Shown here: positions 1 through 64,000 of the stretch, piece after piece
Numbering within the stretch: the stretch's first letter is position 1
Layout: the number at the start of each line of letters is the position of its first letter
From: Klebsormidium nitens
Lineage: Eukaryota; Plantae; Klebsormidiophyceae
Direction: 5' to 3'
DNA: 64,000 nucleotides
NCBI GenBank assembly: GCA_000708835.1
Contig: DF237061.1
Coordinates: 124,001-188,000, forward strand
The notes under the pieces: generated by a model
Told to the model about the DNA's origin: nothing
Databases searched by the model: none
The model's input: the letters and a program-made list of their open reading frames with translations, nothing else
Made by a program: the position numbers and the translations under genes

Positions 1-105
1 AGCATGTCTTCTTTACAGGTTCGCGACAGGCACTGCGGAGCGAAAGTTGTGTTCAGTAATTTAAAAAGTTTTTGGACGGAGTTCTGATAATTTCTTGATT
101 CCCAG

Positions 106-991
106 GTTCGCGACATGCACCATGCAACCGAGTACATTCTGGAGCGGCCCAAGCCCCTCTCGCTGTACGTTTTCACGGACAAGAAGGACGTGGCGGAGCA
201 CTTCATCCACAACACGTCGTCCGGCTCCATTTGCGTCAACGACACAGTCGTCCAAGTAAGGACCGGTGTCTTGCTTGCTGACGTGGCAGCAGAACTGGAC
301 CCTATCCCCTGACGAAGGGGTTGTTTGCTTTCCGTTTGCTTGCCCCTCCCTGAATATTGAAAATGCTCAACGACAGGAGTTTATAAACCGATTTCGTGGT
401 TGTCCGCCTGTGTTGCTTTCTTCGTACTGGTTCTCCTTATTGCAGCACAGGACGAGTCGCTGACCACATCACCTCGCACAATTCTGGACTGTTGTCTTTG
501 TCGTTTTCAATGTCAAAATTGTTGCGATGACGTATGTATATCTTCTCTTATTCCTTCTCTTGTCCGAGAAGATTATAGTCTCCCGTAGACATCTCAGTCT
601 GGTCGTCCGCCCAAGTGCTTGGTGCTGAGGCGCAGTGATCGAGGTGGCTTCTTTCGAGCACACGACATTTGCCACCCAGTTTCGGTCGTCTTGCGCGTGT
701 CATCTGACTTCCTCACCTAGCATGGGCAACTTCTCCGTTTTGCAGGTTAGCGTGGCCGGACTTCCGTTCGGCGGAGTCGGAGACAGCGGAATGGGTGCAT
801 ATCACGGTAAATACACCTTTGAAACCTTCAGCCACAAGAAGGCGGTCTGCCGGAAGGTTCTCGCCTTCGATGCTGACATCCGGTACCCTCCATACACCCC
901 CAAGAAGCAAAGCATTACTCGGACTCTGATGAGGGGTGATTACTGGGGTGTGCTCCTAGCCGTCCTTGGACTCAGAAAGGTTTGCGATTGA
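106..991 (+). CDS. ALDH3: Aldehyde dehydrogenase family 3, last two exons (5' part lies outside the window)
   Basis: Exons 106-255 (VRDMHHATEYILERPKPLSLYVFT...SGSICVNDTVVQ) and 746-991 (VSVAGLPFGGVGDSGMGAYHGKYTFETFSHKKAV...IRYPPY), joined by a phase-0 GT-AG intron. PKPLxLYVF, PFGGVGxSGxGxYHG and RYPPY are ALDH3-type C-terminal motifs. Confidence 0.93.
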
Positions 992-2539
992 GAACGCTTG
1001 AAAGGACGACCAGGTTACAGTAGTTTGGTTGAGATTGTGTACTTCGACTTAAAGCATACTTGTAAGGGGGTTGTTCAGCAAACGAGGGCGTCTGATACAT
1101 ACGAAGAAGAACACGTCAAGCTTGTGAGAAGAGAGCATGGAAGCGGTCCGTGCTCCATGTACAGTTTCCATTGGGTTAAGTAAATTGCTAGCGGCAGGAA
1201 AATGACGCCGTTTCATACATGAACGGGCAGTGACGAGATTGACAGTGCTTTGAGTAGAAAAGAAATGCACATATAGTACAGCTTAGGTTCGAACACGTTG
1301 ACAGTGAGATGACGAAGGTTGTCTTGGGGTACTGTCAGTCAAGATATGCGCCATTATCTTCCACCGCTTGTTGTGGTCCCAGCACGTGCGTACCAGCTTC
1401 AGGCAGGCAGGCTCAAGATACGGGTGCCCATGCACTAAGCCGGCCAATTTGCGCCCTACACGAACTTCAACGCACCACTCATCATCCACTTATAGCAGTA
1501 TCAGGGTCTTCTTTTATTATCCCCGATTTCTACGTGCTTCAGCGACTCCTTGGATGCAGTCCCTGTGGTTGCGGTCGGGCGGCCCGAGCACCCAGTTTCA
1601 CTTTATGACTTTGCTTGTTTAAGCAGCCTGACGCTCGGTGTACACACGGACACGTTTTGCCCAATCGACTCCCACATTAAGCATTTTGCACCGCGTAGCG
1701 GTCCCGAGTACTTGTAAGTGTAAATCTGCTTCAACCGAGACGGTCCAGGGCACTATAGGCATTGAAGATTGGTAAGTATTATACCTTGAGCAGACTGTTA
1801 ACTTAGCGTGACTGAAGCGTTACTTTTTGTATCAGGATCGGTCCGTGGCATTCGGGGCGTTTGAACCAAGATTAAACTCGAGCAAAAAGCTCCGCATGTC
1901 GGGCCGATTTGCTGCCGAGGGCGATTTTGGCCGCACCCGGAACTCGGGCAGAGGGCCCGCACGGCAAAATTTAACTGCTACGGCGCCCGAGACATATTTC
2001 CGCGCTATAGCCCGGTAAACCGCCCGCCACCAATTTGCACTGTTAGCGGTCTCGTGACTCTGTAGTAAGACAACACCTAAGTTGCAGGCCTACATATGGA
2101 AACTTTGGTCTAGCTTATAGCTGCTGTCACAAATCCGCGGCCTGCAACTGAATGCTCGAGCCTTCCATGAGAGGGAGGATCGAGGAGCTACAGGGTGAGG
2201 CGGGGGGCTCTACTAAGTGCAACAGCACACGTGCTCGGATTCGGGCCGGCAATCCATGCTGTACACGTCGACTAGGATGCATGAGAGACAACAAGCTGTG
2301 CGCAGTGGCTTTCCCATCCAAGCCCTTGCCACAGCCAGTCAACGGATCGTTGTGGATAACCGTTTTAGCATTACCGACATAAGTATTGATAGTCTGCTGG
2401 ACCATGCTGACCATGTCGAGATGCTCTTGGGAGTGGCCTGGAATGTAGCTTTTCTCAATTGTTGAATAAATTGGATGTATATACCGTGCAAGAAGCATGC
2501 ATGCAATGAGCCTAGCCAAATGCAGGTTTCAAGCACAAG

Positions 2540-5500
2540 CTATATTACAAAGGTTGCATCGTCGGAATCGGGTCTAGCAGCTTTTGCATGCAACTGGTGT
2601 TGCCTAGCCTCTCTGTCGACTACCTCAACAGCAAGTCGGGCTAACCGTTCGACCTTCGTCTCTTGAGAATCAGCAGAAGGGGCTGCACGGCCTTTTCCCA
2701 GAAAGGGCTTTCTCTTTGACAAACTTTTTACCTGTGAGAAGGCCCTCACAAGATCAAACCTCTTCTTTCTACGCCTGAAGGCAGCCCTGAGAGCGGCAAG
2801 ATTCTCAGCCAGCCTTGGATGCCGCGAAAGCACTACAAGGGCAGACTTTTCAAACGCCACCCACAGGGATGAAATCAAGATAATATGGAGTAGAACGAGG
2901 TAGAGTCCGCTGAAATCGTCTAGGGACAACGCCCCAGCTTCATCCTCCTGCAGCCAATAAAGAAGCTGCACCTTTATGGAAGTGCCAACATTTGTGGACC
3001 TTCATCAGAGACTTGGGACAAACTATTGAGATCGACTGTGCCTTGCTTTGCTCACAAGTGGAGGCACGATGGTCACATTGATTGGGTTGTTATGCAAACG
3101 TGTCGGCTGCTACAATGAAGGACGTCAATAAAGGTTGGAGCTTGAACTCAGAAGCGATGAACAACGTGCAAGGGCATGACATGAGACTCGCACATGTCCT
3201 GGACTACATGACTTGAAGACGCACCTGCCCCAATATGGATGCGCATTGACTGCTATTGTAGATCCACTTGTTGTTCAACGTGTCTAAATAGCCGTTCGCT
3301 TTGAGACGTTCCATCGCTGTATTTATTGGTTTCGTGTACGAAGAATTTTTCTGCACCAAATCACGAATCTTTGTAAGATAAATCTTGCAAACGTTGGCAG
3401 AAGAAGCATACTAGACTAGCAAGGGTATCCTGTGATTTAGACACGCTACTTTCTTGTTTCTAGATTAGCCAAAAACAACGGGTGGAATTTGAAGTGGTCA
3501 AGTCCAATCACCACCTAAAGATACGTGAAGACATAAGGCCTGAGTTCGTCTGACTTACTTGCAAGCCCATGACAAGCACGGCAGGCCCGAACGGGGTACC
3601 AACAACTTCCAAATCACAAGGCTTTAATCCTGCGAAGTAGATAAGTGATGGCAACTCTGTGATGTATGCGATAACGCGTCCTGAGCGAACGGCCTCCACA
3701 CCGCCTATCGTTGCGTTTGCCGTCTGTAGACGAAGACAGGGAAAAAATGAAAAGAAAGGCAGCATCTGATTGATAGGTTGGAAGGCTGTTGTCAGACGCG
3801 GCAGACACTTGTAGAGCAGGTCACGAGTGAGTTGAGCAGTTGAGCAGGCCGGCTCGTTGGAAAGGTAACACAAGCAACAGACTGCCAATTGGGCGTCATG
3901 TAAGACACGGTCATCATAAGCGAAATCATTGGTGCTAGCTGTTTCATGAAAAGACTTTCAGCCTGAAGGACTCCGTACATGTCTAACCGAGTCAAGCTGA
4001 GGTCACTCGAAGAGGGCCTTAGTACCTCAACTTCTTTATGGGAGCCTTAGCAACATTTAAGAGGTTCGAGGGGCCAGAGAAATGAACGAACCATAGTGTT
4101 TACCTTTAGTTGAGGCTGAAGAGTGAGGATCTGTGCGTCAGTGCTTTGTGTCATGTATGTGTAGTAGCCTCCCCCGGAATTCACTGCGAAACTCTCATTA
4201 CTCCTGAGGATATCTTGCAAACTAGTAACGGTTGGGATGAGCTGATTGGCTGTCAGCACAGAGGTGAAGTTTGCCTGCAAGCAAAGGACACGGAGGCAGT
4301 ATTGAACATGTCATCAATCTCCACCAGTTGTGTTCCATCGTCTTAGAGAATTAGCAGGCCACAGCAATAAATCAGAAGTGCAAAACGGTGGTGAGGGGGA
4401 GGATTCCCGTTTTAAAAGATAAGCTGTAGAAATAGATGATGACAAGCTCACGAGAGCCTTTACGACCTCACCGTGTATGCAGAGATCAAGATGATCATGA
4501 AGAAGTAGAACCCAGCACTTGAGATGCGGATGGACCAAGATCGGCTTCGGGGCATGGGGGCGTTCTGATTGAGGGTCTGCAAGAAGCAAGCAAGCGGAAT
4601 CTCGTGAGGCCAAATGAATACATATGAACTCTCGGCCTATTGGCTTGTACAGTAGTGTACACTGCCTACGGAGTTGCCAAGAGACAAGGAATCCTATAAA
4701 AAGGAGGTGTTTGGAAGACTTGGAGCCTCCGAAGATGCTGTTCTGGTGCAAGTTTCAGCCTCCTAAGGCCCTATTTGGTGTCCCCACAGTCTTCCAGAAG
4801 AACATGCTTTCTATGCTTTTACACCATCAGCTACTCAACTGACTGGAGCCCTCAAAACTTATCTTTGCATTTCCAGACTCATTGCCACTCAATGCTTCTA
4901 ATCTGCGCGGAGAACTCAAAATGCGCCTCTGCTCACTCACCATAAGAACGTCCACTAGGTATGACTTGGAGGCTGCATACAAAAGCAGGAGTATCAAGGA
5001 TCTGCCAACCTTTGTCAGGTTGCGTAACAAAGTGCTAGAGGTGTTCAGTTTCTGAATTGCAACAGGCGACATCAAGAGTTAGGCCCTTGTCCGAGCGGCG
5101 TTGGTAGGCCATCACTCAAGGTCTGCATGCAACCAAGTCTGCAAGCTAGATCTAGTTGAAGCTGTACGACCACGGCAACTCAGTTGGTACAGTTGCTCAA
5201 GGTGAAGATACTCACTATCCTGTAGCACATAGCGCTGTTCCTCCGCTTGCGTCCTCATGTTCCGGATCCGCACAACTTTGTAGTTCCCAAGAGGGGACAT
5301 CCAGCTCAAGATATTTAACACCAAAGCAAAGCCAATCACTGTGCAACCCGCAAGAACCCACAAGGAAGGTGCGAAGGGCTTGGTAAAGACTGAGGCAGCG
5401 TCTGATGCAATCTGCACAAGTAAAATTATCAATTCCTCAGCTGGGAGTGCTGAAAGGAGGGGGAAGGGGCAGCAAGGGGCAGGCCCCCTACAGCGGCAAA

Positions 5501-6534
5501 GCAAAGGATAAGGAGAATCGCCCCAAGCAAGCTAGGTCAGATTGGATGGCTTGACAGACGCAGGCAGCTTACTCAGCAAGTCAAATGCAGCGCGTCCCAT
5601 CAACCAACAATATGCTGGTTACCTTCTTTCCAACACCTCATGATGAGTGCTAAGACTTGCAGTGCGCTTGTTACTGCAGAGCTTTCAAGGAGAGTCCGTA
5701 CCGGCCTCTTGATCAGGATGGCAAGCCCTCGCCCATCGAAGGGGAAAGTAAAGTCCATGAAAGGAAGCCTTTCCCAACTCTGACTGAAAGGGAAAGCAGC
5801 GATGTCTGCACGACCATAAATCATCTCCCCCGCTACACCTGGCAGGAGATACACAGGGAAAGATTGGTCAGAAAGTGGCAGTGCAAGAGCAGCGCAGTTC
5901 CTGAGGGTGCAAAAGAGGCAGCTCCATGTGGAAGCGCAGGCCTATTCAAAACCCTCTCTGTGATGATGGAGAGGAAGACTACTTCGGCGTGCACAGATCA
6001 ACACCCAAGAGCTCCATCCCTGAGTGCAGACTGAAGGATGACCACTAGAGGGTGGTTATGGATGCAACCTAAAGTAATAGGGTCCGCTTATAGCAACACA
6101 GCCATTGAGCGGGGTAGAGCATAACGCTGCCCCCCAAACAAGCTGACAGGTTAGATGATCCGCTCATCCCAAATGGTTCCAGCATCTGTTTAAAGGACCG
6201 TGTGATCAGTCAGGTCACACACCCAGCGGCCTTTCTCAATTCCCGTCTGGTTGCAGGGTCAGCCTCCAGCAGCAACAGCATGTGCATTCTGCCATGCTGC
6301 AACCGCACGCTGACACTCACCTGTCCAAGTCCCATTCTGGAGGACGCCTCCGGTGTTGCTTGGCGACTTGTGGAACTTCAATGTTGCATTAAGCCCAGCC
6401 AAAGCGAGCACAACAGGCAGGAGATCTACCAGCAGACCAGACCAGCCATAGGGAGAGGAGGAGTTGGAGTAGATGAATGGGGGCCGGTCCGCAGCTACAA
6501 CCCGCAAAATCGTCGCATTATAGGGCGCTGCCAT
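2540..6534 (-). CDS. GLR: Ionotropic glutamate receptor-like channel A (no ATD; S1-M1-pore-M3-S2-M4-tail), 517 aa, 9 coding exons
   Basis: Exons 6534-6321, 5838-5702, 5411-5216, 4972-4941, 4576-4472, 4274-4104, 3723-3559, 3350-3225 and 2947-2540 total 1554 nt in frame, all GT-AG. Motifs: [32 protein letters not shown] (M1), AYTANFTSVLT (M3 gate), AYITE and PCDL (S2), LSLDDFSGLY (M4). Confidence 0.9.
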
Positions 6535-7189
6535 ATTGGGCTTTGCAGAAGTCGTTTGCTGTAGACTTTCAGGCCTAGCTGCGTGTTTTTCAGTGAGTGG
6601 AAGCTGCAGGAGTACAGGCAAAGAAGGTTTTCACGCAAGCAGCCCCACAGCTATGTCCAGTGGAGTTGCGAGCTCTCTTTGCAGGTGGAATGGCTAACAT
6701 TATTTCAGCTTGTAGATCAGGCGGTTGTGCTGTTCATTGATTGCATTGCGGCTGGAAAGGGTAATAGCGTCGTGAGGGTCAATAGGCGGCGGAATAAGCA
6801 CAGCTAGCTGCACAAAAGGGTCATGAGGTTCGCCCGTTTTGGGCTCCTACAGTCTGGGGCGTGCCTGAGTCTCTTCCAAGTAATATAGTACTAGTAGGCG
6901 AGGAGGAAAGGAGGCCCTGACTCCTATATTAGCCTGATCAGCCAGCTAGGAGCTAGGCTGTGATTCTGATCTGCTGCTGCTGGCCCAGCCTGCCCAGGCG
7001 GCCCAGCCTGAGGGGCTTCTGAACTTCAAGTTCAATGAAGGCTGCAGGGGACAGCGCCCCAAGGGCTGAATCCTGATGTCAACAATGAAGTGGGATGCGG
7101 TGGCAAGAACGTTGGAACTGGAAGCGACATTCTGACGTCATTGGGATCCCCGCGCCGGATCCTTATACCGTATATCCGTAGTCAGTGGC

Positions 7190-7385
7190 ACGATTTTTTC
7201 ACGCCAAAAATAATTATATTTGAAATGTTGCCAAATTATTGGAGCTGAAAGTTGCCTGGCTTTGTTATTCTCTTTAATAACAGGAGGTTTGACCAGGGCC
7301 CAGGGGTTTAATAAGAGAGTTGTATGAAATCAGAAGAGAGAAATAATAATTGTTGAAAACGAGGTGGTGTGAAAACGCCGCGCCA
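7190..7385. promoter_or_regulatory. AT-rich core of the probable bidirectional promoter between the divergent GLR genes
   Basis: Markedly AT-rich stretch within otherwise GC-balanced DNA, lying between ATG 6534 (-) and ATG 8289 (+). A TGACGTCA palindrome is nearby at 7133-7140. Function is inferred from position only. Confidence 0.4.
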
Positions 7386-7637
7386 CTACATTGTCACGTT
7401 CCGTCGAAAGCGGCTCGCCAGCTGCTTGTGTAAGCCTGAGCCGAACGGCCAGCAGCCCGGGCCCCGGCCGGTTTTCGCGCCCACTCAGCGTACCTGCCGG
7501 TCTCTCACGGTCGGGCAGCCTGCTGACGAGTCACGAAAGTGACGTCTCAAATGTTGATTCGTTGTACCGTACTTGAAGAAATTAATTCAGGCAATGATGA
7601 ATGAAGCAGGGGTTCACCGTTCTGGGAGACTGGGCCC

Positions 7638-7841
7638 CAAGACTTGCCACCCAACTTTCACCGGTGCCGGCTGTCTACCGGCTGGCCACACAGGCTACCG
7701 GCGCCCGGCCGCACCGGGCGCCGGTTTTGCCTAGGCGCCCAGCATTTTTTGCCGGCTGTCCAGCCGGTGGGGTCCCTTCGGCACCGGTGCATCTGTCATT
7801 TCTGCCGGCCAGGTCCAGCACACCGGTTCGTGGCGACTTTG
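7638..7841. mobile_element. Degenerate copy of the CCGG-rich MITE family also found at 36747-37018
   Basis: Shares ordered blocks with the 36.7-kb element: gccac(c)caacttt, gccggc..tctaccggc, ccttcggcaccggt, gccggc.aggtcca and acaccggttcgtggc. The termini are eroded and no TSD was found. Confidence 0.65.
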
Positions 7842-8288
7842 AAGTCGATCCTGTAAGTCGTAGGCTGTGACCGTGTATGGCGTCACACTGACGTGTCTGG
7901 TTCTTTACGATATCCTTGGCAGGACGCAGAACAGCCAGCCTGCTGCCACCTCCGCAAGAACTCAAAAGCACGCAAGCGACGCTGAGCGACACAGTGGGGC
8001 GACGCCAGCTTCAACGGAGGTCCGGCCTCTCCAGAGTCCAGACTCCAAAGAGATTTTGCAGCAACGTCTCTGCTGCGCTACAGTCACAGCGTATGTATCC
8101 TACAGGTACAGCCAGCTTATGTCAGAAGGCTGCACGGCAGGAGGGGACGGCATGCAGAGGAATGAACTAAGGAAGCAGATCAGACACCAGAGTCGATCAA
8201 GATAGTTGGAGATTGACGCAAAGTGAATCAATATTGAATAGGGTCCAGCTGGTGATCGTCTGCTGTGTCAAACACTCGCTAGTGTGGT

Positions 8289-11200
8289 ATGGCGACAAAT
8301 GTCAGACTCGTGACAGCCCATCGGCCCCCCTTCGTGTTCAAAAGTAGTAACCCAGCTGGCGTCAAGTGGTTTGGAATGCTTGTGGAGCTGGTTCCATTGC
8401 TCTTCCAGTATGCCAACCTGACCGTGACTCCCCGTTATTACGAGTCGCCGCTGCCTATTGCTGGGGACCTTCTACCAAACGGCACTTGGAATGGTGAGAG
8501 GGGCTTTCTTTGGAGAAAGTGGGTTCAGACAAGGATTGTGATGGACCCGAGTGTTATTTGAAACCAGTCTTCTGACTTCAACTTGTTTTCCTCTTGTTGA
8601 ACAGAACACTCTATAGACTAGACTAGCCATTGTTGGTCTCTTCTCTCCACTTGCTTTTGGGCCTTGCGTCTAGGACCTACAAAGGATCAGGTTCACGAGG
8701 TCCAGCCAGGATCGTGGCAGAAGGGACACTGATCCCAAATGAATTGAGGTTAGGAAGAAAGCAGTCAGTAGCTGACAAAAGCTGCAATCAGAAGCTTGGA
8801 ATACTAGCGACCGCTCCACGGAAGACCTGAAGTTACAGCTCAGGACACCCTCCATATAAGCGAGCAGACTGAGCTGGGGCAGATGTAGTACTGTGCTTGA
8901 ATGGTGGAGTAGGATCCTAGATAAAGATGAGTAGATGAGGAGGAGACTTTAGGGCAAGCAGGTAGCATCATTCGCTGATTTGAAGAAATGCGTCTTCAGC
9001 TTGCTGCCAAGTGGGACCCGTACCGGACGCTTTCTTTTCTTTTGCAAGTGTGGGAAGGAGCACAACTGATTGTCATGATTTCCTTCAAGCTGCTGAGACT
9101 GAACATCTGATTGGGTTTGCTCTAAGCGGCTCGCGCTAGACTACACAAGATCTTCGCGTGCTTCTTTGAAGGCTTACATTCGTCTCACACTCAAAATTTG
9201 GCTGCAGGAGTAACTGGGGAGCTGCTTGCTGGGCGGGCGGACATTGCAGTGTTTCCAATAGCCAGGGGCGTTGGTCCCTCCTCAGTCATTGACCTCACTT
9301 ATACTTACGATGAACTCGGACTACAAATGCTCGTCAAGCAAGAGGTGAGCAACATATTTGATGTAAGCAGTTTCCATGCGGTATTCCTTTGGCCCAAGCA
9401 TCATCCAATAAGTAACATTCCCGCTGTAGCTCATATAGCATCACATCTACCACAACGAGACAAAAAGAAGGACGTTGATGGTTGAGGCAGGCAGTCATAA
9501 ATTATCTGTACAAACTAACAGTATCTTTTCCTGATGAATCGATGTTTTGTGCCTGTAAGCCTTTTCCATTTTGACATGCCTTAGTACCGGCGGGCACGCA
9601 TCTGCTTACAGATTGCATGAATCTTGAGTCTTCATCATATCAGAAGGGTTTTCTGGCCCTCTCATCGCTTCTTCGCTTCTCTCCTCCGATGCAGCTCACA
9701 AGTGCTGCCAGCTCGAGCCTCTTCCTGGCCCCTTTTACGACCAGCCTTTGGTTGGTCCTTGTGGCCACCGTCGTTGGAATGCCTGTTCTCATCCAGATTT
9801 TTGCAAAGCTGTCTCCACTAGGAGCCTTTGAGCTCATCAAGCTACGGAACCTGACTGCTAAAAGCCGTACGCAAGAATTCAAAGTGGTGTGCGGTAAGAC
9901 GGTACTTTTACAAGCCTCCGACATCTATCATTCAGCAAAAGGCAGAACCCAAGTGATGATCTTCTCTGCCTTGATTTGCTTGTGTACTGTTGGCGATTCA
10001 GTTCCCACAGAAAACAATCTGATTGTCGGAAGATGGTCAAGCTTTTTCTTGACTTGGAAGCTGCTGTGTGTTGTAGAATCCCCTTCAAGGCAGAGCGAAA
10101 AGATTGCATTTTGTGCCCTTGGAGGACGCCATCTCATGTTGTATCATTACTGACCCGTATCTGTTATTGCTGAGTTCAGAGAATGACTCCTATTTTATGG
10201 ATATCCTCCAGGTAAGTCTCAGTCGCTCAGCCTTTCCAAAAAGACTGTGACGGACAAAGCGATTCTGGCAGATCACCCTGCTCCGCATAGAAGTGAACGT
10301 GCAGGACGTAGCAGAAAAAAGCCAGGAAGCGTCCTGTCGAAAGAGGATCCAGCAAGTCAAGGAACGACATTGGCAGTTGGTTCATCGGGTGAGGCACTTG
10401 TGAGGTATGTGGATCGATGAGGAGCAATGGAAATGTGTGTCTGGCTTTGAGTCGAAGCAGAGTCACAAACGTCCGAGTCCTGATCTTGCAGGCTGCCACG
10501 TCTTCCAATGTCGAAGGCCCCACGGCCAAAAGCTGGGCAGTCAGACTGCCCATTCTGTACTTCTACTTTTTCATGGTCGTCGTGGGTGCAGCTTACACCG
10601 TAAGTTGGTTATGAAGGAAATGTTGGAATAGCAACATCCTTCTTTGCGATCGACAAGCATTTCAGTGCCCTTACGATGTCCCCAACTAGAAGTCTCACAG
10701 CCGTATAGCGATTGTAGGATGTTACGTGCAGAAGATCAGAGCTTCGTTTGCTGGCTGAAAACTTGTTGCTAACAGGCGGGCCCGTGCCCAACATATGCTT
10801 CGCATGCTTTGATCCATTGTCCTGCCTCCGAACGCTTGCATAGGACACACCTTAACTCGGAACGTCGTTCTTGCAGGCGAGCTTCGCGTCGTTTCTCACG
10901 GTCAACAACTTCTCATCAAAAGTCAACAGCCTGGAACAGCTGGCCAGAGATCCCACTCTCAAGTATGTCATCGAGGACAATGGTGCCACCCTCGCTTACT
11001 TCCAAGACAGCATCGACCCCATCATCCAACAGCTTCGACCACGCCTTCAGGTATGCTATTGCGATGGTTTGCTCCACCACCCTTCATATGAGTTGAAGGT
11101 TGGATAACTCAGCCTCAAGGCTGTCCTTCTAATTAACCTTTTGGATATCCTTCTCTCAGAGGCTGCTTTGGTATAGATTGGTATGCTCGTAGAGCATTAT

Positions 11201-12597
11201 GCCAACGGCGAATGATCAAGGACTTTTGCCCTGTGGAATCTTGCTTGTAAGTTTTGAATGTTGAGCTGACCTTTCAGACATGTATATGCTCCTCGCAATG
11301 AATTTTCAGCCCAGTGAAACTCTGTGCGGAATCCTTTTGAATCTGCACGTTGGTATATATCTTGCAGACACCTCAAAACCTCTCTGTGAATCTAGACTTC
11401 TTCAGCTTCGTGCCTTGGAGCATCGCCTGTACTTGGTCTCGTTTTCCCGGTCCCGTGATGAACACCGTTTGCAATTAAATAAACGCCGTGGTATGATCTT
11501 GCTCTGCTTCCTCGTGCAGACTGTCCGAAGCATCAGGGACGGCGTCGCAGCTGTCCAATCGGGCGAGGCCTCTGCATACATCGCAGAGAGTCACGTTTTG
11601 CAGCACATTGCCGGACAGCTGCCGTGCAACTTGCAAGTGGTGGGGGCCTTATTTGGTCCCAACGGCTTAGCCCTAGGCGTTCGCCGCGGCTGGCCCTATA
11701 CACAGGCGCTCAATGTTGCCATGCTTCAACTCATGCAAAACGGTGTTGGGGATGAGCTTCGAAGGAAGTGGGTCGGAAACCAAGACATCTGCACATCTAG
11801 CAGCCAGGTTCGTTTCTTTACCGTCATTGCCTACGGCCAGCTCAACAACTGCCCCGACTTCTTCTTTTTGCAATATCAGTGTTTCCTGATGCATCTATTT
11901 CCTGTGCCCTACAGTCTGATCAAGATCAGTCAATTGGCCCGCATACACTTACCGTGCATAAGGCGAGAGCAGGACAGCCTTGTTGTCTCGCCTGCAAACG
12001 AAGGGCACAGGAATGTCCGCAGCCCATCGTTGACATTCAAATATCTTCTTTGATTGCCCATCCGTCGAGTAGATCCACCCCAAATCCACCTTTCGCAAAG
12101 AGCCCGGCCTAAGGCTTGTTGTTGTTGGTAGCTTAACCACCAGGCGTGGAAACGGTCTGATGCATTTCTTTCCGTCTTTTCTTCAGGTATCTAACCGAGC
12201 CCTCCAGTCAACAGACTTTTCTGGCCTCTGGTACACTCTTTTTTGTGCTATTGCTATTGGGGTCGTGATCATAATCTGGGAGAACCTGATGGTCAACGTC
12301 CTCCAAAGCTTTCCGGCTCTCCGGTCGTCCTTCCTATCGGGCACAAACTCTTTGAAGTACCACGAGAGCGTAGGCGACTTGTTTTCCGCGGGTGATGAAG
12401 ATCGTGCTGACTTTACAAATAACCCTGCTTATGAAGTCCCAGCAGGCAGCGCTAGTGACAGGATCGCTAAGCTGTCCTCACCGACCACCTCGCATGAAGC
12501 AGGAACCCTCAAAGACGAAAGTGTGGATCGGATCTTAGACCAGGGCGAGTATGAGTCTGCCGATGCTTGTATGACGGATCTAGCTGCAATGCTTTGA
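8289..12597 (+). CDS. GLR: Ionotropic glutamate receptor-like channel B (no ATD), 517 aa, 8 coding exons
   Basis: Exons 8289-8493, 9208-9344, 9695-9893, 10180-10211, 10492-10599, 10877-11050, 11520-11807 and 12187-12597 total 1554 nt in frame. Motifs: NGTWNG-x-GELLAGRADIA, FLAPFTTSLW (M1), AYTASFASFLT (M3), AYIAE and PCNL (S2), TDFSGLW (M4). Intron positions and phases match GLR-A. Confidence 0.9.
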
Positions 12598-13917
12598 TAG
12601 GTAGTTGTTGACTAGTTGGTGCACAATCGTTGCATCTCAATTGAGTAATTCAACTTCCGCTGGTAGAAACTTGGTCTTACGTCTTATTGCAGTAGCGTCT
12701 AGGTGAGCAACTCTAGAACGTTACAATATTCTAGATTGAGCCCAAATGGTCAATGGCATCATTGAAACGCGGGAGATAATGTCACGCGGATCACATGAGG
12801 GAACTCACGGTGCGATCGACTTGAATCATACATGCATTCCTTCAACATCTGAGACTCGTGAAAGTTCTGAACATGCCAGCCCTGTCCGCTTCAGCCCGTA
12901 TAACTCGTTCATATCTTTCAACGGCTCCATAGCCTCTATGTACCGATCTTGGAACAGACTGTCCCCTTACGAGTGAAGGGAATCAAAGCTATGAGCGACT
13001 TTATCATCACCAGCTTTGATGTGTTGCCTTCAGTCATCACAATTTAGAGTGAAGTCTGATGACGACGTAAGTCGGACCGGATTGTCACTATGCCTAGGCG
13101 GCGACCCCCGGGGACTCGTACCGGGCACCGCAGAAGGGCCTCGCGCCGGTGCATTATTCGGCATCTTGTGGACTTGGTCAATCAGAAGCTAGCGCTCGGG
13201 GCGAGCCTGCCGGGCGACTTCCGGCTCGAGGAGGACACGAACGGTGGCACGCGCAGCGGCGCTGGGAGCTCAACGAGCAGCTTGTACTAAAGCTGAGGGA
13301 CGCCAAAACGAAGATCGATAGAATCCAACTTTAGAAAATGTGCAGGTAGACTCAAGATTTCAGCTTAGCTCTGGTAGTGTCCGACAGTGGGCAAGGACAA
13401 TCATTGAATCACATAGAACGCTGCTTGCGCTGGCTGACTCGATCACGGGAAAGACAACTCAGAATCTTCCAAATCATGTTGACTTGACGTCTGAGTCGGA
13501 ACCCTTGTTCCATACTCCGTTATGCTTAAGAAACCAAGTCATTGCCCCGCCACACTTCACGCTCTGTGTATGAATATGCAGTACTTGTTCCCTGCATGCA
13601 GGGCCTGTATTCGGATTGTCCCCAAATGATTGGCCTATGACTCTGAACAGATTCAGATTTGTCAGAGGCATTTACCCTTCCGTCAAAGTCCTGGCGTTTC
13701 GACCGTGTCACTGCTAGTCTTGGGGGCCGCTTACCCAGCAAGACGACAGCTGCTACGCGTGCTCACTGGCATCAGACTCATCTGTAGACTTCGTTGACTT
13801 CTAGGAACGCTGGCTGTCCTGTGATTTCTTTCCTCTCGTAGACTGTCCAATCAAAGGCTCGATTAGTGGAACTAATGCACCATCTTTCGCAAGCACGGCA
13901 AGTATCCGTCATTTCGC

Positions 13918-16900
13918 CTATGGTATGTCTTTCTCTTTTCTGGGCGACGGCTGGCCGCAGCCTAGGGCTCGGAAGAGGACCCCCGCTAGCAGCACCAGCA
14001 TACCGCTGCGCAAGGAGGGAGAAAAGAGCCGTCAAACGACAGACAGGCCGTATCGACTCCGTACAGGAAACAGCAGAATTCTGGGAAAGCTTCAGAAAAA
14101 GACGATACCGCAAAGGGTGCGAGGAAGGATCATGATTCCTGGAAGTCGAGTGGCGACAGCATTAACGTACTCCGTCGAGGTTGAATATGCACTCTGATCA
14201 AATCCTGACCGTTACGAGGTGCAGCATCGACGTTAAGGCGTCAAGCATCGGGGCTGGGGACCAACTTTCGAAATATAATCAGGCCCCAAAACAGCGTTTC
14301 TGCGCACAAATGAAACGGCTTCCTGATCCGTCCCGGAACAGTCCACCACGTCGGGCCCGTTACTTCCCCTCCAACGATTCTTGAAGCGTTGAAAACCATC
14401 TTGCCTTGTCGCTCTCCTTCGCAGCTGCCTCCTCAAACGGAAGTCACGGCTCAAAGAACGTTTTGACCATCCAAATCATGGGCAAAAGACAGAAAGTCGA
14501 AAATGCAGCGACGAAAAACGTCGTAAGAAGATTGTTCGCCAGACTTACCTGACAAAGCCGGGCGCCGTCGTGCCTAGCCGCGTCACCAACAGCCCCGCTA
14601 GAGTCGGTCCCAAAACTCGACACGTGGACATCAGCGTGTCCGCCAAACCCAATAACTGACCGACCTGCAGGTGACGATCGCACTGCGTGAGTTAAACGAG
14701 CTACTCAGAGTCCCAGAAAGTTACGTTGCAGGTCATACCTCCACCAGAAGTCTGGTTGGAGAGTTATACGCAAATGTCGATTTGAAGAGAGACTGTCGCT
14801 CATACGGAGAACGAGAATCTTGCACTCAGCAGATTGTATTGTTTCAGTTCTTCTTAAAGTGAAAACTCGGTTGCGAGTCTTTGGCATGCTATTTCTACGA
14901 TCTACGTTTACTTGATTTGCACCGCTCGCTCTTCGCAAGTCCGTGGGGGTTCTCACCGGTGCTCGAACAAAAAAGGAGCCGATTCAGTCCGTGGACGAGC
15001 GACACGCGCGTTGGACACGTACCTCCGAGGATGGCACCGCTGACGTCAGCAGGGCCGTGAAGGTGGTTCTCACGACACCCCCCGCGAGCGCGACGGGCGC
15101 CAACAGCACGACGAGCGACCGGATCGAGGGGCCCAGGGAGGCTGCCACGTAAGCAAGGCCAAGTGACGTAATGCCGGCCTGGATGAGGAACCCCTCCTTG
15201 GGATATGACGCGACGAGGGGACGAATGGCGAAGCCTTGAACGAGCGTGGTTAGGAAACCCTGTCATAAGAAGACTGCGGGTCAGAGTGGTTAAGGGCGGG
15301 TTAGAGCGGATTAGCTGTGGGTTCACTTATTCCTTCAGTGGACGAGTGGTCAAGTGTTGGTATGAATATTTGAAGGACAGTCGTTGCTTCAGCTGATGAG
15401 AATTACGTTAATATGTTATTTCGAACGACTCGGCGGCTGTCCTTTCAACTAAGTTGGCAGACAAAGGACGATGAAACCGCAGGAGCACTCTTTACCAGCG
15501 GAGACTGATACGTCTTCAGATTCAAGTGACGCGGCACGCAACTCGAAGCCAGCTGTGACTGCTCACGACGTTCCGCACCCGATCCGAGATTGACTCATGG
15601 GGCGCACAGTCAAAGTCCAGAAAAGGCTGGAGCAAGCTGCGTTGCAAGACCTCGTTCTTCTGAGGGAATCGTATGCAATGCAAACGACTTGCCTAACACG
15701 GATTTCATCTTACATGTGCCGTTCGTCCAACACGCTCTTCACAGTTTTGCGAAACTTCTAAAGGCAGTCCGTAGGAGAACCTGGCAATTCAGAAACGTCC
15801 GAACCGTGCATCTTGTGCTTCGAACAAGGTCGAAACATTGACCGCCAGTCATCCGACTCCGCCACCTTCTGAGCAGGAAACTGAGGAAAGCGCAAGACCC
15901 AACAGGGAGGAAGAAGAAACATGACACGAGATTTTGGCCCTTAACCATAGATGGTGATGGGCTGATTATGGCTGGTCAAATGATGTTTATATGTTCAGTA
16001 ACCAGGTCTGGGCTTTAACCAGCCCCGGAACAAGATTAACGCCGGATTGTTTGTCAAACAAACTGACACTCAGTCTGGAAATCAGCCTGGTTAGAAGCCA
16101 AAACTTGCCTGGTAAGAGATGAGCATCCCGTTTTGCCGCGCGTCCAGCTCAAACCGGTACAACACGAGGGTCGTGAAACCCTCCCGAAACACTTGCACAG
16201 CAAGACCCAACACCGCGCGCACCGCCAAAAGCGCACCCACTTTTGGCCGCCGCAAGACCGCAGCTTGCGGAAGCACGGATTCCAGACGCGCGTGCCAGGA
16301 ACGAATTCGCGGCGGTAGGGGGGACGGGAACGGGCTTTCTGGACCCCCTTTGTCCGAGGTCGGGCCCGGGAAAGCTGGGAGGAAGTAGGAGGCGAGTGTG
16401 GCGTTGCAGAGGAAGAGGAGCGCGGCGAGGCAGCCGGGGAGGCGCTGTCCGCCGTATCTGCAGAACACAAAAGAAATGAAAACTATATAAGTAAGGGATC
16501 GCAATGATGATACCGAAGAGAATTATTTGGGCTTTCAGTCTTGTCTCTTTGATAGGAGTAAATGGGGTTCGTCTCATTCGAGGGCTTTTGGCTAAGAGAA
16601 AGACGCTGCCGCTTTGACAGAACGAATGTCAAGGTGCTGAATCCTGTTTAACGATCGGTACTGTCGAGAATGCAGTCAGCTGTGAATGATTGGGGCAATA
16701 TTATGGGCAATGGTTGTCCAGGTCAGCAACGGGAATGAGTCACTTCGTTCGTCGAGCACGTTTTAAAGGCGGGGACGTTGGGAACGAAACAATTGGCGAC
16801 CATACAGATATTTCGTAGAGCTTCCAAAGTACGGCTTGTCGTGTGCTTGCTCAATTATCATAAAGCCGTCGATTCGTACGACATGACATGCTGTGAACAA

Positions 16901-19663
16901 CGACACAGCAGCTCGCCGTTCAACACGAAAGCGAAGGGTAGTACGTCGTCTCTGGCAATCACCTTCCAGATCTCATCCCGCCCTGCAATCTAGAGCCTGA
17001 TTCTCAAGGAAAGCACTGAGAAGATTCCACGTAGCTTCTACTATTCGTGAAAGTGATCGACAAGGAGTCAGAGGATGCGGGAGCAATGAAAGTGAAAAAA
17101 TTACCTGTGCAAGAAGCCCCCCAGCATGGGTCCCACCATGAATCCTAGCCCCGAGGCGGTGGCCATCCGTCCGAAATCAACGGACCGTTCGGACCGGGAC
17201 ACGCGGTCCGAGATGTACGCCTTTACGCCGTTGCTGGAGTGGCGCACCAGGCCCGTGATAACTCGGCTCAAGAACAGGACCTGAGAGCAACGGGTAAAAC
17301 GTCAATCAGGTAAAATCTTCTTTTAGGATTGGTCCTCTCCAGTATGTTCTTGACAGATTGCAGAAGAGTAGGGCACCAGATCCGTTGCTAGTCTAACTCG
17401 AAAAGCGGACTGTGCTCGACTGGCGACACGAAATGGATGCAAGCCTTTGAGAAAGAATGGTCCTTTTGAAAATGAGAAGACCAGAGTGCCGAACAGGAAG
17501 ATGTAATGTTCCATGCTGCACCAGTGCTCAATATAGAGTTTGAACTGAGCGGCAGGATATAATTCGAAACTGATGCACATCGAGGAAAGAGATGGCCCCC
17601 TCGATGTGCGACTTTGACGAGCATCAGTCAGGGAAGGGGGTTCGGAGAGACAAAGTCGACGCCGTTGCTGGAACCGATGACATTAAAACGACAATTGCTC
17701 CTTCGAAGTACAACGTTCGAACAAGCATTAGCAGGTACTGCGATTCAAGACGAAGACGTCGAGGTCGTGACGCCCCAGGCATGGCATGGCTCGACTCGAG
17801 AGAAGGACCTGAGAGTTGTGACACAGCAGAGAGGTATTTTGATATTGTGAATGCAACTCGAAAGGACGCAGGGGAGGCACTTGTTTGTCCGCCATGGCCG
17901 ATACAACTTGTAATTGCTGGACATTGATCGCAGACAAGTGTTGTTCCTGTGAACGAAAACCGGAGAAGCAACCGTGTCCACCCATACGCACAGTGTAGAG
18001 GGGAGTTATTACACAATCCGCAGCCCCCAAATGGCTTACCTCTAGGCTGCGGCTGAAGCCAACCAAGCCGTAGCCAATGGCAGTACCAAGGTATGCGGCC
18101 ACGATGATAAAGTGACGGCCTTTGCGGTCACTGAGTAAGCCCTGGAGGCAAAAAGAGAAAAGTCCAGCACCTTGTCGGCTTGTGAGAAATCAGACTGATT
18201 TGGTTGTTCTTAATGCTCGGGACTGTAACATGTGGGTCCTGACAGTTGCGATTCTCAAAATACCACCCGGAGTATAACATGGGCAAGTTCGAGATGCTGG
18301 CATGGCACCCTCCGCAGATGTCCAACCCCTCAAAACCGTCGAGGGGGCACAGGTTTGAAGCTTGCAAGACTTGAGCTTACAGATAGCGAAAATTGATTGT
18401 ATCTACACCCTTTCGGCGGTGCTTCCTCCGGGAGCTCGGAAACAGTTGAAGATACAGCTTTGAATCAGAACTGCCACGTGAAACGACTCACATCATTTAG
18501 TCTCTATAGAGTGTTTTTCTCAAACTGAATCGCCAATGTCCGAAATTGAGTTCCAATATTCGGAACCGACTGACTGTGGGACCCACACCTATAAATTCCC
18601 TGGATGGTGGTTTGAGAGCTTTTGCAACAACAGCACTTCAGGCCGTTGCAAAGTCGCCTCAGCTCGTTGGCCCTTCACAATGAAAATCATGTTATGTACT
18701 ATTACCGAATTTTAAGGAACACAAGAGGACGTTCCACTTGAGGGCTGGAAAAACTTTGTTCTCCAATTTGTTTGAGTCGCCTCTTGGAGAACTAGAAATT
18801 ACCCTGCCTAGCTTCATTTGCCCCTTGACTTGATCTGAGCTCAGTGGTTTAGCTCGTTGAATCCACTAAGAAGATGTAATGCCAAGGGCGCGATCATTGC
18901 AAGCCTTTTTAGTGGTCTGATTGAGTACTTTACCATCCATCTGAGACAAGACGCTTGTTTAAACGCACGAGAAGAACGTTGACTTACCACCATAGGCCCA
19001 CTCGTGAGCTGCAGGGCGCCATATGTGCTGGAGATCAAGCCCAACTGGAAAGGGGTCGCGCCTAGTTCCTTCATCAGAGGAACCAGCATAGACATCACCT
19101 GCAGAGTAAGAACGCCATTCTTGCAGAGCTGTTTTTGGTCCACTCAATGCAAACACATCTGTTTGTCATCTGACGGGATACGGTCTAGAGAACACCACTG
19201 ATCCCCTTATGAATGAAATCCCCGGTCGGTTTACTGCGCTTTTTGAAGCTGCGGCACTGCCCTGGCTTGCGAAAGAGGACAAGCTGCAGCAAAATCAAGG
19301 AACAAGTTGAGGCTTGGCAGCTTCTCAACACTGCTTTAGGACAGAGAACTTAGAGCAAAGATGTGGACAGTTTTCAGGAGAAACACGTTGACGGACCAGC
19401 CCGTGCGTCATCCATCCCCCTTCGGTTGGTGCCATGATCAGTTCTCCTCAATTACAGAGCTCATTTGAGATCAGAGAATCAGTGCGCTTGGTTGTCTTCT
19501 TGTGCAACAATGAGGTTAAGCACAGTAGACTGATTGAGAACCTCACCATGCCCGCAGCCATAAGATCCACGAACACCAGGAGCAGCAGGACGGATCTCCA
19601 TGAATGGAGATAAGCCGGTGGCTGCCGGGGAGAGCCTGCCGCCAGCAGCGGCAGCTCAAACAT
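13918..19663 (-). CDS. Major facilitator superfamily transporter (MFSD9/SLC22A18/TetA-like), 431 aa, 8 exons
   Basis: Exons 19663-19547, 19098-18988, 18141-18040, 17280-17105, 16457-16109, 15259-15023, 14664-14549 and 14005-13918 total 1296 nt in frame. It has MFS motif A (GLLSDRKGR), SRVITGLVRH, GLGFMVGPMLGG and RVLGPTLAGLL. One intron has a GC donor. Confidence 0.88.
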
Positions 19664-20588
19664 GCTGTCGATCAGCTGCTTTTTCTAACTATGTCAAAGT
19701 TCTTCCAACCAGAACAATGCATTGCTCATTAATCTGGACAATTTGACAAGACTTCCAGCTGGCAGTTGCACAGATCCAATTGCTGAAAGTTGCAGCTCCC
19801 AGGTGGTGCAATCTGAGGTGTAGGAAAGTTGTAGGTGCCAGCTCGATTATCGCACTCAAGCAGGTGCAAGCGGCCTATTGCCCCGCTGAAGGGTTGAATG
19901 AAGCAGTCGAGAACTGCCAAGTGAGCCCGTCAAAGACGAGACAGCCATGTTGCAGCGCACACACAGCTGCTCAACCTCTGTTTCAGAGCACTTTGTTTCT
20001 GTGAGCAGCATCCACTGATCCAGAGCCTGATGTGCCTGAGGCCAGCAGAACCAGTATACGGTATACGAGCTCCGAAAATAGCGCGCAATTTTGTCAGTGC
20101 GTTTCTGACTTTGACAAATCCGATTTTCTTCGAGAGCCCGTTTCTTGATGAGCAGCAACCATGTCTTGCGGTATCATACGAGAGAATCTGGTGCACATAA
20201 TTTCTGCTTTGGTCCCATATGGTGGGCGCGTTCGTAAATTGACTCTCATATTACCTGAGGCAGCACAGGTTGGAGATGCAATGCTTGACAGCACCTTCGA
20301 TCCACACACATACGACCTTCGATCCAACACTCCCAACTTCGTGTGTGTCACTTTCGAGTTCAGGCAAACACAAGCTTTGCGCTTCTTTGGATACAGAACG
20401 ATTTACTTTTAATACGAAGCCTGAAAGGTCAAGCCGTCAAAGCGTTCTCTTCATATTGCTGGGTAGTTCCAGTAGTTTGGCGCTTTCCAGAGTTTTTCAG
20501 GTTTCCGCCAGGTCTCTGATTCCGAGCTGCTCAAGGGTCAACAACTATCAGTCGAACCGGCGATCGCCGTTATCTGCTCTGAGGTACA

Positions 20589-22152
20589 ATGGACGATGAT
20601 GATGTGCCAATTGCTTTGACCCCAACTGCCAAGGCCGAAAAGAAGCCAGCAGTAAAGAGAGTCAAAAAGGAGGAAAAGAAGAGCGATAAAGGCAAGGAAA
20701 AGAAGAAGGCCAAGCCTGCAGACAAGAAAGGGAAGGTAGGTGACAATCTGCGATCATGCACAGGATAGAACCAGTGTCTATCTGTGATATGTGATCCAGA
20801 ACTATGGGGCTTAATTGTTTTGGCTTGATTGTGTTCGCTTGATTGTGGAGGATTGGAGTCAAGAACTCTGAGTAAGAGCTCAATAGTTCTAACACAAATC
20901 TGATGCAAATGTGTCAGCATAGCGCCCTGTAATCAGTTATGCAACACTGCCGCGCACTTCCAACCCTCAAATTTGTATTTTGGGCGGCTATTTGCCTTCG
21001 GAGCACTGTTTAAGTTGCTAGTGCCCCTAGATAAACGAAACTTGTCGGAATGTACTAAGTATTGCCTGCAGGGAAAGGAGACGAAGAAGGTTGCAGACAA
21101 GAAGACGGAAGTGAAGAAGGAGCGGAAGGTCTATGACCTCCCTGGCCAGAAGCATGACATTCCTGCTGAGGTATAGGTCCATGGTTTGTTTTGTGCAGTC
21201 TCGTAGAGTAGCATTCTGTTGCGGTGCAGAATCCTCATTGTATCGTTTCTGAAAACCTGATAAGCAATCATGTTGAGTTCCAAGGAGAAGGAGCTTTCTC
21301 AGAATGCTGTCAAGATTTCAACATCTACAGCCAGGCCTTCACGTGCTTGCTGTCCCAAAGTAGGAACCAAGTATGAGTCTGGGGATTAGATGCACCACCT
21401 TTCTTTGCAAGTTTGAGGTTGATTCTTTTTGAACGAGTAAACAGCGTCCCTTGAAAGCTTGTTGGTCCTTGTCTTGCAGCGAGATCCACTCCGAGTGTTT
21501 TATGAGAGCCTTTACAATCAGCGACCAGAGAGCGAGATGGCTCAGTTCTGGTAAGTGTTGGTTGCTTTCCTGACTGGCTTGCTTTGTGATAAGCGGGTAG
21601 ATTCAAAACTGCACAAGGCTTCTGATTGCGAATCTGAAAGTGCATTGGTAATGCGCACTGCAAGGAAAGAGTCTGTTATTGTTTGATGCAGTCTGATTTT
21701 GACATTGGCAAGAACCTCAGATAAAATAAGCTAATTAATGTAAAAATGCAATGCTTTTATAGACTTTCTGAGCAGGCCCCAATGAGAGCCGTTTCAGAAT
21801 GTAATTGATGGTACGTTCTCTTTCTACTCTGTTACAATTTCGTTTCGAAGACCTCGATTGATGTCAAAGCTTCCATGCGTTCGGAGTCCTTACATTGATT
21901 CGAGGGTGGTGTCGTTTCAGGATGATGGAGCATGGGTTGCTAGATGAAGACCTTGCACAAAAGGTTTTCGAAAAGAAACAAAAACTGTTGAGGAAAGGGA
22001 CTATCGTAGCTAGCCCTGCCAAGGGACGGTCTGCTTCTAAGTCCAGTAGTAAATCGAAAAAAGCGACTCCTGCATCAAAGACGAAAAAGGGTAAGTCGTC
22101 CTCGAAGAAAAAGAGTGATGAGAAACCTGCCAAGAAGAAGCCTAAGAAGTGA
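20589..22152 (+). CDS. Lys-rich protein of unknown function with a conserved plant domain (KVYDLPGQKHD...RDPLRVFYESL...SEMAQFWMMEHGLL), 182 aa
   Basis: Exons 20589-20735, 21072-21170, 21480-21550 and 21921-22152 total 549 nt in frame. The central block matches, from recall, a conserved uncharacterised green-plant family (AT5G11600/AT1G19990-like); no search was run. Confidence 0.8.
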
Positions 22153-23317
22153 GACTGCTGATGCTTGTGCAATCGAGCGCTATGCTTAGAAGACTTTATG
22201 AGAAGGCTCAGTGAGACGGAGGCAGGCCAATCCTGATAGAAATGCAAATCTGCATGACAGACAACTTAGAGACCGCACTAATATTTGGCGGAAGCGCAAA
22301 GGCAGCGTATCCTGCCAGTCCAGTTTTCATGTCGGGCCCATCAGGCCATCACGTTGGCCAATTTTTGGCAACTGGCAGATTACCATAGCTACACGATGGA
22401 TCTGTTGCTAAGAGCGCGGCCACAATCAGTGCGCTTACAACGAATGTCAGCTCTTGCACGTATGCTTAAGTACCCCTTTTGTCGCTTATATGTATGAGGG
22501 TGCCGTGCCAGGCATATCCTGCAGCATGTTCACCTCATGTCGGCTGCTTGCGTGCATCTCATACAAGTGGATGAAAGAGTTCGAGCATGTGCTGGTTAAG
22601 TGGCCCGGAAAAACCGCACTCCCTATGAAGCATGGAGAGCTAGTGCCCTATGATATTGTTTGATTGAACAATACCAAACCATATTCAGCTTCCGGGCCTT
22701 AATTCTTACAGTGAAAGCCCGGCTTCTTCAATGAATGATGCAAAGGGTCAATTTAACCATACAGTCTGTCTGGAAGTCCGGATATGTAGAGCTGATGTTT
22801 ATCAGGATATCTTTGGAATAAACGAACAAGTGTAGTGTACCCATGCGGGCAATCTGCTTGGTCATCCTGGAGCCTGAGGGATCCAAATACATTGCACAAG
22901 CGCACGCACCATATATGCGAAATTGATTCGAGGGTGATGTGTTCACCATGCTTTCTCTCGCCTTGCACAGAACAGAACAATCCCTCGTTCCTATACTTTA
23001 ACACACGCATGCCAGTCCGAACGATCAAAGAAGAATCCTCAACTCAATGAGTCCACTGTACACTTTTGAGACTGATGTGACTGCAAAAGTCCCAAGCCAA
23101 TCCATACGCGAGGAGACACCTGCAACATGTGGGACTTGGTCAGATCTAAGCAACATACCATCCTGATCACAACGGCGGTACTGCTGAACAGCATACAGTT
23201 GGGAAGTTTCTCAACCTGTCTGCAACAATACCACCAATCGATGTTCTCAACAAGTCTGCCAACCCACCAGCATCCTGCATCGGTCCGGACAGCTTCAACA
23301 TACGGTTGCAACTTACT

Positions 23318-24784
23318 CTACTTGTGGCAGACTGAAGATGTGGGCATGCTGACGCACAGCCTCTTGTACTTCTTGATGGCTGCAAGCAGAAAAACCATTG
23401 TCTTCATTTCGAAAACCCTTCACACAAATCCATTTCAGTGTCACCCTCGACAACTGATATGTCACCGCTGTGCGTCAGTTTCCAAACTCCAGCTTAATGG
23501 GATCCAACTTCTGAATTCCAGAGTGCACTTTCAAATTTCAAAAAAATGGTCAGTATAAAGGTTTCGGTCGGGATCCCTTTGCTTCCGGTTGGTTGGCAGG
23601 TGACCGGATAAAGGGCGCTGCGGAATCAAAAATTTCTTGTTGGCGTGATCTTCTTGGGCATTGGCTGACCTCCTAAGTGTGGGTCGCCTATGATCTGTTC
23701 TGGATCGACAATCCTGGATGGTCTCCTTAGCCAAACTTGACCTGCCTCCAATAGGTACAGCTTTGTGGCAGAGCCTCTTTCCATCCTTGACTTGACCTAC
23801 CAAACCTCTTTCAGTATCGCAACAGATTATGTGTCCTACCAAGCACCCTTGGGCACAAGATGCAAAATGCGATCATCCCTTTGAACGCAAAATGCACTCT
23901 TCCCTTGGACCCTGGAATTCAAGCGATAGTCAATTGAAACCTATAATGCACTGAAGGCCTTCCTTTCACTTTTTCCAGTGCCAACGCATTGTACTCATGT
24001 GTCAGCAAACAGATGCCAAGAGATAGACGACAGACGCAATGAGTCCACCAGTTTCTGCAGCACTTACCCTCAGGAGTGCCACGGGTAGGCTCCTCAGCCT
24101 TGGCCTCCTCCTTTAGTACGGACGCAATCACAACGGCAGCAGTGGCGGCAAAGAATGCTCTCCTCTGCATGGCCTGCTTCTCCTGCTGGCTAGCTTGACA
24201 CCTCACAACCATGAACTGCAGCACCAAGAAGCGGCCAATTAGAGGTGACTGTGCCAGAGGAACAGACCTTTGAGCAAAAGCCTGGTAGGGGGATGAAGAT
24301 CAACAGCAATGAGACGCGCGCACGAAGGCACTTCAGTCTTCTGTTTCCTGTTCCCAGGCAGAGTGCAATCGCCTCAATTGACACCATCATTCTCCAACGT
24401 CTACCTTTGGCATTCATTGTACTTGTTGAACAGGATGTGGATAACGTGCATTGTGCACATTGCCTATGCAAGGCTCTGCAGGCATTCCCTCATATTGCAG
24501 CCATTGGACGGCGGAACTTTATGGGCACAGAGTCATGGTCTGTGTACGCAGTTCTTCTTGGCAGAAAACTCTGCTTCTTGGTGTGAATTCATATTTAGAT
24601 ATGGACAGTATGAATGCATTAAAACTCTACACCTGCACATTGCCCATTGTTCTATCAAAGACAATATCTGGTGACGACTCCTCACCCTGGCATTGCCTGC
24701 TGGCCGCGCGACGACATTCTTCTGCACACTCGCGAAGGAGCTCAGGGCAGACACGGACGAGAGGGCAGCAGCAGTGGAAGCCAT
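23318..24784 (-). CDS. PSBTN: Nuclear-encoded photosystem II 5 kDa lumenal protein PsbTn precursor, 102 aa
   Basis: Exons 24784-24686, 24215-24068 and 23379-23318. A transit peptide and a twin-Arg lumen signal (QRRAFF...AKA) precede the mature peptide EEPTRGTPEAIKKYKRLCVSMPTSSVCHK, which has the two-Cys CVxMPTxxxC motif. Confidence 0.92.
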
Positions 24785-25568
24785 GGTTGCGTTGAGGGAG
24801 GAGACGACGCCTTGCTTCTTTCTTTGATCAACAGCTTTGGCAGAGGAGAGATTCTCGAGTGCTCATGAGTGCTCATCTCCAACGTGGACGCGCAGGCAAG
24901 ATACCACGAAGTGGATAGGGCAGGCCGCAGCCACCAATCAGAGGCGGGGCGCTCTAGCCGTCCGATTTCAGACACGGCGAACATCGGACGGATAAGAATA
25001 ATATACCTACAACCTCCTCTGGGAATTCTTGAAGCCCGTCCGATCAAGCGGCAGACTGCAATTGGCGGCTCGCGCGGTGCGGTACTGACGAGTCCACCTG
25101 GTCGCTCTAGTTCCGACTGACACAAACGAACCCTTACCGTTACCGTCCACCGCCGGCCGCCGTGCACCCACTCATCCCCGTTCAAAGGGACCGCTACACG
25201 CCTCACTAGTTCTCGCCTCGCATTGCAAGCGCTGCGCTAGCGCATCTTGTCAAAATTGCACATGCAGCAGCACATTTGAATTGTGTCCCCTGCTAGCGGC
25301 CATTCTACTGGTCAATTCGTCTGCTATTCCTTCCCCAATCCACCGAGGGATTGCCTTTGCTTTCTTAAGAGCCACGAGATGACCTAGAAGGAATTACTAA
25401 GCTGTCACGCTTGCAAGGCTTTTAACCCGGTGGAAGTGCTCGCTGATTGTTCTGCTTTTCCACTTTTCCCTGTCTCCAGGCTTCTTTGTTTAGGGTACAA
25501 TTGATCGTCATCAAGCTGGGTGAACACCTCGTGGACACCCACTTTTCTTATCAGCAGACGAGGTCAAG

Positions 25569-28333
25569 ATGGGGGCAGATATCATTCTGGATACGCAGAT
25601 CAGGGACTGGGTGCTGGTCCCAATCACGCTGGTGATGTTCCTGATTGGAGTGTTAAGGCATTACATGACCAAGGCGCTGCAGTCAGAGAAGATTGGCGAG
25701 CCAAAGACGATCAGAGAGTCGTGAGTCTGAAATGGGTTCCCATGTGCTTGCAATATGCTGTTTGGATGAGTCCAATTTATGGCCAGCAGAAGTTGGCACC
25801 ACTGTTCCTCCTTGAAAAGATTGTAAAGCAAGTAAGAGGCTATTCTTTCAAATTGCAGTTGCCCAATGTTTTTCTCTGAAAGAATGCCTTATCAAGTGTT
25901 GCTGTCGTCTGATCATACACTATTCCACCTGCAGACAATCCATCATGAGAGCACGCTTTTTGAGAGCGAACGCTGGGTACATTCCAGCGACGTCTTTTCG
26001 GATGCGAAGGGCGTACTTCAACAACAAGGTAAAGAAAAGTTTCTGGCGTCCTCTTTGATTGGGAGAGTTGGTGGTAGAATGCTCGCACAGGAGAGCATAA
26101 GTATTTATGAACAACCTTACTGCCCAAGTTTAGATGAGATCTTGCTCTTACTCTTTGTATTTCACCGCAGGAAGAATTCCAAATCTTGCTGCATCGGCCC
26201 TTGTTATCAGAGGCGCCATGCTCGAGCAATGCTGCGTTATCCCATCCTCTGCTCACACAAAGAGATGGGGAGGTGCACTTATTCTCCTCCCCTTTGTCGC
26301 TGCAGGAAACTGGTCTCTTGGTGCAGCAGAAGAAAGATGCGCCCAACGCTGGGGCGCAGATGATGCAGGACCCCAGCTTTGCTGTCAACATGATGAAGAA
26401 CAACCTCAGCTACATGCTACCTCAGGTGCGCTCCATATTCTCCGAGCAGCTTGAATGTTGGAATGCGGTGCTTTTGCCCATCTTTCCCAGGCGTATTGTT
26501 TCCTTCCAACTCTCTGCTTTTGTTGCGATCTCGTTAAACCCACGTTCTCCTCACTGCCAACCGTGTTAATCTGCACATTTGCTTTGTTGCCCAGTCCGAC
26601 TTGGCCTTCATACACAAAAATGGTGAAAGTAGCTTATGCTGTTCTCCCTCTGATATGTGCAGAGTCTTACCTTCGCATGGATCAGCTTCTTCTTCTCTGG
26701 TTTTGTGGCTGGTGAGTGTCTCAGAAATTGCACCCACTGGCCTGCACTGCCTCACTTATATGCGCCAGTAATTTGTCAACAGCTCTCTTTCGAAAGCATT
26801 CTGCTCAGGATCTTCGCCAGCGCATCTTGCTTGAAAAGGCAGCTCGTTTAACACATGAAGATCTGGGTTTGATGGTTTGCCTTGGTCGATGCAATTGTCA
26901 AGAAGTCGCTGAGTTTCGACCCGAGGGGAGTTTGACACAAACACCTAGGTTGATGTTCCAGTGGTGCCTGTAACATCGTTCTTGTGCTATGTGCAGCCAA
27001 GATTCCCTTCCCCCTGACTCAGCGGTTTCGGAGCATGCTTCAGCGGGGCATCGAGTTGGGGTCACTCGATGTCACCTACGTCAGCAGCCAGTCATGGTAA
27101 GAGGGGTCGAAGCTGCCATCATGCCTCTTGCAAGGTGCCACGAAGGAAAGGGAAACGAATTTGCGTGGCAATATTAACTTACGGCAGGCCAGCAGAACGA
27201 TCATCAAAGCAGCAGGCACGGATAGTTGAGGTTTGTATCAGTATCTCTCATCGTCATATCCCTGTCCCTCGTCTCCTCGTCTTTTTCTTGTTCTCAGCGC
27301 AGGTTGTCTTCCGGCTCAAAGAATCCTGATAGAATGTCCCTATTCAACAGGTACTTTCTGAACCTGTTCGGGCTGAGAGGGGTTTTCAGTCTCGTACTTG
27401 GGGAGGGCAACGGTGAGCACACGGTTCTCATCCGTTCAGCTGCAACATGGTTATGTCTACGATTTCGCTCGTGGCTTTGGCTGCACTTGCTCGTCATTCG
27501 CATTGCAAAGTCTCAAGTTGAATAGCAGGTGCAGCGCCAACTCCTCGATGACCTCAGTTCAATGATGCTGCCTCTAAGTTCAGACTGATTAAGTGACTGT
27601 CAGAGTCGAAGTTTCCATAGACGATGAGATGTGCCGGTTCAGTCTCAACTGAGCAACGGTACCAATGACAGGACGACAAACTTGGGCCATGTTAGTTTCG
27701 GTTGATAAAAGGTGCCCCCATCGAGGAACGCTTCCAGTCGAGGTCGGTGAAGTTATAGAAGTGGTTCAAAGTTGAAGGTCTCATTAGCACTTCAGACATG
27801 GTGCTACGATCGCTTATTTCTGAGAATCGATGCAGTCGAGAGACATAGCAGCGTTCGAAGCAGCAAAAATTGTGAGGATGTCTGCGATTTTTTGCAGCCG
27901 GCGATGACACACAGAAAATGATGCAAGCACAAATGATGGGCATGGGGGGTGGTCTCGGGCCAGATGCTGCCAAGGTAAGAGCAAATCCGCCATTTATTCG
28001 GGGCAGGAAGGTGCTGGCCAGCTGCACAACAACTTCAAAATATGGTTGTTGTCATTATCAACTTGCGGCTACCAGTGGTAATTGACATTGTTTTGCTGCG
28101 GGTGACCTTTCAGCATTCTACTCTCGTACAATTCGCCTTGGCTGCTGGGCTAGCATTTCACTTGGTACTCACGAGCGAGCTTCCGCTTTGTGAGCCTTTT
28201 CGTATGTTCAACCTTTCAGGCTTTTCAAGCTGAAACGGATGCTTTGGAGCTGACGCAACACGAGTGGATACTTCCACAAATTGAGCAACACGCGGAGGAG
28301 ACTCTGAGAAGGGTCCTACGTGAACGGAGTTGA
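25569..28333 (+). CDS. EMC3: ER membrane protein complex subunit 3, 255 aa, 8 exons
   Basis: Exons 25569-25720, 25935-26028, 26306-26425, 26663-26711, 26997-27096, 27351-27412, 27898-27974 and 28220-28333 total 768 nt. Motifs: [61 protein letters not shown]. Confidence 0.95.
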
Positions 28334-29784
28334 GGACACGGACCCGTTTGTTCGTGTTTGCAATGCTTCGACAAACTTTTTATTCTTTGCAACTCACTAC
28401 GAGATTGCTTAAGATGGTAATATGTACTTAGAGCGTTTTCGCCATGCCATTGTATGTACGTAAACCAGGCATGCTCGTGTTGGGCCATGATGAATAAACC
28501 TCATGAAATTCCTCTTTGTCTACGTTGTGGCATGCCCCAATTATTTGCCATTTTTGAATGAGCCTTGTATACTACAATCGACAGAATTGAAATGATTTTA
28601 GGGCTATAGCATACTCCACTTGTGGGAGTACTCCCATAAGAAACCCTTGTGCATTCTTCACGTTCCCATAACAAACCCATGTGCTTTAAGATGACTTGAA
28701 ACATGAAGAATTCAAAGATGCACTTGACGCGTCGACCTAGCTCAAAGAGCTCTTGCATGACGGTGTTACGGCGTGCCGCGCACGTCTTGTATATCTAGGC
28801 GCAAGAATGGGCAAGGCTGAAGCTGGAGACGTGACCAGTTTACCTGGACTCTGGGCTTCGATCCGTGCATGGGCATGCAGGGCAGAAATTATATCAGGAT
28901 TCAGCACTCGCAGGAATCAAGTTCGATCCGGTGTCCACAACCCTCCATGCATGATCGGACAATCGTACTCAGTGCAGTCAAAACCGGCGCTACGGGGGCA
29001 TTGGAATTTGAGGAGGGTGTTCACTTTGTGATTCTGTGAAGATCCAGGAGCTTCTCTCATGGTAGATTTGTTGATCTGACGGATGCGAAGCTCTTGATAC
29101 CGGTAATTAAAAGCACTATTTTTGCAGAAATCGAGCTTCTACTACTAGCCTTGTCGGACAAGGCTAGAGTCTGTACGGTACTCTGTCCATGTCCAGACTA
29201 CAGAGTGACGGCGACTCCATACTCCGAGTCCAGACTCCAGAGCACTGAGCAGGACTCCAGACTCCGGCCCATTGCGATTCCTGGCAACTTCCTCCGCTCT
29301 GCTCTGCTCTGGCGGGTTGGAAATGTTTCGCACACGTTAGTAAGTCTTAAGTAATATATGACATGGAATGTATCCAGCGATCCGACGATTCCGGCTAGCT
29401 CTTGTATAGCTGCATCTCAAAATCACATCTCATCATCAAGTTTCAGGTAGGTTAGTCATAGGCGCCCTGCAGGTTTCTAAGCTGTAGAAGATTTCAGCAG
29501 GTTTGGGCTCCACAACTTAGATTCTATGCAAGCTGTGCTATGTATTGATGGGTCTCCGACAAGCTATGATTGCCCTTTGCAGTTGATTGTGCACCGTTCG
29601 CCCGTTATTTTCACCCAGGTTCCAATGAGCTAGCTGCGCAACTTTTACTCTCAAGTAATTTTAGATCTAGGCAGTCAAGCTGTATTCCGTATTTGGTTCG
29701 TGCATCCCAAACCCCCAAACCCCCTCAGCGCCCCTCACATCTGCAATCCTGGGGCTCTTTGCGGGGATCACCTGGCCCCCATTC

Positions 29785-32700
29785 ATGGGAGGGTCAGGTT
29801 CTAAGCTTGAGAAGGCGCTCGGTGAGGCGTTTCCTGAGGGGGAGCACTACTTTGGGCTGGAGAACTTTGGGAACACATGCTATTGCAATAGTGTGCTACA
29901 GGTGAGTCCAGAGCAGATAACTAAGATTTAGGGCAGCATGTGTTAAGGGAAGATTGGGGCAGATTTGAAAAATAGGGTTCGGAAAATTGCGCTGAGGTTT
30001 ATTGGAAAAGCAGGTCTTGGATTGCTCACAAGGATATACTTGTGGGGTCTGTTGCAATTGATGTGATGTTGTTTTGAGAAGCGGAGTTTGTTTTTGAAAG
30101 AATACATTGCAGGTTGCGGCTTTCGTCCAGTCATGAACATCATGCCTTCATAGTTGCTGCCCCCAAGCGTCGGATTCATGTTTTTGATAAGTTTTTGATC
30201 AGCGGGCGGCCATGATGAGAATGGATTGTTTGAACAGACAGGAAGCGCTCGAGCAGGGCGTTGAACTGGGTTGGGAGCAGCTTGCTTGGGTGCAACTTCA
30301 TAGACAAGTGCCTCCAACTCAGTAGTAATTTTGTTCACCTGGATTCACCTGTTCCGACCATCTGAAAAGAGGCGTTTCAAATCGTTGGGATTGCCTTTTC
30401 CTCTCCTAGTAGGACAACAAGAATGTTGCAAAGATATATATCTGGAACCAAGCAAGCAAGGTGTCATTTCAATCTGATGTAAGCCACACAGTACCTTAAA
30501 GTTGACTAAGGCTCTACTTTTTGAGAGCTTCCGCCTTATCCAGAAAGCTGACAAAATTCGCAGCTCTGTACTCTGTATGGCCCCTGAATTGCGGTAGAGA
30601 CGTTTTAATGTCATGCGGAAGTGCTTGCCTTATCAAAGAAGTACGTTGTCCTGCTGCAGGCCCTGTATTTCTGTGCCCCTTTTCGAGAGAAGCTGCTCAA
30701 GTATGCCGCCAAAATCCCCAAGCCAGTTCCGGAGCCTGATGAGACTCTCCTGAGCAGCCTGGCTGACCTCTTTTCACAGGTGAGCGCTCTTTACTTCGCT
30801 ATTTGGAAGACAAGCAGATTGGCCTATTTCTTCTGATTGACTACTTGCATTTCCCAGAACTGATTATACTTGAACAAATGTTTGAGATACCCCAATTGAC
30901 AATTACGGTGTCTTTTCTTTGGGGCTGTTGGAAGGTGGCGCGATACTCTCCTCTGCATAGCGAGATTTTGGAGGTTTGATTCTTGTTGTTGAAATTGGAC
31001 AGCCTTAGCCTAGATGGGGAGGTGGCATGTATGTCGCCTTTGTTGCACAACTTAGTTGAGCCTGTGGCTAAGGAGGCATGATGAGACTGGGGCCGCCACT
31101 TGTATGCTGTTTGCACGTTGGTTGATTTTCAAAGCGGTTCGGTTTCTGTGAGCCACGCATCAAGCATGTAAGAGATTGTCAAGCAACATGTTTATTGCGA
31201 TTTGAAGGTCTGTCCATTTTTTGCATCTTCCCGGTTCTTCTCTTATGAGTATTTCCTATGGCATGCCTGTCTCATCAAAGTGCGCGCTTCGTACAAGGGT
31301 GTCTCCAACAAACTACGCAATCCAGTATCAAGCCCTTGCCGACGTGTATGCCTTACGGGCCCCTGAGCTGTTTCAAACTGTTGTGTTTAAAGAACCTCAC
31401 AGGATTCACGGGCCCCTAAGCTGTTTCAAACTGTTGTGTTCAAGGAACCTCACAGGATGCCTTCCGTCACATCGTGGTCTACGCAGTTCAGTTCATGATG
31501 AAGCTTGCACAAAAGTTTCCAAGTTGCTCTTTCTTGTTTGCCTTATTTCTGACATCAGCTTTCGCACCAGCCAGGCCAGCATCCGGAAGAAGGATATGTT
31601 TCTTCTCCCCCTAGCTTACCCCTTTTTTGGGGCCCCTCTTTCCCTTTTCAAGCACAAAAAGGAAAGTTGACGGACATCGCAACACACGCATCTCTTCGTT
31701 CCTCTGAGACCTCCTGTATGTTGACACACCCTTCTGCTGCTCCCGCAGATCAGCACGCAGAAGAAGAAGACGGGCGTGATTGCGCCCAAGCGCTTTGTGC
31801 AGCGGCTCAAGAAGCAGAACGAGCTCTTCCGCAGCTACATGCACCAGGATGCGCACGAGTTCCTCAACTTTCTGCTCAACGAGCTCGCGGAAAACCTCGA
31901 GAAGGAGGAGAAAGCCCCGCGGGAGAGCGAGGCGCCGACGCCCAGCACGAGTGGGGGACATGGAGAGGGGGAAGAGTTTGGGAAAGCGAACGGGCACGTG
32001 AATGGGTTGGAGAACGGGGTGGCGGAGGGCACGAAGAGCGGGGCGCAGGGCAGGCAAGCAAAGACGTGGGTGCACGAGATTTTCCAGGTGGGGTCCGCAA
32101 GCAACAATTTGTTCAGCTTTACTTGGTTTGTCCTGGGAGCTTGTTGTGTCTTTATTAACATGTCCGAATGTCACAGCTTCTGGTCAATTCCACAAGAAGC
32201 TCCTATGGAGAGCTTGTGCGCTGCATTCACGTTTGATATTGTTGCGGCCCAGGACAAGCTGACAAACTGGGGACGATTCAAAGATAATCGGTGACTATAT
32301 TGGCAATCTCGTGCTGTTCATTAGACCCGATGCAGTCTGGCTGAAAGTCTCGTTTGTTCTCTTCGAGCGGTTCTGCCTGAGTCTGTTGCCCTTCGATGGA
32401 CAGATTGGCACCGTCTTTCGAGAAAAAGTTGTAAATCTGTGAAAGAAAAATTTGAAAGTATGTATCCAGTCGATACGGGATCACCTGATCTTTTATGTAC
32501 GTCACTGCCGCTGTCTATTCTGCCCTCCTCTTCATAGGAAGATGTCTGCTTAATGAGTATAGGCGAGGAACAACGATAATGAGAGGAAGTCGGAGTCTTG
32601 GTTAGAAGCACGTTGTCAGAAGGCAGAAGTTTCGCGGTTCTTCAGAACATTTTAAGTAGTTTTCTTGCTCAACGAAAGTCACACGACTCCAAAGGGCGAC

Positions 32701-35370
32701 TACATTTGATCAGTACCATTCCCGGGCACTGCGGTCAACAAGACGCAGTCTTGGCTAACAAAGGGCTAACGAAATCCCTCCGCAAGTGCTTGCTTGATTC
32801 CAGGTTTCAAGTGCAAACCCGCTACAGTGCCCCGCTGACCTTCGACCGCATCTAGAAAGGATGAGCCGCTCCGAGAGAGATTCTCTGCGTTCCTTTGCAC
32901 GCTTTGCTCCCCTAGGACACAATGACGGACGCAACGCATTTGCTCTTCTGTCCGCAGCGATTCAACATTCTTATTTTACTATGACAAACTGCGTACTTGC
33001 GAGGAACTCCGAAACGGTATGCTCAAACGCTTGTCACCCCCCGACCTTACATCCTACTTGACAAGACGCTCAAGGAAACTTGTGTATCTCACTTCTTAGA
33101 GGTCTTTGATTCGACGAGCGGTTACCCTCTTTTCCAGGGCTTGGTGACGAACGAGACGCGGTGCCTGTGCTGCGAGACGCTGACGTCACGCGACGAAACG
33201 TTCTTCGACCTGAGCCTGGACATCGAGCAGAACAGCAGTATCACCAGCTGCCTCCGCAACTTCAGCTCTACGGAGACGCTCAACGCCGAGAACAAGTTCT
33301 TTTGCGACAAGTGCTGCAGTCTGCAGGTCAGGGAAACGAGCTTATGACGGGTCTGAAGTTGTCAGACTTTTGTGCGATGGATTCTTGCTTTTCCCTTTTC
33401 GTGATCGATGACTTCTTGTGCGAGAAGCTCAACGCCGAGGACAAGTTCTTGCGGTAGAAGTGCCGCAGCCTGGAAGGTAAGGAAAACAAGGTTTGAAAAT
33501 TTCCGTGCGGTTCGCAGCGATTCTTAGGCGCCCGGAACGGCCTTTTTAGTTTGGGAAACTTGAGCGAACCCATTCCCCTCCGTTTCGCAACCCAAATTTT
33601 CCGTGAGACCTGGTCCTTGCCCCGAAGTATGCTTTTGCGCTGAAAGCCCAGATTTCGTTCGAGATCAAGAAGAGGTCGCGGATCCATAGTCCGTTTGGTT
33701 TCAGAGAGTGGGCCTTCACCTTTCTTGTCTGCTGTGTGCAATCTCGCTTCTCGGGTTCCGCATCTTTTATTTATCTGGAAGGTTCAAACTCGAAGACATC
33801 GTCCGACAAACCGTCGTATGTTCTCACCTTCCGCAAAGCTTTCGTTTCTGCGCAGGCGGCCCAGAAGCGGCTAGTCAAGGCGGCCCGATACCCTGGCAAA
33901 GCCAGTCCCGCAACATCGATATCTTTCTCCTGAAATACCCATGTATTGATTGAAACTACGGTTCTTCCTCAAGTCCTGACTTTTGCGCATGATGTGGGCT
34001 GCGCAGGAGGCCCAGAAACGGATGAAGATTAAGGCGGCGCCGCAGATTCTGGCGCTGCACCTGAAGCGCTTCAAGTACATCGAACAGCTGGGCCGCCACA
34101 AGAAGCTCATGTACCGGGTCGTCTTCCCGCTCGAGCTGCGCCTCTGCAACACCGTCGAGGGGGGGGTCAGTCACCCGCGTTTACGCCTTGCTTTAAGCTC
34201 TCTTATACAGGCTGCTGAGCGCGTATGCTGGCTGCCGACCTCTTATGCTGGCTCTTGAGATCTTTTCGTGTGCGCTTCTGCAACACTGTCGAGGGGGGGT
34301 CAGTTGCCCGCGCGCTTACCACTTGCTTCCAAGCCCTTTTTCAGGCTGCGGATTGCGCATTAAGGAGCTGTTGAGCCCTTATGCTCGCTCTTGAGAATGA
34401 TATCTGCTAGCATCTTCCTCGCTGTGGGCTCCTTATGTCTTTGCTGCGTAATCTTCGCGGCAGAGCCCCTCTTAGGTTGATGTCATGTTGGATGAGCGCT
34501 CCTACTGCCTCGAGCACCAACTTGTTCTGCCAGCGCTTATCATCTGCAATCTTCTCTTTTGTGTCGAAGTCCGAGTTGCGTACTGTTGTGTAAGGGGTTA
34601 AGTAGAGGGCCGAGGCTGATGATTTGCTTTGGACCGAAACGGTTCTGTTCATGACGGGATCTATTTCCAATTCGGTTCATATGGATATCCTTCGTTCTGA
34701 TCCGTCTGCTATGGCAAGCAGTGTCCACGTAGTCTTATCACTCACGCCCGTTCCACTCGTTTGGCGCCCCATAAGGACCAGCTTCTACTGCTGCGGTGGC
34801 TTGTATCCAGAAACCGAGAGCAACAAACGGACAAACAATCACACCCATTCACTCGTCTTATGCGAATCCTTGCAGGATGGCGCTGAAGCGGAGTACTCGT
34901 TGTTTGGCGTAGTGGTGCATGTGGGGAGCGGCCCCAATCACGGGCACTACGTCAGCCTTGTAAAGAGCCACAGCCATTGGCTGTTCTTTGGTGAGCTTAC
35001 GTTTTCAGGCCACCTTTGGAGGCCGTCGCTTGTTAGCTTGTCAACGTATGCATGTTGCTGTTGCAAAATGGTGCATATTCGAGTGGGTCTTTGCCTTAAA
35101 ATGCTGTCAAGTTGGCACACTCTTCCTACCGCTGGATTCTGTGGTCGAGATTGCAGATTTACGCGTTAATATAATGTGTAGGCTCACTGGTTTTCCCCGC
35201 CTTCTCTAGATGACGAATCCGTGGAACCAATCGACGAGTCTATGGTCCAGAGCTTCTTCGGTTCCACACAGGAGTACTCTAATAATACCGATCATGGGTA
35301 TATACTTTTCTACGAGATGACGCGGCCGGAGAGTAGCACACTCCCGCGGCGCTCAAGCGAACAGTCATAG
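29785..35370 (+). CDS. UBP3: Ubiquitin-specific protease of the UBP3/UBP4 (USP12/USP46) type, 399 aa, 7 exons
   Basis: Exons 29785-29901, 30660-30779, 31749-32087, 33138-33326, 34007-34165, 34876-34990 and 35210-35370 total 1200 nt. It has an N-myristoylation-type start [13 protein letters not shown], Cys box [23 protein letters not shown], His box [11 protein letters not shown] and GYILFY. Confidence 0.95.
31355..31458. repeat. Intronic tandem duplication, 53-bp period, 2 copies
   Basis: acgggcccct(g/a)agctgtttcaaactgttgtgtt(t/c)aa(a/g)gaacctcacaggat starts at 31355 and at 31408, in UBP intron 2. Confidence 0.9.
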
Positions 35371-35883
35371 CATTGGAGTCTGGGCCGGTATATGATATCA
35401 GACCTTTTCAAAGTACAGCGTCTGTAAAGAAAGGTCCATGTTGTCCAACCTGAGGCGAATCAATCAGTCCTACTAAATACTTATGTTGAACATGGTATAA
35501 GTTGATCATGGCTTAGTAAAAGCTTTTCCTCTGAGTTTGTGTCGTTTTGCTGGCGGCATTCTTCATTGACCGGTGTGGATGTGGCCGTGTTGCTAGCTAA
35601 CAACAACTTTGTGCTCTGTAATTGTCATCCTCTTTCGCCGAAGGGTTGTGAAAACTTGAAAGGCTCGACCATGCTTGGAGCAGGAAAAATGGGACACTAG
35701 ATCGACCACAGTGCATGCATGGCATTTGGCATCAATGTCTACATGGTCCGGCACATGACTGCTTATGCCATTATGGGCCATGATGGTTCCCTGACGTCGG
35801 CCAGAACACGGGAACAGGATTCCGAATCCCGATCTGAATATTGAAAAGCTAAACATAGCTGTAAAGCGCAGCGCATGCACTTC

Positions 35884-36727
35884 GTACAGGTAGTATGTAC
35901 ACGCACAGGATACCGGTATCTCTTCTACAGCACTGCAAGCGTACCTACTACCAACCGTACCGGACCTACCAGGTACTATACCTACCTGGGTAAACACCTC
36001 AGGAGAGATACCGTAGGTGTACCGTACTCCGATAGAGTCAATTTGAGGATTCCATATTTACCCAGATAATTGGTGGTACCATGAAGGTACGGTAGGTTAA
36101 CTGGTTAAGTGGTACCTACCTAATCTATCTGTACGGATCTGTACGAAAACCTTGCCGGAGCGAGGATCCCCAGTCGGCCATCTACCGCCACAAAGTGGGC
36201 CAGGACACCGGCGGTAAGGTAGGGAGAACCGTTCGATGCCGGTCTTGGCACCACATCCAACAGTCCACTGGCGGCGATCCTACTTGGCAAAGCCGCCCCA
36301 AACCCACTGCCGATCATACCGGCCGGGTTACAAATGCCGGGCCTCACGTGTAGGGCTCACACGCGTGGGCGGTGGACATCCGACAAGCTGAATCCACCCT
36401 GTGCAACTGTGCACACTGCACCCGTACACTGGTGTGTGCTAAGTACGGTACCTACCTAGAGACATATCAGGTACCTACCTAGAATGTGGTCCTTACGGTC
36501 AGGCCTGCCTGGTACGTACCCATCACCACATTGCGCAGTGAGTACCGTACGGCATTCACTACCGTAGGTACCGGTACCGTATTTGAGTCCTCGATGATTC
36601 ACAAATCGACTCGTGTGGTGCCGGTACGTGACCCGAGGTACGGGCCTGAGTACGGTAGCGTACCCTTGTCCACTGTGCACACTGCACGTAGGTACTGTGC
36701 ACACGGCAGTACGGTCAGTACCGGTAC
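35884..36727. repeat. GTAC-dense island with internal repeats
   Basis: About 30 GTAC tetramers counted by eye in ~850 bp (~3 expected at random). Internal repeats include ggtacctaccta (x3) and ctgtgcacactgcac (x2). Confidence 0.7.
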
Positions 36728-36746
36728 TGTTTTAATACCCTCATCA

Positions 36747-37018
36747 CAGTGATTGCCACCAACTTTGGCCGGCGCCGGCAATCTACCGGCCACCCTTCGT
36801 TCCTGCCGGCTGAGTGTAAGTTTCTACCGGCTTCCCCCAAGTCCCCGGATCCATTTAGCCGGGTATCTGGACAGTCTCTCAGCTAATCTCAGCCGGTACC
36901 CGGTCAAACACGCCGGTTTTTCAGCCGGAGCCCAGCCGGCTGAGTGCCTTCGGCACCGGTTAGACCCTCGCTCCAGCCGGCTAGGTCCACACATAACACC
37001 GGTTCGTGGCAATCACTG
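36747..37018. mobile_element. 272-bp non-autonomous hAT-type MITE
   Basis: 17-bp TIRs CAGTGATTGCCACCAAC (36747-36763) and GTTCGTGGCAATCACTG (37002-37018) match at 16/17. A perfect 8-bp TSD cctcatca lies at 36739-36746 and 37019-37026. An 8-bp TSD with CAG termini is typical of hAT elements. Confidence 0.9.
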
Positions 37019-38560
37019 CCTCATCATTGATTGAGGATTCCATTTTCGTGCATGAGCTGTTTGCTGACAGTCCGCTTGAAGGTCTCGGCCTGCGGGATGG
37101 TGCCGCACGGCCAGAAGCGAGGAGGAAGGAGGTGGTCATCCAACACGTCAGACTCAAAGCAAGCTGCCTGGAACTGTATCTAAGTAGAAAGAAGAGATCT
37201 TCCTCTGGAGTAGGTGTCTGGAGTGGTGGAAGGTTCGTAGACTTGTTTTGATCTCTGGGAGGAAGCAATCTGCTGATCGGAAGCTCGGGGCAACGGGGTA
37301 GCATCAGCTTTTCTAGGTGGTCACACAATCAACACTGACAACAGGTGGATTGGTTGGCTCGACGTCGTGGCAAAAGTTTGATCAAGTGGACAGCTTGATC
37401 AAACAAGGATCTGTGGTCCCCAGTAATGAACCTCCAGCTGACGATTTGACTTCAGTAAATAGACCACATGCTACCAATGATTTTCGTAGCTTCAGCTCCC
37501 TAAAGCAGAAAGCACATGCGATCGAATGCGGGGTTTGACAGCAGCAGGGCCATAGCTTTGGATTGAACAGGCACCTGGAAGCTCACAAGCGACCTGATCT
37601 CAGAAACTTAGCGCAATCACCCAAAAGTTGACGGCAATTGTGGCATTCTCAGGGGTTAGAGAGGAAGGGGCACAGTTACGCGGGCAGTTTAATCCTTGAT
37701 ATAATTAAGGGAGGCGGGGATGATCTGGCGCCCGTTCTGCTTAGTTTGCAGTCCGCTGTGAAGACGGCGTTAAGAATGGGGGAAATGCTCGATGGGCTGG
37801 GGCTGTCAGGTATGTTCAATGCTGAGGTCAGCCCGATGACACTCTCTGATGTGATGACAATCGCTGGTGGCCCATGAGGAGAGCCCATCTCCTGGACCTT
37901 GTTTGGGCAATGAACACTTGACAATTTGTATAAAAGCGCCTCATGTCGGTTTACCATGCCTTTTTGGCATGTGCAGTACTGGCCTGCCACAGCGTCCTGA
38001 AGCTCGATGGTGAAGACACGTGCAGTTTGTGAAGTATGTTGAATGGATGATTTAAACAAAACTCTGGCAATTGGAGGCTGCCTGCTCATTGCATGTTCTT
38101 TACTCTGCTTGTCAAATGTCCTGCGACACTTGGTTACGAATGTGCGTCTTGCCGGACAAAGAAGGCGACAAGGCCTATTTGCTTGCAAGAGTAAAGTAAG
38201 AGATAATCTCAGATCATATTGCCGCCCTTACACAAGTTTTCTGGGAGGACAGTCAGCCCTGCCGACTTTGCCCAGAGAAGGGAAGGACAACTACCCGGTA
38301 GAGCAAGGGATTTGCAGCTAATACGGCTTTGAACATGTGGCGCTGTGCCAACACCAACCGCAATGCTGCGTGGTTGACAGCTGGCAGAGTGGTTGACAGC
38401 TGGCATGCACTGGCGCTAGCACAGCACAGCCCCAAATGGACTGGTTTCAAAGTGTTCGCACCCGAATAGTGGACTTGAGGCATGTTAGAGCAACTAGTGC
38501 TGCTTCCAAGTACAGCTGGTATGGGGGTGCAGAGAAATGTCTGGACCAAGTCCTCCATAT

Positions 38561-38597
38561 TTAGGGTTCTGATAGATTAGGGTTTTGGTTAGGGTTT
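38561..38597. promoter_or_regulatory. Cluster of three telo-box/telomere-like motifs upstream of the kinase gene
   Basis: TTAGGGTT at 38561, 38577 and 38589; the last two are full TTAGGGTTT, the reverse of the telo-box AAACCCTAA. A regulatory role is inferred. Confidence 0.45.
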
Positions 38598-38930
38598 CTC
38601 AATTTTACTCCTGGCCGAGGCATCACTGTGAAGGACCATCTTTTGACGCCTCGAAGCCCCTTCACAATCTTCCCCCATTTCAGCATGTTGATGTTACACT
38701 TGCTTCTCAATAAAAACCTCCTTAGCTTTGGTAAAGCTGGAGCAAAACAAGGGCCTCTTCCATTTTGACTGATGCCCCCCCCTCCGTCTTAGCCCCCAGA
38801 ATTTGCACAGCAGAGCACGTGTTGTCCAGCTTGTACTATTTGGAACAGGGCACACAAAAGATCAGACACCTGTCATTTCACTCAGATCTCATCTGAGACA
38901 AACAATTGGAACCTTTTCGCAGGTGACGGG

Positions 38931-41900
38931 ATGCCTCGCCGCCACCTGATTGGTCGGCAGCTGCTGCAGGCGGCGTCCCCAAATGTGACAATTGTGACAT
39001 CGTCATCGGAGCAGATTCCGACATGGGTTGTGATTACTGTAGCGGGGTCGGTGGGGGCAGTGGCGTGCATCCTGTTGATTGTCCTCATTGTGGTGCTACT
39101 GATGCAGAGACGGGGCATGAAGGCGGGCCGGGCAGGTGAGTCTCACTGTACCAATTCACGATTGCAACTTTACCCTCCTGCTTGGAAAGGAAGTACATTC
39201 CAAATCATGGGATCTACCCCCATGATCAAAGAGAACATATCTTCTCAACACAGACCTTTACCTTCTTGAGTGGGGAGAACGTACCCTTTTTACGGTAGCT
39301 TCCCCGGTTGGTGGCTTCAGTGTTCTGATCTTCCTGCTTAACTTACCTCCTTGGCTCCGAGTATCCTTGGATGTGTGAGTTCTGAGAGGGCTCCTATGAA
39401 AAAGTGCTTAAAACAGACTCTAGCTCCAAGCTCGACCTAGTCAGCTGACATTGAAGAAGAGAGTACTTTGAACACAGAGTCCTGTGTCACGGTCTTCTGA
39501 ATTGCCTTTCAAAGAGTCTCTGACTAGGAGACAGGGTCCTCTCATAAACTGAGCCGCGAGGTAAAGTAGGTGACGAGATTCATTGAGCTGAGGAATCGAC
39601 CTTGGCAGGGTTTTAGCTTTTCGGTTACTTGACTCGCTGATTGCAAAAGTTGACAATTTGGAGAAAGGTGGGCACTCTTGGATCCTCCTTGACTCTGGGC
39701 TTTTACCGTAACTCCAGGCCCTCAAAGCATTTTTAAATCTTTGATTCCAGGCCTTGTCCTGCGACCAGGCTTCACCCCCTCTTAACCATTACTTGCCCCT
39801 CTCTCCTTGCCAACCCTTCTGTCATCCATCCAGGTGCCCACTCCGGCTCTGGCCCCTCGAAGCAGCTCCTCTCAAACCCCGGCAGCAACGAGGACGTCGA
39901 GCGACAGCTGATCCCGAAGCGAGAGATGATACCGAGAGAAGCGGACGGGTGGCCGTTCTGTCTGCACCCCATCGAGCAAGTCCCGATGACGGTCGAGAAC
40001 AAGATGCCCAAATACAGCCTGGCGGAAGTCCGTCGCGCGACGGGGGACTTTGCGGAGGACGGGCTCCTGGGGGAGGGGCGATACGGGGGGGTGTTTCGAG
40101 GTAAGCCCTTTGGTGCCCCTTTGGGTAATTGGTTAAACTGGTTACGCGGGTGGTTTGCGCCTTTCGTGGGGCTGCTGGGGGAGGGGCGCTATTTGGCAGT
40201 TGTTGAGAGGTAAACCGGGTTACCCCTTAAAGTCGTTGGGTAACCCAAACACTCGTAGTATCCATATGACAGGTGCTCCGGCCCCTTCGTCTCGGGTGCT
40301 TTTTAGGTAACGAGAGTATCTCCTATTGTGGATCGCGGTATCTGTCCGACATGGGAAGCGTTTCGGATCTCCGTTTTACGGGGATGCTAGAAGCAGGGGG
40401 CCTTCGGGGGGGCCCAGGAAGCGGATCATGTTTCACGGAGTATGAAACGTCGTGAGTAATGTAACTAAACGACGTCAACTGAGTTGCAACAAAACTATCG
40501 GTATGAAGAGCAGAAGTAGAGCTAGTACACTTCTCATCAACAGCGGTTTTTGGAATCAGAGTGGGTTGACAATCCAACAGGGCTGATAGACATCCTCTGG
40601 TTGGGCTCCTCGACCTGTGTCATCAAAGCAGAGCATCAGCCCGACGTCACCTATTCGCGCTGCTGATGACACTCAGCGTCGATAGTAACACACACGTGTT
40701 ACTCGCGTCACCGCATCTAATCATCAAATCAGCTGCTAACATTCAATCTGCGCTTCAGAAAACAACCGCAGCTTGTCAGTTGAAAATAAGCAATCTATGT
40801 TTGACGCCAGCGGTTCTCGTCACCTGCTTCTACGTTGAGGAACGTTTAAAGCACCAGGGAAATCCATCACGAGCTGACCCACCTCTAGCGTCGCTGACGT
40901 CATGGGCCCCCCTCGTGCCGCTGACATCATGGCCCTCTCTCTCAGGCACGCTGGACGACGGGCGGCCGGTCGCGGTCAAGCGCATGCGGGTTGAGCATGT
41001 ACGGGGAGAGTTGACCAAATTTGGAAACCGCGCGGAAAAGGAGTTTTTGAGCGAGGCGGAAGTGATCGTTCGGGTTCATCATCGGCACCTGCTGCCTCTG
41101 ATCGGCTATTGCTCTACGAGGGACGAGCGGATACTGATTCTCATGTACATGGGGCGGGGAAGCCTGGAGGCGAAGCTGAGAGGTGAGTGTGTTTAGAAAG
41201 GGGTTGGTGCTTGTGAAACTAAAGTCCTAGACGTACGTTGAGTGAGGCAGCCCCACGGCGAAGCTGCGGGGTGAATAAGGGCAATAATTTGCTGGTAGGG
41301 ACATTCGCTTCTGTATTTTGTGAATTGGGACTGAGTATCCTAGAGTTGGGTCGATCACTCGGGGGTGGACCGCCGTGTTATGGCCAACCAATGAATGGGC
41401 GGTATCAGAAGGGAAGTCAAGTTGTCTGTTTCGACCAAGAGGTTGCCGGAGAGAAGGAGGACGACGTCATCCGTAGTCATCACTTTTGAAGTGGGCGTAG
41501 GGCATACATGTCAATCCAAGGTGCAGAGAGCCCAGATTCGCCGTACTTTTGACCTCATCCGTCAAAAAGGAACTCAATTTCTGTAGTATAAGTATCGCGA
41601 GCTTTGAAATCCGACGCCCACTCTAGAGAAAGATACGATCCTCTTCATAAGGCAGACGACTTTGGTGAGCCAACGAGAACCCACTCGGGGAAGCCAATCA
41701 AAAGAGATTAGGGAAGCCCATGCGCCCCCTTGCGTTCCTTTATCAACGAGGTGAATTTCCGTGCAGATCGGCGCAACTCCTTGGACTGGGGCGCCCGATA
41801 CCGGATTGCGGTGGGGGCGGCCAAGGGCATCGCGTATCTGCACGAGGTGAGGTCGCCGTGACGTCACCTGCGGCTCCAGATAACGTCATTTGCAAGCTGC

Positions 41901-44900
41901 AGTTGCTCATTTACGCTTCTGATTCCAACGGGGATTCTCTCAGGGTATATGCACCGACTCTGTTTGACGTGCCATGCTATGCCTCGACCGACGTTGAGCT
42001 GGCGTGCGACCACGGAATGGGGGCATGTGATTGCTCTCCCTAAGCAGACTTTCACCGCCGCTCGACTTCTTCCCCTCAGAATCCATACCGATGCTAACTT
42101 TATTACGGCATCTCAGACTGTCTGCTGATATCCCTTCTGTCTGGGTACGACTTATCGCGACCTCTTGTTAAAAACCAGCAAACTGAAAGATCCTATTGCA
42201 AACCGCAACAGTTCTAGTCGTTTAGGAACCTGGCAGACGAAAGCTCCCCGTTGCTTCTGCCTTGCATTTTCGAATTTTTGACGTCCTCTCTTTCGCTTCC
42301 CCAGGACTGTCTCCCGGGGATTCTGCACCGTGACATCAAAACGTCCAATATCCTGCTTGACGAATCCGACGAGCCGAGAGTGAGACCCGTTCCATGATTC
42401 CATACACCGGCAGCCGTTTCAACATAAGTGTCTTCACCTTATTATGAGTCGGTTCGTTGCTTCCTTTGTACGCCCCGATCTCGATGAAACTCAAGTAAGA
42501 TAATAAGTAAGATATTAAGTAAGATAATGATAAACCAAGATAATGATAAGCTCCGACTGACACTCTAAAATCACCGGACACACAAAGATACCTGCTCCGC
42601 ACCCCTACCCACCCTAACCACCAAACTAACCCTACCCGTGCTAGTGCCATTACCTTGTTATCATCTCGGCTTATTTTGATCTTTCTTGAGTTCGATCCGG
42701 TTTCGGCGCATGGATACGATGCTCATGTCGTAAAGTTTGGATGGACTCAAGATCATTTTGACAAGCGAAAGACCGTGCATTCGGGACTCAAGCCGGTAGT
42801 GGCGGTCCGGACATGAGCGCGACTTTCAACTGGTTCGCGGTTGCGCTGCTCTTCAAAAGTGCGTCAAAGTCAGGAATAGAAGGATCTTTCTTTTCCCGAG
42901 TTGGCCAAGACAAGTTGCTCATCAACGTATCATTTGAGCAACTTGACCTTTTTCGTTTGGATCTTTTTACATGCTTTCTGGAACTAGGGCAGCTTTGACC
43001 CGGCAGATTTTAATCTTCTTTCGAGGTACCGGCAGACCTTCCTCCCAAGCACAAGCACTTTGCTCAACATGCATACTACTTTCGTCCAGAGTGATCGCCG
43101 ATTTTCGGTTCTAAGCAGGCAGTTACAGACAGCGTTTGGTTCTTTTTGGACCACAACTCTGCTTCCGAGCACTGCAGATGCTCAACCCTTCTTTCGAGCT
43201 CTCTCAGTCCTCATCCTTTTTCCGACACTTCAACCCTTAACAATTCTTCCGACCACTCTCAATCCTTACCCCTTCTTCCAACCATTCTTACCTCTTTCCC
43301 CGGTCATCGCCTCTCCGACTTTGGCTTCGCCCGGAGCAAGGTCGGGCCTGCTTCAGCAAGCGTAAGCTTTCCCTTACAGTTACTCCCTTGCGGACAGACT
43401 TTGGCTTTGTCGGAGCAAGCCCCTTTGCTCAACCACACCCAATCCTTTTTCCTTCTCTCCAGGTGGCCGACTTCGGCTCTGCTCGGAGCAAGGAGTTCGG
43501 GCCTGCTTGAGTGAACGTTTACTTTCCCTCACCGACCGCGTCTCCTTGCAGACAGACTTTGCCTTTGTCATTGCAAACCCTTCTCCCAAACACTCCTGAC
43601 CCTTTTTTTTCTCTCTCCAGGTGGCCGACTTCGGCTTCGCTCGGAGCAAGGAGTTCGGGAAGCTGTCGGGGAGCGTGCAAACACAAGTGGTCGGAACACC
43701 GGGCTATCTCCCCATTGAGTGCGTCCTGTTCGGACAGAACAATAGCATCAAATCGGACGTGTACGCATTCGGGGTGGTGCTTTTGGAGATTCTTTCAGGG
43801 AAGCCGCCGGTCGAGGGGGAGGCGGGGTCCAAGAAGACGCTCGCGCACTTCGTAAGTACCTCCAAAAAACCAACCTTTTTTGTACTTTGGTATCGCCAGT
43901 GAATTCAACCTCCAGTTCGATTCATTAGGGCCAGGCAAAAAGAATCGTTTCGACGGACTATTTTAAGCAGGCTACCTATATCCGCCGGTGAATTTAAGAG
44001 CATTTCAAAACAGACCAGGAACGGAACTTTTGCAACCGGCAGATGGAGGATCCGTTTGCCCGACGGTATGCCGTGCTCTTTTTAGGCGCCTTCACCGTCT
44101 GGACCTAAGAAAAGTTTTCAGCAACAGGATTTTCATTTGGAATCATCCATCTCTCCGATATGCCAAGATCAACTGTCCATCTTCAAATCAGGTCCCAAAA
44201 CTCAAAATAGAAATAGGCCCCAGTTCTCGACTCAGCGCCCCTTATTCCGTTGCAGGTCCTCGGCACATTCATAACCGAGTGGTCTGAATACAGATCGAGA
44301 AGGCTTGAGCAGTTTCAAAGGTGAATCATGGCGGGGTTTCAGATGACGCTCGCAGTCTTTGTAAATCCCTTCGAGCGAATTCAGACAGAAGAGTCCTTTT
44401 TCACGTCAGGACCAACCCTCAAGTCCCCTATTCCCCACAGGCGAAGGAGACCCACGACTACGGAGGCGGCCTCGCTGACGTCATCGACCCCGCGCTGGGC
44501 CGCTCGTATGACGTGGACGAGGCGGTGCGGCTGTGGCACACGGCGCTGCACTGCGTCAGCGACGACCCCATCCGGCGGCCGCGCATGGGCCACGTGGTGC
44601 TCATGCTGCGCGGGAAACAGCCCGCGCTGCCGCCCTCGCCGGAAGTGCAGCGGTGAGCATGCATTTCTCCGCTCGTCAGTTTTCTATTCTTCCTTTTTCC
44701 TTTCCAGGTTAGAGAGACGTCTTCAGGGCTTCTTTCTTTTTTTGTTGCCTCGCTTGCTTGAGCGCAACTACAGAAAGGGAGACAGACTATTCATGGTGCA
44801 AGGGAAGCAGCCCGCGCTGCCGCCCCCGCGTGCAGTGCAACGGTAAGGATCTGGTGCAGCCATTTTTGCAAAAGTTACCTTGCTGACTTCTCTTGCCCTC

Positions 44901-46180
44901 GTGCCGTCTGAAACTGGTTGCATGGGAAACGGGGTGCTAAAGACAGTCCTTGCTGCTGCTCAACGCTAGAAATGCAATGGTGAGACACAACTTTCTCCGA
45001 CTCGTTTGTGTGACTTTTTGTAGGCTACGTTGAAAGGTTTCGGATTTGCTTCTCCCTTCGGTGTTCTATAGCATCGTAACATCAACACGAGCCCTTTAAC
45101 GTACCTTAAATTGCCCTCCGTCTTCGCACGCGCAGGCTCGGCAACTTCGCGCGCGCCTCCCCTCGGGACCGCAACCCGCGCAATATCGTCACGCCCGAGA
45201 AAGTCGACTTGTGGCCGCGCGCTGCCGAGAGCCCGCTTGCGCGCAAATTCACACCCCCCTCCCCAGGCAACGTTCTGCGCAATTTGCAAAGCCCGCATTC
45301 GCGCGAGTCCAAGTCGCGCGAGTCCAGGTCGCGCGACTCGCGATCGACGGTCGAGCATCGACGGATGGATACGGACACCGAGTATGAGATGCGTCCCGAG
45401 AGCTCGGAGTCGCAGAAAAGGTCGACGCCGGATTACCACCACTTTCTGTACGAAAACGAAGACGGGGAGAAAGTTGTTCTCGTCGATGGGGTGGATACAG
45501 GTGTGTTGACGGACGGGGCAAAGAGGAAACGGTCCCCCGGGGGATTCAACCGGGCGGAATACGACCCGGTTGAACAGTTTAGCGGGGAGGTTTGGAAGGA
45601 CGACGATATGGACGGTCTAGATATGTCCAAGCTGAGGTGGACCCCGGGGCAGCCGTTGATGCACTACTGGGCGGGGCCTCCCGGTGGTGACACATTGCAA
45701 GAAGCGCGTCGTGACACGTGGCAGGGAGCCGTCCCGGCGGGAGACGCTCCGCCGATCGGCGAACCGTGGGGGGCCGAGTCGACGAGTGACGGCGCCGGCG
45801 CGGTCGCACCGCAGATCAGAGGGTTCGGAGAATCTGCTGACGGGTATTCGAAAATAATGGTGAAGTCGCACAGCGAGAGGTATAGCGTCAGAACGGAGGA
45901 GGCGGGTTGGCCGGAAATGGGGGCCGAAAGTGCGGACTGGGGCAAACGGAAACTAACCAGGTCGCTTAGTAACCCGCTTTTTGTTGGGGAAGGGGGGGGG
46001 CATCCGCTGTTTGGGGAAGAGGACGGGGAGGGCACAAACCCGCTATTTATTGAGAAGGTTGCAACGCCGGAGGATCCGTTTCTTAGCGGTAAAGGGTTTA
46101 CTTACCTGGAGGTCCAGTCCCGAAGCTCGTCGCATTCGAGCCCGTTGGAGAATGCTTCTCCGCTTCCGAAGGTGTACTGA
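38931..46180 (+). CDS. Single-pass receptor-like Ser/Thr kinase (RLK/Pelle, RD type) with a very short visible ectodomain and a long disordered C-tail, 783 aa from ATG 38931
   Basis: Exons 38931-39135, 39834-40100, 40946-41182, 41767-41846, 42305-42379, 43621-43851, 44441-44652 and 45136-46180 total 2352 nt. It has a TM segment (VVITVAG...IVVLLMQRR), [45 protein letters not shown] and RP. The 5' end is uncertain: an acceptor at 38922 allows an upstream exon. Confidence 0.88.
42493..42550. repeat. AT-rich 12-bp minisatellite in kinase intron 5
   Basis: aagtaagata(a/t)t x3 (42493-42528), followed by degenerate aagataatgataa units. Confidence 0.75.
43311..43660 (+). repeat. ~155-bp tandem repeat spanning the acceptor of the DFG exon (two decayed copies plus the real exon start)
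   Basis: gac(t/c)t(t/c)ggct...gc(c/t)cggagcaagg occurs at 43317, 43469 and 43627. The intervening intron segments are also similar (gacagactttg...ctttgtc...ttctctccag). Confidence 0.85.
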
Positions 46181-46459
46181 GTGGACAGGTGCAAGCGAAT
46201 TGCATGCGTCAAATAGGGAATGGTCGATATGTGCAATCTGCAGTATTTGATCGAAGGCACCCGTTTCTATTCGTTCCCTTCTTTGAGTAATTGCAGCCGA
46301 GCCTTGTACGATTCTTTCTAAGCCTATGTATAGAAGCAGCTGATTGTAGAATAGGACTAATTGCTGGTGGAGGCACGTTATTTGTACATGTTGATGTGTT
46401 GGGGTGGTATCGGAGTCAAGGTCAGTTGCATTGAGGACTTGATAGGCAGCTGTGAAGGT

Positions 46460-46815
46460 GATCTGTTGAGAACTTAACGATTGAGCAGATCTGATCAGTG
46501 GTCAACCTTTGTACTTGGAACTTTGTGAGACGATCAGGGCACGATCGATAAATGTCCAGATTTTATACTTGCGATCAAAGATGCATACTCAAGTTGGTGA
46601 TACCACTTTCCTGCATGCATTGATCCGACATAGTGAGTGCGAATATAGTGCCTATCGGTGCGCAGAAGACGGTCGATCACGGTCGATCACGGTCGATCAC
46701 ATGCATACTAGTCACAGTGAGTATGGTTGCATCGTGAGAATCACCACTGGGCCCCCGCATCATTCTGTTAAGTCTGTAATTGCCAGACCGTTGGCTCGTA
46801 TGGTCGATCGATCTC
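46460..46815. repeat. GATC-dense island including a perfect 10-bp tandem repeat (ggtcgatcac)x3 at 46671-46700
   Basis: About 12 GATC tetramers counted in ~360 bp downstream of the kinase stop codon. Confidence 0.65.
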
Positions 46816-47699
46816 ACATGTGTGATTGTGGCAAATATATTTATCTGCGACAAGCATGACTACGTAAGCAACAGTACGCCGTCTTGTTACCTACCCGTCG
46901 CGCGGCGTATCAAGGATTCTAAAAGCTGGCACACATATATTTGTATGTACATGTACACCATGAGCATGCCGAATAGGCCCGGGCCGGTTCCACGAGAACT
47001 CGAACGATTAAAATAATTTGGGCCAGAGTGCCTTGACTTCGGAAGTTTTGTTGATTGTGGCGATGCCTGACTCGTCCATAAGATCATCACAGCCTTCCGC
47101 GGCCTTCAGCTCATCGACCGGTCCACAATGGAGCCATTTACACTTGTAAAACTGAGGTTGCTAGCCGGATCTTAAAGAGCGATATAGCATCAACTTTCTA
47201 GCTAGTTGCATCTTCGTCATGTGCGGACAGTCGGTGTTGAGACCTGATTTGTGATGACGTGATAGAGTCGATAGAGACTCAGTTGCCGCCACATGACAGA
47301 GGGAATGGCCCCACTGAGGTACTACAGAGACAATTTTCTGCTCTTATCATGCAGGTGATCTGGCCCTTCCATGATCGAATGCATTGCGCTGACATCCGCC
47401 GGCCAGGCTACCAAGGAACCTTGATTACTGTATTCGAGTGTGACCATACAACCAGGACAGACTGTTGAATTTGGCTAAGTGCAGCCATCTGATCGCAAAC
47501 GTGGCCATACTCATACTTTTGATTTGAAGCCCAATGCAGAATACGCTGACTCGTCCTATGCAAGCAGATCGCTCTTTGGTGGCACAATGCTGCCTCAACC
47601 TTCAGATCAGCATTCAATCTGTACTGCGCTGCATTCAGCCTGTTCGCAGATGCGGTTCTACTTGGATGGTGGTACAGCTTTTTGCAACTCCTCTAACCA

Positions 47700-50075
47700 T
47701 GCCTCAACCCGTTTTTGATTCACGCCAAGGTCGCCATAGCCGACCCGGCTGGCAGAGTAAACCGCTATGCTAGTTCTGCCATTCTCAGGTATGAAGTCTG
47801 CGTAGATGTCGTCCGCAAATCTGAATATGAGAGATTTTTGTGTATGGTGTGTCCGGACCACCTTCCCCTCTATATCTTCCCCCTGCAGTTGACATGGAAA
47901 GCACTCTTTCGATTGAGGACTTCAAAGTGATATAGATCTCACTGAATTCTCACCTCATCTGATCCAGGGCGGTAACATGCTCCACCGTCGTGCTTGCGCT
48001 CCATTAGCATTGCAGTTGCATTGAAAGGTAGTGTTAAATCTTCCCAGCTCGCAAGCCACAACTGAGCTGGAAGCAGCGCACCGTTGAGCTTACCTCTAGT
48101 TTGGTTCTAACTTGCTGCTGCGCGACCTTTTTCCAGGCTTCTGCTACTTCCTTTGGGCTTTGCCGGAAACTAGGAGCGGGCCGCATAGAGGGGGACACTG
48201 TGTAACCTGCAGAAGAGATGGTCGTTTGAACTGAGGTGCTCACTGTTCCTTGATCTCTATCACAATCTTAAAAGATGTAGAATAGACATGTTGTGCTACT
48301 GCTGAGTGTCCAGGCAGGCACTGCTCTGCATCTGTGGAATGAAATGAAAGATTCAAGAGAGGATCTGGAGAAAGGAAGGTCGTGCTGGAGTGATGGGTGT
48401 TTGCGTGAAACGATGGTAAGATTCAACAAGGCCCGGTTCGAGAGACTGGCACTGAGGAAATCACACCACCATTGGAGGTTGTCATCCAGTCGCCTTGATG
48501 CACAAGAAGCAACATATTCCTGGTCGAATGTGCTCACCATTGGGGGCCACCAAGTACTGATTGGGGGAGGGTTTCAGGGTGAGCCCCTTCAGTGTCCGAG
48601 AGATGGTGGCGGCCGCCATACTTGCCTGCTTGTTCATCCAATGCTGCAATGCTGTTGTCATTGATTGCCTGCCGCCATGATCATTTTGTGCCCATCGCGC
48701 TTCGCGGCCGCCTGCGCTATTTGAAGCGGCCGCGTACTGAGGGCCGCCGCGCGCAAGTACGGTCACGGCCGGGTGCCTTAAACCCCGCGAGTACCGTCCG
48801 GGCGGCCGCGACTGCAATGCGCGGCCCGCGGGTTCGCGGCCTTACGGTCACACGGCCGGCGCGCGCGCGAGGCGCCAGTCATGAAGCCATATGGCCATAG
48901 CCTGCTGCATGGCATTGCCAGCATTTCAAGTTGGTGCATGTGTGGAAGCTGCCCTCCTAGCACGAGCGCAGACGTCTCGTGAGCTGAGCGTGCATCAAGT
49001 CATGGCTACCACACGGCTACCAGCGCCAGCTGCAAGTGGACGTGCAGGTCTTGTCAGGCTCAGCGAGGTTCAGACCCGGTTCAGAGCAACATTTTCTGAG
49101 CGAGTTGCTGGTTGCATCTTTTGGTTCCTTAGGAACAGTAAATCTCAAGACCCATCGAATGCATCTCTTTCTTCCTTGAAGAGTAGCTTACACGCGGAGC
49201 GTCAGCAATGAGCCGGGCAATGAGCCGTGTTGAGTTGTTGAGGCGTGTCTTTCGCGCAGTCTACTTAAAACGGCGGACGGCTCAACATGCTGGTATGTCG
49301 CTGATGAACTGTCGGTGTGCGAACAGGCCCTATGTCGATGCTTGCAGGTCTATTGTGAGTATCCCGCCTTTGACAAGAAGCTGACTGGGGCATCGAATCG
49401 GTTTGTCTACTAAGTGTCTACACGGTTCGCTCTAAGAAGCAACTAGGGCCAGGCCGTAAGCGCCTCCTCCATTTGGGTTGTTGATTCTTCTCAGAACCTT
49501 CTATTATGGAAGCTCAACAGTTGAGAAGGTAAGGTGTGTCAGACAACCTCTTGCTTCTCTTCAGGTGTGTCCGCTTTGTTGTTTCCCTTTCACTGCATGA
49601 GCTCGGCGCCTACATGTGTTTTGACGGGCTGCTTCGATTTCCCCTTCGGGTGTCTTTTATGCCATTCAGAGCTTTGTAGGACACTGCGCAACTTGAATTG
49701 CAGTCCCCGTTGTTGTTTGGGAAGTCAAAAAGAAATGTCGAGTCTGCGTCTCAGGTGCGGGGGTTCCAATGTTCGACGCTCTCCTCAAGCACGATCTGAA
49801 AACAGGCGCGTTAAGCAATATCCATCCTTTCGGGCATCAACAGTATGGCGGCGAGCCGATCTTCGCTCCTTCCACTCAGAGGACCGAAGCGGAGGAAGAT
49901 GAATTCGAAGACAGAGGATTCCTGCTAACGCATGTTTATGACGAGGTTTCTGAGCGACTCGGATGCGCTCGGTGCTCTTTCTGGATGCAAGAAAAGTTGA
50001 CGCGCCAGAGCCCTTAGCGAGTTAGCGAGGGTGATGCTATTCGCTAGAGTTCCGTATAGTTTCCATGGCATTTTT
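47700..50075 (+). pseudogene. Carotenoid cleavage dioxygenase (RPE65/CCD family) pseudogene
   Basis: Colinear fragments: PQPV-[frameshift]-LIH (~47702-47721), ALHLWNE (~48320), CEYPAFDKKLTGASNRFVY followed by in-frame TAA (49411-49413), FDALLKHDLKTG...YGGEPIFAP...EDRGFLLTHVYDE, then frameshifted SVLFLDARK...PLARV...RVPYSFHGIF (His codon at 50064). The 49348-50075 part is well supported; the upstream fragments are weaker. Confidence 0.72.
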
Positions 50076-51296
50076 TTGGATCGAAGCGTAAGGTGCGATA
50101 GGTTATGTTTGGTTTGGAAGTTGTTCGGATTGCATAGTGCTGCAGCCAGCTGATTTCACAATTCATGAGAGCATAGTCTGTTAGTGAAATATTGAGCACC
50201 GTCATTGAGCACTGGCATATCCAAGACTTCGGACTGAACATAAAGATTGCTCGCTAAAGAAGTTGTATTGAGTCTACTAGAAAATGATTATGCGATAGAA
50301 CGAACCATGCCACGTAGATACATTATTTGTAAGCTTAGTCACGGTAAGTTGAAGTGATCAAGATTCAAGGCACCAACATAGGTTTAGCTGTACAGACATC
50401 CGAGCAGAAAGTGCCACGAGGACCGACTTGTTTGTTGGGACAGCAACGGATTGCTTCAATTGAATTCTGCGTTGAGCATATGCAGTGGATCGATCTTTTA
50501 GAGAGTCATGCACTTCATGTCGTCACGGTGTGTATACCTAACGCTTCAATGCAGCAGAAACTGGCCGCACATGCGCGCTTAAGTCGATATCCACTCCGAC
50601 ATGAAAGAAGAGCTAGCTAGAGTCCAGTAGAGTCCGACTGGCTTCAATATTGATGACTGTCATGCGATCACCCGCTTCATATGTCTGATACATGACTCTT
50701 CTTTCAGTTTCTCCTGTATATGGTCACAGCAACGATTGGACTAGCATGCATTGATAAGCTAGCACGGCTCTAATTGGGGTCTAATTGCATTCGGATTGCA
50801 ATTGAACAGCGTAGCTTGACGCGGGGCCGGCAGTGTTGCGTTTAGTAAGTGTGGTCCGATCGCAACAATTACACTGAGATCGGATGTAGCCATTCACTCC
50901 ACAAGTGCAGGCTTGATTTCAGTTGTACCAGCATTTATTTGATTCATCGCATGCATTGCATTAACGCTTTCAGCAAACCGTTTGGATCACAGCGGGCAGC
51001 TCGCAACCTTGTGATGTCCACGATTCGTTCACAAGCGAGGGCACAGATGAACGTACACAAAGGGCTATCCGTAAAAGTCAGCCAGCTTCGTTTCGACGTT
51101 GGTTTGCTAATTTAGCAATCATGCAGGGTGCTATAGCTATTGTAAGAGTTGGTAACACTCAGCCGAGGACATGGCGTCAAATAAGGTAGACTTTTGCATG
51201 CATACAGTCCCTGGCGCAACCTGGAGACCAAGCCCTCCTATCATATAATTAATCCATTGAGCCCTTTACAACACGGATGAACAAAGACTATCCCGA

Positions 51297-54200
51297 TCAA
51301 CTACTCGTCAGATGTGTAGCCAAGCAGGAGCCCACAAGTGAGGCCATCTGCCAGGTGACAAATTGCGCCTGCGAAACAAGATGGTCATCATCAAAAATGA
51401 GACAACTATTGGGCATGCAGAAACGCGCTATCTACTGGCCTCATACGTTCGAAAGGAGACGCTGAAGCACTTTTACGAACCGTGTTCTTTCTGCAAGTCA
51501 CATAGTAAAGGCAATCTTGTCTTCTGCTGGTGGCAGCATTTCGTTGGCTCCAACTCGGTCCTTACACGTGCTGATAGTCGCAAGAAAGAATATGGTATTC
51601 AACTTAGCTAGGTTCACAACTGAGCTCTTCAAGCTACGTCTTGTTCCTGAAGTGCACAACAAAACGCTGGGTAGATGCTGGGACTACAAGGATTTGAGCA
51701 TGAGGCACGTACCTTCCCGGTTGCCAATCCCATGAACCCTGGCCCCGGGCAAATGCCACCTAGGCCCCAACCGACTCCAAAAAGGGCGGATCCGACAAGT
51801 AGCTTCATGTCGATCGTTGTGTCTGCATACAACGCACAAGGCCAGAGTCAATAAAAGACATTGTCGAGCATGTAAGCCTTCATGGCATCAGAGCATTGAG
51901 CAGTTCAAAGAGAAGCCACCCACGCAGGGTTTTCGTCGTTCCCCTGCTTGTCGTTTGCCTTTCAGGACTCCAGCCGGGAGGAGGACCGCGTAGGACGAAC
52001 CTGCTAAGTAGACATCGCTCGTACGAACACGTCTGGCTGGGCAGGACTCCAAAGCATATCATACTTCACTGACGGGCTTCCGTTGTGTGTTGCAGGTAGT
52101 AGATAGTTTCCGATCCTGATCAGGCTCCTTGCTACAAGAGTCTGCTTCTCGAGCGTTTTGCAAGAGAAGGTAACAGCTATGGAATGCAGATTGAGTCAAG
52201 CGCTCTGTGCAGAGGGGCTGATGATCGACGGGGCTTACTTGTAACCGGCTCGAACTTGCTGCGAAGCAGCGGGCGCTTCCATTTGTAAATCAAGTTGAAC
52301 GACACCACGTTTAAGCAAACGGCTCCTGCCATCACCTGTAGTAAGCACGGCTGCGTCAGGAGCTCGAAAACGCTTTTACAGTCTAGATGGAGTGTGGAAC
52401 TAAAGTTTCCAGCTGACTAGAGTCCGTGTTGGTGAGAGAGAGAAACAAATACACCAGAGACGAATGGACGAAAGTACAGCGCTCTGCATGAGTACCAAAA
52501 ATCCTTTGTCGCTAATGCAATCCGTAACCATACAGTAAGCAGATCCGCATGGCATGGTTGCTTTGAATGATAAGCTTGTCGAATGCGTCTAACATAGTGT
52601 CTCAAGCCCTGTGACAATCGGGACAATTTCGACAATCGGGACAAGCACCAACTTACAACGGATCAAACTTCCAGTCCTTGGGCTGCCTACAAGTGCAACG
52701 AACGTGGGATTGGTCCACTTACAAAGGCCAAACTGGGATCCCAGTCGCCTGCCACGTTCAGGAAGCCAGTCACCTTGGCAGGATTAGTCCTGCAACAGAA
52801 GCGACCTCTTCTCAGTACGTAGGATGGCCGTCCTATAAACGAACTGACAGGGAAACCCGTAGATATGATGCCATCTAGTCCCTTCCTGTCGCATGTAGGG
52901 TCAATTGTCCTTGATTCTGCCCACAATGAAAATTGCTCATCGATTTAACGGCTGGCAATCTAGAGCAACTTAGGCCTCTAAGTTTCACTTCTTGCAATCA
53001 CGAGAGCTTTCGGACATTGACAATAAGATGATGTTCCATACTGGTAGGTATAAGCTGGTTTTTCCAAGCAAGCAGATAGTACAAACCACGTAAATGCTCA
53101 CATGCCACTCAGTCCCAGGCCAGCCGAAAAGACGAGCCCTGACGCAAGGGCCGCCAGAAGGCTTGCAAAGGTGTCCTCCTCTGTTGCTGGAGGAGGCGCA
53201 GGCTTCACCAAGGGTTCCTGCTTGGATAAGAAAATGTAAGCACAAGGAAGGCACAAGCTGAGGAAGAAAGACGTCAACACACTCCGGTTCAAGCTGTGGC
53301 TTCTAGGCAAGTCCGGGTTGAGAGTGTGCTTCTGAAACGTGTCTTTTTGCATGTTACATGACACGTCCATAGAACAGAATCGGACTAGATCCAACCGGTC
53401 GATGGATATTCAGTCGGCTTACCTTGGAAGACTCCGGAGCATTGGTATCAGCGGTGCTGACGCTTGGGGCTCTCAAGGACTTCAACAGGGCCCAAGCTGG
53501 AAGTGCCAGCATCGCTGCAACAGAACTTTCGAAAAGTCAACGCTCAGGCTTGAACAACTTTCGAAATGTCAACGCTCAGGCTTGACCCAAACAAGTTCTA
53601 TGCGACGCCGTTAATGAACTCAAATGGATCGAAGCCAATCATGCGGTCCAGCTACTATCAGTTTGTTGTCAGAACTCGAAAATAACTGCAGATCCGGCCC
53701 CTTGCAGCACAAAACAACAGGCAACCTACTACATAGTCAAAGGTAATTTTACCTGCAGCATAAACAACTGAGATGATTGGTAAGCGCTGTGTGCTGGTAC
53801 GCATCAAGCCGGATAGACCAAAACTGTTTGTCTTGCTTGCAGCGACTGCTGTTGCGACTCCTGTTGCCATGAATGTTCCGACGGCTGCAAACGACCGCTT
53901 CGAGAGTCTCGGAAGTCCACAGACTCCATGACCACTTGTGCAACCATTCGCCAGCTGCAGACACGAGGCACTTGATTTCACATAGTGTATGAAGGACTTC
54001 AAGACTCTGGTTCAAAAAGGCTGCAATTGACATTGGGGCTTTAGTGACCCCTGTGATTTCTAAATTCACAATTGCATGCCAGACTGGGGGCGTGAGAGCA
54101 GAGGTGCCCCTTATTAAATCCTCCAGGGTACAACCAATAGATTATCTGTCAGATCACCAAATATCTTGTGGACAGAAGATCAGCAACGCACAAAAAAAGG

Positions 54201-55846
54201 GTCTTTTTGCTTGCCAAGGAAGCGTCTGTGTCTTGTACAGGCCAGCGGCACTCACAGAAGGAGACAGCTTCAGCTGAAACACTTTTCTGTTCAATGGGAG
54301 TAGAAAAAGGACTATTTATACAATGTTTTCCAAACCAGAAGCTCTTTCATTGGTGTGGCCTCACCATGGTGCCGAAGCCAACCAGTGTCCCCGCAAGAGC
54401 CGGGACAGCAGTACTTGCAGACGGGCTTGCTTCAATCACCGGGCCATAGACGGTTGGCTGAATCGCTTCCCAAACGATGGCGCCGCAACCCAGACCTCCT
54501 AAAAAGGTGCTCTTCCATCGGAAGCCCTGACTCTTCAGTAGGGTTCCTGTACATCAATAAATCTGTCCGCTGAGAAAGCATTCTGCATGCAATAGAAGGT
54601 TGCAATAGACAGCACAAAAGTCACACTCCATGAAAATCCTTTGTGCTCAAAAGCTGCCCCTTGATCATCTTGACAATAGACCTGCGGAGCGCTTCCCTTG
54701 AGACAGAATATTCCAAAGCTGGTAACCTCAACAGGCGGGCANNNNNNNNNNNNNNNNNNNNNNNNNNNNNNNNNNNNNNNNNNNNNNNNNNNNNNNNNNN
54801 NNNNNNNNNNNNNNNNNNNNNNNNNNNNNNNNNNNNNNNNNNNNNNNNNNNNNNNNNNNNNNNNNNNNNNNNNNNNNNNNNNNNNNNNNNNNNNNNNNNN
54901 NNNNNNNNNNNNNNNNNNNNNNNNNNNNNNNNNNNNNNNNNNNNNNNNNNNNNNNNNNNNNNNNNNNNNNNNNNNNNNNNNNNNNNNNNNNNNNNNNNNN
55001 NNNNNNNNNNNNNNNNNNNNNNNNNNNNNNNNNNNNNNNNNNNNNNNNNNNNNNNNNNNNNNNNNNNNNNNNNNNNNNNNNNNNNNNNNNNNNNNNNNNN
55101 NNNNNNNNNNNNNNNNNNNNNNNNNNNNNNNNNNNNNNNNNNNNNNNNNNNNNNNNNNNNNNNNNNNNNNNNNNNNNNNNNNNNNNNNNNNNNNNNNNNN
55201 NNNNNNNNNNNNNNNNNNNNNNNNNNNNNNNNNNNNNNNNNNNNNNNNNNNNNNNNNNNNNNNNNNNNNNNNNNNNNNNNNNNNNNNNNNNNNNNNNNNN
55301 NNNNNNNNNNNNNNNNNNNNNNNNNNNNNNNNNNNNNNNNNNNNNNNNNNNNNNNNNNNNNNNNNNNNNNNNNNNNNNNNNNNNNNNNNNNNNNNNNNNN
55401 NNNNNNNNNNNNNNNNNNNNNNNNNNNNNNNNNNNNNNNNNNNNNNNNNNNNNNNNNNNNNNNNNNNNNNNNNNNNNNNNNNNNNNNNNNNNNNNNNNNN
55501 NNNCACTCTCACGGATTTGGTGAGCTCAGGGGTCATCCGGTGCACCAGTATTTAAGTGGTCGCTGCCGGACCACGTCAAAATCTACTACGGTACTCGATG
55601 TTGATCAAATTAAGAGCTCATTTCAATAATCACATCTCGACACAATTCTACCAGCTGGTGGCCAGCTTATGACAACAAAGCAGCGCAGGCAGCCTTCAAT
55701 GTGCTGACTAGCAGCTCACCTCTAATGATACTCGAAAGGCCGCTGAGCCTCCCACTACAGGCAAGATACAATGTTGCCGCAGCACCTATAAGCACGCCTC
55801 CAGCAAGGGATGCGGCTGGGGTAAAGTCAGGTGAGATCTGCGGCAT
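51297..55846 (-). CDS. Fused YeeE/YedE-family (sulfur transport/TsuA-like, DUF6691-type second half) membrane protein, 354 aa, 9 exons
   Basis: Exons 55846-55720, 54546-54365, 53954-53753, 53514-53423, 53217-53102, 52789-52723, 52335-52239, 51822-51713 and 51368-51297 total 1065 nt in frame without needing the N gap. Motifs: GGVLIG...[61 protein letters not shown]. Confidence 0.88.
53524..53585. repeat. Intronic tandem duplication, 32-bp period, just upstream of a YeeE-gene acceptor
   Basis: aactttcgaaa(a/t)gtcaacgctcaggcttga starts at 53524 and at 53556. Confidence 0.85.
54742..55503. other. Assembly gap (762 N) within intron 1 of the YeeE/YedE gene
   Basis: Run of n characters. Confidence 0.99.
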
Positions 55847-56508
55847 TGTCTTCAATGACTGCGACTTCAACGACGGATAATTTTTAACAAGCCCCTAATA
55901 TTCACACCAGGAAAGGACAACCAAACCTACAAGTGGATCTGATCAAAAGCAGCCCGTAATTTTCCACAAATGCTGATCAACCAGCCCAGCTCAAATAACA
56001 GATGGCTGCATCTCAATGCCCCGCGTGATCTTGTTTGCAACTCGTCACCAACAGGTACAATCAAATTGTGACAATGAATCCAAGACAGAGCTGGGACACA
56101 GCGCTCGATCTTTGTTGCAGCTTGAACTGGGCTTCCTATGCAGATGGAAGCAGAACGACCGGACGTCGGCTGAGCTTCTGGCCAGACTTTACTCGGACGT
56201 TCCCTGCTCTGGAGTATCTCCTGAGTTAGGACTATCTCCTACTGTAGTAGTGGTTTGCCTGTACTGTCAGTCTTGCTTTGTCCTGATCAACAGAGAATGG
56301 TTCAGCCTGCACAATCTGGCGCTTTCCTTTGCCTTTGGATGTCATGCACGCAAGCAAATGACCTCGCAGAAGTTAGAACCTACTAGTCGATGTCACCAGT
56401 GTCAGTGTCACGTGACTGTCGCTCAGTACTCGGCGGGCCTTTTGTCGTCACTATCCTACCGTCCGATGATCGGAGGTTTACACGGCCAGAGTAGGTATAC
56501 CGTATGTA

Positions 56509-56672
56509 GGTACTTGACGGGCACCCGAGGGGCCTAAGGCCCAGGGCCTGCGGCCTGCCTAGCTTCGGCGGTACATGTAAGAGGTAGGCTTAGGTATGAG
56601 TACCTACCTACCTATTAGTAACTTGATGGGTACCGTACGCTAGGTGCATGTATCAAAAAGTCCCTAGGTACG
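56509..56672. repeat. Second GTAC-rich patch, in a divergent intergenic region
   Basis: Six GTAC in ~165 bp. It shares gtacctaccta with the 36-kb island. Confidence 0.5.
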
Positions 56673-57527
56673 TCTCTTCTGACAGCAACTGTTCGTTGAC
56701 ATCAGCACAAGCTCATGGATGGGCCTAGCTATAGAAGGCTGTAGGCTGGCTGCGGGCTCAGTGGCTGAAAATCACCTGACCCCTTCAGCTGACATCACTT
56801 TCGAACGCGCTTATGTTTTTATCAACGGCCCCAATCGTTTTGCTTGAACTGTACGGCTGCGATTGCACGCCGAAGTTGCCGCTAGAGCAGCGGTTACGGG
56901 GGTGGATGACTTCACATGGGACCGTGACGCACGAGCGAGGGCGGCATTGAGCAGCTTTTTGCATGGTGCATTTGTGGCCTTGAGTCCACAATACAATCAA
57001 GCAAGACCACGCTCTGGCTCAGAACTTGAGGCTCAGCTTCGCAGCCCTGGTTTGAGATACCTTGCAAAGCGAAACCTTCGTCACGTGGAACCTCAAGCAC
57101 ACGTTTTGACAGCGTGCGCCCTAGTAAGGCCCAGGGCGGCTGGAAGACGGTAGCTAAATTTGCGGTCCCTCCATTCAAGCGTTCTAGAGGTCCTCCTTGC
57201 TTTACACAGGGCTCCAGAAGGGGATAAAGCTGAAATCCACGGCCTCTTGCATATCAAAAGATCTTACCGGTAGGAAAATATCAGCAGCTGGAGACGAATA
57301 TGACAGGGTCATTGAAGCTTTGGAGAAGAATTGATAAGGAGAAGTCGGAACGCCATTGACAGCCATTGTAACGAGCACCTCAGAAGCATTTGTAGTCAGT
57401 GAAGCTTTTCGAAGGGATGCTCTTTTCCACCAAGGAAAGCTACAAAGTTGAAAGCGAGCAGGGTTGAGGTGTTCTCTTGATCAGCATGATTGCTCTAGAA
57501 TTGTTCACCTTTTGCAGTTCCCAGTGA

Positions 57528-59999
57528 ATGTCAGCAAGCAAGATGGAGGCCATCTTGGCAGAAGCGTTGCCCAAGACGCCCCCCAGAAACAGAGTTTTTC
57601 CCATACTCATGCCTCCACGACCTCTGTCCATTGAGGTAGATGCTATCCTGGAGAAAGAAGCGGCTGTGCTGAGTCCCACTGGACCCAGGACGAGGTCTCC
57701 GTCGGTCACTCCCATGTCAAGGCTGCCAAGCCCTACTGCTGAGGAGCTTGTGTTGAGGTGAGAACATTTGACTGTTTGAAGGATGCTGATCAACAAAGTG
57801 ACCATTTGGTTCATCGCTGACATGAAGGCAGTCCATTTTGGACCCAAGCAGGCTGGCTGGCAGTGGAAAATGGTGATCCTCTTCCTTGAACAGCTCAATT
57901 GTATCCAAATTGTCTGCAATAGTAAGACATCGTGCTCTGCTTGTATGAAACCAGAACCCATGCCAACATACTGCCATCTTCTTGTCGTCCCAATGGCGAT
58001 CATGACTTTAGGACAGCACAACAGGCTTAGTTTGACATTGCGAAGTTTTGGAAGGCTGCATAAGTTTACATAGACAATAAGACCTTTTGAAATCCACAGC
58101 ATATTAAGAGAGATGGACAAGTCTCTTTTTCGGCTTCAGTTGTTCAATGGGTGGAATGTATGTAGAGGTGCAAACGCATACCTCCATGCACTGACTGGAC
58201 AAATCTTTCCTGTCTAAAACCTGTGCAAACGCACTGCTGACAGAAGACCTTTTTGTCCAGATTCTGTGCAAGCGAGTAATGCATATGTGGCCGGATTATC
58301 CTGCAGGGAGCACATGGATCTGCTTATGCTTGATGTTGCCAACAAGACACAGGAGGCTGGCCTAAATCTAGAAGATGCCTTTCCAGAGGACGCGGCCAAG
58401 GTGACCAGCAGTGAGTTGACAGCCTTTCTGCAAGAGGCGGGGTTGGATAACGCAGCAGAGACAGCGAATGAGATGGTAAGTTCTTTGTTGCGCAGGATTT
58501 GTGTGCCTGCAAAGAGCAGGATCTGAATAGGCTCTGCCTCAGCAGGGGTTAAATTGCATATTGTTTGTGATTTGGCAACCTTGACTCTGCGCGCACTTGT
58601 TTACTCACCAAAATGGTAGTCTCAGCTTTAAGCACGTTCTCTGGGCGTTTCCACAAGATCGAGTGTTCCAAGAGCTCAAAGCCTTGTAATAACCAAGAAT
58701 CTTCTGATGGATGCAGATTGCTGGCTGTAAGAAGTACGTCGGCGACAAGTCTTCAATGAGCCCCGCTGAGTTGAAGGTACACACACTGAAGCAGGCCCTC
58801 CGAGTAGCAGTTGCAAAGTAAGTGACCGTTCAAGAACGTTTCAACCTCTGTGTCTCAGATGTATCCATTGTTCCCTCTTTACACATCTACAGGAATCAAC
58901 GCAGCTGAATCCAAGTTAAGTTGCATTGCAAGCCCTGCGTTGACCTGTCTCATTGGTATCAAGTTTTGAGTGCCCTTGACCTGTTTCTCTCTGCAGCGGT
59001 CCCTTCTGCACGATGATCAGACCACCCGTGAGCCTTTGAAAGGTTGCTTGTTGAACGAACTGATCTTCAAGAAAGTCGCTAACACTACCCAACTCTTCCA
59101 AGTCTTTCAAAGGTCTAATCAAACCCTTGCTGTTCCTCTGCAGATCCCTCAGGCCCCGCAGCCGCAGCAGCTGTCACTCCAGCCCCTCCACCCTTCCCAA
59201 CTCCCGCCTCACGACCCCTCTGTCTACCCACGTCAGCGGCAGCCCCACACTCGCCCTGATCGAAGAAAACCCGCAGCCCCTCCAAGCGAGCCCCGCCAGC
59301 CCTGGCGGCAGCCGCAAGAAGCTCGGTCGCACCCGGTTTGGGCGGTCCCCAGATAGCGCCTGCCTGCAACGCAGCCCGGAGAGAGCGCCCCGGGCGGTCC
59401 CGATCGTCATTGACGAGAACCAGCCGACGGCACCGGGCAGGAAAGAGCTGAGCCCGCCGCTGCGGGGGCCTGCGAGCGCCGACCCCTTCGCGTGCCAAAA
59501 CGGCGTGCGCCTGCAAAAGGAAGCTTCGAAGGAGGCCGCTCTATTCGGCTCCCCCCCGAAGCAGCCCTTCCTGGAGCTGAGAGACCTCAACTCCAAACCC
59601 CTGCCAGGGTTTATCAGCCAGGTGGCAATCACAGCGTCCGCCAAGCAGCACCTCGCGGCCGGGGCTGCGGGCTTTGGCAACGGGACGCAGCGCAAGCTCA
59701 CGTTCGGCTCCGAGGGGATGAGCGAGGATCTGTTGGCCGGGTTTGCCCTACCGGGAAGCGCAAGGGGAAAGAAAAGGGCGAGTCGGAGAAAGTATCGGCA
59801 GGTGCCCGGGGATGCCAGCGGGGAGACGGGGGAGGCTACCGGCGTGGGGTCGGCGGCCGGGGGGCCCAGCTCTGTAGCAACGGAGGGGGTTTCCAAGACC
59901 CCGCCTCTGTCTCCGCTCCATTTTCTGATGAAACTGACGAGCCTCTGGCAGCGAGACTCGCCGAAGGCAGCAGATCGGACCGCTGTTGAGGCACAATGA
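57528..59999 (+). CDS. Hypothetical Ser/Pro-rich protein, ~451 aa, 4 exons (start codon uncertain)
   Basis: Exons 57528-57757, 58307-58475, 58717-58817 and 59144-59999 total 1356 nt in frame with canonical GT-AG sites and compatible phases (2, 0, 2). No family was recognised, and upstream coding exons cannot be excluded. Confidence 0.65.
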
Positions 60000-62024
60000 T
60001 TGAGGACTTTCCTATTAAGCACAGGTTGAGGTGATACTGTATAAAAGAGTGAAGCTTGTTGACGTCAAACGGTAATGATCATTGCCGAGGGTAAGACCAG
60101 AGCTATAGAACCGTATGCTAGTGATGCCAGGTGTCATCGAAACTCTTTAATCTACACGCGCGCGTAGGCCTTGGTGATCTCGAAATAGTAGACTGGGTAA
60201 CGTAGCGAACAAGCGGGTTAAGTGATGCGCGTGGGTAGAAAGTAAGATAAAAGCCGTTTGAAGTCGGGTCTCGTGCTTCTGGTAGCAGTCGTCGACTTCA
60301 ACCGTCTATACGTTAGAAAGCTATTACACGAAGCACCCGTCGTGAGTATAGGACCGTTGTATGTCAAATTGAACGCGTGTGTATCCGTGCTTTCACTCTC
60401 TATATAGAGATCAGAAGCCACCTCATACTTTACGAAAGTACTTTTCTGAGGACCGCACAAGGAGCAGGTTCGAAGCAATTTGTCCTTCCGCAAGATCTAA
60501 AAACGACATATCGCATTTGATATCTACCGCCGATATTTCGTTTTTGAACAATTTGTCATGCATGAGCCTATCTAGTGTGCTTAACTATGGGCACGTATAT
60601 TCTGACGGTATACCGTCAGAACATGGATAGTCGCATGGAGACTCTCAGAACTCCAATGTAAATCAATCTTGAACTATAGCAAAAGGCGACTCCTACCTGA
60701 GCTCCACGGGGGAAAGTATGAATCTTGCTCGAAATCATCGACCACTGCAAATGGGTCCGACGCAAGCTTTCCTTGACTTCGGCGCAATCAAGTACTCATC
60801 TTCCTGTAATCAACGTCCTGATCCGTGGCTCTATCACCAAATCCATACGTGTAATCAAAGTGAACGCCGTGGCAAAAGCATAAAACAGTATGGCCGCATT
60901 CCGTGTCTGGCCGCAATCCGTGCTCGTCAGGCTGATTGAGGCAGCCAAATGCTCCTAAACGAGGCTTTATCCAGATCACTGATGAAGGGCAGTGAACATT
61001 GAATGCTAGGAAAGAGTTCAGCCGTTGATATGGGCTGATGAAGATTGTGAAGGAGAGAGTTCGCGGGATCTGCATGAGCGTGAGCGAATCAAGACGACGA
61101 AGTTGACTTGTTCGGCACATCCAATGGCCGCAGGGGGCAGACTGCCCTCCTCTCCGAGTCTACCGACAAAGGCATCAAAGCATATGTAAAACATTTAATC
61201 GTCATCGGAGCGAAATGAGCCAAAAACAGACGTGAGGTGACATGTATTTGACGCCCAGAGCCATGAACGTAACACTCGATGTTGATTCAAAAATTTGGAA
61301 AGTCCCTTTCAGTCTGCGGACCTACCCTTGTGGATCGCTGATGGGCAAAAGATACGAGATTCCTGAAATCGCCCTTCGGGGCAACGTCGATCCTCTGTGA
61401 CCCTCATGATCAGACTCCTACCTAAAGTGGAAACAAATCATGCAAGAGGATCCCAAAGGAACACGCACCTATCTAGGTTCGTACGGGTTAGCTTTCGTGT
61501 CTGACTTCTCCGTTCGTCGAGAATGCTCAGGGCCAGACTCACCGGCGGATTGCTTCGGAAAGTTTCCCTGCATCTTCTGCCGGTTCTCCACACTCATTTG
61601 CAGCCAGTGTTTCCCTGCCAAAATCGTGCGTGGGTAGTAAGAGCGTAGTTGCAGATGAGAAGCGACTGTAGGTACGCAGATCAAAGTACAAGAGTCAGAA
61701 AGGATAACCTATGAGGCCACTGCATTTTGAAGCTTGGATGCGATCACCCCATCAATTGCAGAATGGTCGGCCGTCTCAGAGTCAGCTTTCGCCAACCAGC
61801 TCATCAGAACGCTCCGCTCCCTTCGAGTTTGACTTTCCTTCTGAATTGAACATGAAAGCGTGAAATCTTTTCACCCTCACATTGTTAACTTTGCGAAACT
61901 CCATCCATGTGTTTTATTGGAAGGTCCTACTTTATTGAACTCTGGTTCATTCATAAGCTTTGGAAGAGCGGAGGTCGCCGGTCGTCAAACCTCGACGGGT
62001 TTGGAAACGGGGATTGCAAAAGTG

Positions 62025-62201
62025 TGGAGCCGGCTGGAGTCGAACCCGCATCTCTCACGGCAATCGCTCAGCTTTCTGATCGTCACTGTGCCTCGTTTTG
62101 GGCTCAAGCTGACGTCTCAGTGCGTCCTGACGCCATTCAATCGCTCGGGCAACCGCGTTCAGCAGTCCGCCCTGGCGCTCTACCAATTGAGCTACGGCCC
62201 C
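62025..62201 (-). ncRNA. 177-nt tRNA-Ala-like Pol III transcription unit with the anticodon arm replaced by a ~120-nt insert
   Basis: Acceptor stem GGGGCCG/CGGCTCC with a G3-U70 wobble and discriminator A; D arm GCTC-AATTGGTA-GAGC; T arm GCGGG-TTCGACT-CCAGC (one mismatch). It has an A box and B box, TTTT 3 nt downstream, and a TATA-like motif 34-40 nt upstream. There is no canonical anticodon loop. Confidence 0.7.
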
Positions 62202-63671
62202 ATTCCCGAACTTCTTATCTGTAAATCTGTTCGGTATATAAGTCTTCAGTCTAGAAAACAGCTTAATTGTGGGTATGTCTCGTCAACGGGCAGCTCGGCC
62301 GTCCAACTCCGAATCTACGGTGCAGGTGCTGCTTCAGGGCCTATTCGGACAGTTCGAGGTAGCAGAGTCAGCCGTTGAAACCTCTGCAAACAGTCAATGA
62401 TTCGTTTGCGTCTACTGATGAGAGGTTGGAGATAAGATGTTGATAATGAAAAGGAAGCGTTCCAGTCATGGTTCTTCCAGTGATACTCTACAAAACATAC
62501 ATTCGAATCACTATGTTCCATGTCAGATATGTACGTCAAGGACCTTTGACTTGCGTAAGTCAAGGCTGACTGGTAAGTTCAGTTTCTTTGGCGATTGCGG
62601 GGCGATCAAAATAGTGAGCTTCGCATCTTTACTGCGTTTGCAGCTCTCCTCCCTTCTATAAATGTCAGCCTGCAGCCCCGGCCGTTACATACTCATAGCG
62701 CCCAGTAATGAGGGCGAGGGAAAAGTATGGCCCCCGAAAATCGACCACCCTCTTTTCCTTATTCAGCGCCTAGCAGCCTTGATCCGCTTGAGCGCTAAAT
62801 CGACTATACCAATGAAAGGAGTTGTCAGGATTTTTGGGCATGGTTGTGGTTGCATGAATGGATATGGCTCCACATGTCTGAACATCCAGTTAATTTCCTG
62901 ATAAGTCGACTTGTGACGCCGGCTGTCTCCCAGTGGCAAATCAGAACGTAATGGAAAATCGATAATCTGGCGATCAAGGCCGAGGCCAAACTGTTGGACA
63001 GCTTTGGCGACGAGGCGAGGTCGTCCGGATCCAGGAGGCGCCTTCGACTGTTTTTTCGTTTGGCTATGCCAGTATGACCAAGGTTCATGACGTGTTTGAA
63101 TTCTGTCACGTCTAACGCTCAAACAGCATTTCAACCTCGGGTAATGGAAAGATCCATTGTTTCTAACCCCTTACGTCGTAGTTGCAGAGACCCATAGTCA
63201 GGAGGGGCCCATGGCGGAATCGATGCATTGAAGCTGGAGTCTTGCGACCGCCAGGCGACGCCCCGTCTTTCTTCGCAATCATGTCAGCTTGGCTATGAAC
63301 CAAAAGTTTTACTGCTGCTGAAGCAGAGGCACTGAAAGAGGACTGAATCGCTCAGAAAGACAGTGCGTCTTGATCAGGTGCGCCTTCACAAGCAACGCAG
63401 TGGCAGAATATCTCAAGTCTAAACAGATCACAAGATAGTCAAACGCCCCCGTAGGATACGAATTTTACCGTCCAACCATCTTTGACGCATCCCTTTTGAC
63501 ACCTGTCCAGCATTATTCACTTGTCACATCATGTTGGTCTGTCTGCAGAACCAAGACGGACGTGTCGACGTGGCAAAAAAAGGCTACGTGACCGCAGTTC
63601 TACGCCATTGCTGGACAGGACAGCCGGTGCGGGCGCTTAATTGTGGTCTTCTCAGTTCGAGGGATTGAAAA

Positions 63672-64000
63672 ATGGCGTCAAGCATGTCAATGGCGCCGGC
63701 GGCGGGTCATTGGCTGGCAGCATCGCGTCGCGTCCTGAATCCTGAAGGTGGCGCGTCTGTGGGAAAGAGGGACGTCCACATTTTGCAGAGGTTAAATATC
63801 ACTATGCCAAACGGGCCTTCAAATCTCCTTGGTAGAGAGCTTCAGCGCTCTCAGAATATGGCACTGCCCACTACAAGGTTAAAATTCCATTGCACTAAGA
63901 GGCCCTGTCACATGGCCCGCCCTTTCTGTACTCTCGCATCAAGCAGAACCCCAGATGCATCCTGGCAGTGGCCACGTGGCGAAGCCTTTTTTCGGAGGCA
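63672..64000 (+). CDS. 5' end of a gene running off the window; N-terminus resembles an organellar transit peptide
   Basis: ATG in an aaaaATGGCG context, then 109 codons with no stop to the window end (MASSMSMAPAAGHWLAASRRVLNPEGG...), Ser/Ala/Arg-rich. It is absent from the ORF track, presumably because it has no stop in the window. Confidence 0.5.
   Translation, partial: MASSMSMAPAAGHWLAASRRVLNPEGGASVGKRDVHILQRLNITMPNGPSNLLGRELQRSQNMALPTTRLKFHCTKRPCHMARPFCTLASSRTPDASWQWPRGEAFFRR

Follow-up and report, generated by a model that had tools for sequence, protein, structure and literature searches.

Two receptor genes at the locus

The window, i.e., the whole 64,000-nt stretch of Klebsormidium nitens DNA that was analysed, contains two glutamate receptor genes, which are arranged head-to-head with their start codons approximately 1.7 kb apart. 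Gene A (2540-6534, minus strand) was described by a nine-exon model of 517 aa comprising S1, M1, M2, M3, S2, M4 and a tail, and its public annotation gives a 529-aa product covering 1832-6534 of the window. A contig of the public run X1 was unbroken from 6318 to 6744 and reached upstream of the gene A ATG. Gene B (8289-12597, plus strand) is represented by the public model GAQ82471.1 (P0001), a 488-aa K. nitens protein annotated as "glutamate receptor", which was 100% identical to the window exon and begins at an internal Met at 8376. Translation from an in-frame upstream ATG at 8289 includes the first beta strand of S1, and the public model is short by 29 residues; contigs were unbroken from 8073 to 8492. 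In both genes, coding starts at S1, without an amino-terminal domain (ATD) or a signal peptide. Single exons or database proteins were used as search queries, and the joined model of gene A was used for length, identity and frameshift counts. Elsewhere in the window, the low GC content at 54-56 kb reflects an assembly gap filled with N and has no biological meaning.

Genes A and B were 34% identical, and the identities among four K. nitens paralogues (A, B, P0005 and P0011) were 34-50%. The Pfam family Lig_chan (PF00060), with matches spanning M1 to M4, scored 56.8 bits for P0001, 71.8 bits for P0005 and 66.5 bits for P0011 against a cut-off of 30.8; gene A gave weak matches, exon by exon. For PF10613 (Lig_chan-Glu_bd, cut-off 30), the scores were 48.1 bits for P0005 and 63.8 bits for P0011, and P0001 lay just under the cut-off at 28.2 bits when the public model without its first 29 residues was used. 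According to PF10613/SBP_bac_3 and the alignments, the S1 and S2 halves of the ligand-binding domain flank the membrane segments M1-M3. The M3 gate motif, which is of the SYTANLAAF type in the reference, was AYTANFTSVL in A, AYTASFASFL in B, SYTANFASYL in P0005 and AFTANLASVL in P0011, and Y-T-A was almost invariant in a 22-sequence alignment. The ligand-binding Arg of S1 (GluA2 R485 column) was present in A, P0005 and P0011, whereas gene B had Pro. AMPA receptor LBD-TMD chains were the top PDB hits by sequence (E ~4e-36) and also the top hits by fold. The 35-residue M3 exon of gene A returned chance matches only as a PDB query because it was too short.

The K. nitens genes share the S1-M1-M2-M3-S2-M4 order, the M3 YTA and the S-x-x-R before M3 with animal AMPA/kainate receptors (GluA2, GluK2), from which they differ in lacking the amino-terminal domain and the signal peptide. 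The next-best full-length relatives were green-algal ATD-less iGluR homologues (Volvox reticuliferus GIL75501.1, Volvox africanus and Tetrabaena socialis; 28-35% identity), which likewise begin directly at S1. Land-plant GLRs of the AtGLR3.4 type belong to the same superfamily and have an M2 that is similarly divergent from animal receptors, but they carry a large amino-terminal domain and a [WFY]FSFST pore helix; two aligned land-plant GLRs were 17-18% identical to gene B. The hits of a word-index protein search with P0005 were P0005 itself and two distant ATD-bearing receptors; neither the public protein of gene A nor any additional member of the clade was among them. Literature searches on the pores of Klebsormidium glutamate receptors turned up passing mentions only.

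A 32-nt exon at the start of M2

The exon coding the pre-M1 stretch, M1 and the M1-M2 linker ends in phase 1 in both genes. In gene A, this is exon 3 (5216-5411, minus strand), as defined by its frame, a GTGAGT donor and contigs of X1 and X7 that end or join at 5216 and 5412. In gene B, it lies at 9695-9893 on the plus strand and is bounded by the joints 9344/9695 and 9893/10180. The following long exon begins in phase 0 (at 4576 in A and 10492 in B). The initial annotation had proposed that a 32-nt microexon of phase 1-0 lies between them in each gene, and this was borne out by AG/GTRAGT borders, reading frames and spliced contigs. The gene A microexon (4972-4941, minus strand) reads CC TCC AAG TCA TAC CTA GTG GAC GTT CTT ATG, with ...gtatgcag directly 5' and gtgagt directly 3', and codes (T)SKSYLVDVLM, which completes the M1-M2 linker and opens the M2 helix. 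That of gene B (10180-10211, plus strand) reads AG AAT GAC TCC TAT TTT ATG GAT ATC CTC CAG, with ...gagttcag directly 5' and gtaagt directly 3', and codes (E)NDSYFMDILQ. Both donors are strong GTRAGT sites. Exon translation reproduced the peptides given earlier for the two genes, the joined readings being ...QD-T-SKSYLVDVLM/TLNQNAP...SWSIR in A and ...VVC-E-NDSYFMDILQ/AATSSNVEG...SWAVR in B. Each 32-mer occurred once in the window, the chance expectation being 0 at three or fewer mismatches, and no echo copy of either microexon was found within the window at up to 3 mismatches.

The microexon contributes approximately four linker residues and residues 1 to ~7 of the predicted helix between M1 and M3. 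This position falls within the Pfam Lig_chan match, and phmmer pairs the stretch with M2 of GluA2. The proposal that the microexon corresponds to M2 and the selectivity filter held for the start of the M2 helix, but the filter and the Q/R/N site are coded by the next exon in both genes. In gene A, exon 5 (4472-4576, minus strand; TLNQNAPMPRSRSWSIR...) continues from the end of the M2 helix through the Q/R-site column and the filter limb into M3, as far as AYT, and is supported by a Lig_chan match on the exon alone and by the joint 4941/4576. The corresponding exon of gene B (10492-10599, plus strand; AATSSNVEGPTAKSWAVR...) likewise runs from the end of the M2 helix into M3 as far as AYT, with Ser in the Q/R column and Glu in the column of GluA2 D590.

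Inclusion of the microexon, for which a check at the RNA level had been suggested, was seen for both genes in RNA-derived contigs. The joints 5216/4972 and 4941/4576 of gene A were present in a spliced contig of X1, and the joints 9893/10180 and 10211/10492 of gene B were present in contigs of X1 and X7 (the X7 contig being 1529 nt). All stretches skipped in the contigs were GT..AG on the gene's own strand. Run X7 is from a close relative (95-99% identical), and the evidence comprises two runs and two strains. The gene B microexon is already within the GenBank coding sequence, and the public protein GAQ82471.1 carries its peptide (...VVCENDSYFMDILQAATSSNVEG...). The intron after the gene B microexon (10212-10491, plus strand) was also covered by unspliced contigs of X5 and X6 (10167-10530) and X1 (10314-10518), which may represent pre-mRNA, DNA carry-over or intron retention. 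No exon-skipped joint was found in the contigs of four runs, where rare isoforms are dropped and low-level skipping may escape. No alternative or mutually exclusive M2 exon was identified in the flanking introns, in which other AG..GT exons of length 3n+2 coded nothing M2-like.

The same 32-nt phase 1-0 exon was present in the two further K. nitens paralogues located elsewhere in the genome, P0005 (L001, 4983-5014) and P0011 (L002, 5094-5125), and P0011 has kept it though another intron was lost. Its presence in four paralogues that are only 34-50% identical indicates that the exon is older than the divergence of the family. The M2 of animal AMPA/kainate receptors differs from that of the K. 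nitens genes, which is split by an intron after the second turn. The Volvox and Tetrabaena homologues resemble the K. nitens genes in having an intron just before the M2 helix, but a single exon of ~86 nt codes both their M2 helix and their filter, without a microexon. In the Volvox relative P0024, an intron was located near the upstream border of the microexon position, and none was located after the helix.

Register and residues of the pore helix

The initial annotation had also described a shared S-Y-x-x-D-x-L motif with an Asp in both genes and the loss of the conserved Trp. The motif is real, in the form S-[YF]-x-x-D-x-L, and is common to A, B, P0005 and P0011, with the Asp invariant in all four. 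No relative with the Asp motif was found outside K. nitens, and its conservation therefore rests on four paralogues from one genome and one close strain. The Volvox and Tetrabaena homologues have Thr, Ile or Gln where K. nitens has Asp, although they share the aliphatic residue at the Trp column and an A-P motif in the filter limb. No Trp was present in either gene, as described. In the gapless register, the Trp column was M/I/V and the Phe column was D in the K. nitens proteins, i.e., an aliphatic-Asp pair stands where the animal pore helix has Trp-Phe; in phmmer, the counterpart of Trp is Tyr instead. Nor was the Trp present in any of the other aligned sequences from algal or protist relatives (five) or from land-plant GLRs (two): the column was aliphatic in 8/8 algal or protist sequences and Leu/Tyr in the land-plant proteins. 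The Phe column was polar (D, D, D, T, Q, K, N) in 7/8 algal or protist sequences. Judging from these alignments, the loss of Trp is not special to genes A and B.

Three methods gave three registers for M2. In phmmer, Tyr was placed on Trp with a 2-residue gap; in MAFFT (22 sequences), the helix was gapless and the extra residues were placed in the M1-M2 linker; and hhalign differed again. When the profile of the K. nitens trio was compared by hhalign with that of animal receptors, the overall probability was 100%, but the M2 alignment was set aside as gapped and implausible. AlphaFold2 gave a helix of 9-10 residues between M1 and M3 (Y156-T165 in gene B and F188-A196 in P0005) at a low pLDDT of 54-66. 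At the Q/R column, the MAFFT register, which is insecure, gave Gln in A, Ser in B, Asn in P0005 and Leu in P0011. The residues previously assigned near this site, Asn in A and Thr in B, were not recovered, since MAFFT and phmmer both gave Gln and Ser. Set against GluA2 in the MAFFT and phmmer alignments, the Q/R column of gene A holds Gln, and the D590 column holds Glu in gene B and P0005. The filter reads NAPMP in gene A and SSNVEGP in gene B, whereas that of animal AMPA/kainate receptors is QQGCD.

The pore of KcsA-type K+ channels (W67, W68 and E71) also consists of a re-entrant helix and a filter, and the acidic E71 of KcsA lies in the helix behind the filter. Relative to KcsA, the K. nitens proteins have an inverted topology and no TVGYG filter, and their Asp does not stand where E71 does. 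In GluR6, W582 and F583 are buried and pack on the filter, and they have been equated with W67/W68 of KcsA (PMC2217257). The gapless register puts the Asp where GluR6 has F583 and KcsA has W68, next to the Trp position, and it would hence lie behind the filter and not line the pore. For plant GLRs, the pore loops have been described as diverging too far to allow a prediction of selectivity from sequence (PMC11479355).

Alternative readings and the proposed model

The register determines how the Asp is read. The pore helix could be essentially canonical, with the Tyr/Phe of S-[YF] as the counterpart of Trp, [YF][FL] standing for WF, and the helix or the following loop longer by 2-3 residues; the Asp would then correspond to L581 of GluA2, would point towards M1/M3 or a basic partner residue, and would be purely structural. 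The phmmer pairing of NDSYF in gene B with NSLWF in GluA2, the start of the AlphaFold2 helix exactly at the S-[YF] aromatic in both models, and a distance from the aromatic to the S-W/S-L motif before M3 that exceeds that of GluA2 by 2-3 residues are consistent with such a helix. It requires a 2-residue gap within a helix, however, while MAFFT prefers the gapless arrangement and the Volvox-type relatives have His/Thr/His, with no aromatic, at the S-[YF] column; this reading was considered rather unlikely, though credible. The Asp might instead face the ion path and, together with the missing Trp, confer unusual ion selectivity, with regulated skipping of the 32-nt exon serving as a frameshift off switch, as originally proposed. 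The Asp is invariant in otherwise diverged paralogues and lies 7 residues before the Q/R column, therefore on the same helix face as the Q/R residue. The arithmetic of the switch also stands: skipping would cause a frameshift, which in gene A meets a stop codon 52 residues later (computed on the joined model). The off switch itself was not borne out in the contigs, where no skipped form appeared. Moreover, the strong donors, the buried position given to the Asp by the gapless register, and the location of the Q/R site and filter outside the microexon all argue against this reading, and it appears improbable.

Relaxed or different constraint on M2 would also be expected if one or both subunits, mainly gene B, were non-conducting, degenerate or modulatory. 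At the column of the ligand-binding Arg, which is nearly invariant, gene B has Pro; its Lig_chan-Glu_bd score is below the cut-off and its M3 reads AYTASFASF instead of SYTANLAAF. Neither gene codes for a signal peptide. In contrast, A and B are both transcribed and correctly spliced with all reading frames intact, the M2 motif, S-W-x-x-R and the M3 YTA are conserved in the four paralogues, and gene A retains the ligand-binding Arg, so that degeneration seems quite improbable. A bolder reading, put forward very tentatively, is that a buried aromatic cuff residue has become a carboxylate behind the filter in the short Klebsormidium receptors, the filters falling into a neutral NAPMP type (A and P0011) and a type that bears Glu (B and P0005). 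Genes A and B, which lie head-to-head, might then code two halves of a heteromeric channel with a selectivity or gating (e.g., through an effect of protons or divalent ions on the Asp) unlike that of every studied glutamate receptor.

In the explanation that we favour as probable, A and B are two diverged paralogues of a short ATD-less iGluR family, in which an old, transcribed microexon codes the start of M2 and the pore helix is lineage-specific. The family would consist of receptor homologues with the S1-M1-M2-M3-S2-M4 order, and an old intron pair would bracket the 32-nt exon. This exon would complete the linker and form the re-entrant M2 helix up to its second turn, and the end of the helix, the Q/R-site column and the filter limb would come from the exon that follows. 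The aliphatic-Asp pair would be this lineage's own form of a segment that departs from the canonical sequence in green-algal and other protist relatives as well. The invariant Asp is probably on the helix face packing behind the filter, where it may tune the filter geometry, and thereby conductance or selectivity, without binding permeating ions directly. The 32-nt exon may be a leftover of intron history and not a regulatory switch.

Outside animals, divergent M2 loops are the rule, and as far as sequence comparison indicates, the odd pore of A and B is a local variant of a segment that varies widely there. All four K. nitens paralogues examined need the 32-nt exon, which provides a check on annotation, in that gene finders missing it would frameshift the whole family. 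The K. nitens family represents a compact ATD-less glutamate-receptor core of a streptophyte alga, with an invariant Asp in place of the buried Phe of animal receptors. If expressed, these receptors could show how much weight the aromatic cuff carries in the filter geometry of the superfamily.

Microexon borders, transcript joints and the skipping model

The window came from the nuclear genome of Klebsormidium nitens, a streptophyte green alga, and a 96-residue exon of gene B was 100% identical to GAQ82471.1, "glutamate receptor [Klebsormidium nitens]" (contig DF237061.1). Both microexon sites were read in three frames. On the minus strand, the M1 exon of gene A ended at 5216 in phase 1 (...CAG GAT A, then gtgagt), the 32-nt microexon at 4972-4941 was preceded by ...gtatgcag and followed by gtgagt, and the exon after it began in phase 0 at 4576; this gave the product ...EEQRYVLQD-T-SKSYLVDVLM-TLNQNAPMPRSRSWSIR.... 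The borders of gene B on the plus strand were 9893 (phase 1), 10180-10211 and 10492, with the product ...EFKVVC-E-NDSYFMDILQ-AATSSNVEGPTAKSWAVR.... The microexon was already present in databases, in GAQ82471.1, which carries ...VVCENDSYFMDILQAATSS....

Of the words sampled from the stretch, about a fifth occurred in public sequencing runs, as expected for exons only, and run contigs were compared with window 4535-10530. The gene A joints 5216|4972 and 4941|4576 were found in run X1 and matched the prediction to the base, and the gene B joints 9893|10180 and 10211|10492 were base-exact in X1 and in a contig of 1529 nt from X7; X7 is a relative at 95-99% identity. Every stretch skipped in the contigs was GT..AG on the strand of its gene. 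The RNA label of the runs was a guess only, but contigs without introns cannot derive from genomic DNA. Inclusion of the microexon in the RNA-derived contigs was thus verified for A (X1) and B (X1 and X7), and the 32-nt microexon claimed for both genes was confirmed by borders, frames and transcript joints.

The intron after microexon B (10212-10491) was unspliced in contigs of three runs, namely X5 and X6 (10167-10530, beginning 13 nt upstream of the microexon) and X1 (10314-10518). These contigs may represent pre-mRNA, DNA carry-over or intron retention, among which contigs cannot discriminate.

Skipping of the exon had also been proposed as an off switch. The frameshift held by arithmetic, as skipping in gene A was computed to give a stop 52 residues on, before M3, but a switch was not borne out by the contigs or introns. 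No direct joint of M1 exon to M3 exon occurred among the contigs, which drop rare isoforms, such that low-level skipping could escape them; no alternative M2-like exon was found in the introns, and no further copy of either microexon within the window. Given these results and the strong donors in all four paralogues, the microexon was rated constitutive.

Gene models, N-termini and the ligand site

The two genes were arranged head to head, with gene A starting at ATG 6534 (minus strand, nine-exon model) and gene B at ATG 8289 (plus strand; the public model starts at the internal Met 8376). Lig_chan-Glu_bd and Lig_chan were matched in single exons by an exon-wise Pfam scan, and the complete public proteins encoded by gene B and two paralogues scored 56.8-71.8 bits for Lig_chan (gathering score, 30.8 bits). 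The top PDB sequence matches were AMPA receptor LBD-TMD chains (E about 4e-36), as were the top Foldseek matches. The gene A model had canonical AG/GT at all borders and a single stop, at its end. Public annotation includes gene A as a 529-residue product (window 1832-6534). In the last exon the open frame stopped at 2540 (517 aa), whereas the public model reached 1832; hence, its 3' end differs from the nine-exon model by at least one more intron. The neighbours in the public annotation were an aldehyde dehydrogenase (PF00171) at 1-1000, upstream of where gene A ends, and, downstream of gene B at 13900-19700, an MFS transporter. A run of N at 54750-55499, an assembly gap, accounted for the GC dip in the 2-kb profile.

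Both proteins began 7-10 residues ahead of the first S1 beta strand, and no signal peptide was found in either protein start (window 6534 and 8289). An in-frame stop lay upstream of ATG 6534 in gene A, and the start regions were covered by unbroken transcript contigs (6318-6744 in A, 8073-8492 in B). M1 might serve as a reverse signal anchor for membrane crossing of the S1 half of roughly 130 residues. In a 22-sequence alignment, the ligand-binding Arg column was close to invariant, and gene B had Pro there (window about 9231-9308), whereas gene A and the paralogues P0005 and P0011 had Arg. Judged from this residue, binding of an amino-acid carboxylate by gene B may differ from the usual mode.

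Age of the microexon and register of the pore segment

Two more K. nitens paralogues, P0005 (GAQ88650.1) and P0011 (GAQ85569.1), were mapped onto their loci, and at the equivalent place each had an exon of 32 nt with phase 1-0, coding (M)LDSFLIDVLM at L001 4983-5014 and (K)NGSFLVDALM at L002 5094-5125, with gtaagt or gtgagt donors. P0011 had lost the next-but-one intron and kept the 32-nt exon. Gene A shared 34% identity with B, 50% with P0005 and 42% with P0011, and the same exon at such identities indicates that it is older than the family divergence. The Volvox reticuliferus gene (P0024, L003) had an intron near the upstream border, with helix and filter together on one exon of about 86 nt. 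The absence of an intron after the helix there reflects either a gain of that intron in the Klebsormidium lineage or a volvocine loss.

AlphaFold2, run on the 22-sequence alignment, placed M1 at 101-124, a short helix at Y156-T165 (pLDDT 54-59) and M3 from W177 in gene B (P0001), and M1 at 133-156, a short helix at F188-A196 (pLDDT 56-66) and M3 from W208 in P0005. By these low-confidence limits, the microexon would code about four linker residues and the opening seven residues of the helix. The end of the helix, the Q/R column and the filter limb are predicted on the next exon; hence, the equation of the microexon with M2 plus the filter was too broad.

The M2 register differed among phmmer, MAFFT and hhalign. 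Against GluA2, phmmer set NDSYF on NSLWF, with Tyr at Trp and a 2-residue gap after Met, whereas MAFFT (22 sequences) left the helix gapless, with extra residues in the M1-M2 linker, Met/Ile/Val at Trp and Asp at Phe; hhalign gave a third register. For the C-terminal half, phmmer and MAFFT concurred. Both methods gave Ser at the Q/R column in B; in the MAFFT register, A had Gln there, P0005 Asn and P0011 Leu, such that the initial annotation (N in A, T in B) was one or two residues off. At the GluA2 D590 column, B and P0005 shared Glu, and A and P0011 shared Met. Two filter types were observed (4472-4576, 10492-10599, L001 and L002), one with N-A-P-M-P and no acidic residue (A and P0011) and one with Glu at the D590 column (B and P0005); they cut across overall similarity, A being nearest to P0005.

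Missing Trp and the mid-helix Asp

None of the eight aligned algal or protist sequences (three K. nitens, three volvocine-type and two uncultured) had Trp at the Trp column, where they carried Met, Ile, Val or Leu; Trp stood there in the animal and the bacterial sequences, and the two land-plant GLRs had Leu and Tyr. At the neighbouring Phe column, only K. nitens had Asp; of the remaining five algal or protist sequences, four carried a polar residue (Thr, Gln, Lys or Asn) and one carried Ile. Hence, of the two features regarded as unusual, the loss of Trp in the MAFFT register extends to a broader group, and only the Asp is local.

Plant GLR M2 loops are considered too unlike animal ones for selectivity to be predicted from sequence (PMC11479355). 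A mutagenesis scan of GluR6 assigned W582 and F583, which are equated with KcsA W67/W68, to a buried face that packs against the filter and the membrane helices and does not line the lumen (PMC2217257). With the helix kept gapless, the K. nitens Asp occupies the F583 position; it then precedes the Q/R column by seven residues, which puts it two turns lower on the same face of the helix. The Asp would act behind the filter through a hydrogen bond or salt bridge rather than as an ion-binding site, and its partner would lie in the filter limb or in the conserved S-W-x-x-R stretch. The microexon observation was thus confirmed and its interpretation partly supported: from the aligned sequences, the pore-helix motif is lineage-specific, with a putative functional role.
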